This document shows positions 1 to 64,000 of a DNA stretch of 64,000 nucleotides, one piece after another. How positions within the stretch are numbered: the stretch's first letter is position 1; every line of letters starts with the position of its first letter. The position numbers and the translations under genes were made by a program. The DNA comes from Myxococcota bacterium (GTDB lineage Bacteria > Myxococcota_A > UBA9042 > PHBI01 > JAWLBL01), in contig JAWLBL010000015.1 of NCBI GenBank assembly GCA_041687695.1, positions 3,627-67,626 on the forward strand, given 5' to 3'. The notes below the pieces were generated by a model. The model saw only the letters and a list, made by a program, of their open reading frames with translations, was not told the DNA's origin and did no database searches.

Positions 1-204
1 GTAGGTGCAGGGCTCGGAGGAGGCGACGGCGCCGCTCTGGCACAGGACGAGGTCATCGCCGTCGCACCAGTAGCCGCTGGCCTTGCCGTTGCAGAAGTCC
101 GCCGCCTCGGCGCCCTGGCCCTGCAGAGTCGTGACGAGGCCGACGATGCCGGCGAAGAGCCAGCGTGCATATCTCGAACCGCTTCTTGGTGTAGCCCTCG
201 ACAT
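1..204 (-). CDS. Secreted Cys-rich protein, N-terminal part (runs off the window edge)
   Basis: Manual translation from ATG at 204: MSRATPRSGSRYARWLFAGIVGLVTTLQGQGAEAADFCNGKASGYWCDGDDLVLCQSG...; signal-peptide-like N-terminus; GGGAGAG upstream; no stop before base 1. Confidence 0.7.
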   Translation of the reverse strand, partial: MSRATPRSGSRYARWLFAGIVGLVTTLQGQGAEAADFCNGKASGYWCDGDDLVLCQSGAVASSEPCTY

Positions 205-312
205 GGCTGTCTCTCCCAGAGTCCGTGACCGACATTCGCAGGATCGCGTCCGGCGACATGAGCACTGCAGGGCAGGAATGTCCAGCGGTGAATGGACTCT
301 GGGGTTACCGAC

Positions 313-2067
313 TCAGTAGCCGTCCAGGATGAAGTGGTGCAGATCATGCTCGTCGTAGATCGGTTCGCCCTCGTCGGGCAGTGTGCTCCACATGTTGTCG
401 CGTTTACCGAAAGCGTGGAAAGGGCTGCGGTGTCGATAGAGCCTCTTGGTGTTCGGCATGACATGGCCAGCCTCGGCCGGCGAGTAGCCTAGCCGAGTGC
501 AGGTGAAGCCTGGCAGCGCGTCGTAGTCCCTGAACTCGCCGCCCTCCTCGCCCAATAGCAGCGTGAACCGACTGCCGACCGTGGCGCCCGTACACTGACT
601 CACGGCCTCGAGGACGAGCCCGCCCCACAGCTCGATGGTCGCGCCACCATCCCTGATCGTGCAGCCGTCGCTCGGCGCGAACGCTCCCGTGCACACATCG
701 ATCGGATACAGGGCGATCCAGAAGGGTTCCGTATCCCACCCGGGGATCGGCGCTGCCGAGAACCGGTGCTCCCAGTCGCCCTCAGTCCAGGCTTTGAAAT
801 ACCGTCGATAGACGACGTGACCGACGTCATCGTGCGTCCCGTCGCAGTCGTTGTCCCGGATGTCCCAGACCTCTTCGGAGCCGGGGTGGATGAAGCGATC
901 ATTGTCATGGCCGGGACAGTCGAAAGGCGGACAATTGGCGTAGAAGCCGTCGCCGTCGGCGTCGACGCAGGGATCGGTGCACTCGCCCTCTGGGCATCGC
1001 GCGGGCGGCAGGTCCTCACAGCTCGTCGATCCCTCGGGACACATGCAGGCGCCTCCGTGGCACTCGCGCCCGCCGCCGCACGGCGCACCGTCGGCCACGG
1101 GCGTGTGGGTACAGGCCTCGTCGACGCAGCCGTCTGCGGTGCAGGGATCCCCATCGTCGCAACCGGTTACGACCGCGCCCGGCCTCCCGCACGCGTCGAA
1201 GCCGACGAGTTGACCATCCACGCAGCGCACCTCGGCGTCCGGTGCGCAGCCGCAAGCCGCCTGCGCATCGGGGACACGCATCCAGCCGATGGCCCCCTGG
1301 ATCGTGTGGATACCGCCCGAGACCTGAAGCTCATACAAGTGCGTCCCATCGTGGACGTTCTGCTCGATCACCGAAACAGCCCAGCGTGAGCCCCAGCTGA
1401 GCACGTCCTTCACGACCGCGACGTGTCCCCACTCGCCCACGTCGAAGACGAGTAGATCACCGGCGCGCGGTGGGACGGCGGTCTTGCGGCTCTTGAAGCG
1501 CTGCAAACCTCCCAGCACCGGATGGGCCGTGTCGGTGAACCAGGTTCGGGCGGAGCCATAGGGTTCGGCCAGCGAGTCACACAGCTCGTAGTGCTGACAC
1601 AGGAAGCGGTAGGCCAGCTCGGTGGACTGATAATGGATGCCGAAGGGCCCGCTGAGGTTCGCGGCCTGTGAGGGCACCGGCCCGTTCTGATGGGCGGTCA
1701 CGCCGCAAAAGCTGTCGATGACGGCGCCGATCTCGGGGGGCTCGGAAGGGGGCGGGACCACGGTGACCATCCCCATGGCGATCAGCTCGTCCGCCGAGGG
1801 GCCCGCGGTGAAGCCGGCGGGCGGCACGCAGCCGCCGTCCCGACAGGCCCAGCCCACCGAGCACTCCTCATCGGCGCCGCACTCCGGCCCAGGCGTCGCA
1901 TCGGACCCGGCGTTGTCGCCGTCATCGCTCTCGGCCTCGCCTTCCGAATCATGTCCCGGGCGGCCGGAGTCGCGCTCGGCCTCCGACCCGAGGCTCCCGC
2001 ATCCCATTCCCCAGAGGCTGCACGCCACCAGGACTGCCCGCCATCGGCCTCTGTTCATCGCGACCAC
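313..2067 (-). CDS. Cys-rich lipoprotein with a CHAP-like (Gsp amidase-type) domain and Cys/Asp-rich metal-binding repeats
   Basis: Lipobox-like WGMGC; YQSTELAYRF...PRAGDLLVF..GEWGHVAVV...VIEQN matches the CHAP layout; CDDGDPCTADGC and DADGDGF..DC..IHPGSEEVWDIRDNDCDG repeats. Confidence 0.8.
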   Translation of the reverse strand: MVAMNRGRWRAVLVACSLWGMGCGSLGSEAERDSGRPGHDSEGEAESDDGDNAGSDATPGPECGADEECSVGWACRDGGCVPPAGFTAGPSADELIAMGMVTVVPPPSEPPEIGAVIDSFCGVTAHQNGPVPSQAANLSGPFGIHYQSTELAYRFLCQHYELCDSLAEPYGSARTWFTDTAHPVLGGLQRFKSRKTAVPPRAGDLLVFDVGEWGHVAVVKDVLSWGSRWAVSVIEQNVHDGTHLYELQVSGGIHTIQGAIGWMRVPDAQAACGCAPDAEVRCVDGQLVGFDACGRPGAVVTGCDDGDPCTADGCVDEACTHTPVADGAPCGGGRECHGGACMCPEGSTSCEDLPPARCPEGECTDPCVDADGDGFYANCPPFDCPGHDNDRFIHPGSEEVWDIRDNDCDGTHDDVGHVVYRRYFKAWTEGDWEHRFSAAPIPGWDTEPFWIALYPIDVCTGAFAPSDGCTIRDGGATIELWGGLVLEAVSQCTGATVGSRFTLLLGEEGGEFRDYDALPGFTCTRLGYSPAEAGHVMPNTKRLYRHRSPFHAFGKRDNMWSTLPDEGEPIYDEHDLHHFILDGY

Positions 2068-2217
2068 TCGCTGTCTCCCCGGTCCCGTCCACCGTCAGGG
2101 CCAGCGTGACACGACTCGCGCTCGTCGAGAATGGCTCGCGGTTACTTCGTCGACGACGACCAACCGGGCCCGGTGGTCGGGTCCGCGGGGCCCCCGGATT
2201 TCGCGCCCCACCGGCGG

Positions 2218-2934
2218 TCAAGGGGACCGGGGCGGAGACGCCGTCCTCGTCCGTCGTCCCACGGCGAGGAGCACGTCGAGTGTCAAGGCGGTGGTCAGCC
2301 CGTCGAGCGCGGCCCGGAAGAGGTGCTCGTGGGCGGCGATCCAGGCGTCGCGGAGCGCGGGGGTTACCGCCCGGGCGGTGCAAACTTCGCCCTGGGCGGC
2401 GAAGGCGCTCGGGCTTCCCGTGACATCGACCTGGGCCGACCACACCGGCCCCAGCGCAGTCGGCGAAGTGAACGAGAAGGTGACCTGCCCCGCCGGCGTC
2501 AGGGTCACGGTGCAGGTTGTCACGGCGTGGTCTCCCCTGGGGACGTTCAACGCGCGTCGCATCCGCCGGTCGGTGATGCCATAGCGCACCTGGATGTCGA
2601 GCGCGGTGTGTAACGTGAGGACCGGACTCGATTGAGGAGGCACCACGGCCAGACCAAGGCGGCTCAAGACGCCCCGAACGCTCGCGTGAACGGCACCCAC
2701 GAGCCCCGACACGACGTCATCGTGCCGGAGGGCGTTCCAGTAGCGCTCGCCGTCGCCAACGAACACCGGGGGCAGCGATGTCACCGTCAATGAGGTCTCG
2801 GCGGAGGGCGCGATCACCGGTTCGTAGCGGTAGTCTGGCTGGCGCTCCGAATCCTTGGAGGCCGCGGTTGCGCAGCCCGACGCGAGCGCGAGCGATCCGC
2901 AGAGGGTGAGCAGGCTGGCCAGGGCGATGCGCAC
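2218..2934 (-). CDS. Hypothetical lipoprotein
   Basis: Hydrophobic N-terminus with lipobox LASGC; co-oriented with the cluster. Confidence 0.7.
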   Translation of the reverse strand: MRIALASLLTLCGSLALASGCATAASKDSERQPDYRYEPVIAPSAETSLTVTSLPPVFVGDGERYWNALRHDDVVSGLVGAVHASVRGVLSRLGLAVVPPQSSPVLTLHTALDIQVRYGITDRRMRRALNVPRGDHAVTTCTVTLTPAGQVTFSFTSPTALGPVWSAQVDVTGSPSAFAAQGEVCTARAVTPALRDAWIAAHEHLFRAALDGLTTALTLDVLLAVGRRTRTASPPRSP

Positions 2935-3030
2935 GGCTCTCCGCCTTCGAGGTCGGCCGCCGAAATGACGAGCCCATCACGAGCATCCCGACGACGCCGA
3001 GAGTAAACGGCCGTCCGGAAGAATCGTCGC

Positions 3031-4929
3031 TCAGGGGGCGCAGGGATCGGCCACCTCGATGGCGGCCCAGACCAGCGTGCCGATCATGTCGTTGCCGTCT
3101 ACGGAGGCCGTGAAGGCCATCCGGCCCCCGCCGGCGTTGTACAGCGCCCATTGGTCGAGGTGCCTGCTGCCCGGCTCGGGTGGAGCGGTGAACGCCGCTG
3201 CGAAGCGGTAGCTCTCGCCGGGCGCTACGGTCCCGCGCACCGGAACCGTTCGGACGATGCCCATGTGCCCGGAGAACTGGGCCATGCGCCACCGCTCATC
3301 CCAAGTGACGACACCGGCGTTGCGGAACACCCAGGTCTTGATGAACGGCTCGCCTGGCGCCACGCGCGTCCAGTCGGGCAGGTTCTCGGCCAGATACTCG
3401 GCGTAGTCGAGTCCCACGACGTGAATGCGGGTGCGGACCTCGGCCGCGCCTGAGACCGGCACGACGATGCCGGCGTCGTCGACCAGCTCCCAGCGGCCGT
3501 TGAAGCCGCCCACTACCCCAAGGGGGATGGCCGAGGGGGCGCTGACGAGCCAGGTCTCGCCGGGGGCGACGGGGCCGTCGGGGGAGGCCGAGAACTGTCC
3601 GTCGAGTGCCAGGCCACCGAAGGTGTGGCGAAATCGCCAGGCCGTGGTCCAGGTCGTCTGGCCATCGTTGCGCAAGGTGAACGTCTGGTTGAAGGCCGTG
3701 CCCGGCTCGAGCCGGGCGCGCAGGGCCGGCACCATGGCGATCAGCTCGGCCGACCTGGGGGTCTCGACGTCGATCTTGCTCCCCACCTCGATGAGCGGCG
3801 TGGCCTCATCCGTGTCAGCGACGAGCGCCCACTTCTCGACCAGATCGACGCCGAGGTCGGGTGGTTCGAGAACGACCTCGAGCGTGATCCGCTCGCCGGG
3901 CGCCACTGGCGCCATCAGCGGCACGCGATCGGTCGTGGCCAGGTCCCCGGCGGTGCGGATGAGTTGGTAGTCGGTGCTCCATATGCGGGTCCCGGTGTTC
4001 TGTAGGGTCCAGGCCTGCGGGACCAGACTCCCTGGGGTCAGCACCGCGTCCTCTGGGACGAGCTGGTCGAGCAAAGAGGCCTCGTCATGCTCGGGGCACT
4101 CTGGCAAGACGCAGCTCGGAGGTGGCGCCGTCGCGCAAGCGTCCGCCGCGTAGGCGAGGTAGGTGTGCTGGGGCTGGCAGCGGGCCTCGGCAGGGGCATC
4201 GTCCAGAATGGAATGGAAGTGCCCTCCCAGGGGACGGAGCACGCCGAGTGGCGTCCAGTGGCGCCATAACTGACACGAGTTCGCCCAGGGTGTTGACGGT
4301 GGGGCCTGGGCCGAGACGGAGATCGCATGACCAAGGGTGAGCGAGCAGTCGTAGCCCAGCGCCTCTCGCGCGACGAGCTCGTCGTCTTCAAGGTGCACCG
4401 GGATCTCGCCCCGCGCCACCATGGCCGCGGCTCGCTGAGGGTCGACGGGCCGCGTGGGCGGCCCCTGTGCGGGCACCAGGACGTGGTCGTGCTCGAGCGA
4501 GCACTGGCGCAACTCGACCGTGTCGGTCCAGGGAGCGCTGGCGAGGACGAAGGCCTCGCGATCGGCGGTCGGTCGATAGCCGGCGCACGTCGACGGAGGC
4601 TCTTCCGGATGTGGGCCGAGGCAGAAGGCCCCAGTCGTGGGGTCGGTGAAGCGATGGATGTGTGTCCAACAGGCCGCTGGATCGTCGACGACCCCGTTGC
4701 CATCGTCGTCGACGCCATTGCACGGATCTTCGCTGAGGTCTACGCACATGGGACGGTCGGCGGCCCGCTCGTCGAAGACGCAGAGGCCGTTGGCGCAGCG
4801 GGCGCATGGGTCGCAGTCATCGTCATCGAAGCACTCGGCCGACGCGCTGCCTGGTTCCGCGGCGCAACCGACGCACGTCACCGCGGCCGCTAGCAGCGCC
4901 ATACCCCGCCATGGATGGCCCCTGCTCAT
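3031..4929 (-). CDS. Lipoprotein with three tandem NBR1-like Ig (Nbr1 FW) domains
   Basis: Start MSRGHPW at 4929, just after the upstream stop; lipobox CVGC; three repeats PGSLVPQAWTLQNTGTRIW / PGTAFNQTFTLRNDGQTTW / PGEPFIKTWVFRNAGVVTW, each followed by VAPGE. Confidence 0.8.
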   Translation of the reverse strand: MSRGHPWRGMALLAAAVTCVGCAAEPGSASAECFDDDDCDPCARCANGLCVFDERAADRPMCVDLSEDPCNGVDDDGNGVVDDPAACWTHIHRFTDPTTGAFCLGPHPEEPPSTCAGYRPTADREAFVLASAPWTDTVELRQCSLEHDHVLVPAQGPPTRPVDPQRAAAMVARGEIPVHLEDDELVAREALGYDCSLTLGHAISVSAQAPPSTPWANSCQLWRHWTPLGVLRPLGGHFHSILDDAPAEARCQPQHTYLAYAADACATAPPPSCVLPECPEHDEASLLDQLVPEDAVLTPGSLVPQAWTLQNTGTRIWSTDYQLIRTAGDLATTDRVPLMAPVAPGERITLEVVLEPPDLGVDLVEKWALVADTDEATPLIEVGSKIDVETPRSAELIAMVPALRARLEPGTAFNQTFTLRNDGQTTWTTAWRFRHTFGGLALDGQFSASPDGPVAPGETWLVSAPSAIPLGVVGGFNGRWELVDDAGIVVPVSGAAEVRTRIHVVGLDYAEYLAENLPDWTRVAPGEPFIKTWVFRNAGVVTWDERWRMAQFSGHMGIVRTVPVRGTVAPGESYRFAAAFTAPPEPGSRHLDQWALYNAGGGRMAFTASVDGNDMIGTLVWAAIEVADPCAP

Positions 4930-4931
4930 GC

Positions 4932-6569
4932 TCAGAACAACCTCGCGAGCACCCCAGCGCCGATGCCGCCGTAGGGACGCCACAGGGGCCCGGCGCCCAT
5001 GCCGACACCCAGCCCACGGCGCGCGCCCACCTTGACCGTGGCCTGCAGCACCCATCGCTCGTCGAGCGCGAGTGCGCCGCCTGTCGCCGCGAAGCCTCCG
5101 AAGGACCAGCCTCCGCGTTGCGCGTCGTCGTCATAGCGCTGCCACAGGGCGCCTCCCTCGACGCCGAGCAGCGTAGTGAGCCGGGCGCGGGCGAGATCCC
5201 AGCCATAGCCTCCAGCGCCGCGGAGCTGGAGGCCTTGGACCTCGTAGCCCCACCCGCCGAAGCGGCGCCGATCGACGCCGTAGGCGACGCCGATGTCCCC
5301 TACCCAGGCGCCCACGTCGACCCGCGTCGAGAGCGCGACGAGGTGCCGAGGAGCGACCTGAACGTCTGTGGCCTCGGAGAGCTCGTAGCCGACGCCCGCG
5401 AACATCGTGACGCCGTCATCCTCCGTGACGGCCACGAAGTCGTCGCCCCTGCCCTTGCTCCACAGCGTTCGGTGGACACGGCCGAAGGGCGAGGGCGGAG
5501 CCGCGGCCGGCTCTTCGTCCAGGTAGACCGTCTGTCCTGGCGCGAACGTGAGCTGCCTTCGACTCTGCTCGCGGCCGCCCTTGGTGACGACCAACTCGGA
5601 CCGGCCGGGGAAGACACGCACCACCTCGCTGGTGCCGCGGGCTTTGTCGAACGTGATGACCGGCTGGCCATCGTAGTGGAGCGCGAACTGCCCCTCGGTC
5701 GCCTGACCCAGCATGAGGCTGGCGGAAGCCGGCCGAGTGAAGCTGAGGTAGACGGGGCCGTCGGCCTCGAAGTGGTTCACGATCCTGGGGTGCTGAGAGC
5801 GGCCCCGGCCGGCCGTGTAGCGGACCGTGCGCTCGCGCGCGTAGAGCCAGATGCTGTCGACGGTGATGCCCAGGCCGCGCGACGGCGCCTTCTCGAGCGC
5901 CTCGATGAAGAAGTGCGTGAAGACGCCCCCGAGCTGCGGGTCTTCGTAGCTGTCCTCGCCGGCGCCCGAGGACAGGAACCACACGCTGCCTTTGGCGTGC
6001 AGGATCTCCTTGGGCATCTCGGAGAAGAGGTTGACGCCGGGTGTCGCCTTGAGCCCCTTGGCCAGCAGCCGGCGCGGATCGAGCGTCCCGCTGTGGCAGG
6101 CGTCGACCATGCCGACGGACAGGTCGGCCTGCATTTGCCTGAAGACTCCGGCCAGCCCGTTGGCCGACAACCGCCCGTCGGCGAGCAGCAAGCCATCGGG
6201 CCGGCCGTGGCCGGTGAAGAAGAAGGCGAAGAGCACCTGCGCGTTGGGGACCCGGGCGCGGTCGTGGGCGATCTGGCTCGCGAGCGCGTCGGCGGCACGC
6301 GACAGCTCGGCCCTGGTGGCGTCGAGGAGCAGGACCGTCCGCGTGCTGGAAGGGTGGAAGTTGCTGCGCGAGACGAGCACCTCCCGGAGCCGGGCGGCCT
6401 CGGTCTGCGCGTGCAGGAGGGGAGGGAGCGCGTCCGCGTCGGAATCGACCGCGGTGTTGTTGCCCACGATGAGCGCGTAACGCAGCAGCGCCGCATGCAC
6501 CGGGGCGGTGACGGCGAGCACCGAACCGACGACGGCGGCAAGCGCCAGGATTCGCCAGAGCCGATCCAA
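4932..6569 (-). CDS. Exported caspase-like peptidase (C14) with a C-terminal outer-membrane beta-barrel-like region
   Basis: Signal peptide, RYALIVGNN, catalytic dyad FFFTGHG / MVDACHSG, GGVFTHF; amphipathic strands ending in Phe (VLARLF). Start (TTG 6569) is approximate. Confidence 0.85.
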   Translation of the reverse strand: MDRLWRILALAAVVGSVLAVTAPVHAALLRYALIVGNNTAVDSDADALPPLLHAQTEAARLREVLVSRSNFHPSSTRTVLLLDATRAELSRAADALASQIAHDRARVPNAQVLFAFFFTGHGRPDGLLLADGRLSANGLAGVFRQMQADLSVGMVDACHSGTLDPRRLLAKGLKATPGVNLFSEMPKEILHAKGSVWFLSSGAGEDSYEDPQLGGVFTHFFIEALEKAPSRGLGITVDSIWLYARERTVRYTAGRGRSQHPRIVNHFEADGPVYLSFTRPASASLMLGQATEGQFALHYDGQPVITFDKARGTSEVVRVFPGRSELVVTKGGREQSRRQLTFAPGQTVYLDEEPAAAPPSPFGRVHRTLWSKGRGDDFVAVTEDDGVTMFAGVGYELSEATDVQVAPRHLVALSTRVDVGAWVGDIGVAYGVDRRRFGGWGYEVQGLQLRGAGGYGWDLARARLTTLLGVEGGALWQRYDDDAQRGGWSFGGFAATGGALALDERWVLQATVKVGARRGLGVGMGAGPLWRPYGGIGAGVLARLF

Positions 6570-6591
6570 GCGGGCCGGGGCGAGCGCGGGT

Positions 6592-7497
6592 TCAGCGTCG
6601 CAGGGGGAAGATGGACACCGACCGCGCCCCCTCGATGGTCGGAGTCGATAGCGAACATTCGGAATCACTGGGCCTCTCCGCGGACCGAAGCAGGTCCTCG
6701 ACGAGTCTGGCCTGTATCGCCGCATCTGAAAAGACCGCCACGATCCATTCGCAGCGCTGGCCGTCACCGACGATCGCGCCGGAAGGGAGTGGGACCTGAT
6801 GGCCCGGCTCGATGGGGCCGCTGGCGGCGCCTTCGGCCGGGTGAAGGACGGCCATCGTCCCCTCGGCGTCGAGCCCGACCACGAGGAGATGGCCTGGCCG
6901 GGTCGCGTGATAGAACAGGCCGAGCCGATCGCCCGTCTCCACGCGATCGTGAGGCGACGCCGCGAATCGCAGGCCGTCCCGGGCGATCGCGACCTCGAGC
7001 CGTTCGGTTTCCTGCGCCGCTTCACCGCCGGCGCTGGCCGCCGTCCCGCCTTTGGGCAGCAGCGCGGCCCCAGGCTCGCCTTCCCCAAGCCGCGGCCCCG
7101 ACTGGGTGCGGTCGACGATCAAGGATGTCGCCCCAATCAGCATCAGCGCCGCCGCGATCGCCAGCCAGCGGGTGAGGGCCGCGTCGCGGCGTCGCGGCCG
7201 CGGCCGTAGAGGGACGAGCCGGGCCGAGCTTGAGGCGGCACCGTCAGTCGCGGGAGCTTGGGGTTCACCGTCAGCCAACTCGACGGCGATCTCGTAGGCC
7301 AGACGGCAAGCTTCACACGCCATCCGATGCTCGGCGGCCCGGCGCCGCGTCTCGTCGTCGAGGGTGGCCCCCGTGGGGTCACCGAGCAGCTCGGAGAGTC
7401 GGCCGAGCTCCAAGCAAGTCTCCAGCGCCTGCTCGTCGAAGTGCTGTTTCAGCAAGGGCCCGAGCGGCGGCTCGAGCCTGCGGAGATCACGGGTCAT
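6592..7497 (-). CDS. Zinc-binding transmembrane anti-sigma factor with a DUF4384-like extracytoplasmic domain
   Basis: HRMACEAC (HxxxCxxC ZAS motif), TM helix WLAIAAALMLIGATSLIV, PKGG...GDRLGLFY domain; overlaps the ECF gene stop. Confidence 0.8.
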   Translation of the reverse strand: MTRDLRRLEPPLGPLLKQHFDEQALETCLELGRLSELLGDPTGATLDDETRRRAAEHRMACEACRLAYEIAVELADGEPQAPATDGAASSSARLVPLRPRPRRRDAALTRWLAIAAALMLIGATSLIVDRTQSGPRLGEGEPGAALLPKGGTAASAGGEAAQETERLEVAIARDGLRFAASPHDRVETGDRLGLFYHATRPGHLLVVGLDAEGTMAVLHPAEGAASGPIEPGHQVPLPSGAIVGDGQRCEWIVAVFSDAAIQARLVEDLLRSAERPSDSECSLSTPTIEGARSVSIFPLRR

Positions 7498-8113
7498 GGG
7501 GCACCTTCTTCCGGCGCGTCTTCTCGCCGGGCGGGACGCCGAGCCAGGCCCGGAGCCGGTTCATCAGCTTGTCGTGGCGCTGCCCGACGTTCTGCTTGGA
7601 ACATCCGAGCGCCCGCGCGACGTCGGCCTTCTTCAGGCCTTCCCAGTACACGAGCCGCAGGATCTCGCGCTCTTCATCGGTCAACTCTTCGAGGCCCTGG
7701 CTCAATTGTTCCAGCATCTGTCTCTGCAACGCTACGGCCTCGGGGTTCCAGCGCTCGGGTGGGGGGCGCTGCGTGTACGGCGACGACTCGACCACCTCGG
7801 GGGAGAGCGAGTTGTGGCGATGCTGCCGAGCCGCGAACTTGCTGGCGCGGGTGAGCGCCATGGAATGAAGGTAGCCGGGAAAGGTCTTCATCACGCTGTC
7901 GCGGTGCACGTACTTGCCGAGAAACAGCAGCGAGACCTCGGAGGCGACCTCGTCGGCCGTGCCCTCGCAGTGGATGCTCCAGCGCCGCAGCATGCGCCCA
8001 CACAGCTCGCGGACCTTGGGATGGTGCTCGACCTGATAGCGCTCCCAGGCCTCAGGCCGCCCCTGCCTCAACGCGACCAGAAACTGCCGCCTGTCCTCGA
8101 CTTCGTCGTGCAT
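7487..8113 (-). CDS. ECF-type sigma-70 factor
   Basis: Region 2-like ADEVASEVSLLFL; region 4 LEELTDEEREILRLVYWEGLKKADVARALGCS. Confidence 0.88.
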   Translation of the reverse strand: MHDEVEDRRQFLVALRQGRPEAWERYQVEHHPKVRELCGRMLRRWSIHCEGTADEVASEVSLLFLGKYVHRDSVMKTFPGYLHSMALTRASKFAARQHRHNSLSPEVVESSPYTQRPPPERWNPEAVALQRQMLEQLSQGLEELTDEEREILRLVYWEGLKKADVARALGCSKQNVGQRHDKLMNRLRAWLGVPPGEKTRRKKVPHDP

Positions 8114-8719
8114 GGGCCCCGCTCTGCGTGTCGCCGTCCGTGACCCACGGGGGTCGCTGCCCTCACGAGAGACTCATCCTCGTGGGCCTCGAAAGTAAAC
8201 TCATCCGTGAACGGTAGGACGTGAGCGCCGGCGACTCCTCGACCGTGAACGGCCCGCGCTGTCTCACATGGGGGACGCACCAGGTCCTGGTGGAGTACGG
8301 CGCGGAACGTACGTCGTCACCTTCCGGGGGCTCGCAAGAAGTGCAGATGGCCGACGCGGGACAATCGCGACCGACGACGAGATGCCCGCGCACCATAGGC
8401 GGCCGATGATGGAGCGGGCCGACCGTATCAGCTCTGGTGCCGAAGTCCAGAACCTCTCTGGGAATGGACGTCCAGAGTCCTCGAGCACCGAGGGGCCCCG
8501 GCACCGAGGACGCCCGTCCAGGCCACCGTGTCCGCAGGGACGTTGTCTCGCACAGCCCGTCGGCTGCGCGTGATGGTCGCAGGAGGGGGGTGACTGGGCG
8601 CGTGTAGGGCGTGCGTCGCGCGACGCAAGAGATTGACTCGCCTGAGGCGACACCGTACAACAGCCGACATCGTGGTGATTTGGTCCGCTTGCCGCCACGT
8701 TAAACAAGGAGCTAAAGAG

Positions 8720-9873
8720 ATGGGTGAGATGTCGGTGCATCCCGAGCTGAGGGATGAGGCGTTGGTGCGTCGCGAGGTGGCGCGCGGCTTGGGTGAGCTG
8801 CTGGCGCGGTGGGGCGGCTCGGACGAGGCGCTGGCGCGGCGGTTGGGCTTCGAGGACGTGCCGCGCGGGGCGTTCCTGGTCGGTGCGTGGTCGCGGGGCG
8901 ACGAGGACCCGGACGAGGCGCAGGTCGCGCGGTTGTGCGACGCGGTGGGGGCCGAGGCGGCGCCCTGGGCGGAGGTGGTCCGGCGGCGACGGGCGGCGCG
9001 GCGGGCGCTGGAGGTCCGCTGGGACGAGCTGTCGAAGGCCGACGCGCGGGCGGAGCGCGCCGAATGGGAGAGCTTCTGGGGGTGCGTGCCGGAGTTGGCA
9101 CGCCTGGGGGGCGCGGCGCTGCGGCAGGCTGGGGTGTGGACGCTGCGGGGGCCCTGGCTGCGCGTCCTGGCGCGGTGGACGCATCTGCACCATGTCGCGC
9201 TGGGGCCGGTGGCCGAGGCGTGGGCGCGGGGTGAGCTGGTGGCGCCGTGCTCGCGCTGCCGGGGCGAGCTGTTCGTGACGGCGCTGAGGTGGGGCGCGGT
9301 CGAGGGGCGCTGCGTCTGCGACTCGGGGGTGGTGGTCGCGGGGGCGCACAGGACCTCCGGCGCGGTGGGGGCGGCCCTGCGGGCGTGTCTCGAGCAGACG
9401 GGGGCGCTGGGGGCCGAGCGTCTGGAGGACGCCGGCGTCTGGTGGGAGGCGGCGGCGGCGCTGGGGATGGACGTGCCGCCAGCGCGCATCGAGGACGGCC
9501 GCGGGCGGCTGCTGGGGGTTGGGAGTACGGGGCGCAGCGGCTCCTGCGGCCGGACGGGGCGGCGGTGGTGCTGCGGCGCGGTGAGGCGGTGCCGGGGTGG
9601 GATCGGGCGGGGAGGCTGGGGCGTCGGCCGGTGACGCTGTCGCTGAGCGGCGACGGGCGGAGGCTGGGGCGGGCGTTGACGGGGGCGACGCTGCACCGGG
9701 GGCAGGCGCTGGTGCTGGAGACGGGAGAGGGCGTGTGGTGCGGGTTCCCGGGGCACCTGCGGGACCCGCGGGACCGGGTGCGGGCGCGGTTCGAGCGGCG
9801 GGTGCCGGCGCGGGTGATGGCGTGGTTGGCCGGGGCGGGAGCGGGGGCGAGCGAAGGTGGGCCGGGGGACTGA
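8720..9873 (+). pseudogene. Hypothetical protein (HTH-like N-terminus, CxxC motif), probably frameshifted at a G5 run near 9514-9518
   Basis: AAGGAG RBS and ATG at 8720; the frame becomes R/G/C/W-rich after ...GRGRLLG, while the -1 frame reads GWEYGAQRLLRPDG...PGD* to 9873 with GC3-rich codons. Confidence 0.5.
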
Positions 9874-9931
9874 CAAGCGGCCGCGAGGTGGGTAGGCTGC
9901 GCGGCGTCCGAGGGTGGACCGGAGGTGGGTG

Positions 9932-10513
9932 ATGCGGAGCGTGGGACGGAAGCTGGGGGCGGTCGTGGTGGCGCTGGGGCTGGTCGCGGGGCTGGCCGGG
10001 GCGGCGTGGGCCGGGTCGAAGGGCGGGGTGTTCATGCCCGACCGGACGGTCGTCGAGGGCAAGAGCCTGGTGCTCAACGGGATGGGCATCCGCGAGGCGA
10101 CGGTGCTGAGCATCGACGTGTACGTCTCGGGGCTGTACCTGGAGCAGAAGACGCGGGACGCCAAGGTGGTGCTGTCGCAGGAGACGACCAAGCACCTGAC
10201 GATGCAGTTCGTGCGGGACGTGGACCGCGAGGACATCGTCGAGAGCTTCGAGGACGGCTTCAAGAAGGCCGCCGGCGTGAAGTATGGGCGGCTCAAGGGC
10301 GAGCTGAAGCGCCTGAACGGCTGGGTGAGCGACGTCAAGAAGGGCGACAAGGCCTCGTTCACCTACCTGCCGGGCAAGGGCCTGCAGTTCCGCAAGGGCA
10401 GCCGGCTGATGGGCACGGTGGAGAGCGCCGAGTTCGCCGAGGTCTTCTTCGGCATCTGGTTCGGGTCCAGCCCGCCCAACAAGGGGCTGAAGACGGGGAT
10501 GCTGGGGCAGTAG
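9932..10513 (+). CDS. Chalcone isomerase-like exported protein
   Basis: Signal peptide; LVLNGMGIREATVLSIDVYVSGLYL and FFGIWFG..P....LKTGMLG motifs. Confidence 0.88.
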   Translation: MRSVGRKLGAVVVALGLVAGLAGAAWAGSKGGVFMPDRTVVEGKSLVLNGMGIREATVLSIDVYVSGLYLEQKTRDAKVVLSQETTKHLTMQFVRDVDREDIVESFEDGFKKAAGVKYGRLKGELKRLNGWVSDVKKGDKASFTYLPGKGLQFRKGSRLMGTVESAEFAEVFFGIWFGSSPPNKGLKTGMLGQ

Positions 10514-10536
10514 CCTCGGACGGTCGGATCGAAGGT

Positions 10537-10562
10537 GAAGGCGGCGCTGCGGCGTCGCCTTC
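10537..10562. terminator. Hairpin between convergent genes, likely terminator
   Basis: GAAGGCGGCGC-TGCG-GCGTCGCCTTC. Confidence 0.5.
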
Positions 10563-10592
10563 GTCGTTTAGAAGGCGGGGGCGGCGGGCGCG

Positions 10593-11816
10593 TCAATCGG
10601 CCGTCAGGGTGCCGGTGACCTTGGCCGGCTGGCCGTCGAGGGGGCAGGAGAAGGGGGCGCGGTACAGGGCGGCCTCGAGGCAGGCGCGGGTCGCGTCGGT
10701 GAGGTGGGCGGCCGGCGGGACGACGGCCCGGGTGACCAGGCCGGTCGGGTCGAGGTGGGCCTCGAAGGGCGTGGGGGCGAAGTCGGGGGCCTGGGCCACG
10801 CAGGCTTCGAGGCGCGAGCGGATGGGGCCCAGCCAGGGCTTGGCGGCCAGGGGGCGGTCGGGGGTGAGGTCGCGGACGGAGACGTCGAGGCCGGGGCCGG
10901 TGTAGCCGGGGCTGGGGAGGTTGGTGAGCTGGAGGACGGCGCGGCGGCCGGCGCGGCCCTTGCCGAAGGCGACCTGCTCGAGGGCGTGACACAGGCAGGC
11001 CTGCTGGGCGGACAGGCCGGTGAGGCCGGCGTCGGCCTGGGTCACGCAGCGGGCGATCTGGCCCGAGGGGGTCAGCGCGAGGTACGAGCGGTAGGACAGG
11101 TCCAGGTCCGGCACGTGGCATGCGTTGAGCGCGTCCTGGGCCGCCTCGATGGCGTCGCGCTGGCGCTGTTGATCGTCGGGCCAGGGGCCGACCAGCGCCA
11201 TGCGCGTCAGCACCACCCGGACGCTGGGCGCGACGCCCATGCTGACGAAGCCTCCACCGGCCGGGTCGCGGCGGACCGGGCGCAGGGCGCGGGCGGCGGC
11301 GGCCCAGGCGTCGGCGCGCTGCGGGGCGCGGACGGGCGCGGCCAGATCGGCGACGACCGGGCGGCGACCGTCCCGCGCCGGCCCGCGGACCCCGCGGACG
11401 ACGACGTCCAGGCTGTACTCGAAGCGGCAGTCGAGGGTCCGCGGGGCGCTCGGCGCGCAGTCGTGGGTCGGGGTCACCGAGGCGAGGGCGGTCTTGGCGG
11501 CGCGATCGCCGAGCAGCGCGGTGAAGGTCGGGCGGACGGCGCATCGGGGCGCGTCCTCGCGCAGGCGGCCCTCGTGGTGCAAGCGCGTGAGGCGGAGCGT
11601 CTCGTCGAGCGGGAGCAGCGGAGCGGCCAGCTTGGCGGTCAGGGCGGCGTGGACGGCCTGCTGGAGGCGCTGCAGCTCGTCGGGGAAGAGCGCGACGTCC
11701 GTGGTGGTCGGCGGCAGGACGAGCACGGGGGACGGGGGCGCGGGGGTGTCGGCGCGGGCGGTCGTGACGGCGGCCAGGAGCGCGAGGACGCTGGTCAGCA
11801 GGGGATGGCGTCGCAT
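10593..11816 (-). CDS. Exported hypothetical protein with Cys-paired TonB-C/AgmX-like C-terminal modules
   Basis: Signal peptide MRRHPLLTSVLALLAAVTTARA; repeated LxAC...G.(I/V)...ACL..AL....F pattern. Confidence 0.65.
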   Translation of the reverse strand: MRRHPLLTSVLALLAAVTTARADTPAPPSPVLVLPPTTTDVALFPDELQRLQQAVHAALTAKLAAPLLPLDETLRLTRLHHEGRLREDAPRCAVRPTFTALLGDRAAKTALASVTPTHDCAPSAPRTLDCRFEYSLDVVVRGVRGPARDGRRPVVADLAAPVRAPQRADAWAAAARALRPVRRDPAGGGFVSMGVAPSVRVVLTRMALVGPWPDDQQRQRDAIEAAQDALNACHVPDLDLSYRSYLALTPSGQIARCVTQADAGLTGLSAQQACLCHALEQVAFGKGRAGRRAVLQLTNLPSPGYTGPGLDVSVRDLTPDRPLAAKPWLGPIRSRLEACVAQAPDFAPTPFEAHLDPTGLVTRAVVPPAAHLTDATRACLEAALYRAPFSCPLDGQPAKVTGTLTAD

Positions 11817-12069
11817 CGGGGAGCCTCGTCGGGCCGGGGGAGGTGCCGCCCGAGACCGTAGGCGGTCGGGCGTGGGATCACAACCGGACGCTAGGGCCTT
11901 GGCCGTGGGCGGGTGGACCGAGGGTCGGCCCGGCGCGGCTGGTGGTGGTGGGGCCCTCGGAGTGCGGCCGGCGGCGTGTGGCCCGGCGCACCGCGATGCG
12001 GTACAAACGACGGCCACCGCGGGGGCGGGCCAGCGCGTACGCCCCGCGCCTACCAGCGAGGGACACGCC

Positions 12070-12468
12070 ATGAACCTGCCCAGGGTGAGGCCGTTTCTGA
12101 TGTTCGAGGGTCGGGCCGAGGAGGCGATGCGCTCTTACGTCTCGCTCTTCCGGGACGGCGAGGTGCTCGAGCTGACCAGGTACGGGGCGGACGAGGGCGG
12201 CCCCGAGGGGACCATCAAGATGGCGCGGTTTCGCATCGCCGGCCAGGAGGTCATGTGCATCGACAGCCCGGCCAAGCACGCCTTCACCTTCACGCCCGCC
12301 ACGTCGCTGTTCGTCGACTGCGAGTCGATGGAGCAGTTCGACGCGCGCTACGAGGCGCTCCTGGAGGGCGGGCAGGCGTTGATGCCGCGCGACGACTACG
12401 GATTCAGCCAACTGTTCGGGTGGGTGCAGGACCGGTTCGGGGTCTCTTGGCAGATCAACCTGCCGTGA
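12070..12468 (+). CDS. VOC / PhnB-like (3-demethylubiquinone-9 3-methyltransferase family) protein
   Basis: PFLMFEGRAEEAMRSYVSLF, FTFTPATSLFVDC, FGWVQDRFGVSWQ. Confidence 0.92.
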   Translation: MNLPRVRPFLMFEGRAEEAMRSYVSLFRDGEVLELTRYGADEGGPEGTIKMARFRIAGQEVMCIDSPAKHAFTFTPATSLFVDCESMEQFDARYEALLEGGQALMPRDDYGFSQLFGWVQDRFGVSWQINLP

Positions 12469-12496
12469 CCCGCGGGGGGGGCCTCAGGGGCCCTCG

Positions 12497-12937
12497 TCAG
12501 AGAGCGAACGGGAGGCGCGGACGGCAGCGGCGGGCCATCGGCTCGAAGCCGGGCGACAGCGGGCAGACGGCCTCGGAGCGGTCGAGGCAGCGGCGCAGCG
12601 AATCGCCGGGGGGCTGCTGGGCCGCGCAGGCGCCGAACACGTCGAGGCGGCGGTTCCAGCAGGCGAAGTCGGGGGCGGGATCGAGCCCCTGGTCCAGCAT
12701 CCCGTCCCAGGTGCAGTCGAAGACGGCGCGTGCGTCGCGGACGGCCGCGGGGTCGGGGGCGGCGCCCCACAGCACCGGGTAGACGCGGGACTGGGTGGAC
12801 CAGAGGATCTCCCAGGTCGCCTCGCGGGGGTCGGGCGGGGCGGCGCCGCGCTGCTCGGGTGGACCGCACGCCGCGACGAGCGCGATCGTCAGACAGGCGG
12901 CGACCGCGACGTGCAGGGGGCCACGTTCGGGCGTCAT
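12497..12937 (-). CDS. Small Cys-rich lipoprotein
   Basis: Lipobox LVAAC; ATGA overlap with the upstream gene stop. Confidence 0.65.
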   Translation of the reverse strand: MTPERGPLHVAVAACLTIALVAACGPPEQRGAAPPDPREATWEILWSTQSRVYPVLWGAAPDPAAVRDARAVFDCTWDGMLDQGLDPAPDFACWNRRLDVFGACAAQQPPGDSLRRCLDRSEAVCPLSPGFEPMARRCRPRLPFAL

Positions 12938-15900
12938 CGACAGCCTCGGTGCGGGTGGCGCCGGCGGAAGGCGAGGGCCAGCAGGGCGAGTCCGAGGGGC
13001 CATGCGTGTCTCAGCGGCGAGCCGGCGGCGCAGCCCTGGTCGACATCGATGGGGTCGCCGCCGCTGGGTGGGCTCGGGATGGCCGGCGGGTCGACCGGGT
13101 CGAGCGGGTCGACCGGGTCGGGGCCGCCGGGGCCGGTCGCGGGCAGGGGCTGCCCGGTCCAGGGGTCGCGGGCGAAGCCGCCCGGCACGGTGGCCGTCAG
13201 CTCGCCCTCGTCACCGAGCGCGGTGTCCAGGACGACGGCCCCGTCCTGGTCGCGCTGCAGGCGCCGACCCGGGTGGGCGGCCAGCTCGGCCGTCAGCGCG
13301 GGGTGCTCGGTGAAAAAAACGTCCGGGCCCTCGCGGACCAGGATCGGGCCGCCGTCCAGCTGGACGTACAGGCGCCCGTCCGGATCATAGGCGCAGTCCG
13401 TGGCGGGGGTCCGCTCGAGCAGCGGCGCCGGGTAGGCCGGCAGCCGGGTGCCGTCGGGCGAGGGGGCCCACTCCCACAGGGTGAAGCCGCCGCGATCGGC
13501 CACGCACAGGCGGCCGTCGGCGGTCACGTCGAGCCCGCTCGGGCCCACCAGGTCGTGGTTGGGTTGCGGCCACAGGTCGGCCCAGCCCCCACGCGGACCG
13601 GAGTGCTGAAGGGCCCAGGCCTCGACCGTCGCGAAGGCGTAGGCCTCGACCTGCCGCTCGACCCAGCGGCTGGCCAGGCGCACCTGCTCGCCGGGGGCGA
13701 GGCGTCGCTCGTAGCGGACCAGCTCGTACAGCCCGTCCTCGGCGCTCCACGCGTAGACGTGGAACAGCAGGGTGTCTCCCCAGGCGGCCGCGACGGCGTC
13801 GAGGCGGCCGAAGTGCTCGAGGTGGGTGGGGACGACCTCGCCGTGGGGGCCGCGCACGCCGAACTCGGTGAAGACCTCTGCGAAGCCGGTCGGTTGTGCG
13901 TGGGCGGGGAAGGCCGGGCGGGGCACGAAGCCGCCCCAGGTGTTCTCGAAGTAGACGACCAGCGCGTCCTGGCGCGCGACGACGAGCGGCGGGGCCGTCG
14001 GGTGCATCGCGACGACCCAGGTCTCGTAGGTGCCCTCGAGGCCGAGCAGCAGGCGGCCCGAGGTGGCGTCGAAGCCGATGACGTGCGCCGAGTCGGTGAC
14101 GACGTCGTGGACCGGCAGGTCGTCCCAGGCGGGCGGCCCGCCGCCGGGCAGGCCGCCGCCGCTCTTGCCGTGCAGGTTGGGCGCGATGGGCTTGGGGCCG
14201 ACGTCGCAGGGGCCCAGGCCGTCGGCGCAGCGCAGGTCTTCGAGGTCGAAGACCAGCCGGTCGTCGAGGCCGCCGGCGACGGCGACCCGGACGGGGGCGT
14301 GCTGCTGGACCACGAAGGTGAGGTCGCGGTCGACGGGGACGACGGCGCGGCCGGTGCCGGCGGGACCGAGCAGGGCGTCGAGCTGGGCGCGGCTGACGAG
14401 GGTGTCGACCTGGCCGGTCGTGAGGTCGTGGCGCTCGAGGCGGTCGGGCCGGTTGAGGACGAGGTAGCGCCCGTCGACCGAGCGGGCGGCGCGTCCCTGG
14501 TGTTCGTCGTCCTGGGGCGCGTAGGTGTGGACGATGGAGCCGTCGGCGGCGTAGCAGGCGCCCTGGGCGCAGAGCGGGCCGGCGGCGCCGAAGGTGGCGA
14601 CGTCGAGGAAGGTGACGTCGGGCAGGCGCTGGCGGATGGCGGTGCTGGTGATGTAGGACAGGTGGCGAGGCAGGGCGTGGGCGGGGTCGTCGCTGGCGTC
14701 GGCCGGGTCGGTGCCGGCGACGCGCTCGGCGCCGTCGGGGGTGCCGCCGCCGTCCGAGTCGGGGTTGAAGTCGCTGGTGCCGAAGGTCGCCTCTTCGGCC
14801 GCGGTGAGGCCGTCGGCGTCGAGGTCGAGTGTCGCCGGGTCGTAGATGAGGCGCGCGAGCTGCAGGCCGGCGTCGGGGCCCGTCTGGGTCAGTCCGACCA
14901 GGACCTGGCCGCCGGGACCGCTGAGGAGGATGGGCGCGGCGCCGGCGTCGCAGCCGTGGACGTAGCCGCCCCACTGGCAGCGGTAGCGGCGGACCAGCGC
15001 GTCGGTGAGGTTCCAGTGGGCGGTGGGGCCGCCCGCCAGGGGCAGGACGTGTGCGCTGGCGCCGGTCCAGCCGAGGTCGCCGCTGACGGGGTTGCCAGCG
15101 CCGTCGCCGCCCTGGATATCGATGCGCAGGTGCGAGTAGTCGAGGGTGAGGACCGGACCGGCGAGCAGGGCGTTCAGGGTGGCGTCGTAGGCGAGGGAGG
15201 TGGCGCCGACGAGCGGGTGCTTGACGGCCGGGTGCTGGGGGTCCGGCGCGACCGCCTGGGCGAAGGGGCCGGCGAGGACGGCGAGGGCGCCGGAGGCGTC
15301 GAGGGCGAGGACGTAGCGCAGGTAGGGTTCGCCGAAGTGCTGGCTGGCGAGGAAGGCGACGCGGCCGTCGGGCAGGTGGGTGGCGCCGGAGAGGCTCCAG
15401 GCGGTCGCCTGGGGGCCGGCGCCGGCGGGGTCGAGGGCGGGGGACCAGGGCGGGAGCAGCCGGGTCGGGGCCCAAGCGGGGACGGGCGCCGCGGCGTTCA
15501 GGTCGGCCGGGCCGATGAGGGGCGAGAGCGTCAGGGCCGTCGGGTCGAGGCGAAGCGCGCCCTGCTGGGACAGGAGGGCGAGGGTTCCGTCCGACAGGCC
15601 GAACAGGCGTCGGACGGAGCCGCCCTCGGTGGGTTCGTACAGGCCGACGCAGTCGGATGCGCCGCAGGTGACCGGGCCGAGGTGCTGGACGTCCTTGGAG
15701 AAGTCGACGCCCAGCTGGTCGGCGCCGACGACGCGGTACAGGTGCCCCAGCGTGGGGGCGCCGGGCTGCGGGAGCGTCGCGTGGGTGCGCAGGACGTACA
15801 GCGACAGCCCGTCGTGGGCCAGCCCGACCAGGGTCATGCCGAACGGGGCGGCGCCGAGGACGTCGTAGTCGAGCGAGCCGTAGGCGTCGGGGTCGTCGAG

Positions 15901-16089
15901 GTGGTGGAACTCGAGCGTGATGCCGTTGCTGTCGTAGATGACGCCGTCGCCGCCCACGGCGAGCAGCGTGGACCCGGCGGGGACCAGGGTGGCGGGCTCG
16001 AGCGCGGGCGCGCCCGGGACGGAGAGCGGGCCGGCGGTGGCCGGGAGCGCCGCGAGGGCGACGAGCGCGACGGCGAGCAGGTGCTGCAT
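12934..16089 (-). CDS. Large exported beta-propeller-rich surface protein with TSP3-like Ca-binding repeat and MYXO-CTERM-like tail
   Basis: Signal peptide MQHLLAVALVALAALPATA; DLDADGLTAAEE..GT...NPDSDGGGTPDGAE; NHL-like GPSGLDVTADGRLCVAD; tail GCAAG...WPLGLALLALAFRRR. Confidence 0.8.
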   Translation of the reverse strand: MQHLLAVALVALAALPATAGPLSVPGAPALEPATLVPAGSTLLAVGGDGVIYDSNGITLEFHHLDDPDAYGSLDYDVLGAAPFGMTLVGLAHDGLSLYVLRTHATLPQPGAPTLGHLYRVVGADQLGVDFSKDVQHLGPVTCGASDCVGLYEPTEGGSVRRLFGLSDGTLALLSQQGALRLDPTALTLSPLIGPADLNAAAPVPAWAPTRLLPPWSPALDPAGAGPQATAWSLSGATHLPDGRVAFLASQHFGEPYLRYVLALDASGALAVLAGPFAQAVAPDPQHPAVKHPLVGATSLAYDATLNALLAGPVLTLDYSHLRIDIQGGDGAGNPVSGDLGWTGASAHVLPLAGGPTAHWNLTDALVRRYRCQWGGYVHGCDAGAAPILLSGPGGQVLVGLTQTGPDAGLQLARLIYDPATLDLDADGLTAAEEATFGTSDFNPDSDGGGTPDGAERVAGTDPADASDDPAHALPRHLSYITSTAIRQRLPDVTFLDVATFGAAGPLCAQGACYAADGSIVHTYAPQDDEHQGRAARSVDGRYLVLNRPDRLERHDLTTGQVDTLVSRAQLDALLGPAGTGRAVVPVDRDLTFVVQQHAPVRVAVAGGLDDRLVFDLEDLRCADGLGPCDVGPKPIAPNLHGKSGGGLPGGGPPAWDDLPVHDVVTDSAHVIGFDATSGRLLLGLEGTYETWVVAMHPTAPPLVVARQDALVVYFENTWGGFVPRPAFPAHAQPTGFAEVFTEFGVRGPHGEVVPTHLEHFGRLDAVAAAWGDTLLFHVYAWSAEDGLYELVRYERRLAPGEQVRLASRWVERQVEAYAFATVEAWALQHSGPRGGWADLWPQPNHDLVGPSGLDVTADGRLCVADRGGFTLWEWAPSPDGTRLPAYPAPLLERTPATDCAYDPDGRLYVQLDGGPILVREGPDVFFTEHPALTAELAAHPGRRLQRDQDGAVVLDTALGDEGELTATVPGGFARDPWTGQPLPATGPGGPDPVDPLDPVDPPAIPSPPSGGDPIDVDQGCAAGSPLRHAWPLGLALLALAFRRRHPHRGCR

Positions 16090-16091
16090 GA

Positions 16092-17744
16092 TCACCACCC
16101 CTGCGGCCCGTCGACCGGCTGGCCGCTCTCGTCGAAGTAGGACCAGGCGCCGACCCGTTGGCCGTAGGACCACGCGCCCTGGGCGGAGATCTGGCCGCTC
16201 TCGTGCCACTCGGTCCAGGCCCCGTGCCGCAGGTCGAACCAGTAGGACCCGTCGCTGAGCGGCTGTCCGTCGTCGTACCAGGCCTTGGCGCGGCCGTGCA
16301 GCGAGCCGTCGACGTAGGTCATCTCGAGCTGGGTCTGGCCGTTGGGCCACCAGGCGACATAGGGGCCGTGCCGCTGGCCCCACTGATAGAGCACCAGGCT
16401 GTGCGCCTGTCCGGTGAGGTACTGGCCCTTCCACTCGCCGTGAGCCACGCCGTGCACGAACGGCCCGCTCATCGTGAAGTCGGGCAGGGCGCCGGTCGCG
16501 TCCCAGTGCCAGGTCGTGAACGTCCCATGGGGCACCCCGTCCACGTAGGTCCCCGTCACGTCCTGCCGGCCGTCCGCGTGCCACCAGGTCCACACGCCCT
16601 GCCGCGCCTCGCCGTCCCACGTGCCCTCGGCCATCGGAGCCCCGTTGGCGTGGTACTGCGTCCACACGCCGGTCCGCCGGCCGGCGGCGTAGGCGCCCTC
16701 GAGCTCGACGTGGCCGCTGTCGTAGTAGCCGCGCCACGGCCCGTGGAGCGCGCCCGCCGCCCACGTCGCCTCCTCGCGCGGGGCTCCGCTGGGCCACCAC
16801 TCGGTCCAGACGCCGTCGCGCTGCCCGGCGACGTAGCTCCCCTGCGCCCGGCGCAGGCCGTTGGTCCAGTGCGCCGTCCAGACCCCGTCGCGGAGCCCGC
16901 CCTCGTACGCCCCGCCCTCGTCGAAGCTGCCGTCCGCGCGCCAGAACAGCCACTCGCCCTGCCGCTCGCCCGCCGCGTAGCCGCCCAGCTCGGCCAACTC
17001 GCCGCTCTCGTGCCACCGGCTCCACGTCCCGTCGGCCTGGCCGTCGACGAAGCTCCCCGCGACCCGCTTGAGGCCCAGCCCGCCGCCCCCGTCGCCCCAC
17101 CAGCGCCCGTACGGCCCCTGCCGCACCCCGCCAACCTCGCACCATCGCGCCAGCGGGTCGTCCGGCCCGCCCTCGACCAGCGCGCCGCCGTCCGGGCAGC
17201 CCTGGCCGCTCCAGCCGCTCGGCAGCCGCGGCGCTGGCGCGCCCGCCACCGGCGTCTCGTCAGGCGGCTCGACCGCCTCGCACGGGCCTCGGTCGACCTC
17301 GTGGACCCCGTCGGCCGTCCAGTCACGCCACAGGCCGCAGGGCTGCCCGAACGCCCACGGGTGCTCGTACAGCGGCTGCCCGTCGACGTCCCACGCCTTC
17401 CAGACGCCGTCCGGCAGCCCGCCGGTGAACGCCTCCTCGCGCGCGACCGCCGTCGACCCGAAGTGGAACGTCCGCCACGTGCCGTCGGGCAGCCCGTCCG
17501 CGAAGCGCCCCTCGCGCTCGCGCCACCCGTCCACATCGGCCCGCACGTACGGGCCGTGGGCGGTCCCGTCCGGCCGCTTGCACCAGGTGTCTCGCACGTG
17601 GTTCAGGTCCTCGACCTGCCACCGCTCGGTCCCGGCGGGGCACCACCCGTCCGAGTCGTCGTCGCACGCGCTCGCGCCCGCCGCGGCCACGCCGATCAGC
17701 GCCAGCGCCAGCCCCCTCCGCGCCCACCCAACGCCCGTCCCCAT
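16092..17744 (-). CDS. MORN-variant repeat (YwqK-like) lipoprotein
   Basis: Lipobox ASAC; many G.W..W..xG....EG.Y..G.R.G repeats. Confidence 0.88.
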   Translation of the reverse strand: MGTGVGWARRGLALALIGVAAAGASACDDDSDGWCPAGTERWQVEDLNHVRDTWCKRPDGTAHGPYVRADVDGWREREGRFADGLPDGTWRTFHFGSTAVAREEAFTGGLPDGVWKAWDVDGQPLYEHPWAFGQPCGLWRDWTADGVHEVDRGPCEAVEPPDETPVAGAPAPRLPSGWSGQGCPDGGALVEGGPDDPLARWCEVGGVRQGPYGRWWGDGGGGLGLKRVAGSFVDGQADGTWSRWHESGELAELGGYAAGERQGEWLFWRADGSFDEGGAYEGGLRDGVWTAHWTNGLRRAQGSYVAGQRDGVWTEWWPSGAPREEATWAAGALHGPWRGYYDSGHVELEGAYAAGRRTGVWTQYHANGAPMAEGTWDGEARQGVWTWWHADGRQDVTGTYVDGVPHGTFTTWHWDATGALPDFTMSGPFVHGVAHGEWKGQYLTGQAHSLVLYQWGQRHGPYVAWWPNGQTQLEMTYVDGSLHGRAKAWYDDGQPLSDGSYWFDLRHGAWTEWHESGQISAQGAWSYGQRVGAWSYFDESGQPVDGPQGW

Positions 17745-17870
17745 CTCACCAGCCCCCGCGTCAGCGTTCCGCAGGGTAGCACCGCCTGGTCCAGGTCGTG
17801 AACGCCACCCACGATTGCCCCACTGACGCCCGCGACGGGCCAGAGTTCCGCGCCAGCTCTCGCGCCCCCC

Positions 17871-19577
17871 TCAGCGAGAGCGCGGCCCCCGGATGAGCCG
17901 ACCGGGCAGCGCTCCCGTCGCCTGCCCCTGCTCGTAGGTCGCCACGCCGCCGACCAGGGTCGCCACATAGCCGCGCGCCCGCTGCACCAGCCGCCGCCCG
18001 CCGGCGGGCAGGTCGTAGACCACCTCGGGCCGCTCGAACCCCAGCGCGTCGTAGTCGATGACGTTGACGTCGGCGCGATAGCCCGGCGCCAGCACGCCCC
18101 GATCGCGCAGCCCGTACAGGGCGGCCGTGTCGCGCGTCTGGCGCTGGATCACCCGCTCGAGCGACATCCGCGGCCCCCGGGAGCGGTCGCGCGTCCAGTG
18201 GGTCAGCATGAAGGTCGGCATCCCGGCGTCGCAGATGGCCCCGCAGTGCGCCCCGCCGTCGCTGAGCCCCATGTAGGTCCGCGCGTGGCCGTGCATCGTG
18301 TGCAGCAGATCCAGGTTGCCGTCCGCGTAGTTGAACAGCGGGAAGTACATCTGCCCGTAGCCGCCGTCCTGCATCAGGGCGTCGAAGGCGATCTCCTGCG
18401 GCCTGCGTCCGGTCGCCTTGGCGAGCGCCGCGACCGAGCACGACGGATCGGGCTCGTAGTCGAAGGCCGCGTCCATCGGGTACATCTTGTGGAAGGCCTG
18501 CGTGACGAAGCTCTCGAAGAAGCCCAGGTTGCGCGGGGTCTCGGCCAGCAGCCGCTCCTTGAAGCCGGGCTCGGCCAGCCGGGCGACGCGCGCCTCGGGC
18601 GTCAGCTTGGCCAGCGCGTCCCAGCCGGGGTAGGTGACGAACGGGTGGGCGGTCAGGTGCCAGCTCATGACCAGGCCGATGGCCCGCCCGGCGACCTGCG
18701 CGAACAGGGGCACGCCCTCCTCGGCCGCGGCGTCCAGGTGGCCCAGGATGTCACGCCACAGCACCGGGGCGAAGTCGGTCTGCGACAGGTTCACGATGAC
18801 CGGCCGCCCCGTCTCGGCGGCCAGCTCGCGCATCCAGGCGATGTCCTTGCCCAGGCTCGTGTGCTCGCTGGCCAGCTCGAACACGCCGTGCCCCGCCTCG
18901 GCCAGCGCGCGTCCCAAACCGAACAGCTCGTCCCGGCTGGCGAAGGTCCCCGGGACCAGCTCGCCGTCGATGGACTTGTGCAGCGATGTCCGCGACGTCG
19001 AGAAGCCCAGCGCGCCCGCCTCGAGCCCCTCGCGCACGAGGCGCGCCATCTCGGCGATGTCGGCGGGCGTCGCCTCTTCATTGGCGGCTCCCCGCTCGCC
19101 CATGACGTAGGCCCGCAAGGCGCCGTGCGGGATCTGCGTGCCGACGTCCACCGCGTACTCGCGGCGACCCAGCGCGTCGAGGTACTCGGGGAAGTGCTCC
19201 CACTCCCACTGGATGCCCTCGTGCATCGCGGCGCCGGGGATGTCCTCGACCCCCTCCATCAGCCCGATCAGCCAGTCGTGGCGGTCGGGCGCCGCCGGGG
19301 CGAAGCCGACCCCGCAGTTGCCCATCACGACCGTGGTCACCCCGTGCCAGCTGGACGGCCCCAGGGTGGGATCCCAGGTCGCCTGCGCGTCGTAGTGCGT
19401 GTGCATGTCGACGAAGCCTGGCGTGACCAGCAGCCCGTCGGCGTCGATCTCGCGCCGCCCCGGGCCGACGCGCCCCACCTCGGTGATGCGCCCGCCGTCG
19501 ATCGCGACGTCGGCCGTGCGCGCCGGCGCTCCCGTCCCGTCCACCACACGCCCGCCGCGGATGACCAGCTCGTGCAT
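17871..19577 (-). CDS. N-acyl-D-amino-acid deacylase family amidohydrolase
   Basis: LVIRGGRVVDGTG, PGFVDMHTHYD, GVTTVVMGNCG, SDGGAH, ATGALPGRLIR. Confidence 0.93.
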   Translation of the reverse strand: MHELVIRGGRVVDGTGAPARTADVAIDGGRITEVGRVGPGRREIDADGLLVTPGFVDMHTHYDAQATWDPTLGPSSWHGVTTVVMGNCGVGFAPAAPDRHDWLIGLMEGVEDIPGAAMHEGIQWEWEHFPEYLDALGRREYAVDVGTQIPHGALRAYVMGERGAANEEATPADIAEMARLVREGLEAGALGFSTSRTSLHKSIDGELVPGTFASRDELFGLGRALAEAGHGVFELASEHTSLGKDIAWMRELAAETGRPVIVNLSQTDFAPVLWRDILGHLDAAAEEGVPLFAQVAGRAIGLVMSWHLTAHPFVTYPGWDALAKLTPEARVARLAEPGFKERLLAETPRNLGFFESFVTQAFHKMYPMDAAFDYEPDPSCSVAALAKATGRRPQEIAFDALMQDGGYGQMYFPLFNYADGNLDLLHTMHGHARTYMGLSDGGAHCGAICDAGMPTFMLTHWTRDRSRGPRMSLERVIQRQTRDTAALYGLRDRGVLAPGYRADVNVIDYDALGFERPEVVYDLPAGGRRLVQRARGYVATLVGGVATYEQGQATGALPGRLIRGPRSR

Positions 19578-19631
19578 CGTCCCCTCCCGACTCGCTTGGA
19601 TGTTGACCTGAGCCCCGCCATGGGACACGAA

Positions 19632-19670
19632 GCGAACGGTGTTCGCAAACGAAAAGTGAACATTGTTCAC
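19632..19670. promoter_or_regulatory. Two palindromic operators (GYGAAC-N3-GTTCRC), probably bound by the adjacent TetR
   Basis: GCGAAC-GGT-GTTCGC (19632-19646) and GTGAAC-ATT-GTTCAC (19656-19670) in the divergent gap between deacylase and TetR. Confidence 0.75.
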
Positions 19671-19683
19671 ACAAGGCTTGCAA

Positions 19684-20394
19684 GTGGCTGATCCTGCACC
19701 GAAACGAACGACTCCTCGCGGGCGCGCCCGCCGCGAGCAGCTGCTCGACGCGGCCCAGCAGATCGCGACCGACGAGGGGCTCGAGGCGCTGACGGTCGCG
19801 CGGCTCGCCGGCGACGTGGGCCTGGCGGTCGGCGCCCTGTACCGCCACTTCGACGGTAAGGAGGCCCTGCTCGGCGCCCTGCAGGCGCGCGCGATCGCCG
19901 ACTTCCACCTGGCGATGCAGGCGCGGGTCGAGCGATCGCGGCGGGAGCTCTCCGATCGCGGCGTCGCCGAGGACGTGCGCTCGCTGGCGCTGGCGCTGAT
20001 CGCCTTCAGCGCCTACCCCACCGAGGCCGACCGCGCGCCCGCCCGCTACCGTATGCTCGACGCCTTCCTGTCGGCCCCCGACCCGGTGCTCTCCGAGCAG
20101 GGGGCGCGCGCCCTCGAGGAGGTCGTCTCCCCCATCGTGGTCACCTGCGCCGAGCTGCTGGGCGACGCGGCGGCCGTGGGCGCCCTGGCCCCCGGCGATC
20201 AGGTCCAGCGCACGCACGCCGCGTGGGCGGCCCTGCACGGCCTGGGGCACTTCCGAAAGCGCGACCGGCTGGTCCCCGAGCACCTGCGGACGCCGGCCCT
20301 GCTGCGCGTCCTGCTGCGGGACCTCTTCGCCGCCTGGGGCGCCCGGCCCCAGGCCTTCGACGCGGCGTGGCCGCTGGCGGTCGAGGCCGACTGA
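19684..20394 (+). CDS. TetR/AcrR family transcriptional regulator
   Basis: LLDAAQQIATDEGLEALTVARLAGDVGLAVGALYRHFDGKEAL HTH. Confidence 0.93.
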   Translation: MADPAPKRTTPRGRARREQLLDAAQQIATDEGLEALTVARLAGDVGLAVGALYRHFDGKEALLGALQARAIADFHLAMQARVERSRRELSDRGVAEDVRSLALALIAFSAYPTEADRAPARYRMLDAFLSAPDPVLSEQGARALEEVVSPIVVTCAELLGDAAAVGALAPGDQVQRTHAAWAALHGLGHFRKRDRLVPEHLRTPALLRVLLRDLFAAWGARPQAFDAAWPLAVEAD

Positions 20395-20404
20395 CGGGTA
20401 CAAC

Positions 20405-21700
20405 GTGCGCGTGCGCTGCGTCCTCGCCATCGTCTGCCTGCTGCTCGTCGCCGCCGAAGCCGGCGCCCACGGCCCCGCGCCCGCGGCCTTGGGAGTGCTG
20501 TCTGCGGGCGGCCAGCGCCCGGGCGGTCTCGAGGGCGACGACGCGCGCCCCGATGTGGTCCGCACCAACCTGGGGCTGGCGCTGGCCAGGGCCGACGGCA
20601 CCTACACCTATGGCTGCCCGTCGCAGTGGGGCGGCTCCGAGCAGGGCTTCGGCGCGGCGCTGCCCGATCGCACGTTGATCGTGATGCTGGGCAAGGGGCG
20701 CGTGTACGCGTCGATCGACGGGGGCTGCCAGTACGACGAGCTCGGCCTGCCGGACGGCGTCGGGTACGCCGCCGAGGCCGTCGCCTGGCGCGGCCGGGTC
20801 TGGGTGGTCACGCGGAGCGGGGAGGGCGGCGCGGTGGTCAGCGTCGGGCCCGCGGCCGACCTGCGCGAGGAGCGGCGCTGGGGCGCCGAGGGGGGCGAGC
20901 CGTGGACGCCCGACATGGCGTTCGCCGCGGACGAGGGGGCGCCCGAGCTGCTGGTGACGGGGGCGCGGCCGGCGGCCGCCGTGTGGGCGCTGGGCGAGGA
21001 CGGTGGCTGGAGCCGGCTGGAGGGGCTGCCGGACGCGCCGGAGCTGCAGCGGCTGGAGGTCGCCGAGGTCGCGCCGGCGGGCGAGCTCTGGCTGAAGGCG
21101 AGCCTGCCCGCAGGGCGACAGCTGTGGCGGGCGCGGCTGGACGCCGGGCGCCTGACGGTGGCGCCCGAGCCCTTGCATCACCAGGTCTTGCATGGGCCGG
21201 TGCTGCTGGACGGACAGCTGGTCGCCGCGCGCGACGGGCGGCTGGCGGTGACGCCCGCGCTGGGGCCGGCCGGCTCGCTGGACGCTCCGGCGGCGTGGAC
21301 CGAGCACGGCGAGGTCGCGTGGACCTGTCTGCAGCGCCGCGGTCCGTTCGTCTACGCCTGCACCCTGCCGGCGCTGTTGCAGGTCGAGGCGCTCGACGGG
21401 GGCGAGGTCCCGACGCGGCCGGTCTGGCGGCTCGCGCAGCTGGGAGGCCCCGTCGAGGGGTGCCCGCCTGCCGCGTCCGAGGCCACCGTCTGTGAGCTGG
21501 ACTGGTTCCACTACGGCGGCGAGGCCGGCCTGACGGCGCGCGCGCCCGTGGCCACGCCTTCGGACGCGCCCGCGCCACCGCCGCCAGCGCCCGACGCGGG
21601 GTGCCGGGGCGGCGCGATGGCGGGGTGGGGCGCGCTGGGGGGCCTGCTGGCCCTGATCAGCCGCGGATGGCGGCCCAGAGCACGCCGGGGAGCTTCCTGA
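20405..21700 (+). CDS. Exported BNR/propeller-like protein with MYXO-CTERM-like tail
   Basis: Signal peptide ending AGA-HG; Asp-box-like SIDGGCQY; tail GC..G....GALGGLLALISRGWRPR. Confidence 0.72.
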   Translation: MRVRCVLAIVCLLLVAAEAGAHGPAPAALGVLSAGGQRPGGLEGDDARPDVVRTNLGLALARADGTYTYGCPSQWGGSEQGFGAALPDRTLIVMLGKGRVYASIDGGCQYDELGLPDGVGYAAEAVAWRGRVWVVTRSGEGGAVVSVGPAADLREERRWGAEGGEPWTPDMAFAADEGAPELLVTGARPAAAVWALGEDGGWSRLEGLPDAPELQRLEVAEVAPAGELWLKASLPAGRQLWRARLDAGRLTVAPEPLHHQVLHGPVLLDGQLVAARDGRLAVTPALGPAGSLDAPAAWTEHGEVAWTCLQRRGPFVYACTLPALLQVEALDGGEVPTRPVWRLAQLGGPVEGCPPAASEATVCELDWFHYGGEAGLTARAPVATPSDAPAPPPPAPDAGCRGGAMAGWGALGGLLALISRGWRPRARRGAS

Positions 21701-23432
21701 GCGAGGGCGCGGCCTCGAAGCGGGCCATGCGGGGGCCCAGCTCGTGGGTGGTCCGGTGGGTGACGAACCAGGGCGGCGTCGGCTTGACGCGGAAGGGGCC
21801 GCGGATGACCGTCTTCTGCGGGTGCTCGTACAGGTAGGTGTTGTGCACGACGCCGATGCCCGACTGGATGTCGTGCAGCTCGTGGCCGGGGAAGGCGCCC
21901 CAGGTGGTCGACACGAAGCCGTAGGCGAGGGCCGGCCAGTGGTTGACGGCGACGGTGCCGAAGCGCAGGTCGGCGATGGCGCGCTCGACGGCGGCGGCGA
22001 CGGTCGGGTCCGCGAGCGTGGCGGGGTGGACGATGATCGACGCGTTCAGCGAGCCCCAGACGGTGTCGTTGCAGAAGGCGACGGCCTTGTCGATGTAGTC
22101 GACGACGCTGGCGGCCTCGAGGGCGACCTCGCTGGTCACGCCGGTGAAGGCCTCGGTGGTGAAGCAGATGTCGTCGGGCGCGTCGGGGCTGAGGCCCGAG
22201 ACCAGCATCCAGGGCAGCTCGCCCTCGCGCGGGTTGCCGTACAGCTCGGCCTCGGGGTGCGCCTTCTTGAAGGCCTCGAAGCGATCGGTGGCGCCCGGGT
22301 AGTAGGCCTTTCGGGTCGGCGCCTCGCGGAAGGTCTTGCGGATGGCGTCCAGCAGGGCCAGGCGCTGGCTCCAGGCGGCGTGCTGCACGATGACGCGGGT
22401 GGCGTTGCAGTTGCAGCCGGCGTTGTTGGTCAGCATCGAGGCCAGGTTGGCGCCCTGGAAGTCCAGATCGCCCGCGCTCCACGGCCCCGGCACCACGATG
22501 ACCGGGCTGACGTTGCCCAGCTCGCTGGTGATGCGGCGCTTGTTGACGGGGTCACGCTCGGCCTTGCGCTTGGCGCCCTCGGGGCCGACGCCGTAGACGA
22601 TGGCGTCGTGCGTCTTGTCGGACCCGGTGATGTGGATCTCGTCCACCTCGGGGTGCTGGCACAGGTAGGCGCCCTCGGCGGCGCCGCCGTAGACGAGGCG
22701 CACGTAGCCGGGCTCGACCAGCGGCGCGAAGGCCTGCTCGATGAAGGGCCCCAGGTACTCGTTGACCGGGTTCATCTTCAGGACGCAGACCTGCAGCTCC
22801 ATGAACAGCTTGTACAGGACGTCCATCGGGCCGATGGACGACACGTTGCCCGCGCCCAGCACCAGCGCCACCGCGGGCTCGACCTGCGCGCCCGGCTGAT
22901 AGCGCGTGGCCTGGGTCGCCTCGAGCTCGTGGCGCCGGACCTTGGGGTCCATCCAGATCTCGCCCGTGAAGCCCTGGAACAGCAGCTTGTCGTAGGTGCC
23001 GGTCGGGAAGACGCGCGCGACCACCTGGCCGTCGGGGCGGGTCGTGATGGGCCCGGGCACCTGCGGGAGCCCGTGCTGCTCGATCTCGCGCAGGCTCTGG
23101 ATGAGCAGGCGCAGGTTGCGGATGGTCACCAGCGGCCCGCCCAGCCACTCCTCGCCGCCCTGGGGCGCGTCGGTCGACAGCCCCTTGGCCTTCAGGGCCG
23201 CGGCCACCCACCGATCCGAGACGTCTACGGTCGCGGCCAGCGTGCGCTCGAGCAGGCGGACGCGCTCGGCGACGGGCAGCGCCACCCAGCCCGCAGCGCT
23301 GGCCTTCACGGCGGCGATGGCGGCGTCCATCTGCGCCTGGGTCGACGCGGGCATCGACCCGGCGGCCTGCGGGATGACGGGGTTGCCGCGCTGAGGAGCG
23401 ACGGAGGCGGACGCGGTGGCGGTGGAGGTCAT
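21657..23432 (-). CDS. Aldehyde dehydrogenase family protein
   Basis: LGAGN, HITGS, SELGNVSP, catalytic Cys region NNAGCNC; RBS GGAG before MTSTATA. Confidence 0.9.
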   Translation of the reverse strand: MTSTATASASVAPQRGNPVIPQAAGSMPASTQAQMDAAIAAVKASAAGWVALPVAERVRLLERTLAATVDVSDRWVAAALKAKGLSTDAPQGGEEWLGGPLVTIRNLRLLIQSLREIEQHGLPQVPGPITTRPDGQVVARVFPTGTYDKLLFQGFTGEIWMDPKVRRHELEATQATRYQPGAQVEPAVALVLGAGNVSSIGPMDVLYKLFMELQVCVLKMNPVNEYLGPFIEQAFAPLVEPGYVRLVYGGAAEGAYLCQHPEVDEIHITGSDKTHDAIVYGVGPEGAKRKAERDPVNKRRITSELGNVSPVIVVPGPWSAGDLDFQGANLASMLTNNAGCNCNATRVIVQHAAWSQRLALLDAIRKTFREAPTRKAYYPGATDRFEAFKKAHPEAELYGNPREGELPWMLVSGLSPDAPDDICFTTEAFTGVTSEVALEAASVVDYIDKAVAFCNDTVWGSLNASIIVHPATLADPTVAAAVERAIADLRFGTVAVNHWPALAYGFVSTTWGAFPGHELHDIQSGIGVVHNTYLYEHPQKTVIRGPFRVKPTPPWFVTHRTTHELGPRMARFEAAPSLRKLPGVLWAAIRG

Positions 23433-23524
23433 GGCGGCTCCCTTTCGAAAGACATCGGGCGAGGTCGGGCCTGGAGTTTTACTCGCAGCCCGCCCCGCCC
23501 GACAAGGATGGGAGGTCCGATTGC

Positions 23525-25198
<1,674 letters not shown>

Positions 25199-25356
25199 GC
25201 GCCGCCATATGCCCCAAGTTGGTTCGGGGGTCCATAGGTCACCTCGGGAAACTTCATTCCCGCCGCCGACCCCCGCCCCTGGCCCGTGACCGCCGCCGCC
25301 GACGACGCGGTGGGTGGTTCCCTTGACACCGCCGCCTTCCGCCCGAGAATCGGGCG

Positions 25357-26823
25357 GTGCGCCGCTTGCTCCGCCACGCCCTCGCCGCCGCCCTCTGCCT
25401 CGCCTTCGCGGCCGGCCGCCCCGTCGCCGCCGGCGGCCCCGAGCCCGCCGACCGGGCCCCCGCGGACGCCCCCGACGCCCCCGCGCCGCGCCAGGTCTCC
25501 GTCCAGACCCGCCACTTCCTGCTGACCACCGACTGCGACGCCGAGACCCGCACCTTCCTCGCCTCGCGCCTCGACGCCTACCGCGACGCCCTCGACGTCC
25601 TCGTCACCGCCGCCACCGGCGTCACCCCCGCCGCCTCGGGCACCCAGGTCCTCGTCTTCGAGTCCGCGTCCGGCTACGCCGCCTGGGCCCGCCAGCACCA
25701 GCCCGCCCTGGCCCACCACGGCGGCTACTACGCCGGCGCCCACCGCACCGTCGTCACCTACTTCCGCTCGAACCCGCTGCAGGTCATCTTCCACGAGGTC
25801 GCCCACGCCGTCCTCGGCGAGGTCTTCGACGACCCCCACTACTATCGTTACGCGCGCCGCAACTGGCCCGTCTGGTTCGACGAGGGCCTGGCCGAGTACG
25901 TCTCGTCCTACCAGCTCGACGGCGCCGACTACACCTTCGGCGCCCCGCACCCCGCCCGCCTGTCCACCCTGGTCGACGCCCTCGAGCGCGGCCGCCTCGT
26001 CCCCCTGCGCGAGCTGCTCCTCGCCCCGGCCGCCCGCTTCTCCGGCCCCCAGATGCACGCCTGGTACGCCGCCGCCTGGGGCCTCACCGATCTCCTGCTG
26101 GGCGACCCCGAGCTGCGCGGCCGCGTCCCCGCCTGGGTCCAGCGCCTGCGCGACGGCGAGGACGGCCTGACCTCCTTCGTCGCCGTCTTCGGCCCCGACC
26201 TCGACGTCCTCGAGCGCCGCTTCCACCGCCGCATCCGCCAGCTCGCCGCCCGCGGCCCCCGCCCCCAGGCCCTGTACAACGGCCTCGGCCTCGACGACTG
26301 GACCCTGCACGACGGCGGCCACTGGCGCTCGGTCCGCGGCGTCATCGAGGCCGCCAGCGCCGGCAGCCGCGACTACCTGACCCGCTCCATCGACGCCCAG
26401 CGCGCCTTCACCCTGGCCCTGTCGGTCCGCCGCGACGCCGGCACGGTCGGCCTCGTCCTCGGCCACCACGGCGTCGACGGCTACCCCTACCACACCCTGC
26501 TCGACCTCGGCCCCGACCACGTCAGCGTGCGCCGCTCGTCCTCGGCCGAGCGCCTCGACCCGCTGGTCCGCCTCCCCCTGGCGGTCCCCGCCGGCGCGTG
26601 GGTCGACCTCCGCCTCACCCTCGACCGCGGCGTCCTGTCCGCCTGGGCCGACCAGACCTACCTGTTCTCGGTCCAACTCGAGCGCCCCGTGGTCAGCCTC
26701 CTAGGCCTGTTCACGCAGGGCGGCACCGCCGGCTTCCGCGATCTGCAGCTGACCCCCGGCGTCCTCGCGGCCGGCGCCCCGCCCCTGCCGCGCCCGCCCC
26801 GCGCCCCCGAGCCGGCCCCGTGA
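25357..26823 (+). CDS. Exported DUF1570-like HExxH metallopeptidase with DUF1080-like C-terminal domain
   Basis: Signal peptide; [37 protein letters not shown].....W....G.I. Confidence 0.78.
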
Positions 26824-27818
26824 GGCCCGCCGCCACGCCGCCCCTCGTCGTCCTCGTCGCCGCCCACGACCCCGACCTGCTCGCCGGGGCCGCCGACCTC
26901 CTCGCCGACCCGGCCGTGCTCCGCGTCGACGCCGCCCCCGACGCGCTCGAACCCTCCGCCGCCGCCTGTCACGCGGCCGTGGTGCTGACCGACGCCACCC
27001 TCGACGACGCCCTGCGGCAGCGCCTCACCCAGCGCGCGCCCGACGCCGTGCTCGTGCCCCTCGCGGGCCTGCCGGCCGCCGCGCGCCTCGCCCTCATCCA
27101 CGCCGCGCTCGCCCAGGCCGCCCGCCTGGCCGCCGTCCGCCGCGAGGCCGACGACTTCACCTACGCCCTGTGCCACGATCTCCGCTCGCAGCTGCAGGGG
27201 CTGGTCGGCCTCGCCGGCCTGCTGGTCGAGGTCGAGGGCGAGCGGCTCTCGGACGAGGGCCGCGACTGGTGCCGCCGCATCGAGGCCACCGGCGAGTCGC
27301 TGGCCCGCATGGCCCAGGATCTGCTCGAGCTGGCGCGCCTCGGGCGGCAGCCCCACGCCCCGGCCCCGGTCCCGCTCGCCGCGATCGTCGCCGAGGCCGA
27401 GGCGCAGCTGGCCTCGTCCTACCCCGACGCCCCGCCGCCGGTCCTGACACCGGCCGCGCTGCCCGTGGTCTACGCCGACGCGCCCCGCCTGACCGCCGCC
27501 CTGCTGCACCTGCTGCGCAACGCCGCCCAGCACGACCCGGGGCCCGGCCGCGGCCCGACCGTAACCTGCCACCCCGGTCCGGGCCCCGATCGCGTGACCC
27601 TGGGCGTCGCCGACCACGGCCCCGGCGTCCCGGCCGAGGCCCGCCAGCGCGTCTTCGCTCCGTTCCACCGCGAGGCGAACGCCCCGGCGCCCGGCGCCGG
27701 CCTGGGCCTGGCCCTGGTCGCGCGCGTCGCCGATCGCCACGGCGGCCGCGCCTGGGTCGAAGACACCCCCGACGGCGGCGCCCACTTCCGGCTGGACCTG
27801 CCGCTCGCGCCGCGCTGA
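26820..27818 (+). CDS. Cytoplasmic sensor histidine kinase with degenerate receiver-like N-terminus
   Basis: H-box CHDLRSQL, N-box LLRNAAQH, DHGPGV, GAGLGLA; GTGA overlap with the upstream gene. Confidence 0.88.
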   Translation: MRPAATPPLVVLVAAHDPDLLAGAADLLADPAVLRVDAAPDALEPSAAACHAAVVLTDATLDDALRQRLTQRAPDAVLVPLAGLPAAARLALIHAALAQAARLAAVRREADDFTYALCHDLRSQLQGLVGLAGLLVEVEGERLSDEGRDWCRRIEATGESLARMAQDLLELARLGRQPHAPAPVPLAAIVAEAEAQLASSYPDAPPPVLTPAALPVVYADAPRLTAALLHLLRNAAQHDPGPGRGPTVTCHPGPGPDRVTLGVADHGPGVPAEARQRVFAPFHREANAPAPGAGLGLALVARVADRHGGRAWVEDTPDGGAHFRLDLPLAPR

Positions 27819-27914
27819 AGGCCGCCCCGAGGCCCGCCGCGAGCGCAGTTGAAACGCCAGGACCGGGCTGATAAACGTGGTCCCTCGCCCCGGGCTGGAC
27901 CGGCAGGAGGCAAG

Positions 27915-30900
27915 GTGAGTCTGACCCGTTCCGCAGTGGCCCTCGCGGCCGTGCTGGCCGCCGCCGCGGCCGGCTGCAACGCCTCCGAGCTCGAGGTCCA
28001 CCCCCAGCACGACGCCCTCGACACCTCCGAGCCCGAGGTCGAGGACGACGTCAAGCTCATCAGCGCCGCGGACGCCGCCGAAGAGGTGGGCCTCGACGCC
28101 TCCTCAGACGCCGACGCGAGCCACGACGACGCCCAGGCGGACGTCGCCGACGTGCCGATGGTGCCCGACGCGACGCCCGACGTGATCCCCGACGAGGGCG
28201 GCGACGACGTGCCGGACGTGCCGGACGTGCCCGATGTCCCGGACGTGCCCGATGTCCCGGACGTGCCGGACGTGCCCGACGTGGTCGAGCCCGTCACCTT
28301 CCCGCTGGCCTGTCAGACCCACGCCGACTGCGCGCACGGCTGCGCCGACGGCCAGTGCATGGGTGGGGTCTGCACCTTCCCGGCCCCCCAGGCCAGCTGC
28401 GTGCAGGCCGACGCCACGGGCGAGACCGGGACCTGCCTTGCGCCCCTCACCCCCAGCGCCGCCAACGGCTGCCTGGTCTGCAACGCCCAGCTGGACCCCG
28501 AGGGGTGGTCCGCGACCCTGCTCGCCGACGGCTTCGAGCAGGGCTTCGGCCCGCTCTCGCTGGGCGGCCCGGCCGGCAAGGCGACCTGGACGCTCAGCAG
28601 CGACCGCGCGGCCTCGGGCCTGCACAGCCTGTACTTCGGCGTCCCCGGCGCCGGCACCTACGCGACCGGGGCCCGCGCCCAGGGCACCCTGACGACCGGG
28701 CTCATCCCGGTGGCGGCCGACGTGACGCCCGTGGTCAGCTTCTCGGTCTGGATGGAGACCGAAGGGACCAAGAACTACGACTTCCTGCGGGTCGTGGCCG
28801 AGCCGGTCGGCGGCGCGCCCGTCGAGGTCTGGCACTCCAACGCGCTCGGCGGGGACACCGACGGCGCCTTCGTGCCGGTGCAGGCGCCCATCGCGGGGGT
28901 GTCGGGCACCAGCTTCCGCCTGGTGCTCGAGTTCGACAGCGTCGACGACCTCATCAACGGCTACGAGGGCGTGTACGTCGACGACCTGCGGCTGGGCACC
29001 GGCTGCTGCGCGAGCGACGCCGACTGCGACGACGCCAACCCCTGCACGATGGACGGCTGCCCGGGCGAGGGGCTGGCCTGCGTCCACACGCCGATCCCGG
29101 GCTGCTGCAGCGCCGCCAGCGACTGCGACGACGGCGACCCCTGCACCGAGGACGCCTGCTCGGGCTCGGGCGGGGCCTGCGTGCACACCCCGATCCCCGG
29201 CTGCTGCGCGGTCGACAAGGACTGCGGCGACGGCGACCCGTGCACCAAGGACGTCTGCGGCGCGGGCGGGCAGTGCCAGCACCAGCCGCTGTGCTGCGAG
29301 ACGGCGGCCGACTGCGACGACGGCGACAAGTGCACGACGGGCAGCTGCACCGAGGGGCAGTGCGTCTACGAGTTCACCTGCTGCCTGTCCAACGGCGACT
29401 GCAACGACGGCGAGTACTGCACGAACGACATCTGCGTCGAGGGCGCCTGCGTGCACAACCCGGCCCAGCTGCCCGGGTGCTGCTCGCCCGAGATCCTGGT
29501 GCAGACCTTCGACAGCGGCGCGCTCGAGGGCTGGACGATGTCCGCGCTCAGCAACGGCGTCGGCTGGCAGCTCTACCAGGGCTCGCAGGTCAAGAGCGCG
29601 CCCGGGGCGCTGTACTACGGCAACCCGGCGAACATGAACTTCAACTCGGGGGCGGCCAACAGCGGGACGGCGCTCAGCCCGCCCATCGAGCTGCCCAGCG
29701 ACGTCGCCATCTCGCTCAGCTTCGACATCTTCTTCCAGGGCGAGACGGGCACCTACGACAACGTGTGGCTCGAGGCGGTGACGGCGGCCCACACCTTCAC
29801 CGTCGCGCCCAAGTCGCTGTTCGCGAACAACCAGTGGAAGGCGGTCACCGTCGACCTGTCGTACCTGGCCGGGCAGACCATCCAGCTGAAGTGGAACTTC
29901 AACACGGGCGACAGCGTCTCGAACGACGGCCTGGGCGCGATGGTCGACAACATGGCGCTGACGACCAGCTGCGAGCCCAAGAGCTGCACGGCCAGCTCGC
30001 AGTGCCCGTCGTCCGACCCGTGCCTGGCGGGCGCCTGCGACGGCGGGGCCTGCACCTACGTCTCGAGCTGCTGCGCCAGCAGCGACGAGTGCGACGACGG
30101 CCTGGTCTGCACGACCGACAGCTGCGTGGCCGGCAAGTGCCAGTTCAAGGCCATCGCCAGCTGCTGCGAGACCGTGGCGGACTGCGACGACAAGAACGCC
30201 TGCACCATCGACACCTGCAGCGACTTCGGCGGCCAGTGCGGCCACGAGCCGATCCCCGGCTGCTGCCTGACCAGCGCCCAGTGCGACGACGAGGACACCT
30301 GCACCATCGACGGGTGCTTCGACAACGTCTGCCAGCACCAGAACGTGTGCTGCACCAGCGACGCCCAGTGCGACGACGGCGACGACGTCTGCACCGTCGA
30401 CCAGTGCATCGACTCGTTCTGCAAGTACACGCCGACGGGCGTCGACGGGTGCTGCCTGACGCAGCCGGTCTTCTGGGACTTCGAGACGCCGGTGGCCTTC
30501 ACGTTCTCGGGCGGCGCGGGCGGCTGCAAGTGGCAGGTGGCCGCGGCCAAGCAGGCCACCTCGGGCACCCAGACCCTGTATTACGGCAACCTCGCGACCG
30601 GCAACTACGACTGCGGCCTCAACGCGGGCCAGGCCACCAGCGATCCCATCACGTTGCAGGCGGGGATGCCCTACTCCCTGACCTTCCAGCTGTACCTGGA
30701 CACCGAGTCGGGGACCTCCTACGACAAGCTGAACATCGACGCGCTCTCGGGCGGCAAGACCATCGCCCTGTGGGACAAGAGCAAGCTGGTCGGCGGGATG
30801 ATCAAGTGGACCACGGTCACCGTCGACCTCAGCGCGTTCGCGGGCACCACCTTCCAGCTGCGCTTCAGCTTCGACACCAGCGACTCCATCGCGAACTCGG

Positions 30901-31040
30901 GCCAGGGCGCCTTCATCGACGATCTCGCCATCGAGTCGCCGTGCGCGCCCAAGACGTGCGCGGCGGCCAGCGCGTGCAACGACGGGCTGAGCGCGACCAA
31001 GGACAGCTGCACGGGCGGCGTCTGCACCTGGACGTTCTGA
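27915..31040 (+). CDS. Large Cys-rich lipoprotein: three MAM/InhA-like beta-sandwich domains separated by CDDGxxCTxDxC repeats
   Basis: AGGAGG RBS; lipobox AAAGC; about ten CC....CDD..PCT.D.C repeats; three copies of SG..SLY(F/Y)G...FDxxD...G...D(D/N). Confidence 0.85.
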   Translation: MSLTRSAVALAAVLAAAAAGCNASELEVHPQHDALDTSEPEVEDDVKLISAADAAEEVGLDASSDADASHDDAQADVADVPMVPDATPDVIPDEGGDDVPDVPDVPDVPDVPDVPDVPDVPDVVEPVTFPLACQTHADCAHGCADGQCMGGVCTFPAPQASCVQADATGETGTCLAPLTPSAANGCLVCNAQLDPEGWSATLLADGFEQGFGPLSLGGPAGKATWTLSSDRAASGLHSLYFGVPGAGTYATGARAQGTLTTGLIPVAADVTPVVSFSVWMETEGTKNYDFLRVVAEPVGGAPVEVWHSNALGGDTDGAFVPVQAPIAGVSGTSFRLVLEFDSVDDLINGYEGVYVDDLRLGTGCCASDADCDDANPCTMDGCPGEGLACVHTPIPGCCSAASDCDDGDPCTEDACSGSGGACVHTPIPGCCAVDKDCGDGDPCTKDVCGAGGQCQHQPLCCETAADCDDGDKCTTGSCTEGQCVYEFTCCLSNGDCNDGEYCTNDICVEGACVHNPAQLPGCCSPEILVQTFDSGALEGWTMSALSNGVGWQLYQGSQVKSAPGALYYGNPANMNFNSGAANSGTALSPPIELPSDVAISLSFDIFFQGETGTYDNVWLEAVTAAHTFTVAPKSLFANNQWKAVTVDLSYLAGQTIQLKWNFNTGDSVSNDGLGAMVDNMALTTSCEPKSCTASSQCPSSDPCLAGACDGGACTYVSSCCASSDECDDGLVCTTDSCVAGKCQFKAIASCCETVADCDDKNACTIDTCSDFGGQCGHEPIPGCCLTSAQCDDEDTCTIDGCFDNVCQHQNVCCTSDAQCDDGDDVCTVDQCIDSFCKYTPTGVDGCCLTQPVFWDFETPVAFTFSGGAGGCKWQVAAAKQATSGTQTLYYGNLATGNYDCGLNAGQATSDPITLQAGMPYSLTFQLYLDTESGTSYDKLNIDALSGGKTIALWDKSKLVGGMIKWTTVTVDLSAFAGTTFQLRFSFDTSDSIANSGQGAFIDDLAIESPCAPKTCAAASACNDGLSATKDSCTGGVCTWTF
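28206..28283 (+). repeat. 9-bp coding tandem repeat (DVP)x8 + DV
   Basis: GAYGTSCCS x8, in frame. Confidence 0.9.
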
Positions 31041-31192
31041 AGCACGGCGGCTGGCGGACGGGCGGCTGGCTGACGGACCGGGCGGCCGGCGAGCCCCCCC
31101 GGGGCCGTCGACGCGCCTTGACGCGCCGGGTCGCGCCCCAGCATCCTTGGGGCCGGTCCGCGGCGGGTCGTGGGCTCGTGGGAGGTGAGGCG

Positions 31193-32473
31193 ATGGGGAT
31201 CGGGCGGCGCGCGCTCTCGGGCGCGGTGGTGGCGGCGTGTCTGGCCACGGCGGGGTGCGGGGACGAGGTCGACGGGGCCGAGGGCGACGCCGGCGTGGAC
31301 GTCGGCGCGGTCGACACCAAGGAGACCAAGGACGCGACGCTGCTCGACGCCCTGGCCGAGGTGATCGGCGGCGACGCGGCCGGCGACGCCGCCGGGAAGC
31401 CCGACGCGGCCACCCCGGGCCAGGACGCGGCCGGCGACCCGGACGGCGCGTCGGCGCCCGACGAGACCAGCGCGCCGGACGTCGCCGTCCAGACCGACGA
31501 GGGCGGGACCCCGGACGCCACCGCGGTCCCCGACGTGCCGGCGACGCCCGACGCGACCGAGACGGCCGACGCGGGCCAGGACACCGGGGTGACCGACCCG
31601 CCCGTGCCGGTGGTGCGCTTCGTGGCGGTGGGCGACACGGGCAAGGGCAACGAGGGCCAGTACCTGGTCGGAAAGGCCATCGCCGACAAGTGCGCCAAGG
31701 ACGGCTGCGACTACGTCCTGCTGCTGGGCGACAACTTCTACGACACGGGGGTCAAGGACGTGGACGACCCCCAGTTCCAGAGCAAGTTCGAGGGGCCCTA
31801 CGCGGACATCGACGTGCCCATCCTGGTCTCGCTGGGCAACCACGACTACGGCGGCGAGGGAGCCGGCTACGAGCTGTGGAAGGCCGAGCACTACCTCGAC
31901 TACTCCGAGATCAACCCGCAGTTCTACTTCCCCGACAACTTCTACGACTTCGTCGAAGGGCACGTGCACTTCTTCGCCCTCGACTCCAACCTGATGATGT
32001 ACGGCCTCGGCCAGGACCAGGCGAACTACTTCCCCAAGCGCATCGCCGAGAGCCAGGCGACCTGGAAGATCGCCTTCGGCCACCACCCCTACCTGTCCAA
32101 CGGCAAGCACGGGCACGCGGGCGAGTACGAGAGCCTGCCCTTCGTGCCGATCGTCAACGGCGAGGGGGTCAAGAAGGCCTACGACGCCTACCTGTGCGGC
32201 AAGGTCGACGTTCTGATCGCGGGCCACGACCACTCGCGCCAGTGGCTCGAGCAAAACAGCAAGTGCCCGGGCACCGAGCTGTTCGTGTCGGGGGCCGGAG
32301 CCTCGACGACCGAGATCAAAGACGAGAGCCTCTTCTTCAAGCCGGTGCCGGCCTGGTTCCAGGACGCCGACAAGCGGGGCTTTCTGTGGGTGAAGATCGA
32401 GGGCAACAGCTTCTACGGCGAGTTCATCGATGACCAGGGCAACGTCGACTTCGCGCGCGAGTTCACCAAGTAG
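31193..32473 (+). CDS. Metallophosphoesterase (purple/tartrate-resistant acid phosphatase-like) lipoprotein
   Basis: Lipobox TAGC, acidic linker, GDTG / GDNFY / GNHD / GHHP / GHDH motifs. Confidence 0.92.
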   Translation: MGIGRRALSGAVVAACLATAGCGDEVDGAEGDAGVDVGAVDTKETKDATLLDALAEVIGGDAAGDAAGKPDAATPGQDAAGDPDGASAPDETSAPDVAVQTDEGGTPDATAVPDVPATPDATETADAGQDTGVTDPPVPVVRFVAVGDTGKGNEGQYLVGKAIADKCAKDGCDYVLLLGDNFYDTGVKDVDDPQFQSKFEGPYADIDVPILVSLGNHDYGGEGAGYELWKAEHYLDYSEINPQFYFPDNFYDFVEGHVHFFALDSNLMMYGLGQDQANYFPKRIAESQATWKIAFGHHPYLSNGKHGHAGEYESLPFVPIVNGEGVKKAYDAYLCGKVDVLIAGHDHSRQWLEQNSKCPGTELFVSGAGASTTEIKDESLFFKPVPAWFQDADKRGFLWVKIEGNSFYGEFIDDQGNVDFAREFTK

Positions 32474-32490
32474 TCCCGGAGGCGAGCCCG

Positions 32491-33633
32491 TTGCTGCCGC
32501 TGGCTGAAGCCGCGCAGACGCTGCGGGCGGCCTTCGAGCGCGCCAGCCGCGGGCTGGTCGAGCGCGAGGTGCTGGTCGAGCTGGTCGCCCTGGCGGCGGT
32601 GGCCGGCGAGCACGTCCTGGTGGTCGGCCCGCCCGGCACGGCCAAGAGCGAGGCCGTGCGTCGCGTGTCGGCGGCGCTGGGCGGGCGCTACTTCGAGTAC
32701 CTCTTGGGGCGCTTCACCGAGCCGAGCGAGCTGTTCGGGCCGGTCGATCTGCGGCAGCTGCGCGAGGGGCGGGTCGAGACCGACACCAGCGGGATGCTGC
32801 CCGAGGCCGAGGTGGCCTTCCTGGACGAGGTGTTCCTGGGCTCGACCGCCATCCTGAACACGCTGCTGGGGCTGCTCAACGAGCGGCGCTTCCGGCGCGG
32901 CCACACCGACGTCCCGGTGCCGCTGCGCGTGTGCGTCGGCGCGACCAACCTGCTGCCCGACGAGCCGGCGCTGGCGGCCTTCGCCGACCGCTTCCTGGTC
33001 CGCGCCTTCATCGAGGGCATCCCCGACCCGCGCCTGGAAGACCTGCTCGAGTCGGGCTGGGCCCTGGACCGGCAGCCGCCTCAGGGCGGCGCCAGCATCG
33101 CGCACCTGGACCGGCTGGCGACGGCGGCGCGCGACGTCGACCTCAGCGCCGTCAGGCCCCACCTGGCCCACGCGGTGCGCCTGCTGCGCAGCTCGGGCAT
33201 CTCGCTGTCGGACCGGCGCATCGTCAAGAGCCAGCGCCTGGTGGCCGCAGCGGCGACCCTGGCCGGCCGCACCACCGCGACGGCGGCCGACCTGTGGCCC
33301 ATCATCTACGTGGTGCCCACGGCCGAGGCGCAGGAGGTGGCCCGCGACGTGCTGCGCGACCGCCTGGCGACCTCGCGCAACGCCAACGTGCCGGCGGCGG
33401 CCGCCGAGGCCAGCCTGGGGCCGCTGGCGCGCGCCGACCGCATCGCCGAGCGCGGGCGGCAGCTGCTGGCCGCGATGCCCGACCGCGCCGACGCCGAGGC
33501 GATGGGCCGCTGGCGCCTGGCGGCCGAGAGCGTCGGCCGCGCCATCGACGCCACCTTCGACCGCGACGCGCTGCCCGACGAGCTGCGCCAGCTGAGGGCG
33601 ACGCTGCTGCGGGTCATCAGCGACGCCGCCTGA
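32491..33633 (+). CDS. MoxR/RavA-like AAA+ ATPase
   Basis: Walker A GPPGTAKS, YLLGRFTEPSELFGP, Walker B FLDEVF, GATN, DRF, SDRR; GGAGG RBS. Confidence 0.93.
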   Translation: MLPLAEAAQTLRAAFERASRGLVEREVLVELVALAAVAGEHVLVVGPPGTAKSEAVRRVSAALGGRYFEYLLGRFTEPSELFGPVDLRQLREGRVETDTSGMLPEAEVAFLDEVFLGSTAILNTLLGLLNERRFRRGHTDVPVPLRVCVGATNLLPDEPALAAFADRFLVRAFIEGIPDPRLEDLLESGWALDRQPPQGGASIAHLDRLATAARDVDLSAVRPHLAHAVRLLRSSGISLSDRRIVKSQRLVAAAATLAGRTTATAADLWPIIYVVPTAEAQEVARDVLRDRLATSRNANVPAAAAEASLGPLARADRIAERGRQLLAAMPDRADAEAMGRWRLAAESVGRAIDATFDRDALPDELRQLRATLLRVISDAA

Positions 33634-34064
33634 TGGCCGCCGGGACGGTCGCGGTGACCTGGGGCCCGCGCGCCGAGCCGCTGACGCCGTGCGCGGTCGT
33701 CGGGCTGGGCGAGGCGGCGGCCGCGCTCGGCCGACGGCTGCTCGAGGCGGCGCCCGAGGGCCTGCTCGCGGTCGCCGGCGACGACCTGTTGCTGCTGTCC
33801 GGGCCCGAGGAGGCGCTGCCCTGGGTCGACGGGCTGGTCTGGCTGGGCCGCGACCCCGAGGCCGCCGAGCTGCTGATGCCGACGACGCTGCAGCCCTCGG
33901 CGCCGGCCGCGCTGGTGCAGCGCGCGCTGCTCGACCGCTTCGGGGCCGACGGCGGGCCCTGGGCGGTGCTGCCCGGGCAGGGGCGGGTCGTGTCGTGCGC
34001 GACGCTGCGGCCGCTGGAGCCCGAGCGGCTGACGCGCTGGCTGGCGTCGCGAGGCCGGCCGTGA
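33633..34064 (+). CDS. bpX5-like component of MoxR-vWA-beta-propeller ternary system
   Basis: TGATG coupling; VTWGPRAEPLTP..LPWVDGLVWLGRDP...LLMPT pattern; position in operon. Confidence 0.72.
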   Translation: MAAGTVAVTWGPRAEPLTPCAVVGLGEAAAALGRRLLEAAPEGLLAVAGDDLLLLSGPEEALPWVDGLVWLGRDPEAAELLMPTTLQPSAPAALVQRALLDRFGADGGPWAVLPGQGRVVSCATLRPLEPERLTRWLASRGRP

Positions 34065-35851
34065 GGAGCGCCGCGGCGCCGCCCCGCCTGCCGCGCCCGC
34101 TGGCGGCATGGGCCGAGGAGCTGGCCGTGTTCCCGCACGACCTGGCGCTGTCGCTGGGCGCCTGGCTCGAGCGGCTGTCGCTGGCCGTCGGGCCCTGGCG
34201 GCTGCCGGCGCTGGCGGGGAGCGGGGCCCCGGACGGGTACGGCGGCGTCGGGCGGCGCGGCAGCTACGAGCGGCTGCTGCACGGCGAGTGGCTGCTGGCG
34301 GCCGAGCTGCCCCAGGAGTTCGTGCGCCGGGCGGCGATGAGCGAGCACAGCTTCTTCGAACTGCAGCACGAGGCGCCCGCCGGGGCGCGGCGCTCGGTGG
34401 CGCTGTTCGACGCGGGGCCGCGGCAGCTGGGGTCGCCGCGCGTCGCCCAGCTGGCGCTGCTGCTGGTGCTGGCGCGGCGCGCGGCCGCCGCGGGGGCCAG
34501 CTTCGCCTGGGGCGTCCTGCAGGACCCGGCGGCGGGCCTCACCGAGGGCGTCGACGCGGCCGGCGTGCAGCGCCTGGTCGACACGCGCCTGGTCAGCGAC
34601 GCGACCCAGCGCGAGGTCGAGGCCTGGCAGCTGGCCCTGGTCGCGGCGGCGGGCGCGGACGACCCGCGGCGGGCCGACGACCTGTGGCTGGTCGGCGCGC
34701 CGGGGCTGTCACAGCGGGCGCACCACCTGGCGACCAGCCTGGTCGAGGTCGCCGACGTGCTGGACCCGGGGCGCCGGCAGGTCGCCGTCGACGTCATGCG
34801 CTGGCGCTCCGAGCGGCACCACCTCGTGCTGGACCTGCCGCCGTCCGACGCTTGCGCGCGCCTGTTGCGCAACCCGCTGGACGCCCCGCCGGGCGCGGTG
34901 TCCGGCGCCCATCTGGATCTGGACGGCAACCTGCTCTTCACGCCCAGCGGCCGGCAGGTCATCGCCCGGCAGGCGGACGGCGCGGTCGTCGCCCACACCA
35001 TCGGCAAAGGCCAGGCGAGCGCGCGCCGCAAGGCTCTGGCACCCGACGAGCGCTTGGTGGGCGTCGGCTGGCACAAGCGGCGTCTCGTCCATGCGACCTG
35101 GTCCGACGAACGTCTCAGGATTCACGGGCTGAGCGGTCTGGACGCGGAGTTCCTCGAGGTCGCGAGCAACCCCGAGTTCGTGCCCCCGGTCGCGGGCGCG
35201 CCGCTGGTGGGCTGCTACCCGGGCACCACGCACCGCGACCGCGGGCGCCTCGTGCTCGTGCTCGACGGCCGGCGCCAGCTCTTCGAAGTGGTGGTCCGCG
35301 AGCGCGCTCTGCGCGCGCTGGGGCTGGTGGTCGAAGATGTCGCCTGGATGACCTGGGGCGCGGCCTTCCTGTTTCGTGGCGGCGCCGAGGACGGCGGCCC
35401 CAACCTGCTGACCATCGACACGCTGGGGCGCGCCCGCCGGCACGCCTGGTCGGTGCGTTGGCCCGGCGGGACCCGCGCCCTGCTCGGCGGAGGGTCGCGT
35501 CAGACGCACACGTTCGCCGCCATCGAGTACGGCTACGGCGTCTGGAAGATCGCCCACGACACCATCGACGACGTCGAGCTGAACGCCGGGGAGCAGGCCA
35601 TCGGACTTCTGGCCCGGCACTGGCTGCGTGGACGGCCCGAGTTGGTGACTCTGACGCCAGATGGGCGCGAGGTCCGCTGGGCGCAAGAAGGGCCCGCGAA
35701 CGCCATCCGCGCGCCCTCCCGGATCGCATCGGCCGCGATCAGCCACGAGGCGCAGCGTGTCGCCTTGCTGACGAACCACGGGCAGCTACAGGTCTACGAC
35801 CTCGTCAGCGGCCAGCTGCTGCTGGACGTGCTGCCGGGGGACGCGCCATGA
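34061..35851 (+). CDS. Divergent vWA domain plus beta-propeller-like C-terminus (ternary system component)
   Basis: GYGGVGRRGSYERLLHGEW pre-vWA motif; RSVALFDAGPRQLGSPR (degenerate MIDAS); strand-rich C-terminus; GTGA/ATGA overlaps. Confidence 0.75.
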   Translation: MRSAAAPPRLPRPLAAWAEELAVFPHDLALSLGAWLERLSLAVGPWRLPALAGSGAPDGYGGVGRRGSYERLLHGEWLLAAELPQEFVRRAAMSEHSFFELQHEAPAGARRSVALFDAGPRQLGSPRVAQLALLLVLARRAAAAGASFAWGVLQDPAAGLTEGVDAAGVQRLVDTRLVSDATQREVEAWQLALVAAAGADDPRRADDLWLVGAPGLSQRAHHLATSLVEVADVLDPGRRQVAVDVMRWRSERHHLVLDLPPSDACARLLRNPLDAPPGAVSGAHLDLDGNLLFTPSGRQVIARQADGAVVAHTIGKGQASARRKALAPDERLVGVGWHKRRLVHATWSDERLRIHGLSGLDAEFLEVASNPEFVPPVAGAPLVGCYPGTTHRDRGRLVLVLDGRRQLFEVVVRERALRALGLVVEDVAWMTWGAAFLFRGGAEDGGPNLLTIDTLGRARRHAWSVRWPGGTRALLGGGSRQTHTFAAIEYGYGVWKIAHDTIDDVELNAGEQAIGLLARHWLRGRPELVTLTPDGREVRWAQEGPANAIRAPSRIASAAISHEAQRVALLTNHGQLQVYDLVSGQLLLDVLPGDAP

Positions 35852-38595
35852 ACCTGCGCGCCGTCCTGCCGCCGGTCGTGCGTCCGCGCGCGACGCACCA
35901 CGTCGGGTGGGTCGCGGCCGAGGGGCTGCTCTTCGACGAGGCGCCGCTGGGCGAGGCCGAGCTGCGGCGGCGCGTGCTGGCCCACTGGACGCCCGGCGCC
36001 GTGGTCCTGCGCGTCTCCGAGGGGTTGGTGCTGCTGCCGCCGCGCGCAATCATGGTGCGCTGCGAAGCCATCGGCGCGCTGCCGCTGACCCGCCTCGGCG
36101 CGGTCCTGGCCTCGGCGCCGCTGACCCTGCACGAGCTGGAGGCGCTGGACCCGCCGGCGGGCTCGCTGGTGCTGGTCAAGCACGGCGTCGCCATCGCGGT
36201 CGCCCTGGACGCGCAGGCCCTGGTCGACCCGGCCGAGTGGCTGGATCTGGGGCCGCTCGAGCCCACGCGGCCCGACGCCGTGGCCTCCGCGCCGGCCAGC
36301 CCGCCCACGCTGGCGCCGGTGGTCCCGACCCGCGCGCGGCTACTGGGGGCCGGCGAGCAGGCGCCGAGCGAGCTGGCCGAGGTGGTCGCCGCCCTCGAGC
36401 GCGCCCGCGAGGCGCCCGAAGCCGCGGACGCGGGCCCCGGTGTCGCCCAGCGCCTCGGCGCCAGCCTGGGCCGGTTGTGGTCTCGCCTGTTGCGACGCGA
36501 CAAGGTCGCCGCGGTCGACGCCGACCGTCCGCCGCGGCGGCCGGGGCGGCTCGCGCGCTGGGGGCAGGCCCTGCGCGGCCGGGTCGTGCGCTGGCTGGGG
36601 CTGGCTGGGCTCGGCGCCCTGATCGGCCGCCGCCAGGCCCGGTACATCGGCCGCATGATGGAGATGTTCGAGAAGGGCTCGCTCGACGAGGCCCTTCGCC
36701 ACGCCATCCCGCTCAGCGCGCACCGGCCGCCCTCGGCGCTGCAGATGGACCCGCTGCGGCTGCCGCGGCCGCGCCGCGACCTGCGGGTGTCCTCGGCGGG
36801 GCAGGGGCCGACCATGGGCGTGGCGCTGCAGGACGCGCTGTACGACCAGCTGCGCCAGATGTATCGCGTGGCCTTCAACCGCCTGAAGTTCCAGGAGCGC
36901 ATCCCCGAGGCGGCCTTCGTGCTGGCCGAGCTGCTCGACGAGCCCGAGCGCGCGGTGGAGCTGTGCGAGGAGACGGGGCTGCTGACCCTGGCGGCCGAGA
37001 TCGCCGAGGCGCGCGAGCTGCCCCCGGGGTTGGTGGTGCGCCAGTGGTTCCTGGCGGGTGACCGGGCGCGGGCGGTGCGGCTGGCGCGGCGCGGCGGGGC
37101 CTTCGCGGACGCGGTGGTGCGGCTCGAGCGGACGGACCCGGCGGCGGCCGACGCGCTGCGCCTGCTTTGGGCCGACGCGATGGCCGAGTCGGGCGACTTC
37201 CCGACCGCGGTCGACGTGGTGTGGCCGGTCGAGGCGGCGCGCTCGCTGGCGCGCGCGTGGATGGACCGGGCGGTCGCGGTCGGCGGCGCGACGGCGGCGC
37301 GGATGCTGGCGCGCAAGGCGGCGCTGGTGCCCGAGGCCTTCGCGGACGTGTGCGGGCAGGCGCTGGCGCTGCTGGACGACGAGCGGCCCGAGGCCGAGCC
37401 GGCGCGGCGGGCCTTCGTCGAGGCGCTGGAGGCGGGGCCGGCGACCCGCGAGACGGCGACGCTGGCGCGGCCGGCGCTGCGGGCGTGGGTGCGAGACCGG
37501 GCGGCCCACGGGCGGGTGCCGCAGCGGCGCGAGCTGGAGCGGCTGCTGGCGCTGGCGGACGACGGGGCGCTGCGGGCGGACGTGCGGCGGCTGGGGCTGG
37601 GTCCGGCGGGGGCGACGGCGCCCGAGCGGCCGGCGGTCGTGCGGCTGGAGGCGCTGGGTGGCGGGGCGCTGGAGCCGCGCGACGCGGCGCTGACGGCCGA
37701 CGGGCGGCTGCTGGTGGCGCTGGGCGAGGCGGGGACGCGGCTGGTCACGCTGGATGGGCGGGCGGTGGCGCACTTCGAGGCGCCGGCGGACCGGCTGGTG
37801 ATGGCGGACGGCGGGGACCGGGCGCTGGCGGTGGCCTCGCGCGGCGGGCTGACGCGCGTGACCCGCGTCGACCTGGCGGGGCGGCAGGTGCGGCCCTGGG
37901 GCGAGCTGGCGCTGACGACTTGGGCGCCGACCTACGACGGGTCGCTGTGGTTCGTGGCCAACGGCGACGCGGTCGAGGCGCTGGACGCGCTGGCGGACGC
38001 GCCGGCCAGCCTGTGGCGGGTGGGCGACCTGGGCGGGACCGTGGCCTATCTGGCGCGATCGGAGCGGCGGCTGTCGTTCCTGGTCGAGGACCCCGCGGCG
38101 CTCGACCGGCCGGGCGACGACTCGCCCTGGGCGCTGTGGACCTACGGGCTGCCCGATCCGCGGCTGAAGACGCGGGCGCCGGTGCGCTTCGACGTCGGCG
38201 CCGAGGTCGGCCTGGCGCTGGGGCTGGCGCCCGAGGGCGTCGCCGTGGGCCTGCGGACGGCGGACGAGGCCAGCGAGCTGGTGCTGCGCCCGCACGGCGC
38301 CCACATGCCGCCGACGCCCAGCGCGCTGCCGCCCCGCGAGGGCGCCATCCACCTGCGGGCGGCCTTCTCGCAGCGCTGGATGGCGGTGCCGCGCATGTCG
38401 GTTGCGCCGCTGTCGGCCGACGTGCACGTCTACGACCGGATGGACGGGGCGCTGGCCGTGCGGGTCGAGCTGATCGGCTGCGCGCCCGTCGCCGTGCGCC
38501 TGCAGGACCGCCTGATGACGCTGGTGGACGATCGCGGCCGGGTCGCCGTCGTGGACCTCGACCTCGGCGAGCTGTGGCGGCACGTCAGGCTCTGA
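35848..38595 (+). CDS. bpX6-like protein with helical middle and C-terminal beta-propeller (ternary system component)
   Basis: VRPR..HHVG.VAA.GLLFD...GEAELRRRVLAHWTPG; EALRHAIPL; EAAFVLAELL; DAALTADGRLLVALGEAG. Confidence 0.75.
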   Translation: MNLRAVLPPVVRPRATHHVGWVAAEGLLFDEAPLGEAELRRRVLAHWTPGAVVLRVSEGLVLLPPRAIMVRCEAIGALPLTRLGAVLASAPLTLHELEALDPPAGSLVLVKHGVAIAVALDAQALVDPAEWLDLGPLEPTRPDAVASAPASPPTLAPVVPTRARLLGAGEQAPSELAEVVAALERAREAPEAADAGPGVAQRLGASLGRLWSRLLRRDKVAAVDADRPPRRPGRLARWGQALRGRVVRWLGLAGLGALIGRRQARYIGRMMEMFEKGSLDEALRHAIPLSAHRPPSALQMDPLRLPRPRRDLRVSSAGQGPTMGVALQDALYDQLRQMYRVAFNRLKFQERIPEAAFVLAELLDEPERAVELCEETGLLTLAAEIAEARELPPGLVVRQWFLAGDRARAVRLARRGGAFADAVVRLERTDPAAADALRLLWADAMAESGDFPTAVDVVWPVEAARSLARAWMDRAVAVGGATAARMLARKAALVPEAFADVCGQALALLDDERPEAEPARRAFVEALEAGPATRETATLARPALRAWVRDRAAHGRVPQRRELERLLALADDGALRADVRRLGLGPAGATAPERPAVVRLEALGGGALEPRDAALTADGRLLVALGEAGTRLVTLDGRAVAHFEAPADRLVMADGGDRALAVASRGGLTRVTRVDLAGRQVRPWGELALTTWAPTYDGSLWFVANGDAVEALDALADAPASLWRVGDLGGTVAYLARSERRLSFLVEDPAALDRPGDDSPWALWTYGLPDPRLKTRAPVRFDVGAEVGLALGLAPEGVAVGLRTADEASELVLRPHGAHMPPTPSALPPREGAIHLRAAFSQRWMAVPRMSVAPLSADVHVYDRMDGALAVRVELIGCAPVAVRLQDRLMTLVDDRGRVAVVDLDLGELWRHVRL

Positions 38596-38725
38596 GCGCG
38601 GCGCGGCCCCCGCGGCGAAGCGGTCTTGGCGCCGCCGCCCTTGCGTCACGGGGCCCGGGGGCATATGACTCTCCGCCTTCCCCGACCCCCGGCATCGCCC
38701 GACACCCGCGCCCCCGAGGCCCCCG

Positions 38726-39727
38726 ATGAAGTCGACCCGTCTCCTCCGACCTGCGCTCGCCCTGGCCCTCGTGGCCCTGCTCGCCCCCGGCTGCAAGAAG
38801 GACGCGGCCGAAGCGCCCCCGGGCGCCGCCCAGAACGGCGGTTCTGGCGGCGGCGGCGGCGGCGCCATCGACACCAAGGGGTTCCCGGCGGTCGGCGAGG
38901 CGCCGCAGATCGAGGTGGTCAACCAGGGCGCCGAGCCCCGCCAGCAGCTGCGCTACAAGGTCCAGGCGGGCCACTCCGAGCAGATGCTGATGGTCATGAA
39001 CATGCAGATGTCCATGACCATGGGCGGCAACGCGATGCCGTCGGCCGAGCTGCCCGCGATGGAGCTGTCGGCGGCGGTGGACGTCAAGGAGGTGACGGGC
39101 GAGGGCGACATCCGCTACGAGTTCCGCTTCACCGACGCCAACGTGGTCGAGTCGCCGTCGGTCAACCCGCAGGTGGTCGCGGCCATCCGCGACGCGCTGC
39201 AGGGCGTGACGACCCTCAAGGGCGAGGCCGTCGTGTCGCCGCGGGGCGTGGTGAAGAAGGCCGCCATCGACGTGTCGGGCATCGAGAACCCGCAGCTCAA
39301 GCAGATGATGGAGAACCTGCAGCGCTCGCTCGACCAGATGTCGGTGCCGCTGCCCGAGCAGGCGGTCGGCCAGGGCGCCGAGTGGAAGGTCAAGCAGGCC
39401 ATCGAGCAGGGCGGCCTGCGGGTGTTCCAGACGTCGACCATGAAGCTGGCGTCGCTCGAGGGCGACAAGGTCAAGCTCGACGTCCAGGTCGAGCAGAACG
39501 CGCCCCAGCAGACCTTCTCGCCGCCGGGCATGCCGTCGGGCGCCTCGGCGCAGATCGACAAGCTCCACACGACGGGCGCGGGGACGACCACGGTCGACCT
39601 CAACCGCATCATCCCGACCTCCAAGCTGAACATGAAGACCAACATGGCGATGGTCATCCAGATGGGCGACCAGCGGCAGCCGATGGGGACCGACATGACG
39701 GTCGACATGTCCATCCAGCCCAAGTAA
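38726..39727 (+). CDS. Lipoprotein, DUF6263-like
   Basis: Lipobox [28 protein letters not shown]. Confidence 0.78.
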
Positions 39728-39734
39728 CGACGCC

Positions 39735-40634
39735 GTGACGCTGCCGCCCGAGACGACCGCCCGCCTGCTCATCACCTGCCCCGACCGCCCCGGCATCGTC
39801 GCGGCGGTCGCGGGCTTCATGCACGCGCACGGCGCCAACATCACCGCCCTCGACCAGCACTCGACCGATCCCGAGGGCGGGACCTTCTTCATGCGCCTCG
39901 AGTTCCAGACCCCCCACCTGGATCTCTCCCGCGCCGCCTTCGAGCGCGCCTTCCAGTCGGTGGTCGCCTCGCGCTTCTCGATGGACTGGCGCCTCAGCTA
40001 CGCCGCCGCCCCCAAGCGCCTGGTCATCCTGGTCTCCAAGTGGGACCACGCCCTGCTCGAGCTGCTCTGGCAGACCAGCCGCGGCGAGCTGAACGCCCGC
40101 GTCGCCATGGTCATCAGCAACCACCCCGACCTGCGCGCGGCCACCGAGGCCTTCGGCGTCCCCTACCACCACGTCCCGGTCGCCCGCGACACCAAGGCCG
40201 AGTCCGAGGCCCGCATCCTCGAGCTCATCGCCGGCATGGACCCCGAGGCGGCTGAGGGACCGGCCGCCCCCCACGCGATCGTCCTCGCCCGCTACATGCA
40301 GATCCTGTCGGCCGACTTCGTCGACCGCTTCCCCAGCCGCATCATCAACATCCACCACTCCTTTTTGCCCGCCTTCGTCGGCGCCAACCCCTACCACCGC
40401 GCCTCCGAGCGCGGCGTCAAGCTCATCGGCGCCACCGCCCACTACGTCACCTCCGAGCTCGACGCCGGCCCCATCATCGAGCAGGACGTCGGCCGCGTCT
40501 CCCACCGCGACACGGTCCGCGACCTCATCGACCTGGGCCGCGACCTCGAGCGCCGCGTCCTCGCCCGCGCCGTCCGCTGGCACTGCGAGGACCGCCTGCT
40601 CGTCCACGAGAACAAGACCGTCGTCTTCCGCTAG
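39735..40634 (+). CDS. purU: Formyltetrahydrofolate deformylase
   Basis: ACT domain [56 protein letters not shown]. Confidence 0.97.
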
Positions 40635-40817
40635 CCGCCCCCGCCCGCGCCCCCCTGCAATGCCGTGAAACGCGATCCGTCCCGGACGGCTTGCGACCGC
40701 GCCGGGGCTGTGCTAGGACGCCGTCCACACGTAACGCCTAACGGGCTGGCAAGGGGCAGGGACGACCCCTCAAACAGCCGCCGTGATGCTGTCGAGACGG
40801 TATAGGAGGAGCAACGG

Positions 40818-41972
40818 ATGAAGGCGACGCAGTACGGGTTGATCTGGGGGCTCACACTCGCGACCGCGCTGACTAGCGCGTGCGCCAGCGCAGGGCGATG
40901 GTTCGACACCAAAGAAAACGTCGACAAGGAGTTCAATGACGGCAACGAGGGCGCGCTCGCCGACCGATGCATCGATGACACGGCAGCGTTCGAGACGAAT
41001 TCGGACTCGTACCATGTCGCTCAACATGCCTGTGGTCGGTACAACGAGCTGCAGGCCAAGAAGCTTGCGCAGGCGTATGAAGCGGGCAATTTCGAAACCG
41101 TCCAGGGGGTCTGCGAGGGTACAATCGACTTCATGAAGGACCCGAAGGGGCGGCAGGTCGTCCTGCGAGAGATGGCCATGCGCCAGACTCTCGAGGCGTA
41201 TCATGCGTATCGTCATGAAGTGTCCGGCATCGACAACAACAAGGAACCTCTTCGCTTCACGGCCTGCGCGATGATGATTGCCAATGCCAAGGGCAACGCG
41301 ATGGCCGAGTTGAAGACTGATGTCGCCGCCTGTAAGCCCGGTGATGAACTCTATCAGAAGTACATCGAAAAGGCTTTCTCTGGCATGAATAGCGGCGACC
41401 AGAAGACCGAAGCCTATCTGCTGCTCGGCTCAGGCATGGCCAAATGCAAGCAATGGGATTTCGTTTTCGAGAAGCTCGTGCACTGGGGCGGCGAGAGTGG
41501 CATGAAGCTGTTGAACAACCTGAGCCGTGACGGCCATGATGTCGCTGCTCTCACGCGTGACTACGTCACTCGCAAGAAGTCGAATGTGTTCGGATTCAAG
41601 CACGGCTCGCATGCGGCCGCCAACCTGGTGGCGTGGCTGCGTAATTCAAACAAGTTCGAGTGCGACTTCTATGTGAAGAACTACCCCAACTTTAGCCCGG
41701 ATTCTCACGGAGAGTGGCTGTACTACTTCGCGGAAGGCAACTGCACGAAGGCCGCACCGTTCGCCGTGAAGCGGCTCTCCAACGGCAACGCTCAGATCCG
41801 CCGGCAAGCCTGCAATGTTCTGGGTACGATTGGATCGAAGAAGGACATTCCCAAGCTTCAGGCGATCGCCGACAATGATGCGACTTTCGAGATCCAGGGT
41901 CTCAATACGAAGGTGTACTGGGTGCGTGATGCTTGTCGGAACTCGATCGGCAAGATCCAGCTGAGAAACTGA
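40818..41972 (+). CDS. Lipoprotein with C-terminal HEAT repeat; compositionally foreign
   Basis: AGGAGG RBS; lipobox LTSAC; IRRQACNVLGTIG..VRDAC; Lys/Asn-rich and visibly more A/T than flanks. Confidence 0.85.
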   Translation: MKATQYGLIWGLTLATALTSACASAGRWFDTKENVDKEFNDGNEGALADRCIDDTAAFETNSDSYHVAQHACGRYNELQAKKLAQAYEAGNFETVQGVCEGTIDFMKDPKGRQVVLREMAMRQTLEAYHAYRHEVSGIDNNKEPLRFTACAMMIANAKGNAMAELKTDVAACKPGDELYQKYIEKAFSGMNSGDQKTEAYLLLGSGMAKCKQWDFVFEKLVHWGGESGMKLLNNLSRDGHDVAALTRDYVTRKKSNVFGFKHGSHAAANLVAWLRNSNKFECDFYVKNYPNFSPDSHGEWLYYFAEGNCTKAAPFAVKRLSNGNAQIRRQACNVLGTIGSKKDIPKLQAIADNDATFEIQGLNTKVYWVRDACRNSIGKIQLRN

Positions 41973-41995
41973 CAGCCAGACAATCGTGAGACAGT

Positions 41996-42029
41996 GAAGG
42001 CTGGGCGGACATCGGTCCGCTCAGCCTTC
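41996..42029. terminator. Strong hairpin, likely bidirectional terminator
   Basis: GAAGGCTGGGCGGAC-ATCG-GTCCGCTCAGCCTTC. Confidence 0.65.
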
Positions 42030-42036
42030 CTGCTTT

Positions 42037-42118
42037 CGGGCGACGGCGAGGAGGTCGAGGCCGGGCCTGGGGAGGACGTCGTCGAGGCGCTCGAGGGCCG
42101 GGGTGGGCAGCTCGGAGG
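42037..42118 (-). repeat. Displaced 82-bp copy of the glycosyltransferase 3' end (partner 42841-42922)
   Basis: 76/82 identical by manual alignment; encodes SELPTPALERLDDVLPRPGLDLLAVAR vs SELLTPALERLDDVLPWPGLDLLAVAR. Confidence 0.9.
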
Positions 42119-42264
42119 GCGTGTGGGAAGGTCGAAGCCGACGTGGTTGTAGCGGACTGGTCCGAGGGGCCGCGAAGGGCTGGGGGCTGCGGACAGGACG
42201 GTGAACTGGTGGCGCCGGAACGCAGACCCTGTGTTCTGCCCGTGTGGCGATGCGCGCGTAGTCG

Positions 42265-42612
42265 TCACTCGGGCGGCTCGCCGCCATCGACGCACTCGGT
42301 GTCGCACACGGCACCGCCGGCTTCCATCACGCATTGGCCGTCGGACGAGTAGTAGCCGCCCTCGCAGGGGGGCCGCTCGGGGCAACGCTCGATGGGCAGC
42401 AAGTAGGCGCATCCTGCGCAGTAGGCGCCGCAGGTGTCGAAGGCGAGGCTGAAGTCTGGATAGGTGGGTTGGAGCCTGGTGCACCCATAGCGCACGTCGT
42501 CTTCGCTGATCAGCCCGCCGTGGAGGGAGCCGTAGGTCGTGGAGAATCCCGTGAGTGGGCAGCCATGGCAAGGGGGGACTGGGTCAAATCCAGGGTCGTC
42601 GCAAGTCCACAG
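42265..42612 (-). pseudogene. 5'-truncated fragment of a Cys-rich protein gene
   Basis: Frame reads LWTCDDPGFDPVPPCHGCPLTGF...CGAYCAGC...CDTECVDGGEPPE*; no start codon upstream of this stretch before hairpin/REP DNA and a stop at ~42703. Confidence 0.5.
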
Positions 42613-42703
42613 CGGTCGGTTCCGCCGGCGCGCGGCGGCCGTCCAGAGCGCCGGTAGGGCCGGCTCTTTGGACGGCCGCCAAAGGCGTAGTTGGTCGCGA
42701 ACT

Positions 42704-42739
42704 CATAGCGCCGGCATGGCCGGCGCGCTCCACAGCGCC
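42704..42739 (-). repeat. Solo REP element of the same family as the 171-bp array
   Basis: Minus strand TGGAGCGCGCCGGC-CAT-GCCGGCGCTATG; adjacent 12-bp stem GGCGGCCGTCCA/TGGACGGCCGCC (42634-42680). Confidence 0.75.
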
Positions 42740-42830
42740 TGCGGCGCGAGAACGCATCGTGCCAACGCTCGTTCTTGCGATGGCCCTGAGGGCGAGACGG
42801 CCTGGCTCGGTGCGCGCTGGGTCGGCCCTT

Positions 42831-44279
42831 TCAGGAGCGGCGGGCGACGGCGAGCAGATCGAGGCCGGGCCAGGGGAGGACGTCGTCGAGGCGCTCCAGG
42901 GCGGGGGTGAGCAGCTCGGAGGCCTTGAGTTGGAGGCGCGAGAGGGTCTTGCGGCGCAGGAGGTGGGAGTTGGCCCACCAGGCGGGGAGCCAGGCGCGGG
43001 CGAAGTCCTCGAAGGCCAGCGGGGTGAGGCCGGCCTCGGTGAAGAGGCGCTCGAGGTCGGGGCGGGCGAAGCGGACGCGGTTGCGGCGGCCCTGGTCGAG
43101 CGGGCCGTACAGGTCGGGGTTCTGTGGGGCCAGGACGACGAGCTGGCCGCCGGGGCGCAGGGCGCGGGCGGCGTTTTGGAGGGCGACGACCGGGTCGGGC
43201 TGGCGCTCGAGCAGGTTGAGCATCAGGACGGTGTCGAACTGGCCGGCCAGCGGGTCGAAGTCGGCGGGCTCGGAGGGGTCGACGCGGAGGACCTCGACGT
43301 AGGGTTTACCCAGGGCCCAAGAGCGCAGGTAATGCAGGTGGTGGGGGTTGGTCTCGGCGGCGACGTAGCGGTCGCGCGGGATGAGCTGGCTGGAGAGGCT
43401 GGCGACGCCGGCGCCGAGCTCGAGCACGCGGTCGCCCATGAAGGGGCGCAGGCGGTCGGCGACCCAGCTCTGGAAGCGGCGCGCGTGCTGCAGATCCGCC
43501 AGCATGTGGGTGCCGTAGTCGTCGGGCTGGTACAGATCGTCGATGAGGGCGAAGCGGGCCATGGCGGCGAGGGCCAGGGCGCCGTCCCTGGCGCGGATCT
43601 TCTTGCCCTCCTCGAAGGTGCGCGGGAGGTAGCGGATGGGCACCTCGAAGATGCGGGCGCGGCGCTTGGCGAGCTTGCTGGTCAGCTCGATCTCGATGCG
43701 GAAGTCGCGGCTGCGCAGCGGGATCGACTGGAACAGCGGCGTGCGGATGGCCTTGTAGCAGGTCTCGACGTCGGTCAGATCCAGGTCGGTCACCCAGTTG
43801 CACAGCTGGGTGATGGTCTTGTTGATGAGGGTGTGGCGGTACAGCAGCGTCCGGCGGTAGGGCGCGGCGATGTAGCGCGAGCCGTAGACCGCGTCGGCGC
43901 CCTCTTTGACGAAGGGGACCAGCAGCTTGGGGATGTCGGTCGGGTCGTACTCGAGGTCGGCGTCGTGGATGACCGTCACGTCGCCGGTGGCCCGCGCGAG
44001 CGCCGTTCGGATGGCGGCGCCCTTGCCCTGGTTGGTCTCGTGGCGCAGCAGGACCACCCGCGGGTCGGACGCGGCGACCCGCTCCAGGACCTCCCAGCTG
44101 CCGTCGGTCGAGCGGTCGTCGACGACGATGAGCTCGAGCGAGGCGATGAGCTCGTCCTCGAGCGCCAGCACGCGCCGGAGGCTGGCCTCGACGACGTGGC
44201 GCTCGTTGTAGACCGGGGTCAGGACCGACAGCCGCAGGCGCGGTCCCAGGGCGTTGGCAGCAGCGTTCGGGGGCGTCAC
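42831..44279 (-). CDS. GT2 (DPM1-like) glycosyltransferase fused to a class I SAM methyltransferase-like domain
   Basis: PVYNE, VDDRSTDGS, NQGKGAA, HDADLEYDP, DVETCYK; VLELGAG, FDTVLMLNLLE, LRPGG. Confidence 0.92.
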   Translation of the reverse strand: MTPPNAAANALGPRLRLSVLTPVYNERHVVEASLRRVLALEDELIASLELIVVDDRSTDGSWEVLERVAASDPRVVLLRHETNQGKGAAIRTALARATGDVTVIHDADLEYDPTDIPKLLVPFVKEGADAVYGSRYIAAPYRRTLLYRHTLINKTITQLCNWVTDLDLTDVETCYKAIRTPLFQSIPLRSRDFRIEIELTSKLAKRRARIFEVPIRYLPRTFEEGKKIRARDGALALAAMARFALIDDLYQPDDYGTHMLADLQHARRFQSWVADRLRPFMGDRVLELGAGVASLSSQLIPRDRYVAAETNPHHLHYLRSWALGKPYVEVLRVDPSEPADFDPLAGQFDTVLMLNLLERQPDPVVALQNAARALRPGGQLVVLAPQNPDLYGPLDQGRRNRVRFARPDLERLFTEAGLTPLAFEDFARAWLPAWWANSHLLRRKTLSRLQLKASELLTPALERLDDVLPWPGLDLLAVARRS

Positions 44280-44378
44280 GCCGCGGAGTCTAGGGTCGTT
44301 TGCCCCCGCCCGCCACCGGGTTTCGGGGCCGACGCGTTGGTTCCGCGCCGAAGGCGCTCTGGAATCGCACCCGTGAGC

Positions 44379-45566
44379 GCGCCGGCGTGGCCGGCGCGAA
44401 CGAGCCTGCGATGGTTCTGGCGCGCCTCGCGGTCGTTCCGCCGCCGCAGGCGGCTCTGGAGCGCGCAGGCCTTGCCTGCGCTGTGCGATCGCGGCGACTC
44501 CTGTGAACCCGAGCGGTCCATAGCGCCGGCGTGGCCGGCGCGGTCCAGAGCGCCGGCGTGGCCGGCGCGAACGAGCCTGCGATGGTTCTGGCGCGCCTCG
44601 CGGTCGTTCCGCCGCCGCAGGCGGCTTTGGAGCGCGCAGGCCTTGCCTGCGCTGTGCGATCGCGGCGACTCCTCTGAACCCGAGCGGTCCATAGCGCCGG
44701 CGTGGCCGGCGCGGTCCATAGCGCCGGCGTGGCCGGCGCGAACGAGCCTGCGATGGTTCTCGCGCGCCACGCGGTCGTTCCGCCGCCGCAGGCGGCTTTG
44801 GAGCGCGCAGGCCATGCCTGCGCTGTGCGATTGCGGCGACTCCTGTGAACCCGGGCGGTCCATAGCGCCGGCGTGGCCGGCGCGGTCCACAGCGCCGGCG
44901 TGGCCGGCGCGAACGAGCCTGCGATGGTTCTGGCGCGCCTCGCGGTCGTTCCGCCGCCGCAGGCGGCTCTGGAGCGCGCAGGCCTTGCCTGCGCTGTGCG
45001 ATTGTCGCAGCTCGTCTGAATCCGCGCGGTCCATAGCGCCGGCGTGGCCGGCGCGGTCCATAGCGCCGGCGTGGCCGGCGCGAACGAGCCTGCGATGGTT
45101 CTCGCGCGCCACGCGGTCGTTCCGCCGCCGCAGGCGGCTTTGGAGCGCGCAGGCCATGCCTGCGCTGTGCGATTGCGGCGACTCCTGTGAACCCGGGCGG
45201 TCCATAGCGCCGGCGTGGCCGGCGCGGTCCACAGCGCCGGCGTGGCCGGCGCGAACGAGCCTGCGATGGTTCTGGCGCGCCTCGCGGTCGTTCCGCCGCC
45301 GCAGGCGGCTCTGGAGCGCGCAGGCCTTGCCTGCGCTGTGCGATTGTCGCAGCTCGTCTGAATCCGCGCGGTCCATAGCGCCGGCGTGGCCGGCGCGGTC
45401 CATAGCGCCGGCGTGGCCGGCGCGAACGAGCCTGCGATGGTTCTCGCGCGCCACGCGGTCGTTCCGCCGCCGCAGGCGGCTCTGGAGCGCGCAGGCCTTG
45501 CCTGCGCTGTGCGATTGTCGCAGCTCCTCTGGGTCCGCGCGGTCCATAGCGCCGGCGTGGCCGGCG
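44379..45566. repeat. Tandem array of ~7 x 171-bp REP/BIME-like palindromic units
   Basis: GAACGAGCCTGCGATGG recurs at 44398, 44569, 44740, 44911, 45082, 45253, 45424; each unit has two GCGCCGGC-GTG-GCCGGCGC hairpins and one inverted GCGCAGGC-CWT-GCCTGCGC hairpin. Confidence 0.93.
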
Positions 45567-45568
45567 GG

Positions 45569-46780
45569 TCAGTCGCCGCCGCGGGTGCCGTTGAGGGCGA
45601 TGACGCGCAGGGCGACCTCCATCAGATCGCCGTCGCGGTTGATCTTGACCGTGACCTGGTCGCCCGGGCGGAAGCGGTCGAGGGCGTTGTAGAGGTCGTC
45701 GAAGGACTTCACCTGGTACTGGTCGACGCCGACGATGACGTCGCCCAGCACCACGCCGCGGCGGGTCTGCTGCAGGCCCTTGAGGCCCGCGCGGGCGGCG
45801 GGGGTGCCCTCGACCACCTGGGACACGATGACGCCCTCGACGCCGGCGCGGCGCGCGATGGAGTCGTCGACCACCTCGATGCCGATGCCGACGTGCACCG
45901 GCTGGCCGGTCTTGAGGATCTGCGGCACGACGCGCGCGACCGTCTTCCAGGGCACGGCGAAGCCGATGCCGGCGTAGCCGCCGCTGGCCGAGTAGATCAT
46001 CGTGTTCATGCCGATGAGCTGCCCGCGCGAGTCGATGAGCGGCCCGCCCGAGTTGCCCGGGTTGACGGCCGCGTCGGTCTGGATCATGTCGCGGATGGTC
46101 ACGCCGCCCACGCCCATGACCTCTCGCCCGAGCGCCGAGACCACGCCGGTGGTCAGCGTGTGGTCGAGGCCGAACGGGTTGCCGATGGCGATGGCCTTCT
46201 GGCCGACCTCGACCTCGTAGCCGGCGGGCGGGCGGCGGATGGGCGTCAGCTTGTCGGCCGGCGCGTCGATGCGCAGGACGGCGATGTCTTTGCGCGGGTC
46301 GACGCCGACCACCTCGGCCGGCCAGGTGCTGCGGTCGTGGAGCGTGACCGTCAGGCGCGGCGCGCGGCCCTGCGACTGGATGACGTGGAAGTTGGTGACG
46401 ATGTGACCCTGGGCGTCCCAGATGAAGCCAGAGCCGGCGCCGGCGGGGACCTCGGTGGCGCGCATCGAGAAGTGGTCGCGCACGACCTGGGTCTGGGTGA
46501 CGAAGACCGTGGCGGGGGCCGCGGCGCGGAAGACGTCGATGGTGTTGCGCTCGTCGAGCTGGGTGGCGGCGGCCGGCAGCGGGTCGACCAGCGGCGTCTG
46601 GCGGGCGGGCGGCGGGTCGGCCGGCTGGGCGTGGGCCAGCGGGGCCTCGACCGGGATGGGCGCGGTCGTCGGCGGGCTGGAGCCGGGGAGCCAGGTGACG
46701 GCCGTGACGCCGCCGAGGGCGGCGAGGGCGAAGAGGAAGGGCTTGGTCGCGACGCGGAGGCGGGGGGAGGGGGTGCTCAT
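45569..46780 (-). CDS. HtrA/DegP-family serine protease (trypsin-like + PDZ)
   Basis: GAGSGFIWD, TNFHV, DIAVL, IGNPFGLD, IQTDAAVNPGNSGGPL, C-terminal PDZ. Confidence 0.95.
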   Translation of the reverse strand: MSTPSPRLRVATKPFLFALAALGGVTAVTWLPGSSPPTTAPIPVEAPLAHAQPADPPPARQTPLVDPLPAAATQLDERNTIDVFRAAAPATVFVTQTQVVRDHFSMRATEVPAGAGSGFIWDAQGHIVTNFHVIQSQGRAPRLTVTLHDRSTWPAEVVGVDPRKDIAVLRIDAPADKLTPIRRPPAGYEVEVGQKAIAIGNPFGLDHTLTTGVVSALGREVMGVGGVTIRDMIQTDAAVNPGNSGGPLIDSRGQLIGMNTMIYSASGGYAGIGFAVPWKTVARVVPQILKTGQPVHVGIGIEVVDDSIARRAGVEGVIVSQVVEGTPAARAGLKGLQQTRRGVVLGDVIVGVDQYQVKSFDDLYNALDRFRPGDQVTVKINRDGDLMEVALRVIALNGTRGGD

Positions 46781-46914
46781 GCTGCTCCCTGACGTCTTGG
46801 GGTCGAACGCATTCAGCGATGGGCGCCGGTAGACATAGGCGCCGTTCGAACGCGTTCCACCCCTGATCGCGTCCCGCCTGGGCGCGCGCCGCCCCCCGAA
46901 CTTCGGCCGGGGTC

Positions 46915-46943
46915 TTGAACCCCGCGAGATCCGTCGCTAATCT
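46915..46943 (+). promoter_or_regulatory. Sigma70-type promoter driving the putative ncRNA
   Basis: TTGAAC-N17-TAATCT. Confidence 0.65.
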
Positions 46944-46949
46944 GGGCCT

Positions 46950-47269
46950 CGCACTCAGCCGGAGCGCCTAACCAGCGCTCCTTGCACGGCTGGCCCGGTG
47001 GACCGTCGACGAGCGGGCGGCCACGCGGGGGCGGGACTGGGTCTCGCGATGCGCAACACGCTGGCAAAAGGAGGTGATCCCTTGAAGAGTTCGACTTGGG
47101 TGATGTGTGAGGTGGTGGCCTCCTAGGCCAGCCTGCGTTGAGGGACGCCAGCGCGCGTCCACAGACAAGGGTGAGCGCCTGGAGCCCAGGCACCACCGAG
47201 CCCCGAGGTCCCGCCCCGTCACCGGGTGGGCGATTCCGGAATGGGTCGCAGAAGCCTCGGGGTTTTTTT
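46950..47269 (+). ncRNA. Putative ~320-nt structured RNA with internal extended SD and short ORF (Ms1/6S-like candidate)
   Basis: Upstream promoter; stems CAGCCG/CGGCTG, GAGCGC/GCGCTC, GCCCG/CGGGC, GGGGCGGGAC/GTCCCGCCCC, CGCTGGC/GCCAGCG, CCCCGAGG/CCTCGGGG followed by T7. Confidence 0.62.
47082..47126 (+). CDS. Possible 14-aa peptide MKSSTWVMCEVVAS
   Basis: TTG start 7 nt after the GGAGG of AAAAGGAGGTGATCC; TAG at 47124-47126. Confidence 0.4.
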   Translation: MKSSTWVMCEVVAS

Positions 47270-47287
47270 GTGCCCGCCGTCCGGCCC

Positions 47288-47776
47288 TCAGCGGCGGACG
47301 AGCGAGCGAGGGACGGGCGAGGCCTCGTCAACGGGCTGGTCCGAGGGCGCGGTGGGGATCAGCAGCTCGGCGCCGACCGGCGGTCCCGCGACGCAGGTGT
47401 AGCGGACGGTGCGCGAGCCCACCAGGTTGGTCCCCAGGGCGACCGCCTGCGCGCAGGCCAGCTCGCCGAGGCTGTCGTCGATGTCGTCGCACAGGAGCAG
47501 CCCGCCGGCGATGCCGACCGCCGTGAGGCCGAGCGAGATGGCGACGTCGATGGCGCTCGACTCGCTCTCGACGTCGGCGATGCCGTACTGGCACTCCTCT
47601 CCGGACACGCCGTCGAGCTTGACCAGGCCGTACAGCAAGAACCACTGCCGATCGGTGTAGCTCTCGCCACGCGGCACGTCGCTGGGGACTTGGATGGTGG
47701 TCGAGTAACAGCCGGAGGCGGCGGCCATCAGGCAAGCCGCGGCGCCGGCCGCGATGGAGCGGATCGCGGTACGCAT
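47288..47776 (-). CDS. Bor/Iss-like lipoprotein
   Basis: Lipobox ASGC; YSTTI...QWFLLYGLV...EC.YGIADVES...RTVRYTC. Confidence 0.7.
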   Translation of the reverse strand: MRTAIRSIAAGAAACLMAAASGCYSTTIQVPSDVPRGESYTDRQWFLLYGLVKLDGVSGEECQYGIADVESESSAIDVAISLGLTAVGIAGGLLLCDDIDDSLGELACAQAVALGTNLVGSRTVRYTCVAGPPVGAELLIPTAPSDQPVDEASPVPRSLVRR

Positions 47777-47888
47777 GGGACCTCGATGGTGCGTTGCGGG
47801 AGTGGGTTGGGAGAGGCCCAACGCTAACACGCAACGCGAGACTCCCAAGGCTCCGGTCGCAACGCCGGGGCGGCGCCCCGACCGGGGC

Positions 47889-48719
47889 TCAGAAGCGGCC
47901 CATCACCCCGATCGAGGGCGCGACGACCGTGGCGCTGAAGGCGAGGTCGCGGCTGGTGCCCTCGAAGACGTCGAGGGTGACGTCGGCGGACAGGCGGGCG
48001 ACCGTCAGCTCGGCCGCGAGCCAGACCCAGCGAAAGCCGATGGCCCCGCCGACCTGCAGGCCGAGGTAGCGGCTGGAGCCGCCGAAGTTCACGAGCGTCA
48101 AGGTTTCGCTGCCGGTGTCGATGCTGGTGGCGTAGTCGAAGCCGGTCATCTGCAGCTTGCCGCCGAACCAGAGGTGGCCGATGTCGTTGCTCCAGCCGAA
48201 GAGCAGCGGGACGTCCAGCTCGCCGCGGGTGGGATCGCCGATCTTCACGACGTCGAACAGCTCGGCCACGGCGCCGGCGGTGTAGGCCGACAGCCCGAGG
48301 CCGATGGAGGCGTCGATGCCGTGGTGCTCGTCGCGCAGGAACTGCCAGCGGGCGCCGACGCGGATGGCGCTGCTGGCCAGGCGCAGGCCCACCTCGTAGC
48401 GGCCGTTCCAGCCGTAGGCGCCCACCAGCTGGCCGCCCACGCCGGGCAGGCCGACCAGCACCTTGGCCGCGGCGTCGTACAGGGCGGCGAGGTCGCCCTC
48501 GTCGAGGGTGCCGCCCTGCCCGACCTCGGTGCCGAGGCGTCCGCCCAGCTCGACCGCGTCGGCGATGACGCCGGGCGCGACGCTGCCGTCGAGGCCGACG
48601 CCGACGTGGACGCCGTCGTGGACGCTGGCGGGCTGCATGGTGCTGAGCACGGGGGCGCAGCCGGCCGCGGCGAGGACGAGGGCCAGCGCGGGAGCGACGG
48701 AGGGGGGCAGACGCGTCAT
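47889..48719 (-). CDS. Outer-membrane beta-barrel-like lipoprotein
   Basis: Lipobox AAGC; amphipathic strands; C-terminal Phe. Confidence 0.72.
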   Translation of the reverse strand: MTRLPPSVAPALALVLAAAGCAPVLSTMQPASVHDGVHVGVGLDGSVAPGVIADAVELGGRLGTEVGQGGTLDEGDLAALYDAAAKVLVGLPGVGGQLVGAYGWNGRYEVGLRLASSAIRVGARWQFLRDEHHGIDASIGLGLSAYTAGAVAELFDVVKIGDPTRGELDVPLLFGWSNDIGHLWFGGKLQMTGFDYATSIDTGSETLTLVNFGGSSRYLGLQVGGAIGFRWVWLAAELTVARLSADVTLDVFEGTSRDLAFSATVVAPSIGVMGRF

Positions 48720-48936
48720 GCGGTGAATCTAGGACAGGCCGCGGCCGATGGGGAGGGGATTCGGGCCGGGGGCGTTCGGCCGGGGCGCGCCCGGAAGCTC
48801 CGCGCTCGAAGCCGACTTCATTACAGTGAACCCGTTGGACCACGCCTGAGCCCTCCGCCCGCAGATCCGGGCTCGCTCGCCGGCCGTCCACACCCCCTCC
48901 GCCTTCCCCCCGCCACCTCTGTCCCGAGGGTGCCGT

Positions 48937-49197
48937 ATGCCCGTGACCCCCACCACGGCCCAGATCCGCGAGCAGGTGACGTCCATCCTGGCCGACATGA
49001 TCCCCGGCGCGCCCGTGTCGTTCGTCGACCCCGACTCGCCACTCAGCGACGAGCTGGAGCTCGAGGCCGCCGATCTGGCCAACCTGCTGGTCGGCCTGCG
49101 CCACCGGCTCGGCGTGCACATCCCGGACGCGGCCATCGGCGAGACGACCTCGCTCAACACCATCGTCCGCTTCCTGCAGCGCAAGCTCCAGGCCTGA
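48937..49197 (+). CDS. Acyl carrier protein-like protein lacking the phosphopantetheine Ser
   Basis: VDPDSPLSDELELEAADLANLLVGLRHRLGVHIPD...TSLNTIVRFL; ACP pattern with EAA where DSx is expected. Confidence 0.75.
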   Translation: MPVTPTTAQIREQVTSILADMIPGAPVSFVDPDSPLSDELELEAADLANLLVGLRHRLGVHIPDAAIGETTSLNTIVRFLQRKLQA

Positions 49198-49224
49198 GCC
49201 GACCCGGCGCGGTCGCCGGTCCTA

Positions 49225-49406
49225 GAGCCTGCATTTCTCACCAGCTCCTACTGCGCCCGGGGCTAGCACCGCACCTCCGCGGCGTTCTCGCTCCGGCCGG
49301 CTCGACGTACCGTCAAGTACGCCTTCACCGTCCTCCACTCCGAGCACCGCGGATCTGCGGCACTATCCCTCGGGCTCGCTACGGAGCTGGTGAGAAATGC
49401 AGGCTC
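49225..49406. mobile_element. 182-bp MITE with perfect 24-bp terminal inverted repeats
   Basis: GAGCCTGCATTTCTCACCAGCTCC (49225-49248) / GGAGCTGGTGAGAAATGCAGGCTC (49383-49406); interior also self-complementary; no transposase. Confidence 0.8.
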
Positions 49407-49476
49407 GGGCGATTGTCCTTTCGGGACGAGGGCTTAACGTCATTGGACGGGGACGTCCAGACGACAGGAGCCCAGC

Positions 49477-49935
49477 ATGTACCCGAGCGAGGTCCGGCGA
49501 CAGGTCCTGAGAGAGCACCAAGGGCTGCGTGCCCAGCTGGAGCGCATCGAGGCGCTGGCCGACGACCTGCGGCGCGGAGAGCGCGACGCGGGCGACCGCC
49601 GCGGCCTGCGCGAGCGGGTCGAGCAGCTGGCGCGGGCGGTCGAGGCGCACGAGCGGCTCGAGGACGAGCTGCTGGGGCCCGCGCTCGAGGAGTCGACCAA
49701 CTGGCGCAAGGTGTGCATCGCGGACATGCACCGCTACCACGAGACGCAGCGGCGTGAGGTCGCGACGACGCTGCAGGTCCTGCGGAACCCCGAGGCGGAC
49801 GCGGCGAGGCTGGCGCGGGCGGTCGGGCGCCTGGTGCGCGTGCTGCGGGCCGACCTCGAGTGCGAGGAGCGGGATCTGCTGGCGCCGGCGCTGCTGCGCG
49901 ACGATCCGCTGATGACGGACAACGTCAGCGGCTGA
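49477..49935 (+). CDS. Hemerythrin-like (HHE) protein
   Basis: AGGAG RBS; LREHQGLR, AHERLEDELL, HETQR, LECEERDLL. Confidence 0.8.
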   Translation: MYPSEVRRQVLREHQGLRAQLERIEALADDLRRGERDAGDRRGLRERVEQLARAVEAHERLEDELLGPALEESTNWRKVCIADMHRYHETQRREVATTLQVLRNPEADAARLARAVGRLVRVLRADLECEERDLLAPALLRDDPLMTDNVSG

Positions 49936-49970
49936 GGGCGCCAGAGTCGGGCGGGGCGCGCGCCGCGGGC

Positions 49971-52469
49971 TCAAGCGTCGACGGGGACGGCCTCAGGCGC
50001 CGCGGCGGCCGGCTCGGGCGACAGGACCTGGGCGCTGGCGCGCGCGAGGTCGGCGGCGACGCGCGGCGCGGGGCGCGCCAGGGCCTGGGTCAGCAGCCCC
50101 AAGCGCCGCGCGAGGCTGTCGTGGTCGGCGGGGGCCCCGAGCAGCAGCAGGGGCCGGCCGAGGTAGCGGCGATCGCTGCACAGGAGCTCGAGCAGCCGCA
50201 GCGAGTCGTCCAGGCGCAGGGCCGCGTGCACGACGAAGCCGTCGTAGGTGCTCGTGCGCAGCAGATCGAGGGCGCGCTGGCCGCTGGAGGCGACGCGGAC
50301 CTCGTGACCGAAGGACTGCAAGCGCTCGAACAGGGGCATCGTCTCGTCCTCGTCGGGCGCGACGACCAGGACGCGGTGACGGCCGTCGCCCAGCAGGCGC
50401 CGCACGCGGTCGGTGACCCGCAGCGGGTCGAGGGGCAGGGGACCCAGGGCCAGGCGGCCGAGGAGCGCGGCGCGGTCCTCGCCGGCGGCGGCGACGACCA
50501 TCAGCGGGACCTCGCGCGGGGCGCGGGCGAGGGCGTCGAGCAGCTGCAGCGGGCGCGGGGCGGCGGGGTCGAAGGTGGCGACGACCAGGTCCGGCGCGGC
50601 GGCCGGGTCGCGGAGGGCGGCCGAGGGGTCGGCGGTGGCCGCGACCTCGGCGCCGAGCTGGGCCAGGGCGTCGGTCCAGGGGGCGCCGCCCGCGGCGTCG
50701 ACGACCAGGACGCGGCGGTCGGCCAGCGGGGGGACGTCGGGCGCGGGGGTGGCGCGGGGGTCGCGGTCGTCGCGCGAGGGGCCGCGGGAGAGCGGGGCGT
50801 CGAGGTGCAGGAGGTAGCTGGCGCCGCGGCCGGGCTCGCTGACCGCCTCGAGGCGCGCGCCCATCAGCTCGGCGAGGGCGCGGCACATGGCCAGGCCCAG
50901 ATCGTCGGGGGCGGCGCCGGTTGCGAGGTCGCCGGCCGGGGCCAGCAGGCGCTCGAGGGCCTCGGGGGTGGTGGTCGTGTCGGCGTCGTGGACGCTCAGG
51001 CGCACCGGGCGCGAGGTCTCGGGGTCGACGACCAGCTCGACGGCGACCTCGCCCTGGCGGGTGGCGCGCAGGGCGTGGCCGACGAGGTGCTTGACCAGCT
51101 GCTTGAGGCGGGCCGAGTCGGCGTCGACCGGGGCGACCATCGGCGGGACGTGGACGTGCAGGGTCACGTCGCGGCCGCGCAGGTGGCGGCGGTGCTCGTC
51201 GATGGTCTCGCGGACCAGGCGGTCGACGAAGGTGGTGCCCAGGGCCAGCTGGATGCGGCCCGACTCGAGCTGCGAGAGCATCAGGACGTCGCCGACCTGG
51301 CGCAGCAGGGCCTCGTGGGTCTCGCCGAGGCGGCGCAGGAAGGTGAGGTCCTCGTCGCGGAGGTTGCCGGCGCGGTTGACCTGCAGGGTCTGGACGATGC
51401 CGCTGGCGGCCTGGATGGGCGGGCGCAGGGCGCGGCTGACGAAGGCGAGGAAGCGGCTCTGGGCGGCGGTGGCGGCCTCGGCCTCGAGGCGGGCGCGGGC
51501 CTGGGCCGCCTGGGCCTCGTGGAGCGGCGTGGCGTCGCGGAGCTCGAGGACGCGGACGGCGCCGGCGCCGGGGACGCGCTGGTCGCCGACGAGCTCGAGC
51601 GGGACGGTGGTGCCGTCGGCGCGGCGGCCGGTGAGGGTGGCGCCGACGAGGGTGTCGTCGTCGGGGTGGTCGAGGTGGGCCGAGAGGGCGGGGCGGTCGG
51701 CGTCGGTGACGAGGGCGGGGACGGACAGGGCGCGGGCCTCGGCGAGCGGGTGGCCGAAGAGGCGCTCGAAGCTGCGGTTGACGTCGAGGATGCGGGCGCC
51801 GTCGTGGACGCACAGGCCGACGGAGACGCCGTCGAAGAGGTTGCGGTAGCGGCGCTCGCCGTCGGCGAGGAGGTCGTTCTGGGCCTGGATGCGGCGGCGG
51901 TCCTCGCCGGTGAGGGCGGCGGCGACGAGGACGAGGGCGGACAGGGAGGTGATGAGGCCGAGGGGGTCGCTCAGGGCCTCGAAGGTGAGGCGCGGGACGA
52001 GGGCGGGGAGGGAGGCGAGGGCGGCGAGGGTGACGGCGACGAAGATGACGGTGCCGCGGACCGACAGGAGGAGGCTCGCGAGGAGGATGGGGAGCAGGGT
52101 CCAGGCGAGGCTGGTGGCGATGGTGTCCGGGTTGGTGAAGGCGCGGGCGACCAGGCTGGCGAAGGGCAGGGCGGTCATCGTGACGAGGGCGATGACGGCG
52201 GCGAGGTTGAAGTGGCGGGTGTCGGTGAGGCGCCAGGCGGTGAAGAGGAGGACGACGCCGAGCAGGCCGCCGGTGACGAGGAGGGTGGCCTCTTCGCCGT
52301 CGGGCATGGCCAGGCGGGCGAGGGCGACGGCGATGAGGGTCGACGGCATCAGGACGACGAGCACGGCCGAGAGCAGGCGGGCGCGGCGGCGCAGCTCGGG
52401 GTCCTGGGCCTTGTCCGCCGAGCGGGTGAGCAGGCGGCGCAGGTTGGAGGTCGGGCGCGTCTTGGTCAT
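49971..52469 (-). CDS. Membrane PAS hybrid sensor with degenerate kinase and receiver-like domains (pseudokinase)
   Basis: About six TM helices, PAS (RYRNLFDG..G....DG..I..VN...RRADGTTVP), SRFLAFVSRALRPP, DSARLKQLVKHLVGHA, LGLAMCRALAELMG. Confidence 0.82.
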   Translation of the reverse strand: MTKTRPTSNLRRLLTRSADKAQDPELRRRARLLSAVLVVLMPSTLIAVALARLAMPDGEEATLLVTGGLLGVVLLFTAWRLTDTRHFNLAAVIALVTMTALPFASLVARAFTNPDTIATSLAWTLLPILLASLLLSVRGTVIFVAVTLAALASLPALVPRLTFEALSDPLGLITSLSALVLVAAALTGEDRRRIQAQNDLLADGERRYRNLFDGVSVGLCVHDGARILDVNRSFERLFGHPLAEARALSVPALVTDADRPALSAHLDHPDDDTLVGATLTGRRADGTTVPLELVGDQRVPGAGAVRVLELRDATPLHEAQAAQARARLEAEAATAAQSRFLAFVSRALRPPIQAASGIVQTLQVNRAGNLRDEDLTFLRRLGETHEALLRQVGDVLMLSQLESGRIQLALGTTFVDRLVRETIDEHRRHLRGRDVTLHVHVPPMVAPVDADSARLKQLVKHLVGHALRATRQGEVAVELVVDPETSRPVRLSVHDADTTTTPEALERLLAPAGDLATGAAPDDLGLAMCRALAELMGARLEAVSEPGRGASYLLHLDAPLSRGPSRDDRDPRATPAPDVPPLADRRVLVVDAAGGAPWTDALAQLGAEVAATADPSAALRDPAAAPDLVVATFDPAAPRPLQLLDALARAPREVPLMVVAAAGEDRAALLGRLALGPLPLDPLRVTDRVRRLLGDGRHRVLVVAPDEDETMPLFERLQSFGHEVRVASSGQRALDLLRTSTYDGFVVHAALRLDDSLRLLELLCSDRRYLGRPLLLLGAPADHDSLARRLGLLTQALARPAPRVAADLARASAQVLSPEPAAAAPEAVPVDA

Positions 52470-52572
52470 GGCGGGCGAGCTCGGCTGGAGGCGGTGGCGG
52501 CCAGCATAGCGCGTCCGGGGGGGCAGCGAAGTTTTTCGCAGTCCCGGCGGTTTCAGGCTGGCGGGGCGCCGG

Positions 52573-53073
52573 TCAGTCGAGGGCGGCGAGGAGGGCGTCG
52601 AACCAGTCGTCGAGGTCGATGGCCTGGGCGGCGACGCGGCGTTCGCCGTGGACGTAGACGAAGACCTCGCCCAACGACGAGAAGCTGAAGGGGGGCGCGT
52701 CGTCGTCGGCCTCGACCGCCGGGTCCAGGTTGAGGCCCGCCAGGTTACCGGCGCTGTCGGAGGCGAAGACGACCCAGCGGTCGTTCCACGGCACCTTGAC
52801 CTGGCCCGCGTGCAGCACGGGGCGGCCGGCGTGCGAGCGGGTGGTCCGCACCATCTCGCGCAGCGACAGGACGCGCCAGCCGCCGATGGTCCCGCGCACC
52901 GGGCCGCCGTCGCGCTCGGTCCACAGCCGGGCCAGCGGCTCGGGGAACGCGACGTCGAGCGTCGCCTCGGCCTCTCTCAACGCCTCGGGGGTCGCGCCCG
53001 GACGCAGGGTAGAGGCCATCGAGGCCCCCTGCGTGTCCAGCCAGCGCTCGATCCGCCGCCACACCGTGCCCAT
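52573..53073 (-). CDS. SMI1/KNR4 (SUKH) family protein
   Basis: WRRIERWL...LRPGATPEALREAEATLDVAFP...DG...WVVFASDSAGN...LDP...GEV. Confidence 0.85.
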   Translation of the reverse strand: MGTVWRRIERWLDTQGASMASTLRPGATPEALREAEATLDVAFPEPLARLWTERDGGPVRGTIGGWRVLSLREMVRTTRSHAGRPVLHAGQVKVPWNDRWVVFASDSAGNLAGLNLDPAVEADDDAPPFSFSSLGEVFVYVHGERRVAAQAIDLDDWFDALLAALD

Positions 53074-53148
53074 CGAAGACACCGCCCGCGACTCGAAGTC
53101 CTTACAGCGGCGGCACCATACACCCGCCGCGAGCCGGCGGGAAGGGGC

Positions 53149-54078
53149 TCAGCGAGGGCCCTCGCGCAGGGCCGAGAGCGTGGCCTGGAAGTCGTCGGGG
53201 AGCGGCGCCTCGAGGGTGACGCGGCGGGCGCGGGCCGGGTGGTCGAAGACCAGCGAGGCGGCGTGCAACATCAGGCGCGGGGCGGGCAGCAGGGGCTGAC
53301 CGGCGCGCAGGCGGTCGCGGGTGTAGACGCGGTCGCCGACCAGCGGGTGGCCGGCCTCGGACAGGTGCACGCGGATCTGGTGGGTGCGCCCGGTCTCGAG
53401 GCGCACCTCGCACAGGGTCGCCCCGTCCGGGCCGGCCTGGGGCAGCGCCTCGAGCGGCGTCACGTGAGTCACCGCGCGCTTGCCGTCGGGCGCGCCCGGC
53501 CGCGATCCCCGCAGGCCGTCGCCGCGGTCGGCCACCAGCAGGCTCTCGATGCGCCCGCCCGCGACGGCGCCGTGGGCCAGGCACACGTAGCGCCGCCCGA
53601 TGGTGTGCGCCCGCAGCTGCCCCGCCAGCGCCCGCTCGGCCTCACGCGTCCGCGCGAACATCAGCAGCCCCGACGTCTCCTTGTCGATGCGGTGCACCAC
53701 GTGCAGCGGCCCGCCCGCCCTCCGCCCGCGCGCCAGGTGCTCGCGGACCCGATCCAGCGCGGTCCCCCGCTCGCCCGGCTCGTACGGCACGCTCGACACC
53801 CCGGCCGGCTTGTCGACCACCACCACCTGCGAGTCCTCGAACACCACCCGCACCCGCGGCGCCGGCCCCGGCCCCCCGCGCGCCGCCGCCTCGCCCACCT
53901 CGACCCGCGCCCCCGCCGCCAGCCGCCGCGTGATCCCGGCCTCGACCACCCCGTCGACCCGCACGCGCCCGCCCGCCACCAGCCGCTTGAGCGCGTTGTA
54001 CGACGCCTCGGGCAGCCACCCGCGCAGCAGCGCCCCCAGCGCCTGCCCGTCCTGCTCCGGCCCGACCGTCCAGCTCAT
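53149..54078 (-). CDS. RluA/RluD-family pseudouridine synthase with S4 domain
   Basis: VVDKPAG, VHRIDKETSGL, LETGRTHQIRVHL...GHPLVGD..Y, LHAASL. Confidence 0.95.
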   Translation of the reverse strand: MSWTVGPEQDGQALGALLRGWLPEASYNALKRLVAGGRVRVDGVVEAGITRRLAAGARVEVGEAAARGGPGPAPRVRVVFEDSQVVVVDKPAGVSSVPYEPGERGTALDRVREHLARGRRAGGPLHVVHRIDKETSGLLMFARTREAERALAGQLRAHTIGRRYVCLAHGAVAGGRIESLLVADRGDGLRGSRPGAPDGKRAVTHVTPLEALPQAGPDGATLCEVRLETGRTHQIRVHLSEAGHPLVGDRVYTRDRLRAGQPLLPAPRLMLHAASLVFDHPARARRVTLEAPLPDDFQATLSALREGPR

Positions 54079-54821
54079 GGCGCCAGCGCCTCCGCCGGCC
54101 CCATCGACCGCGTCGCCAGCGCCCACTCGTCCTCGGTCAGCGCCCGCGCCTGCCCCGGCGCGAGCCCCGCGTCCAGCCACAGCGCCCCGATCCGCTCGCG
54201 ATGCAGCCCCACCCCCCGCGCCCCGCACGCCCGCAGCATCCGCTTGACCTGGTGCCGCTTGCCCTCGCACACCGCCACCCGCCCGACCCCCTCGCCCAGC
54301 ACCTCGAGCGCCGCCGGCCGACACACCACCGCCCGCCCCGTCTCCCCGTCCAGCGCCAGCCCCCGCGCGAACCGCTCCGCCGCGTCCGCCGCCAGCGCCC
54401 CCGACCACACCGCCCGGTACACCTTCGGGATGGCCCGCTCCGGATGGATCAGCGCCCGCACCCGCCCCGCCTCGTTGGTCAGCAGCAGCAGCCCCGTCGT
54501 GTCCTTGTCCAGCCGCCCGATGGTCGTCAACCCCAGCGCCCGCCACTCGTCCCGCAGCAGCTCCATCACCGTCGGCTCCGCCGCGTCCGATCGCGCGCTG
54601 ACCACCCCGGCCGGCTTGTTCATCATCAACGTCACCGCCGCGATCGCCCGCGCCGTCACCGGCCCCCCGTCCAGCGTGACCTCGTCCCGCTCGACCCGCA
54701 GCCCATGCGCCGGCTGCGTCGCCACGAACCCGTTGACGGTCACCCGCCCGGCCCGCACCGCCGCCGCCGCCACCTTCCGCGCCAGCCCCAGCTGCTGCGC
54801 CAGATGTCGATCCAATCGCAT
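54075..54821 (-). CDS. RsuA-family pseudouridine synthase
   Basis: MRLDRHL S4 domain, MNKPAG, GRLDKDTTGLLLLTN, EGKRHQVKRML, LHRERIG. Confidence 0.95.
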   Translation of the reverse strand: MRLDRHLAQQLGLARKVAAAAVRAGRVTVNGFVATQPAHGLRVERDEVTLDGGPVTARAIAAVTLMMNKPAGVVSARSDAAEPTVMELLRDEWRALGLTTIGRLDKDTTGLLLLTNEAGRVRALIHPERAIPKVYRAVWSGALAADAAERFARGLALDGETGRAVVCRPAALEVLGEGVGRVAVCEGKRHQVKRMLRACGARGVGLHRERIGALWLDAGLAPGQARALTEDEWALATRSMGPAEALAP

Positions 54822-54921
54822 CGCGTGACTCCGGTGAGCCGGGGAGCCTGGGCGTTGGACCTACTCCGATCCAGGCGATTCGGGTACCCTCACGCCAACT
54901 CCCCAGCTCGGACGAGGCGGA

Positions 54922-56385
54922 ATGCTTACACGTCTGGAGGTCGATGGTTTCAAAAACCTCCTCGACCTGACGATCACCTTCGGCCCCTACACCTGCATCG
55001 CTGGCCCCAACGGAGTCGGCAAGTCCAACATCTTCGACGCCATCCGCTTCCTCTCGCTGCTGGCCGATCACACGCTGGTCGAGGCGGCTCTCGGGGTCCG
55101 CGCATCCGAAGCGCACGCAGCGGACCCGCGCCATCTGTTCTGGACCGATGGTCACGAGCGGGCCGATCGGATGCGCTTGGCGGCAGAGATGATCGTCCCG
55201 CGCGAGGTCCGAGACGACTTCAACCGAAAGGCGGACACGACCTCGACCTTCCTGCGTTACGAACTCGAGCTTGGATACGAAGAACCGTCTGGAGGCGCGA
55301 GCCTGGGCCGTCTGGTCCTGCTTCGTGAAGCGCTCCGGCCCATCACGGCCGGCGATGCGCCCCAACACCTCCCGTTTCCACACAGTGCGAGCGCGTTCCG
55401 CAACAGGATCGTCGACAACAAACGACGCGCCAAGAGCGGCTTCATCTCGACCGAGCCGGCGCCTGACGGGCGGATGCAGATTCTGGTCCACCAAGACCAA
55501 GGGACAGGCGGCCGTCCTGCGCCCGCGCCCGCCGACTCGGCTCCGCGGACCATCGTGGGGACGACGACTACCTCGCAAACGCCGACCATCCTCGCGGCTC
55601 GCCGCGAGATGCAGAGCTGGCGCCTGCTGGCGCTCGAACCGTCGGCGATGCGGCGTCCTGACCGCTTCATGGACGACCCTCACATCACGCCCAACGGTGG
55701 GCACCTGCCTGCGACTCTGTACAGGCTCGCCAGCCAGGAGGGGGCAGAGACCGGCGCTCCACCCGCGGTCTATGCCCGCGTGGCGGCACGACTGTCGGAC
55801 CTCATGCCCGTAGAGGAGGTCCGTGTGGACCGGGACGAGGCACGCGAGCGACTCACGCTCGAAGCCCGCGAGTCGGGCCGGTCCTTCCTCCCCGCCTTGG
55901 CGCTGTCGGATGGGACACTCCGGTTCCTGACGCTTTGCATCTTGGAGCAGGACCCCGAGGTCCAGGGCGTGATCTGCATGGAGGAGCCGGAGAACGGGAT
56001 CCACCCCGTCAGGATGAAACCGATGGTGCAGCTGTTGCGCGACCTGGCGGTGGATCCTCATGAACCGCCCGGAGCCGACAACCCGCTGCGCCAGGTCATC
56101 GTCAACACGCATTCGCCGCTGTTCGTCCAGTTGCAGGACCCCTCCGACCTGCTGTACGCGGAGCAGACCCGAGTGAAGCTGCCTTCGGGGCGCGCTACGA
56201 CGACCCTGCGGTGTCGTCCCCTCCTCGAAGGTGCCGAACGCCCCAATTGGAGGCTCACGGGCGGCGGCATCGGCGTGGGCAAGGCGACGATCATCGCGTA
56301 CCTGACGCAACCGAGAGGAGCTCAGATCGCGCTCGATGACGCGGTCGAACTCGAAAAAGGGGCGCGCCGCGGAGTGATCGGGTGA
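54922..56385 (+). CDS. ABC-type AAA_21-like ATPase (putative defence sensor)
   Basis: MLTRLEVDGFKN, GPNGVGKSN, LSDGTLR, MEEPENGIHP, NTHSP. Confidence 0.9.
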   Translation: MLTRLEVDGFKNLLDLTITFGPYTCIAGPNGVGKSNIFDAIRFLSLLADHTLVEAALGVRASEAHAADPRHLFWTDGHERADRMRLAAEMIVPREVRDDFNRKADTTSTFLRYELELGYEEPSGGASLGRLVLLREALRPITAGDAPQHLPFPHSASAFRNRIVDNKRRAKSGFISTEPAPDGRMQILVHQDQGTGGRPAPAPADSAPRTIVGTTTTSQTPTILAARREMQSWRLLALEPSAMRRPDRFMDDPHITPNGGHLPATLYRLASQEGAETGAPPAVYARVAARLSDLMPVEEVRVDRDEARERLTLEARESGRSFLPALALSDGTLRFLTLCILEQDPEVQGVICMEEPENGIHPVRMKPMVQLLRDLAVDPHEPPGADNPLRQVIVNTHSPLFVQLQDPSDLLYAEQTRVKLPSGRATTTLRCRPLLEGAERPNWRLTGGGIGVGKATIIAYLTQPRGAQIALDDAVELEKGARRGVIG

Positions 56386-57029
56386 GGGTGAGGTTCGTCT
56401 TCATCGGCGAAGGGAGCTCCGACAGCGGCCTGCTGCCGAAGCTCGAAGAGCTTTGCCTTCGCCATGGCGCGACCGAGGTGGCCGGCGTCTGGCCAGAGCT
56501 GGGCTCTGCGCCCATGCCACCTGGACGAGACCTGGAGTCGCAAGTCAGGGCGGCCTTGGAGCGTGAGCCCGGAGTGGATCTAGTGTTCATCCACCGTGAC
56601 GCCGACGCCCCCGATCCCGAGCCACGGCGCAAGCAACTCGAGGTCACCTTGAGTTCGCTGCGGATGGAGCAGCCCCACGTGCTGGTGGTCCCGGTGCAGG
56701 AGCTCGAAGCCTGGTTGCTTCTGGACGAGGTCGCGATCCGTCGGGTAGCCGGGAACCCCGGAGGGCGTGTCCCGCTGAGTCTACCCCCACTGAGGCTCGT
56801 CGAGCGGACCTCTGACCCAAAGAAGATCCTGGCCGACGCGCTCCTCGCCGCGAGCGAGGCGACCGGTCGCGCTCGCAAGAAGCAGCAACGCCGATTCCCG
56901 GAGCTGCGGGCTCAGCTGCTGACCCGGCTGGATCTCGACGGACCCGTTCGCGAGCTCGCCGCATGGCGCCGCCTCGAGGCGGAGCTGAAGGCGGCTCTCG
57001 AGATGGTCGCGCAGCGCGTCGGCGGCTGA
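56382..57029 (+). CDS. DUF4276/RloB-like TOPRIM-fold protein
   Basis: FIGEGSSD, FIHRDAD, VPVQELEAWLL.D, DPK; GTGA overlap with the ATPase. Confidence 0.8.
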   Translation: MRVRFVFIGEGSSDSGLLPKLEELCLRHGATEVAGVWPELGSAPMPPGRDLESQVRAALEREPGVDLVFIHRDADAPDPEPRRKQLEVTLSSLRMEQPHVLVVPVQELEAWLLLDEVAIRRVAGNPGGRVPLSLPPLRLVERTSDPKKILADALLAASEATGRARKKQQRRFPELRAQLLTRLDLDGPVRELAAWRRLEAELKAALEMVAQRVGG

Positions 57030-57113
57030 GCGCGCCCCGCCCCACGGTCGTCCTTGCCCCGGGGCGCCGCCCCGCCCACAATGCGCGCCCGACCGCCGGC
57101 CCGGAGCGCGCCC

Positions 57114-58064
57114 ATGACCTCGACCGCCCGCCACGACTGGACCCTCGACGAGATCCTCGCCGTCTACGAGCGGCCCCTGCTCGAGCTGGTCTTCGACGCC
57201 CAGGCCGTCCACCGCCAGCACCACGACCCGCGCGCCATCCAGCGCTGCACGCTGCTGTCGGTCAAGACCGGCGGCTGCCCCGAGGACTGCGGCTACTGCC
57301 CCCAGAGCGCCCGCTACGACACCGGCGTCGCCAAAGAGCGCCTGATGCCGGTCGACGACGTCCTGTCCGCCGCCCGCCGCGCCCGCGACGCCGGCGCCAG
57401 CCGCTTCTGCATGGGCGCCGCCTGGCGCAGCGCCAAGGACGGCCAGCCCTTCGACGACGTCCTCGCCATGGTCCGCGGCGTCTCCGAGCTGGGCCTCGAG
57501 GCCTGCGCCACCCTCGGCATGCTCACCCAGCCCCAGGCCGACGCCCTCGCCGCCGCCGGCCTCACCGCCTACAACCACAACCTCGACACCTCCCCCGACC
57601 GCTACGGCGACGTCATCTCGACCCGCACCTACCAGGACCGCCTCGACACCATCGCTCGCGTCCAGCGCGCCGGCATCAGCGTCTGCTGCGGCGGCATCGT
57701 CGGCCTCGGCGAGTCCCGCCGCGACCGCTGCGCCCTCCTCGGCACCCTCGCCGCCCTCGACCCGCACCCCGAGAGCGTCCCCGTCAACATGCTCGTCCGC
57801 GTCCCCGGCACGCCGCTGGCCGACCAGCCCGACGTCGACCCCTTCGAACTCGTCCGCACCGTCGCCACCGCCCGCATCCTGATGCCCCGCGCCCGCGTCC
57901 GCCTCTCCGCCGGCCGCACCAGCCTCACCCGCGAGGCCCAGGCCCTGTGCTTCCTCGCCGGCGCCAACTCCATCTTCTTCGGCGAGCGCCTCCTCACCAC
58001 CCCCAACCCCGAGCTCGACGCCGACGAGGCCCTCCTCGCCGACCTGGGCCTCGTCACCGCCTGA
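57114..58064 (+). CDS. bioB: Biotin synthase
   Basis: [46 protein letters not shown]. Confidence 0.98.
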
Positions 58065-58065
58065 C

Positions 58066-59214
58066 GTGGCCTCCCCCCTCGACGCCTTCCGCGCACACCT
58101 CGCCCGCGCCCTGGCCGATCGCGACGCCGCCGGCCTCCTGCGCCGCCTCGCCCTGCCCGACGGCCTCGACCTCACCTCCAACGACTACCTCGGCTACGCC
58201 TCCGACCCCGCCCTCGCCGCCGCCCTGGCCGACGCCGTCCGCACCCACGGCGCTGGCGCCGGCGCCGCCCGCCTCCTCCGCGGCCACCACCCGGTCCACG
58301 CCGCCGCCGAGGCCCGCCTCGCCGCCTTCTCCGGCCGCGAGGCCGCCCTCCTGTTCGCCTCCGGCTTCGCCGCCAACCTCGGCCTCCTGCCCGCCCTCGC
58401 CGGCCCCGGCGACCTCGTCCTGTCCGACGCCCTCAACCACGCCAGCCTCATCGACGGCATTCGCCTGTCCCGCGCCGACCGCGTGGTCTACCCCCACCAC
58501 GACCTCGACGCCGTCGAGGCCGCCCTGCGCCGCCCCCGCCCCGGCCGCGCCTTCGTCGTCACCGAGTCCGTCTTCTCGATGGACGGCGATCTCACCGATC
58601 TGACCGCCCTGTGCGACCTGGCCGACCGCCACGACGCCCTGGTCGTGGTCGACGAGGCCCACGCCACCGGCCTGTACGGCCCCCGCGGCTCCGGCCGCGT
58701 CGAGGCCCTGGATCTGTCCCACCGCGTCCTGGCCACCGTCCACACCGGCGGCAAGGCCCTCGGCGTCGGCGGCGCCTGGGTCGCCGGCGACGCCCTGCTC
58801 GTCGCCCACCTCGTCAACCACGCCCGCGCCTTCGTGTTCTCGACCGGCGTCGTCCCGGCCATCGCCGCCGGCCTGACCCTGGCCGTCGACCGCCTGGCCG
58901 CCGACGCCCCCGCCGTCGCCGCCCTCCACGCCCGCGCCGCCCACCTCCGCGCCCGCCTCCGCCAGGCCGGCCTCGATCTGGCCCGCTCCGAGTCCCTCAT
59001 CCTGCCGATCGTCCTCGGCGACAACGCGCGCGCCCTCTCGGTCGCCGCCGCCCTGCGCCGCGACGGCTTCGACGTCCGCGCCGTCCGCCCCCCGACCGTC
59101 CCCGCCGGCTCCGCCCGCCTGCGCGTCACCGTGCGCGCCCCCGTCCCCCAGGCCGCGCTCGACCGCTTCGCCGACCGCCTGCTCCACCACGTCCAGGACT
59201 CCACCCACCCATGA
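58066..59214 (+). CDS. bioF: 8-amino-7-oxononanoate synthase
   Basis: SNDYLG, SDALNHASLIDG, ESVFSMDGD, DEAHA, GKALG, RPPTVP. Confidence 0.96.
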   Translation: MASPLDAFRAHLARALADRDAAGLLRRLALPDGLDLTSNDYLGYASDPALAAALADAVRTHGAGAGAARLLRGHHPVHAAAEARLAAFSGREAALLFASGFAANLGLLPALAGPGDLVLSDALNHASLIDGIRLSRADRVVYPHHDLDAVEAALRRPRPGRAFVVTESVFSMDGDLTDLTALCDLADRHDALVVVDEAHATGLYGPRGSGRVEALDLSHRVLATVHTGGKALGVGGAWVAGDALLVAHLVNHARAFVFSTGVVPAIAAGLTLAVDRLAADAPAVAALHARAAHLRARLRQAGLDLARSESLILPIVLGDNARALSVAAALRRDGFDVRAVRPPTVPAGSARLRVTVRAPVPQAALDRFADRLLHHVQDSTHP

Positions 59215-59879
59215 TGATGAAGGGCCTCTTCGTCGTCGGCACCGACACCGGCGTCGGCAAGACCGTCCTGTCGGCCGCCCTCATGGCCGCCGCAGGCCCC
59301 CAGACCACCTACTGGAAGCCGGTCCAGACCGGCCTCGCCACCGAACCCGGCGACACCCCGACCGTCGCTACCCTGTCCCAGCTGCCGCCAGAACGCCTGC
59401 TCGACGCCGGCCCGCGCCTGATGCTGCCCGCCTCGCCCCACCACGCCGCGGTCGCCGATCACACCTCGATCGACCTCGACACCCTGGCCGCCACCGGCCG
59501 CGCCCACGACGCCCCCGACCGCCGCTGGGTGGTCGAGGGCGCCGGCGGCCTGCTGGTCCCGCTGTCCGACACCCAGCTGCTGACCGATCTGGTCGCCGCC
59601 CTGGCGCTGCCGGTCCTGGTGGCCGCCTCGACCCGCCTCGGCACCATCAACCACACCCTGCTGACGCTGCGCCACCTGGCCACCCTGGCCCTGCCCACCC
59701 TGGGCGTCGTCCTCGTCGGCCCCCCCGACTCGTCCGCCGACTCCGCCCTGGCCGCCCACGCCCCCGGCGCCGTCCTCGGCCACCTGCCCCACCTCGACCC
59801 GCTCACCCCCGACGCCGTCCGCGCCGCCGGCCAGACCCTGCTCGCCGCCGCGCCCGCCCTCCGCCAGGCCCTGTCGTGA
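59211..59879 (+). CDS. bioD: Dethiobiotin synthetase
   Basis: GTDTGVGKT, YWKPVQTG, VEGAGG, LGTINHTLLT. Confidence 0.96.
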   Translation: MMMKGLFVVGTDTGVGKTVLSAALMAAAGPQTTYWKPVQTGLATEPGDTPTVATLSQLPPERLLDAGPRLMLPASPHHAAVADHTSIDLDTLAATGRAHDAPDRRWVVEGAGGLLVPLSDTQLLTDLVAALALPVLVAASTRLGTINHTLLTLRHLATLALPTLGVVLVGPPDSSADSALAAHAPGAVLGHLPHLDPLTPDAVRAAGQTLLAAAPALRQALS

Positions 59880-61159
59880 CCTCGCCCGCCGACCTCCTCG
59901 CCCGCGATCGCGCCGTCGCCTGGCACCCCTTCACCCAGGCAGCCACCGCCCCCGCCCCGCTGCCGGTCGTCGCCGCCCAGGGCGCCTGGCTGCACCTCGC
60001 CGACGGCCGCCGCCTGCTCGACGCCATCAGCAGCTGGTGGACGGTCCTGCACGGCCACGCCCACCCGGCCATCACCGCCGCCATCGCCCGCCAGGCCGCC
60101 ACCCTCGATCACGTCCTGTTCGCGGGCTGCACCCACCCGCCGGCCGTCGCCGTCGCCGAGCGCCTGGTCGCCCTCGCGCCCCCCGGCCTCACCCGGGTCT
60201 TCTTCTCGGACGACGGCTCCACCGCTGTCGAGGTCGCCCTGAAGATGGCCTTCCAGGCCGCCGCCAACCGCGCCGAGCCGGCCCGCCGCGCCTTCGTCGC
60301 CTTCGAGCACGGCTACCACGGCGACACCGTCGGCGCGATGTCCCTGGGCGACCCCGGCGACTTCTCGGGCCCCTTCCGGCCCCTGCTGCTGCCGGTCGAG
60401 CGCGTCCCCACGGACGATCTGGCCCCGCTCGCCGACGTCCTGGCCCGCCGCGGCCCCGAGATCGCCGCCGTCGTCATCGAGCCCATGGTCCAGGGCGCGG
60501 GCGGCATGCGGTTCATGACCCCCGACTTCCTGCGCGGCGTCGCCGATCTCACCCGCCGCGCCGGCGCCCTGCTGGTCGCCGACGAGGTCATGACCGGCTT
60601 CGGCCGCACCGGCCGCTGCTTCGCCGTCGAGCACGCCGGGGTCGCCCCCGATCTGATGTGCGTCGCCAAGAGCCTGACCGGCGGCGTCCTGCCCCTGGCC
60701 GCCACCCTGGCCACCGACGCCGTCTACCAGGCCTTCCTGGGCCCCGACACCCGCCGCGCCTTCCTGCACGGCCACTCCTTCACCGCCAACCCCATCGCCT
60801 GCGCCGCCGCCCTGGCCAGCCTCGAGCTCCTGCCCGCCGCCCTCGTTGACGCCGCCCGCATCCAGGCCTTCTACGCCGCGCGCCTGCCGCCCCTGGCCGC
60901 CCACCCGGCGGTCGCCTCGGTCCGCTGGCTGGGCGCCATCGGCGTCGTCCAGCTGGCCGAGGACGCCGACTACTTCGGCTCGGATCTCGGCCCCCGCCTC
61001 CGCGACGCGCTGCTGGCCCGCGGCGTCCTCGCCCGCCCGCTGGGGCCGGTCCTGTACACGATGCCCCCGCTGGGCATCACCGACGCCGAGCTGGCCGCCC
61101 TGTACGACGCCATCGAGGCCGCCCTCGACGATCTCCCGCCGCCTCACGCGTCCAGGTAG
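59876..61159 (+). CDS. bioA: Adenosylmethionine-8-amino-7-oxononanoate aminotransferase
   Basis: WHPFTQ, DAISSWW, DDGSTAVEVALK, YHGDT, DEVMTGFGRTG, AKSLTGG. Confidence 0.97.
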   Translation: MTSPADLLARDRAVAWHPFTQAATAPAPLPVVAAQGAWLHLADGRRLLDAISSWWTVLHGHAHPAITAAIARQAATLDHVLFAGCTHPPAVAVAERLVALAPPGLTRVFFSDDGSTAVEVALKMAFQAAANRAEPARRAFVAFEHGYHGDTVGAMSLGDPGDFSGPFRPLLLPVERVPTDDLAPLADVLARRGPEIAAVVIEPMVQGAGGMRFMTPDFLRGVADLTRRAGALLVADEVMTGFGRTGRCFAVEHAGVAPDLMCVAKSLTGGVLPLAATLATDAVYQAFLGPDTRRAFLHGHSFTANPIACAAALASLELLPAALVDAARIQAFYAARLPPLAAHPAVASVRWLGAIGVVQLAEDADYFGSDLGPRLRDALLARGVLARPLGPVLYTMPPLGITDAELAALYDAIEAALDDLPPPHASR

Positions 61160-61995
61160 CGCACCTCGGCCCGCAGCCCCTCGGGCGTGTGCCACACCGC
61201 CAGCGCCGTGGGCGCCTCGGCCCCCAGCACCCCCTCGAACGCCGCCAGCGCGTCCGGCGCCTGCTCGGTCCCCAGCGCCCGCGCCACCTCGACCAACAGC
61301 GCCCGCCCCGGCTCGCGCGCCACCAGCCCGGCCCGCCGCAGCCCGTTCGCGTCGAACGCCGCCGCCACCGACAGCCGCCCGCGCCCCTCGACCTTGAACG
61401 GCGCCAGCACCCGCTCGTCCAGCAGCGCCACCCCGACCCGCGCCAGCAGCCCCATCGCCACCCGCACGTCCCCGCGCGCCGACGACCCGACCGCCGGCAC
61501 CTCGAGGCAGCTCCACGACCCCTGCGCGTCGAACCCGTGGGTCACCTCGCTCGCCCACTGCGCGGCCGGCGCGTCCGCCCACGCCCGCAGCCCGCGCCGC
61601 AGCGCCCCGTCCGGCAGCCCGTCGCCCACCGCGTCCAGCCCCAGCCGCCCCGACAGCGCCCACCCGCACGCCGTCTGCCCCTGCGCCAGCGTCAGCCAGG
61701 CCGCGGCCCGCTCGACGTCCATCACCTCCTCGAGCTCGCCCAGCACCGTCCAGGCCACCCGCGGCGCCCGCAGCGCCGTCAGCGCCGAGCGCAGCCGCAC
61801 CGTCATCGCCCGCGGCGCCCCGGACGCTCGCAGCGTCGCCTGATCCAGCCCCAGCCCGACCTGCACGCCCAGCCGGACGTCCCCGTCCCCTGGCGGCGCC
61901 AGCGTGTCCAGCCAACGTCCGACCAGCCCTCGGCGCCAAGAGGTCACCCGCAGAGACCCCAGCGCCAGGTGCAACCCCATGCGGCCTCGGTCCAC
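61144..61995 (-). CDS. Hypothetical protein
   Basis: GC3-biased frame with protein-like composition; no motif recognised; start uncertain. Confidence 0.55.
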   Translation of the reverse strand: MDRGRMGLHLALGSLRVTSWRRGLVGRWLDTLAPPGDGDVRLGVQVGLGLDQATLRASGAPRAMTVRLRSALTALRAPRVAWTVLGELEEVMDVERAAAWLTLAQGQTACGWALSGRLGLDAVGDGLPDGALRRGLRAWADAPAAQWASEVTHGFDAQGSWSCLEVPAVGSSARGDVRVAMGLLARVGVALLDERVLAPFKVEGRGRLSVAAAFDANGLRRAGLVAREPGRALLVEVARALGTEQAPDALAAFEGVLGAEAPTALAVWHTPEGLRAEVRYLDA

Positions 61996-62085
61996 GCGAC
62001 ACCTCTTCGGTTGGCTGGTTCCTTCCAGCCTCCGCCGAGGGCCGTCGACGCGCCATTACAGCGCGTTACGGACCGCCGACGCGCG

Positions 62086-63000
62086 CTACAGGCTCTCGAT
62101 GAGCAGCCTGGCGACGCCCAGCCGCAGCTGCCCGGTGCCCTGGCGCCGCTCGATCAGATCGACCGCGTTGCCGATGCCGAGCGAGCTGATCAGGCGCCGC
62201 GCCCGGCAGATGTGCACGTTCAGCGTCGCCACGTCGGTCTTGAGCATCCGCACCAGCTCGTCGGTGTGGATCCAGCCGTGCTCGGCGGGGCCCAGATCGC
62301 CCTCGAGGGCGTCCTGCTCGCGCAGCCGCGCCAGGACCAGCAGCAGGTAGGTGAACGACCGCGTCGGCACCGGGATCGGGTCGCCCTCCTCCATCAGCAG
62401 CTGCGTCTCGACGTACTCCTCGTCCTGGCTGACCCCGAAGCGCAGGCCCACGTTGCTGATCTTCGGCTGCGCCAGATCGATCGTCGCGTCCAGGCGCGAC
62501 GGCAGGTGCAGCCGCCAGCGCTCGCCGCCGGCCTCGATCACGTCGCCGTCGCTCAGCTCGACCCGTCGATCGCCCACCTCGGCCGTCCACGCGCCCAGCT
62601 CCTCGAAGATCGTCACCTCGGGTCGGTCCGCCTCGGGCAACACCAGCAGCCCGTCCATGGCCTCGGCCGAGGCGTCGCCGCCGACCGCGAAGGCCATCGC
62701 CTGCGGCGCGTCGTCGTCCACCAGCCGCCAGCGCTCCTCCTCGTTGCCGAAGGCCAGCGTCGATCCGGCCGCCAGACGCACCGAGGCGCCCGACGGCAGA
62801 CGCTGCCCGTCGACGAAGGTGCCGTTGCGGCTGCCAAGATCGCGGACCTCCCAGTACCCCATCGTCCACCCGAGCACCGCGTGCTCGCGCGAGATGTAGC
62901 GCCGGTCGATGCGCACCGCACAAGCGGAGGTGCGTCCGACCAGGGCCCGACCGGGCAGGTGGAGGCGGCGACCGTCTTCCGTTCTCTCGAGGGCTCCCAT
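62086..63000 (-). CDS. FHA-domain protein with C-terminal wHTH-like region
   Basis: VGRT.....I....ISREHA.....WEVRDLGSRNGTFVDG; LNVHICRARR...IERR..TGQLRL. Confidence 0.88.
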   Translation of the reverse strand: MGALERTEDGRRLHLPGRALVGRTSACAVRIDRRYISREHAVLGWTMGYWEVRDLGSRNGTFVDGQRLPSGASVRLAAGSTLAFGNEEERWRLVDDDAPQAMAFAVGGDASAEAMDGLLVLPEADRPEVTIFEELGAWTAEVGDRRVELSDGDVIEAGGERWRLHLPSRLDATIDLAQPKISNVGLRFGVSQDEEYVETQLLMEEGDPIPVPTRSFTYLLLVLARLREQDALEGDLGPAEHGWIHTDELVRMLKTDVATLNVHICRARRLISSLGIGNAVDLIERRQGTGQLRLGVARLLIESL

Positions 63001-63174
63001 CGCGGGGGAAGATAGTCTGATCAGGGGGTTGCGCACAACTTAGGCGACCAACTCCGCCCAGAGGCCGCGCCCCGGGCCCGCGGCAGGCGCCCCCGCGCGC
63101 CCTCGACGGCCCTGCAACCCTGCGCCGTGGCGCCGCTTGGGCCCGCGCCCGTTCTCGGCGATACTCCGCCCGCC

Positions 63175-64000
63175 ATGATGCCTCAGGTCCTCTACTGCCC
63201 GTCCTGTGAGCGCGAGTTCCCGGCCCCCCCGTCCGGCCCGGGGCTACTGCCGTCGTGCCCCAACGACTCGACGCCGCTGTACCTCTTCCCCCGCGGCGTC
63301 CACCCCGGCGACGTCATCGACGGGCGCTACACCCTCGAGCGCCCCCTGGGCCAGGGCGGCATGGGCATCGTCTTCGCGGCGCGTCAACACGCCGTCGACC
63401 GCTCGATCGCCCTCAAGTTCCTCCACGGCGGCAACGCGGCCGATCCCTGCGAGCTCAAGCGCTTCCTCCGCGAGGCCCGCATGAGCGCCGCCATCACCCA
63501 CCCCAACGTCGTGACCGTCCACGACTACGGCCAGACCGCGACCGGCCAGATCTACATCGCCATGGAGCTCATCCACGGCCACCTGCTCTCGCACGTCCTC
63601 GAGGCCGAGGCCCCGCTGTCGCCGCGCCGCGCCGCCATCATCACCGCGCAGGCCGCCGAGGCCCTGTCGGCCGCCCACGCGCGCGGGGTCATCCACCGCG
63701 ATCTCAAGCCCGCCAACGTCTTCCTCGTCCCCGGCGAGGGCGGCGCCGACCTGGTCAAGGTGGTCGACTTCGGCCTGGCCAAGGCCGTCGCCACCCCGGG
63801 CGAGGCCCGCTCGCTGACCGCCACGGGCACCGTCCTGGGCACGCCCGCCTACATGAGCCCCGAGCAGATCCAGAACGGCTTCATCACCCCGGCCAGCGAC
63901 TTCTACGCCCTGGGCTGCCTGCTCTACGAGATGCTCACCGGCGCGCCGCCCTTCCGCGGCAGCATGCTCGACGTCATCATGGGCCAGCTGGGCCGCGATC
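63175..64000 (+). CDS. Ser/Thr protein kinase with N-terminal zinc-ribbon-like motif (partial, runs off window)
   Basis: Manual translation: CPSC...CPND, LGQGGMG, ALK, RFLREA, HRDLKPAN, DFGLAK, GTPAYMSPEQ. Confidence 0.95.
   Translation, partial: MMPQVLYCPSCEREFPAPPSGPGLLPSCPNDSTPLYLFPRGVHPGDVIDGRYTLERPLGQGGMGIVFAARQHAVDRSIALKFLHGGNAADPCELKRFLREARMSAAITHPNVVTVHDYGQTATGQIYIAMELIHGHLLSHVLEAEAPLSPRRAAIITAQAAEALSAAHARGVIHRDLKPANVFLVPGEGGADLVKVVDFGLAKAVATPGEARSLTATGTVLGTPAYMSPEQIQNGFITPASDFYALGCLLYEMLTGAPPFRGSMLDVIMGQLGRD

Follow-up and report, generated by a model that had tools for sequence, protein, structure and literature searches.

A long myxobacterial form of the Ms_IGR-5 RNA combines an extended Shine–Dalgarno sequence, a frame-conserved mini-ORF and two predicted pseudoknots

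Introduction

The stand-alone RNA tmRNA (SsrA) folds with pseudoknots and carries a short internal frame that ribosomes read, its stop codon lying in a helix. Ms_IGR-5 (RF02471; IGR-5, or ncMSMEG15794c, of M. smegmatis) has been on record as an actinobacterial sRNA since 2013. In the words of a preprint, which finds it NAD-capped, it is 'validated but yet uncharacterized' (bioRxiv 10.1101/2021.12.14.472595). For the actinobacterial branch, an sRNA expressed from its own transcription unit is reported in Streptomyces (PMC8079986, PMC8780764), and M. abscessus and M. smegmatis are reported to show ribosome footprints on it (PMC4974804).

Here we analyse an intergenic element in a 64,000-nt stretch of DNA from a Myxococcota bacterium (the window). 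An initial annotation had described it as a stand-alone structured RNA with an anti-16S sequence and a 14-codon ORF, lying outside Actinobacteria, as the host lineage confirms. Judged by its sequence and predicted fold, the element is a long myxobacterial form, and a new variant, within the known family Ms_IGR-5. The core of Shine–Dalgarno (SD) sequence, mini-ORF and pseudoknots, so far listed as actinobacterial, is thus seen in Myxococcota, where it carries an extra structured 5′ domain.

Results

A free-standing sRNA gene

The element forms a stand-alone transcription unit on the forward strand that encodes a structured RNA (Table 1), of which about 270 of 320 nt are conserved non-coding structure. 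The promoter-like hexamers that had been pointed out upstream are present with their 17-nt spacing, and the pattern TT[GT]NNN-N16–18-TANNNT, starting 149–161 nt upstream of the SD, recurs in 14 of the 15 window-type Myxococcota loci, against 0–3 matches per 54–70 control windows. A generic scan for sigma-70 promoters and terminators returned 0 sites, leaving both the promoter-like site and the terminator unflagged; it is uninformative here because the −10 element matches the E. coli consensus poorly and the terminator has a branched form. The neighbouring genes are also as first described: a divergent HtrA-type gene (Trypsin_2 and PDZ) lies upstream, and the sRNA terminator is followed by the 3′ end of a convergent, lipoprotein-like ORF with a lipobox-like AASGC behind an internal Met. 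No conserved gene neighbour, upstream or downstream, was found across 34 loci scanned with Pfam. Synteny of the element is clade-limited (ilvE/gcvT in some mycobacteria, pdxH/citrate synthase in Streptomyces).

Two metatranscriptome contigs from two studies, 95–99% alike and from near relatives, correspond to 46985–47164 and 46968–47128. Both fall inside the predicted transcript and not on its flanks, which is a weak hint of expression, given that DNA carry-over is possible and that uncovered flanks carry no evidential weight. Sequencing-run searches X1 and X2 gave no contig, and none of the runs contained half of the sampled words. Taken together, the promoter-like site, the covarying terminator and the divergent and convergent neighbours bear out the earlier proposal: the element is an unannotated free-standing sRNA gene with its own promoter and terminator.

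Table 1. Features of the element in window coordinates. Pair counts from alignment A4, which was fitted to the model, lean towards the model structure.
Feature	Position	Strand	Basis or remark
Promoter-like site: TTGAAC (46915-46920), 17-nt spacer, TAATCT (46938-46943)	46915..46943	+	sequence reading
Predicted transcript, ~320 nt	46950..47269	+	5′ end inferred from −10 position, 3′ end from U-tract
P1 (46956-61/46987-92, CAGCCG/CGGCTG) and P1a (46962-67/46975-80, GAGCGC/GCGCTC)	46956..46992	+	conserved apical loop CUAACCA (46968-74)
P2 (46994-96/47027-29) around P2a (47003-06/47017-20)	46994..47029	+	RNAalifold consensus
P3 hairpin, conserved loop CUGGGU (47037-42)	47031..47047	+	RNAalifold consensus
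SD1 AAAAGGAGGTGATCC, 15 nt, complementary to 16S 3′ tail	47066..47080	+	sequence reading; invariant in relatives
sORF, 14 codons, TTG start to TAG stop (47124-47126), MKSSTWVMCEVVAS	47082..47126	+	sequence; frame conservation
PKa 5′ strand GGUGAUG, codons 6-8, pairs with 47217-47223	47099..47105	+	compensatory variants
Invariant internal SD-like GAGGUG (47109-14), overlapping PKb 5′ strand GGUGGUG (47111-17)	47109..47117	+	conservation, compensatory variants
Stop-codon hairpin GGCC-UCCUA-GGCC	47117..47129	+	G of UAG is first base of 3′ strand
Variable insert	47130..47176	+	length and sequence differ among relatives
P6 hairpin GCCUGG-AGC-CCAGGC	47177..47191	+	
PKb 3′ strand CACCACC, just 5′ of terminator, pairs with codons 10-12 (47111-17)	47191..47197	+	
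Three-way-junction intrinsic terminator	47201..47269	+	covariation
Terminator outer stem CCCCGAGG...CCTCGGGG	47201-08/47255-62	+	99.6% paired, 7/8 pairs changed on both sides
T1, loop is PKa 3′ strand CGUCACC (47217-23)	47211-16/47224-29	+	92.5% paired, 6/6 pairs changed on both sides
T2	47230-33/47246-49	+	82.3% paired, 4/4 pairs changed on both sides
U-tract T7	47263-69	+	sequence reading

Relation to Ms_IGR-5

Searching 46780–47400 against 4,227 Rfam families with cmscan (E ≤ 10) gave four matches, of which the top and sole relevant one was Ms_IGR-5 (23.1 bits, E = 0.0032, model positions 1–184 in full). The gathering threshold of that family is 45 bits, so the window lies below the cut-off; it is the best RF02471 match in the whole genome (E = 0.0099). 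When the Rfam model was run on 16 non-actinobacterial loci, none reached 45 bits, the best scoring 41.0. In the same cmscan search, Ms1, 6S, tmRNA and Pxr gave no match at the gathering threshold or at E ≤ 10, and ARAGORN found 0 tmRNA genes in the window. The proposed resemblance to Ms1 is therefore not borne out, the nearest family being Ms_IGR-5. The claim to novelty, which a strong match to a family known in this lineage would have removed, still stands, as Rfam does not list the element for this lineage and the only relevant match is sub-threshold and to an actinobacterial family.

A covariance model (R1) built from 14 window-type sequences alone, without actinobacterial ones, gave full-length matches at E < 0.001 to 76 of 94 other pattern-selected loci. 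Because R1 gives actinobacterial Ms_IGR-5 loci about 30–67 bits, whereas two false-pattern controls with nothing but the SD/GUGAGGUGG pattern reach 9.4 and 11.3 bits, and because the RF02471 and R1 models recognise each other's loci, the window element and Ms_IGR-5 are, at the level of sequence models, one cross-phylum superfamily. R1 detects homologues, which the initial annotation had asked for, as single copies in 36 of 151 Myxococcota genomes and 18 of 107 genomes of the class. Within the same order the element was not found in 10 of 18 genomes; its presence in order and phylum is patchy, so it is either dispensable or diverged beyond detection. The same core turns up in Acidobacteriota, as well as in one or a few records each labelled Rokubacteria, Planctomycetota, Thermodesulfobacteriota and Zixibacteria, and the scan of genome contigs for the element yielded at least 120 matches. 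This places it among the more widely distributed bacterial sRNAs left unannotated outside Actinobacteria by the Rfam threshold. Three BLAST matches of 36–47 nt were also recorded (G014, G003 and G025).

Common to Ms_IGR-5 and the window element are an extended SD and a mini-ORF that contains the invariant GUGAGGUGG and ends, within a hairpin, at a stop three codons downstream of GAG-GUG. In both, a C-rich CACC motif immediately precedes the terminator, whose GC-rich hairpin has another hairpin inside it; both are free-standing and single copy. The window element differs in its host, which is a member of Myxococcota and not of Actinobacteria (loci of its phylum set are identical to records labelled Myxococcota), in its terminator, which is a three-way junction, and in an extra structured 5′ domain of about 115 nt (P1–P3), whereas the Rfam model starts 13 nt before the SD.

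The frame of the mini-ORF is kept, its peptide is not

The sequence complementary to the 3′ tail of 16S rRNA is present as initially claimed. The perfect SD of the core spans 13–15 nt, with the start codon 7 nt after GGAGG, and the 7.97-Mb genome has a single copy of the 12-mer AAGGAGGTGATC. In a genome of the same order, the 3′ end of the SSU rRNA contains the 13-mer complementary to SD1, the own assembly being without SSU rRNA; within the own genome this 13-mer is seen solely as the antisense of the sRNA element. The design of the RNA supports the suggestion that it may engage 30S subunits or ribosomes.

The predicted 14-codon ORF was likewise found, with coordinates one base earlier than a naive count would give. 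At offset 12–24, 131 of the 134 distinct cores have a start codon in frame, compared with 7 and 19 for the two alternative frames, and a stop follows the GAG triplet by five codons in 130 of the 134 (TAG 99, TGA 23, TAA 8); the pattern by which most of these loci were chosen specifies the SD and GUGAGGUGG, so the invariance of those bases is partly by construction. The length varies from 11 to 18 codons and changes by whole codons; L174, a relative found by the covariance model, lacks a stop at the usual position. The last sense codon is always found 6 nt beyond the internal GAGGUG.

The peptide behaves differently from the frame. Its N-terminus varies freely among relatives, and although a C-terminal x-E-V-[A/V]-x-x motif recurs, E-V are the only invariant residues and coincide with the invariant RNA motif. 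The codon ahead of GAG is NGU, in which the first base is free, and so encodes C, R, G or S; mean entropy is 0.86, 0.68 and 0.67 for the first, second and third codon positions, with no third-position excess of variation. By these comparisons, the frame, start and stop are conserved and the amino-acid sequence is not.

Two conserved long-range helices connect the ORF to the 3′ end

The full RNA has a better fold than any of 100 shuffled sequences (z = −2.97). The single-sequence minimum-free-energy fold was rejected as a structure model, as it breaks the terminator and relies on non-conserved pairs. In the 5′ domain, the stems CAGCCG/CGGCTG around GAGCGC/GCGCTC noted at the outset are present and covary (both-side changes in 5 of 6 pairs of P1 and 5 of 5 of P1a), and the apical loop of P1a has, as judged by eye, the consensus YUAAC(A)CC. 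P2 and P2a are 91% and 83% paired, all 7 pairs being changed on both sides, and P3 is 89.8% paired (5 of 6 pairs). Across the whole 5′ domain, 23 of 25 pairs have changed on both sides, which was matched by 0 of 500 shuffles.

Two helices (PKa and PKb) pair codons of the ORF with strands near the 3′ end. For PKa, complementarity to its own partner beats 5,000 of 5,000 permutations, and compensatory variants include GGUGA:UCACC, GGCGA:UCGCC, GAUGA:UCAUC, CUACGGCG:CGCCGUAG, GACGGUGA:UCACCGUC and CGGCUG:YGGCCG. PKb is paired in 14 of 14 sequences at five of six positions and in 13 of 14 at the sixth (98.5% in the wider alignment), with the variants GGUGAUG:CAUCACC, GGUGAUG:CAUUGCC and GGUGUUA:UAACACC. 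These variants are comparative data usable for the design of compensatory mutants. The stop-codon hairpin varies as GGCC/GGCC, GACC/GGUC and alike, with 63.9% of cells paired over all 34 rows.

In the 3′ domain, the outer stem and T-tract of the terminator are present as claimed, and the terminator covaries. The P6 hairpin is 70% paired, with 5 of 6 pairs changed on both sides, and competes with a possible third contact (PKc) between the P3 loop and GCCCAG (47184–89). PKc has local compensatory examples (L138 versus L139–141, and L147) and fared weakly in permutation tests, in which its longest stretch was reached by 109 and its energy by 1,190 of 5,000 permutations.

The covariation that had been called for is thus seen in the terminator, the 5′ domain, PKa and PKb. 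The long-range pairings originally proposed fared less well. The helix 47028–37/47208–17 is perfect in the window (10 of 10 pairs) but is not conserved, with 56% of cells paired among 14 relatives, and neither CGCTGGC/GCCAGCG (27%) nor GCCCG/CGGGC (60%) holds up as a conserved pairing in the same relatives. On comparative evidence, the conserved long-range contacts are PKa and PKb, and not those pairings.

Discussion

A ribosome-operated switch as the preferred model

A kept frame, an unkept peptide, an ORF held in two covarying helices and an internal SD near the stop lead to a testable hypothesis in which an RNA switch has the ribosome as its effector. We think it somewhat probable that ribosomes, by binding and translating the RNA, toggle its fold and that the peptide is not the effector. 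The extended SD would dock the 30S subunit, in an RNA apparently built to capture the ribosome. PKa would start some 17 nt downstream of the start codon, at the boundary of an initiating ribosome, and PKb lies further into the ORF; elongation would therefore have to open both knots. The internal GAGGUG could then, at the stop codon, re-pair with the 16S tail in an initiation-like register. Binding and translation, rather than the peptide, might in this way switch the RNA from a closed, knotted state to an open one, with RNA stability, exposure of the C-rich strands or of the 5′ domain, or ribosome occupancy as candidate outputs.

A broader proposal, which we offer only tentatively, is that the superfamily is a riboregulator with the ribosome itself as 'ligand'. 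The extended SD would capture the 30S subunit, the ribosome would act as helicase for the two pseudoknots, GAGGUG would hold it at the stop, and the RNA would signal how much free-ribosome capacity there is, or buffer it, in at least Actinomycetota, Acidobacteriota and Myxococcota. The myxobacterial P1–P3 domain, with its conserved loops, would be an added output or input module.

A fully knotted ORF is just as compatible with an RNA that normally escapes translation. Accordingly, it might dock or sponge 30S subunits or the 16S 3′ tail, with the extended SD and GAGGUG binding the anti-SD and the knotted ORF never read through, so that 30S subunits are titrated or protected, for example in stationary phase. 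The 13–15 nt of complementarity to the 16S tail, the uniqueness of the 12-mer, the almost wholly base-paired ORF and the invariant second SD-like motif all fit such a sponge. We nevertheless consider it unlikely, because the conserved start and stop, the swaps among stop codons and the whole-codon length changes are hard to explain without translation. The footprints reported for the actinobacterial branch (PMC4974804) also speak against it, although footprints alone do not prove elongation.

If the RNA is translated, the 14-residue peptide might be the product of an ordinary small-protein gene, with RNA structure tuning its expression or stability. A perfect SD at optimal spacing, conserved start and stop codons and the recurring C-terminal motif are what such a gene would have. 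Against this, the two invariant residues coincide with an invariant RNA motif and follow a residue that varies; the N-terminus and the length are free, third positions show no excess of variation, the variable codons change in step with RNA partners outside the ORF, and most of the transcript is conserved non-coding structure. We regard this reading as distinctly improbable and retain the ribosome-operated switch as the preferred model.

An RNA polymerase-binding RNA of the Ms1 or 6S kind, the lead of the initial annotation, would suit a highly structured, stand-alone gene product of about 300 nt, yet Rfam gives no match to Ms1, 6S or a related family at E ≤ 10, the conserved core is the SD–ORF module common to Ms_IGR-5, no tool reproduced the proposed motif likeness and nothing in the analysis points to polymerase binding, so we give this idea very little credence. 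A cis-acting leader or attenuator, or a 3′ UTR-derived fragment of a neighbouring gene, is scarcely tenable: the short ORF and terminator do resemble leader-peptide attenuators, but the next gene is convergent rather than on the same strand, with its 3′ end following the terminator, no neighbour is conserved across the 34 loci and the element has its own conserved promoter-like site.

Comparison with known systems

Dual-function and trans-acting leader-peptide sRNAs (SgrS/SgrT; rnTrpL/peTrpL of Sinorhizobium) likewise place a small ORF and then a terminator in an sRNA-sized transcript. In the window element, by contrast, the ORF is part of two long-range helices, and entropy and codon variation among relatives show no selection of the peptide at the amino-acid level.

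The likeness to Ms1 and 6S is one of size, structure and stand-alone organisation. The core of the window element is a translation-initiation module and not an open-promoter mimic, with no sequence or structure match to either RNA in Rfam, and its covariation-supported fold is multi-domain with pseudoknots, unlike the long hairpin with a central bubble of 6S.

Programmed frameshift and pause sites of the prfB type carry an internal SD-like sequence at a fixed short distance from the stop. The window element shares an SD-like hexamer within its ORF at such a fixed distance, but the 6 nt to the P-site codon correspond to initiation geometry and not to the short spacing that drives +1 shifts, and no shifted frame with a product is evident.

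Like tmRNA, the window element is pseudoknotted, with a short internal frame and a stop codon in a helix. It is without the tRNA-like domain of tmRNA, on the evidence of ARAGORN and Rfam, and has instead a canonical SD and start codon, by which ribosomes would enter through initiation and not through trans-translation.

A small RNA gene in its own right

The candidate small RNA (sRNA) gene at 46950–47269 (+) lies between a divergent upstream gene for an HtrA-type protease (Trypsin_2 and PDZ) and a convergent downstream gene whose product contains a lipobox-like AASGC. The initial annotation had proposed an Ms1-like structured RNA with an anti-16S sequence (SD1) and a 14-codon short ORF (sORF), and direct reading of the sequence confirmed that every sequence element it named is present. 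The 319-nt RNA folds at −163.8 kcal/mol, compared with −147.4 ± 5.5 in shuffles (z = −2.97; none of 100 as stable), and the 7.97-Mb assembly has a single copy of the 12-mer AAGGAGGTGATC. In a genome of the same order, a 13-mer complementary to the SD lies at the extreme 3′ end of the SSU rRNA; because a search of the organism's own assembly found no SSU rRNA, complementarity of SD1 to its own 16S is presumptive. Exact copies of the 16S 3′-end 13-mer are also present at two loci, L186 (G001:C37) and L189 (G010:C23), with no rRNA match at Rfam gathering thresholds; these sites may lie antisense to other strong SDs, or may be rRNA ends that were not assembled.

In 14 of 15 Myxococcota loci of the window type, a promoter-like TT[GT]NNN-N16–18-TANNNT begins 149–161 nt 5′ of the SD (control windows, 0–3 matches per 54–70). 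Across 34 loci the flanking genes vary by lineage (Usp, ATP-grasp, DsbA, DEAD helicase, exonuclease, MsrA/B, amidohydrolase and others). Two metatranscriptome contigs, 95–99% alike and each from a different study, span 46985–47164 and 46968–47128, and both are confined to the predicted RNA with nothing beyond its bounds; two further sequencing runs gave no contig over the locus. These contigs are a weak hint of transcription, short of proof. Taken together, the element is a gene in its own right, and 46950–47269 is a genuine sRNA gene.

Nearby, a tandem repeat (44379–45570; 171 bp × 7.0 copies, 94% matches) falls within long ORFs of both strands and stops where the HtrA-type gene ends (45569); the overlapping ORF 42555–45692 (+; 1,045 aa) has no Pfam match.

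Features of the sRNA gene and conservation of its helices
Feature	Position	Strand	Sequence or partner	Cells paired (CM alignment, 34 sequences)	Basis
Promoter-like element	46915–46943	+	TTGAAC-N17-TAATCT		Read in sequence
Nested 5′ stems	Within element, 5′ part	+			Read in sequence
SD1	47066–47080	+	AAAAGGAGGTGATCC		Read in sequence
sORF, 14 codons	47082–47126	+	TTG start, TAG stop; MKSSTWVMCEVVAS		Read in sequence
3′ end	End at 47269	+	CCCCGAGG...CCTCGGGG then T7		Read in sequence
Terminator stem				99.6%	
T1 (terminator-junction hairpin)				92.5%	
T2 (terminator-junction hairpin)				82.3%	
P6 (hairpin 5′ of terminator)				70.1%	
Stop-codon hairpin				63.9%	
PKa (long-range helix)	47099–47105 (codons 6–8)		T1 loop (47217–47223)		Permutation test, two-sided changes
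PKb (long-range helix)	47111–47117		GGUGGUG : CACCACC (47191–47197)	98.5%	Covariation

Relationship to Ms_IGR-5 and distribution

At gathering thresholds, Rfam gave no annotation at the element. Its sole match in the whole window was a SAM-II riboswitch aptamer (SAM_alpha, RF00521) at 8662–8736 (+; 54.9 bits, cut-off 36), of a family named for Alphaproteobacteria in a genome inferred to be Myxococcota. At E ≤ 10 over 46780–47400 there were four matches, of which the single meaningful one was RF02471, the actinobacterial sRNA Ms_IGR-5 (23.1 bits, cut-off 45; E = 0.0032), spanning the full model (1–184) at 47058–47271. As the same search matched no Ms1, 6S, tmRNA or Pxr family and ARAGORN found no tmRNA, the suggested Ms1 resemblance is unsupported.

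BLAST against 41 relatives matched nine, the window's own genome among them. Five (G010, G029, G011, G001 and G007) have in common the SD, a GTG start, a 14–15-codon ORF ending GEVV(T/A)S-stop, the hairpin, CACCACCG and the branched terminator. An exact search for the SD combined with GUGAGGUGG matched at least 120 stretches in species-representative genomes; among the matches listed, assigned by record title and with counts that are not proportions, 86 were from Actinomycetota, 24 from Acidobacteriota and eight from others (Myxococcota, a Lujinxingiaceae MAG, two Rokubacteria, Planctomycetota, Thermodesulfobacteriota, Zixibacteria and one MAG labelled Heliobacteriaceae), and two were false positives. 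Within the window's own phylum the pattern occurred in 30 of 401 genomes, and a reversed control in none; a pair of these loci match named Myxococcota records, and the phylum is assigned on that basis.

A covariance model with 195 positions and 34 pairs, R1, was constructed exclusively from 14 window-type sequences, 10 of them from Myxococcota and 4 from other phyla. R1 recovered, at full length, all 34 true loci of 35 sources, and 76 of 94 further pattern-selected loci (full-length, E < 0.001). Actinobacterial loci scored about 30–67 bits and two chance-pattern controls only 9.4 and 11.3, so the similarity reaches well beyond the SD and GUGAGGUGG. In the reverse direction, only Mycobacterium (175.8), Micromonospora (98.5) and Streptomyces (85.2) passed the RF02471 threshold, and 7 of 16 non-actinobacterial loci tested gave 25–41 bits (E < 0.1). 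The window type and Ms_IGR-5 belong to one superfamily. Genomes in which R1 found a copy had exactly one; they numbered 18 of 107 for the class (8 of 18 for the order) and 36 of 151 for the phylum. Some families carried R1 matches often (f24, 11 of 13), and in others the model found none (f10, 0 of 13). At one Nocardioides eburneus locus (L018, − strand), adjacent sub-threshold RF02471 matches (1196–1295 and 1436–1554; 29.7 and 41.9 bits) could represent a split sRNA copy or a tandem duplication.

A conserved pseudoknotted fold

In the covariance-model (CM) alignment of 34 sequences, which is fitted to the model being tested, 87.9% of cells were paired (shuffles, 70.7%; slid controls, 36–52%), with both-sided changes in 26 of 34 pairs, a number reached by none of 500 shuffles. 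In a plain MAFFT alignment of 15 sequences, 81.4% of cells in the 5′ domain were paired (shuffles, 68.4%), with both-sided changes in 23 of 25 pairs (0 of 500 shuffles).

PKa, which is not part of R1, was tested by matching the 12 nt 5′ of GUGAGGUGG to nt 7–36 after CCACCG in the same RNA or in permuted partners. Own partners beat 5,000 of 5,000 permutations (longest stretch, 6.53 versus 5.40 ± 0.19; energy, −11.37 versus −9.15 ± 0.39), in a type of test that relatedness of sequences inflates. At least six different complementary pairs occur, with explicit changes on both sides. Because PKa crosses the terminator stem, the fold is pseudoknotted. PKb shows variation on one strand among the pattern-selected loci and on both strands in CM-found relatives (GGUGAUG:CAUCACC, GGUGAUG:CAUUGCC and GGUGUUA:UAACACC).

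The long-range pairs drawn in the initial annotation are not conserved among relatives. In the window, 47028–47037 is a perfect 10-bp complement of 47208–47217, joining the 5′ strand of the 5′-domain helix P3 to that of T1, and its equivalent in one relative (G314) has 11 bp including G–U pairs. This pairing is incompatible with both conserved hairpins, P3 and T1; it may reflect an alternative fold particular to the lineage, or a coincidence in GC-rich sequence. Separately, the apical loop of P1a, within the 5′-domain helix P1 (46968–46974; homologous loops in L134–L181), keeps YUAAC(A)CC throughout the Myxococcota subgroups. Its sequence in certain lineages (for example, ..ACACCG..) is similar to the PKb 3′ strand; no partner for this loop was identified.

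A conserved reading frame that points to the ribosome

Among 134 distinct cores, in most of which the SD and GUGAGGUGG are fixed by the search pattern itself, 131 have an ATG, GTG or TTG in frame with GAG-GUG at offset 12–24 from the SD, compared with 7 and 19 in the other two frames. The fifth codon after GAG is a stop in 130 (TAG 99, TGA 23, TAA 8); the remaining four are three false positives and one ORF longer by one codon. In one CM-derived relative (L174) the stop comes four codons further 3′ than usual, and ORF lengths range from 11 to 18 codons. N-terminal residues vary freely, and the codon preceding GAG is NGU, with an unconstrained first position, and encodes C, R, G or S. Across the last ten codons, positions 1, 2 and 3 have mean column entropies of 0.86, 0.68 and 0.67; thus the third position shows no excess variation. 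The predicted reading frame is conserved, and the putative peptide is not. In high-GC bacteria most stops are usually UGA; the dominance of UAG here (99 of 130) may reflect the structural constraint of its CUAG hairpin context, or a link to RF1.

The start codon lies 7 nt downstream of GGAGG in SD1, and PKa begins 17 nt past its first base. In ribosome footprints, this is about where mRNA exits an initiating ribosome, which makes docking compatible with the fold: a 30S subunit could bind the folded RNA, and elongation would have to melt PKa and then PKb. The invariant GAGGUG (47109–47114) is a perfect complement of the anti-SD core. With the stop at a constant three codons after GAG-GUG, the hexamer sits 6 nt 5′ of the last sense codon; the equivalent SD1 hexamer lies 5 nt 5′ of the start codon. 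With such spacings, a terminating ribosome could re-form an initiation-like SD duplex. The covarying parts (PKa and the 3′ half of PKb) would be constrained by partners inside the RNA, and for the never-varying parts (SD1 and GAGGUG) the best explanation would be the 16S tail, a partner outside the RNA that is itself invariant. From this pattern we infer an RNA whose state would be set by ribosome binding and translation, and its predicted design points strongly at the ribosome.

Comparison with known Ms_IGR-5 RNAs

Ms_IGR-5 has been described as an sRNA validated by RNA-seq in S. lividans (PMC8079986), as an sRNA transcription unit in S. avermitilis (PMC8780764) and as ribosome-protected in M. 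abscessus and M. smegmatis (PMC4974804). A cold-stress study lists IGR-5 as ncMSMEG15794c (PMC10454040), and another places it between MSMEG_5794 and MSMEG_5795, NAD-capped (+1A) and 'validated but yet uncharacterized' (bioRxiv 10.1101/2021.12.14.472595). The passages on Ms_IGR-5 in these papers make no mention of non-actinobacterial members, a mini-ORF or pseudoknots, and a broader keyword search of the literature returned nothing on this RNA.

The short form, comprising the actinobacterial and acidobacterial copies, begins about 10–15 nt 5′ of the SD and is about 185 nt long, whereas the window type has an extra structured 5′ domain of ~115 nt and a three-way-junction terminator. This long form also occurs in records from Rokubacteria (a 420-kb contig), Planctomycetota and Thermodesulfobacteriota. 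The element is not Ms1-like; it represents a new, long form of Ms_IGR-5-type RNA in Myxococcota.

Follow-up and report, generated by a model that had tools for sequence, protein, structure and literature searches.

A predicted small RNA with an extended Shine–Dalgarno sequence and a mini-ORF in a Myxococcota bacterium, probably a remote relative of Ms_IGR-5 and akin to the rre small mRNAs

The window, by which we mean the whole 64,000-nucleotide stretch of Myxococcota DNA that was analysed, contains a gap of ~500 nt between two minus-strand genes. The divergent left neighbour (45569–46780) encodes an HtrA-like protease with Trypsin_2 and PDZ domains, for which an Atlas look-up returned mixed phyla, and the right neighbour (47288–47848) is a convergent open reading frame (ORF). 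This ORF and two others on its side, 47824–49119 (−) and 47754–49757 (+), overlap one another, and no Pfam family was matched by any of the three at E 0.001. Alignment and folding suggest that the gap holds an independent, structured small RNA (sRNA) of ~320 nt on the plus strand, with predicted ends, and that an extended Shine–Dalgarno (SD) sequence followed by a mini-ORF lies in its 5′ part (Table 1). The TTG of the predicted promoter and its −10-like CTA(A/T/C) block align in eight relatives, with T37 and T38 invariant. A scan of 46600–47500 for consensus promoters and terminators found none; the promoter was therefore called from its conservation alone. The terminator escapes such a simple scan because its loop is branched, and was called from folding.

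Metatranscriptomes of two studies contain two short contigs, 95–99% identical to the locus, that cover 46985–47164 and 46968–47128. Both lie within the predicted unit and link its 5′ domain with the ORF; they indicate presence in RNA libraries, and cannot give transcript ends or strand. The contig on 46985–47164 (run X3) carries 18-nt loose ends that are reverse complements of each other, probably an artefact of library preparation or assembly. In two further metatranscriptome runs (X1 and X2), 0.40–0.43 of the index words were found and no contig was placed on the locus.

Table 1. Predicted elements of the small RNA locus, in window coordinates
Feature	Position	Strand	Description
Predicted promoter	46914..46943	+	−35 CTTGAA (TTG 46915–46917), 17-nt spacer, −10 TAATCT (46938–46943)
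Predicted transcription start	~46949–46953	+	
Predicted sRNA	~46950–47269	+	~320 nt
Clade-specific 5′ domain	46955..47047	+	~115 nt; from alignment, RNAalifold and single-sequence folds
5′-domain hairpin	46961–46967/46975–46981	+	Conserved loop CUAACCA (46968–46974; C(U/C)AACCA in relatives)
5′-domain second helix	around 46994–47029	+	
5′-domain further hairpin	47031–47047	+	GCGGGAC/GUCUCGC
Extended Shine–Dalgarno AAAGGAGGUGAUCC	47067..47080	+	14-nt complement of the 16S 3′ tail; (near-)invariant in all relatives
Mini-ORF MKSSTWVMCEVVAS	47082..47126	+	TTG start, 14 codons, TAG stop at 47124–47126
Second SD-like motif GUGAGGUGG	47107..47115	+	Conserved in relatives; −15 kcal/mol with the 16S tail
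Long-range helix, 5′ strand GGUGGUG	47111..47117	+	Overlaps the second SD-like motif
Internal anti-SD-like element GCCUCCU	47118..47124	+	Can cage the SD in the single-sequence minimum-free-energy fold
Long-range helix, 3′ strand CACCACC	47191..47197	+	Directly 5′ of the terminator; RNAalifold consensus
Predicted branched terminator	47198..47269	+	Outer stem 47198–47209/47254–47265; inner hairpins 47211–47229 and 47230–47249; U7 47263–47269

As read from the sequence, the extended SD is AAAGGAGGTGATCC at 47067–47080, with an AAAA starting at 47066, a GGAGG core at 47070–47074 and a spacer of 7 nt (TGATCCC) between the core and the TTG at 47082–47084. The mini-ORF reads TTG AAG AGT TCG ACT TGG GTG ATG TGT GAG GTG GTG GCC TCC TAG. 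In the genome (7,972,863 bases, both strands, GC 73%), the 14-mer and its two 13-mers are each found once; base composition predicts ~0.01 occurrences of the 14-mer. The only other 12-mer match, AGGAGGTGATCC on contig C24, has none of the architecture around it. The 16S rRNA gene is absent from the genome's own 63-contig assembly, though this is 99% complete by marker genes, and the rRNA operons are probably unassembled. The 16S rRNA of two other members of the order ends in ...CTGGATCACCTCCTTTA, and the 14-nt complementarity is therefore valid for the clade. The predicted duplex between the 14-mer and the 16S tail has −25.7 kcal/mol, as against −9.5 kcal/mol for the bare GGAGG. The preliminary description of this DNA had proposed a complement of the 16S tail at normal spacing before a TTG-started ORF of 14 codons, which is borne out by the coordinates, by the uniqueness of the 14-mer in the genome and by the 16S rRNA of the relatives.

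To place the locus among known RNAs, we compared it with Rfam. The model RF02471 (Ms_IGR-5, ‘Actinobacteria sRNA’) matches 47058–47271 (+) over its entire length (model positions 1–184 of 184) with 23.1 bits, about half of the gathering threshold of 45 bits, which is thus not reached; E is 0.0037 in a permissive scan of 701 nt and 0.0099 genome-wide. In the order, of which 18 genomes were scanned, 3 further genomes have weak matches of 24–28 bits at their homologous locus. A BLAST search with the 391-nt unit found parts of it in further relatives, of which G001, G007, G009, G010, G011, G029 and G046 were kept; short matches in G003, G014, G025 and G046 (contig C206) were dropped since they do not have the family motif. 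In addition, the pattern GGAGGTGRTC-N20-45-GTGAGGTGG, searched with one genome per species, yielded at least 120 loci (L018–L137). This pattern fixes both motifs, and their invariance in L018–L137 is therefore by construction; the relatives found by BLAST or covariance model are the independent test, and in these GTGAGGTGGT is invariant. By record title, the pattern loci listed are mostly from Actinomycetota. Others carry the labels Acidobacteriota (Terriglobia, Blastocatellia, Pyrinomonadaceae, Bryobacterales), Myxococcota, Thermodesulfobacteriota, Planctomycetota, Rokubacteriota and Heliobacteriaceae, as deposited for metagenome-assembled genomes (MAGs). When 20 pattern loci were scanned against Rfam, 12 matched RF02471: the actinobacterial ones at 61.8–175.8 bits, except for one at 41.8; two loci from Blastocatellia at 49.6 and 41.0; and three other loci outside Actinomycetota at 31.9–34.7 (34.7, 33.2 and 31.9). 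Judged by these model scores, the window locus stands at the extreme of a graded series that links it to the seed family.

Within the window's class, 11 of 107 genomes show the full architecture in a strict pattern search, a lower bound because diverged motifs escape the strict pattern; a control with the reversed pattern gave 1 match. Five of the 16 pattern matches in the class (G004, G017, G058, G087 and the second one in G007) were dropped because the ORF architecture is not present. The mini-ORF is kept in all 11 loci.

The end of the mini-ORF takes part in a second set of conserved features. Its GAGGUGG-containing motif is itself SD-like; a second ORF behind it was considered and rejected, as no canonical start codon stands at SD spacing. 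An RNAalifold consensus of eight relatives pairs this region with the segment directly before the terminator (columns 285–295/365–374), and the pair at 291/368 is GC in three, CG in two and UA in one. Compensatory pairs also occur across phyla (GGUGGUCGCC/GGCGACCGCC, GGUGGUUAC/GUAACCACC, GGUGGUCAUC/GGUGACCACC, GGUGGCUGUCCG/CGGACAGUCACC and GGUGGCUACGC/CCGUAGCCACC). A contiguous helix of at least 10 bp forms with the member's own downstream region in 55 of 112 cases and with that of another member in 176 of 2,240, where cross pairings were limited to members whose variable part differs at three or more positions. At a threshold of at least 8 bp the contrast is weak (own 90/112, cross 1,400/2,240) because GGUGGCUG is common to most members.

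The long-range helix is missing from the single-sequence minimum-free-energy (MFE) fold of the window RNA, which has −167.0 kcal/mol (z = −2.8 against shuffles), and forcing the helix gives −160.1 kcal/mol, a cost of ~7 kcal/mol. In the MFE fold, AGGAGGU (47069–47075) is paired with the GCCUCCU at the ORF end, and GCUGGC/GCCAGC pair outside. The CCUCC is found in most, not all, relatives of the clade and is lacking in the actinobacterial versions. Neighbouring segments are used by the two folds, which may alternate with each other or coexist as a pseudoknot. Upstream, the 5′ domain covaries, with RNAalifold pairs 126–129/137–140 and 156–161/187–193 changing on both sides. This domain is absent in Actinomycetota and Acidobacteriota, in which a conserved ACAC and the SD follow the promoter immediately; in these loci (from L018–L137) a −35/−10 pair lies directly upstream, and ACAC precedes the SD by 5–8 nt.

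Ms_IGR-5 is described as expressed as an sRNA in Streptomyces lividans (PMC8079986) and S. avermitilis (PMC8780764). In Mycobacterium smegmatis, where it goes by the name IGR-5 or ncMSMEG15794c (PMC10454040), a preprint presents it as a validated, uncharacterized sRNA that is NAD-capped and starts with A (10.1101/2021.12.14.472595), and the ACAC start fits this description. The window RNA shares with Ms_IGR-5 the collinear full-length match to the model; a long complement of the 16S tail, which in Ms_IGR-5 is located close to or directly at the 5′ end; a mini-ORF that ends in xEV(A/V)xx, with an invariant GUGAGGUGG and a stop five codons past the GAG; and an ORF end that pairs with a pre-terminator segment, followed by the terminator. 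This long-range pairing was derived here from the family members and is missing from the structure that Rfam draws for RF02471. By contrast, the host of the window RNA is not an actinobacterium, and the window RNA has the extra structured 5′ domain, the CCUCC at the ORF end, an SD-to-start spacing of 7 nt instead of 10–12 nt and a small hairpin, CCUGG..CCAGG, in place of the segment AAUCC..CAG. The window's subtype of the RNA also occurs in MAGs labelled Myxococcota, Thermodesulfobacteriota, Planctomycetota and Rokubacteriota.

A similar arrangement has been described in alphaproteobacteria. In the study by Hahn et al. 2016 (PMC5711450), the Bradyrhizobium RNA rreB is described as a small mRNA of 165 nt that is complementary to the 16S tail over 17 nt and carries a GTG-started small ORF (sORF) of 14 codons; it binds tightly to, and co-sediments with, 30S subunits, and is translated weakly owing to its long SD and GTG start. 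The same report states that a GUG-to-UAG start mutant was still ribosome-bound and that its half-life rose from 10 to 37 min, that 20-fold over-expression had no effect on growth, and that the RNA is far rarer than ribosomes. It places analogues (rreR and others) in four alphaproteobacterial orders and terms their function elusive. As far as the published description goes, the window RNA resembles rreB and rreR as a stand-alone small transcript with an SD extended over the whole free 16S tail, with this SD partly buried in a hairpin, and with a peptide that is not conserved between clades; with rreB it shares an sORF of 14 codons behind a weak, non-ATG start. The definition of rre RNAs also names an own promoter and terminator and an sORF of ~14–18 codons with a non-ATG start, all of which are found or, for the ends, predicted here. 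However, it asks for a perfect complement of at least 16 nt reaching the first base of the start codon, whereas the complement in the window RNA is 14 nt long and is separated from the TTG by one base (C at 47081). In two relatives, G010 and G029, AAAGGAGGTGATCCAG-TG gives a 16-nt complement to the 16S rRNA of same-order genomes. The window RNA further differs from rreB and rreR in its TTG start and in being about twice as long. Moreover, 30S binding, weak translation and start-dependent decay were shown experimentally for rreB only. Searches of article main text found no literature linking rre with Ms_IGR-5, and none on the Ms_IGR-5 mini-ORF or on the family outside these two groups. Taken together, we consider it probable that the locus is a divergent, remote relative of Ms_IGR-5, of the same kind as the rre small mRNAs and working like them. 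That Ms_IGR-5, rre and the Acidobacteriota and Myxococcota-, Planctomycetota- and Rokubacteriota-like versions form one ancient family acting on idle or newly made 30S subunits, either by capping and protecting the 16S tail or by test-driving the subunit, with the ORF as release ramp and timer, is a more speculative extension that we regard as doubtful.

We then asked whether the reading frame is maintained in the family. A start was scored as an ATG, GTG or TTG located 6–14 nt past the GGAGG, in frame with the conserved GAG and open to the stop. Of 98 distinct family sequences, which come from at least five phyla, 97 have such a start, and the other two frames gave 0/98 and 3/98. The distance from the SD to the GAG falls into all three mod-3 classes (52/28/18), and the start codon thus shifts so as to hold the frame. 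The stop codon is TAG in 82, TGA in 9 and TAA in 7 of the 98 sequences, and it lies exactly five codons past the GAG in 105 of the 120 pattern loci listed. On the evidence of these comparisons, the frame is under selection. The preliminary description had named homologues with an SD-like motif and neither start nor frame as the outcome that speaks against translation; we found the opposite.

A conserved frame could mean a conserved product. It had been proposed that the locus encodes a functional micropeptide, MKSSTWVMCEVVAS, highly expressed through its maximal SD and possibly carrying a small-residue C-terminal degron, with the RNA as its mRNA. Consistent with this idea, start, frame and stop are all conserved, several peptides of the window's class are alike (x-YL-T/S-V-x-GEVV-T/A-S), and the RreB and RreR peptides are described as conserved inside their own clades (Hahn et al., PMC5711450). 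However, the N-terminal two thirds of the class peptides differ freely (MKSSTWVMC in the window; MTTLYLTAMG, MILSLTVTR and MSISKPVNG in others), and the window peptide has only the last five or six residues (...EVV-x-S) in common with them. Across phyla only xEV(A/V) persists. Its EVV or EVA is encoded by GAGGUGG(U/C), which is itself conserved as RNA, and the codon before the GAG is NGT, in which bases 2 and 3 are conserved and the amino acid (R, C, G or S) is not. The ORF length ranges from 11 to 20 codons among the 98 distinct sequences. The last two residues vary between S, G, T, L, R, A and P, so that there is no common C-terminus, and the degron idea was rejected on this ground; nor does the encoding of the conserved residues by RNA-constrained bases lend it support. 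For the rre RNAs, the published account adds that synthetic RreB and RreR are unstructured, that their over-expression has no phenotype and that an over-long SD reduces translation instead of boosting it (PMC5711450). A literature text search with peptide fragments returned no match, and in two translation supplements for M. tuberculosis (PMC9094748 and PMC13096801), a species that may lack the RNA, CEVAA, WTCEV, TCEVA and GTGAGGTGGCTG were found in unrelated ORFs only, a result with no bearing on translation. We conclude that the frame is held while peptide and last residues vary, that a functional micropeptide is quite unlikely, and that the peptide is most likely a by-product.

The opposite view is that the RNA is non-coding, with SD-like parts that act as RNA only and an incidental ORF. 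The RNA could be a 5′ stabilizer, bound by 30S subunits against exonucleases, or a sponge or seed for RNAs that bear CCUCC. STAB-SD elements offer a comparison for the former role, and the position of the SD, 5–8 nt from the ACAC start in Actinomycetota and Acidobacteriota, resembles that of such a stabilizer. In the window RNA, however, the SD lies ~118 nt from the predicted 5′ end, which argues against a terminal stabilizer here. RNA pairing can account for all conserved codons, and the rreB start-codon mutant is reported to be ribosome-bound and more stable (PMC5711450). Still, an incidental ORF is difficult to reconcile with in-frame starts in all but one of 98 sequences despite SD-to-GAG shifts through three phases, or with a stop at a fixed place for which all three stop codons are used, and we consider the non-coding reading unlikely. 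A third possibility is that leader peptide and terminator form a cis-acting transcription attenuator for a gene downstream. Classical attenuators have such a layout, with an intrinsic terminator behind a short ORF, and in the Bryobacterales locus L061 an rpmE-like gene does follow on the same strand. In the window, though, the next gene (47288–47848) is on the opposite strand, there is no conserved anti-terminator alternative, and the ORF has no run of regulatory codons. All-against-all BLAST of the flanking ORFs at 114 loci found lineage-specific neighbours only; in 10 loci the upstream ORF is class IV aminotransferase-like, and 7 loci have an ABC ATPase. Because flanking genes vary by lineage, the idea of a cis-regulator was rejected, and attenuation appears highly improbable. 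More generally, short ORFs are known from dual-function sRNAs and from leader-peptide sensors such as attenuator leaders and arrest peptides. As in these systems, translation of a short ORF would alter the surrounding RNA fold in the window RNA, but a cis-regulated gene, a conserved peptide, regulatory codons and a conserved trans seed are all lacking, and the conserved parts all concern the ribosome itself.

The reading that we favour, and consider rather likely, is that the RNA is a docking module for 30S subunits that uses its mini-ORF as an exit ramp and is remodelled by translation. A free 30S subunit would dock through base pairing of its entire 3′ tail to the RNA. Since this pairing is far stronger than that of an ordinary SD, escape into elongation would be slow. 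The start and the in-frame stop would then serve as the ramp, permitting a short, harmless round of translation in which the subunit is not trapped and the ribosome does not run off at the 3′ end. Passage of the ribosome would unzip the closing helix and, in this clade, the cage formed by the SD and CCUCC, and the remodelled RNA would probably be open to decay. The reported half-life of the rreB start mutant fits such translation-triggered decay. Counted from the GG of GAGG, the GAGGUGG lies 8 nt before the last sense codon; thus, at termination it would occupy the place of an SD for a P site on the last codons. The minimum ORF of 11 codons would correspond to about one ribosome footprint from start to stop. 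The amount and fold of the RNA would in this way reflect or influence the pool of idle 30S subunits. For the cell, the RNA might serve to cap the tails of idle 30S subunits, to gauge the free ones or to some other end; that rreB is far rarer than ribosomes and harmless when over-expressed argues against simple sequestration of ribosomes. The preliminary description had also raised the possibility of a ribosome trap or sensor, with translation remodelling the RNA around it, and this idea fits the position of the ORF end in a covarying long-range helix, the caging of the SD by GCCUCCU and the experiments on rreB.

We know of no described mechanism for an RNA-based handle on the free 30S pool. 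Across at least five phyla, soil and water bacteria preserve an RNA that pairs with the entire free 16S tail and whose tiny reading frame is maintained while its peptide is not. To this family the window adds a divergent member beyond the two published lineages, a clade-specific 5′ domain and a covarying helix that connects the last part of the mini-ORF with the terminator and makes the link between translation and fold concrete and testable. If it is true that the family acts on the 30S subunit, it would represent a new layer of ribosome homeostasis; otherwise, it would be a clean case in which conservation of a micro-ORF need not imply a functional peptide.

Three minor observations were made along the way. 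At the gathering level, the sole Rfam match in the window lies elsewhere than the locus: a SAM-II riboswitch (SAM_alpha, RF00521) at 8662–8736 (+), which scores 54.9 bits, above its gathering score. A scan for tRNA and tmRNA found none. By eye, from their translations, an ORF on the same strand ~60 nt past the terminator in L061 (a Bryobacterales MAG) is rpmE-like (ribosomal protein L31), and an ORF downstream of the RNA in L023 (Micromonospora) is RNase Z-like.
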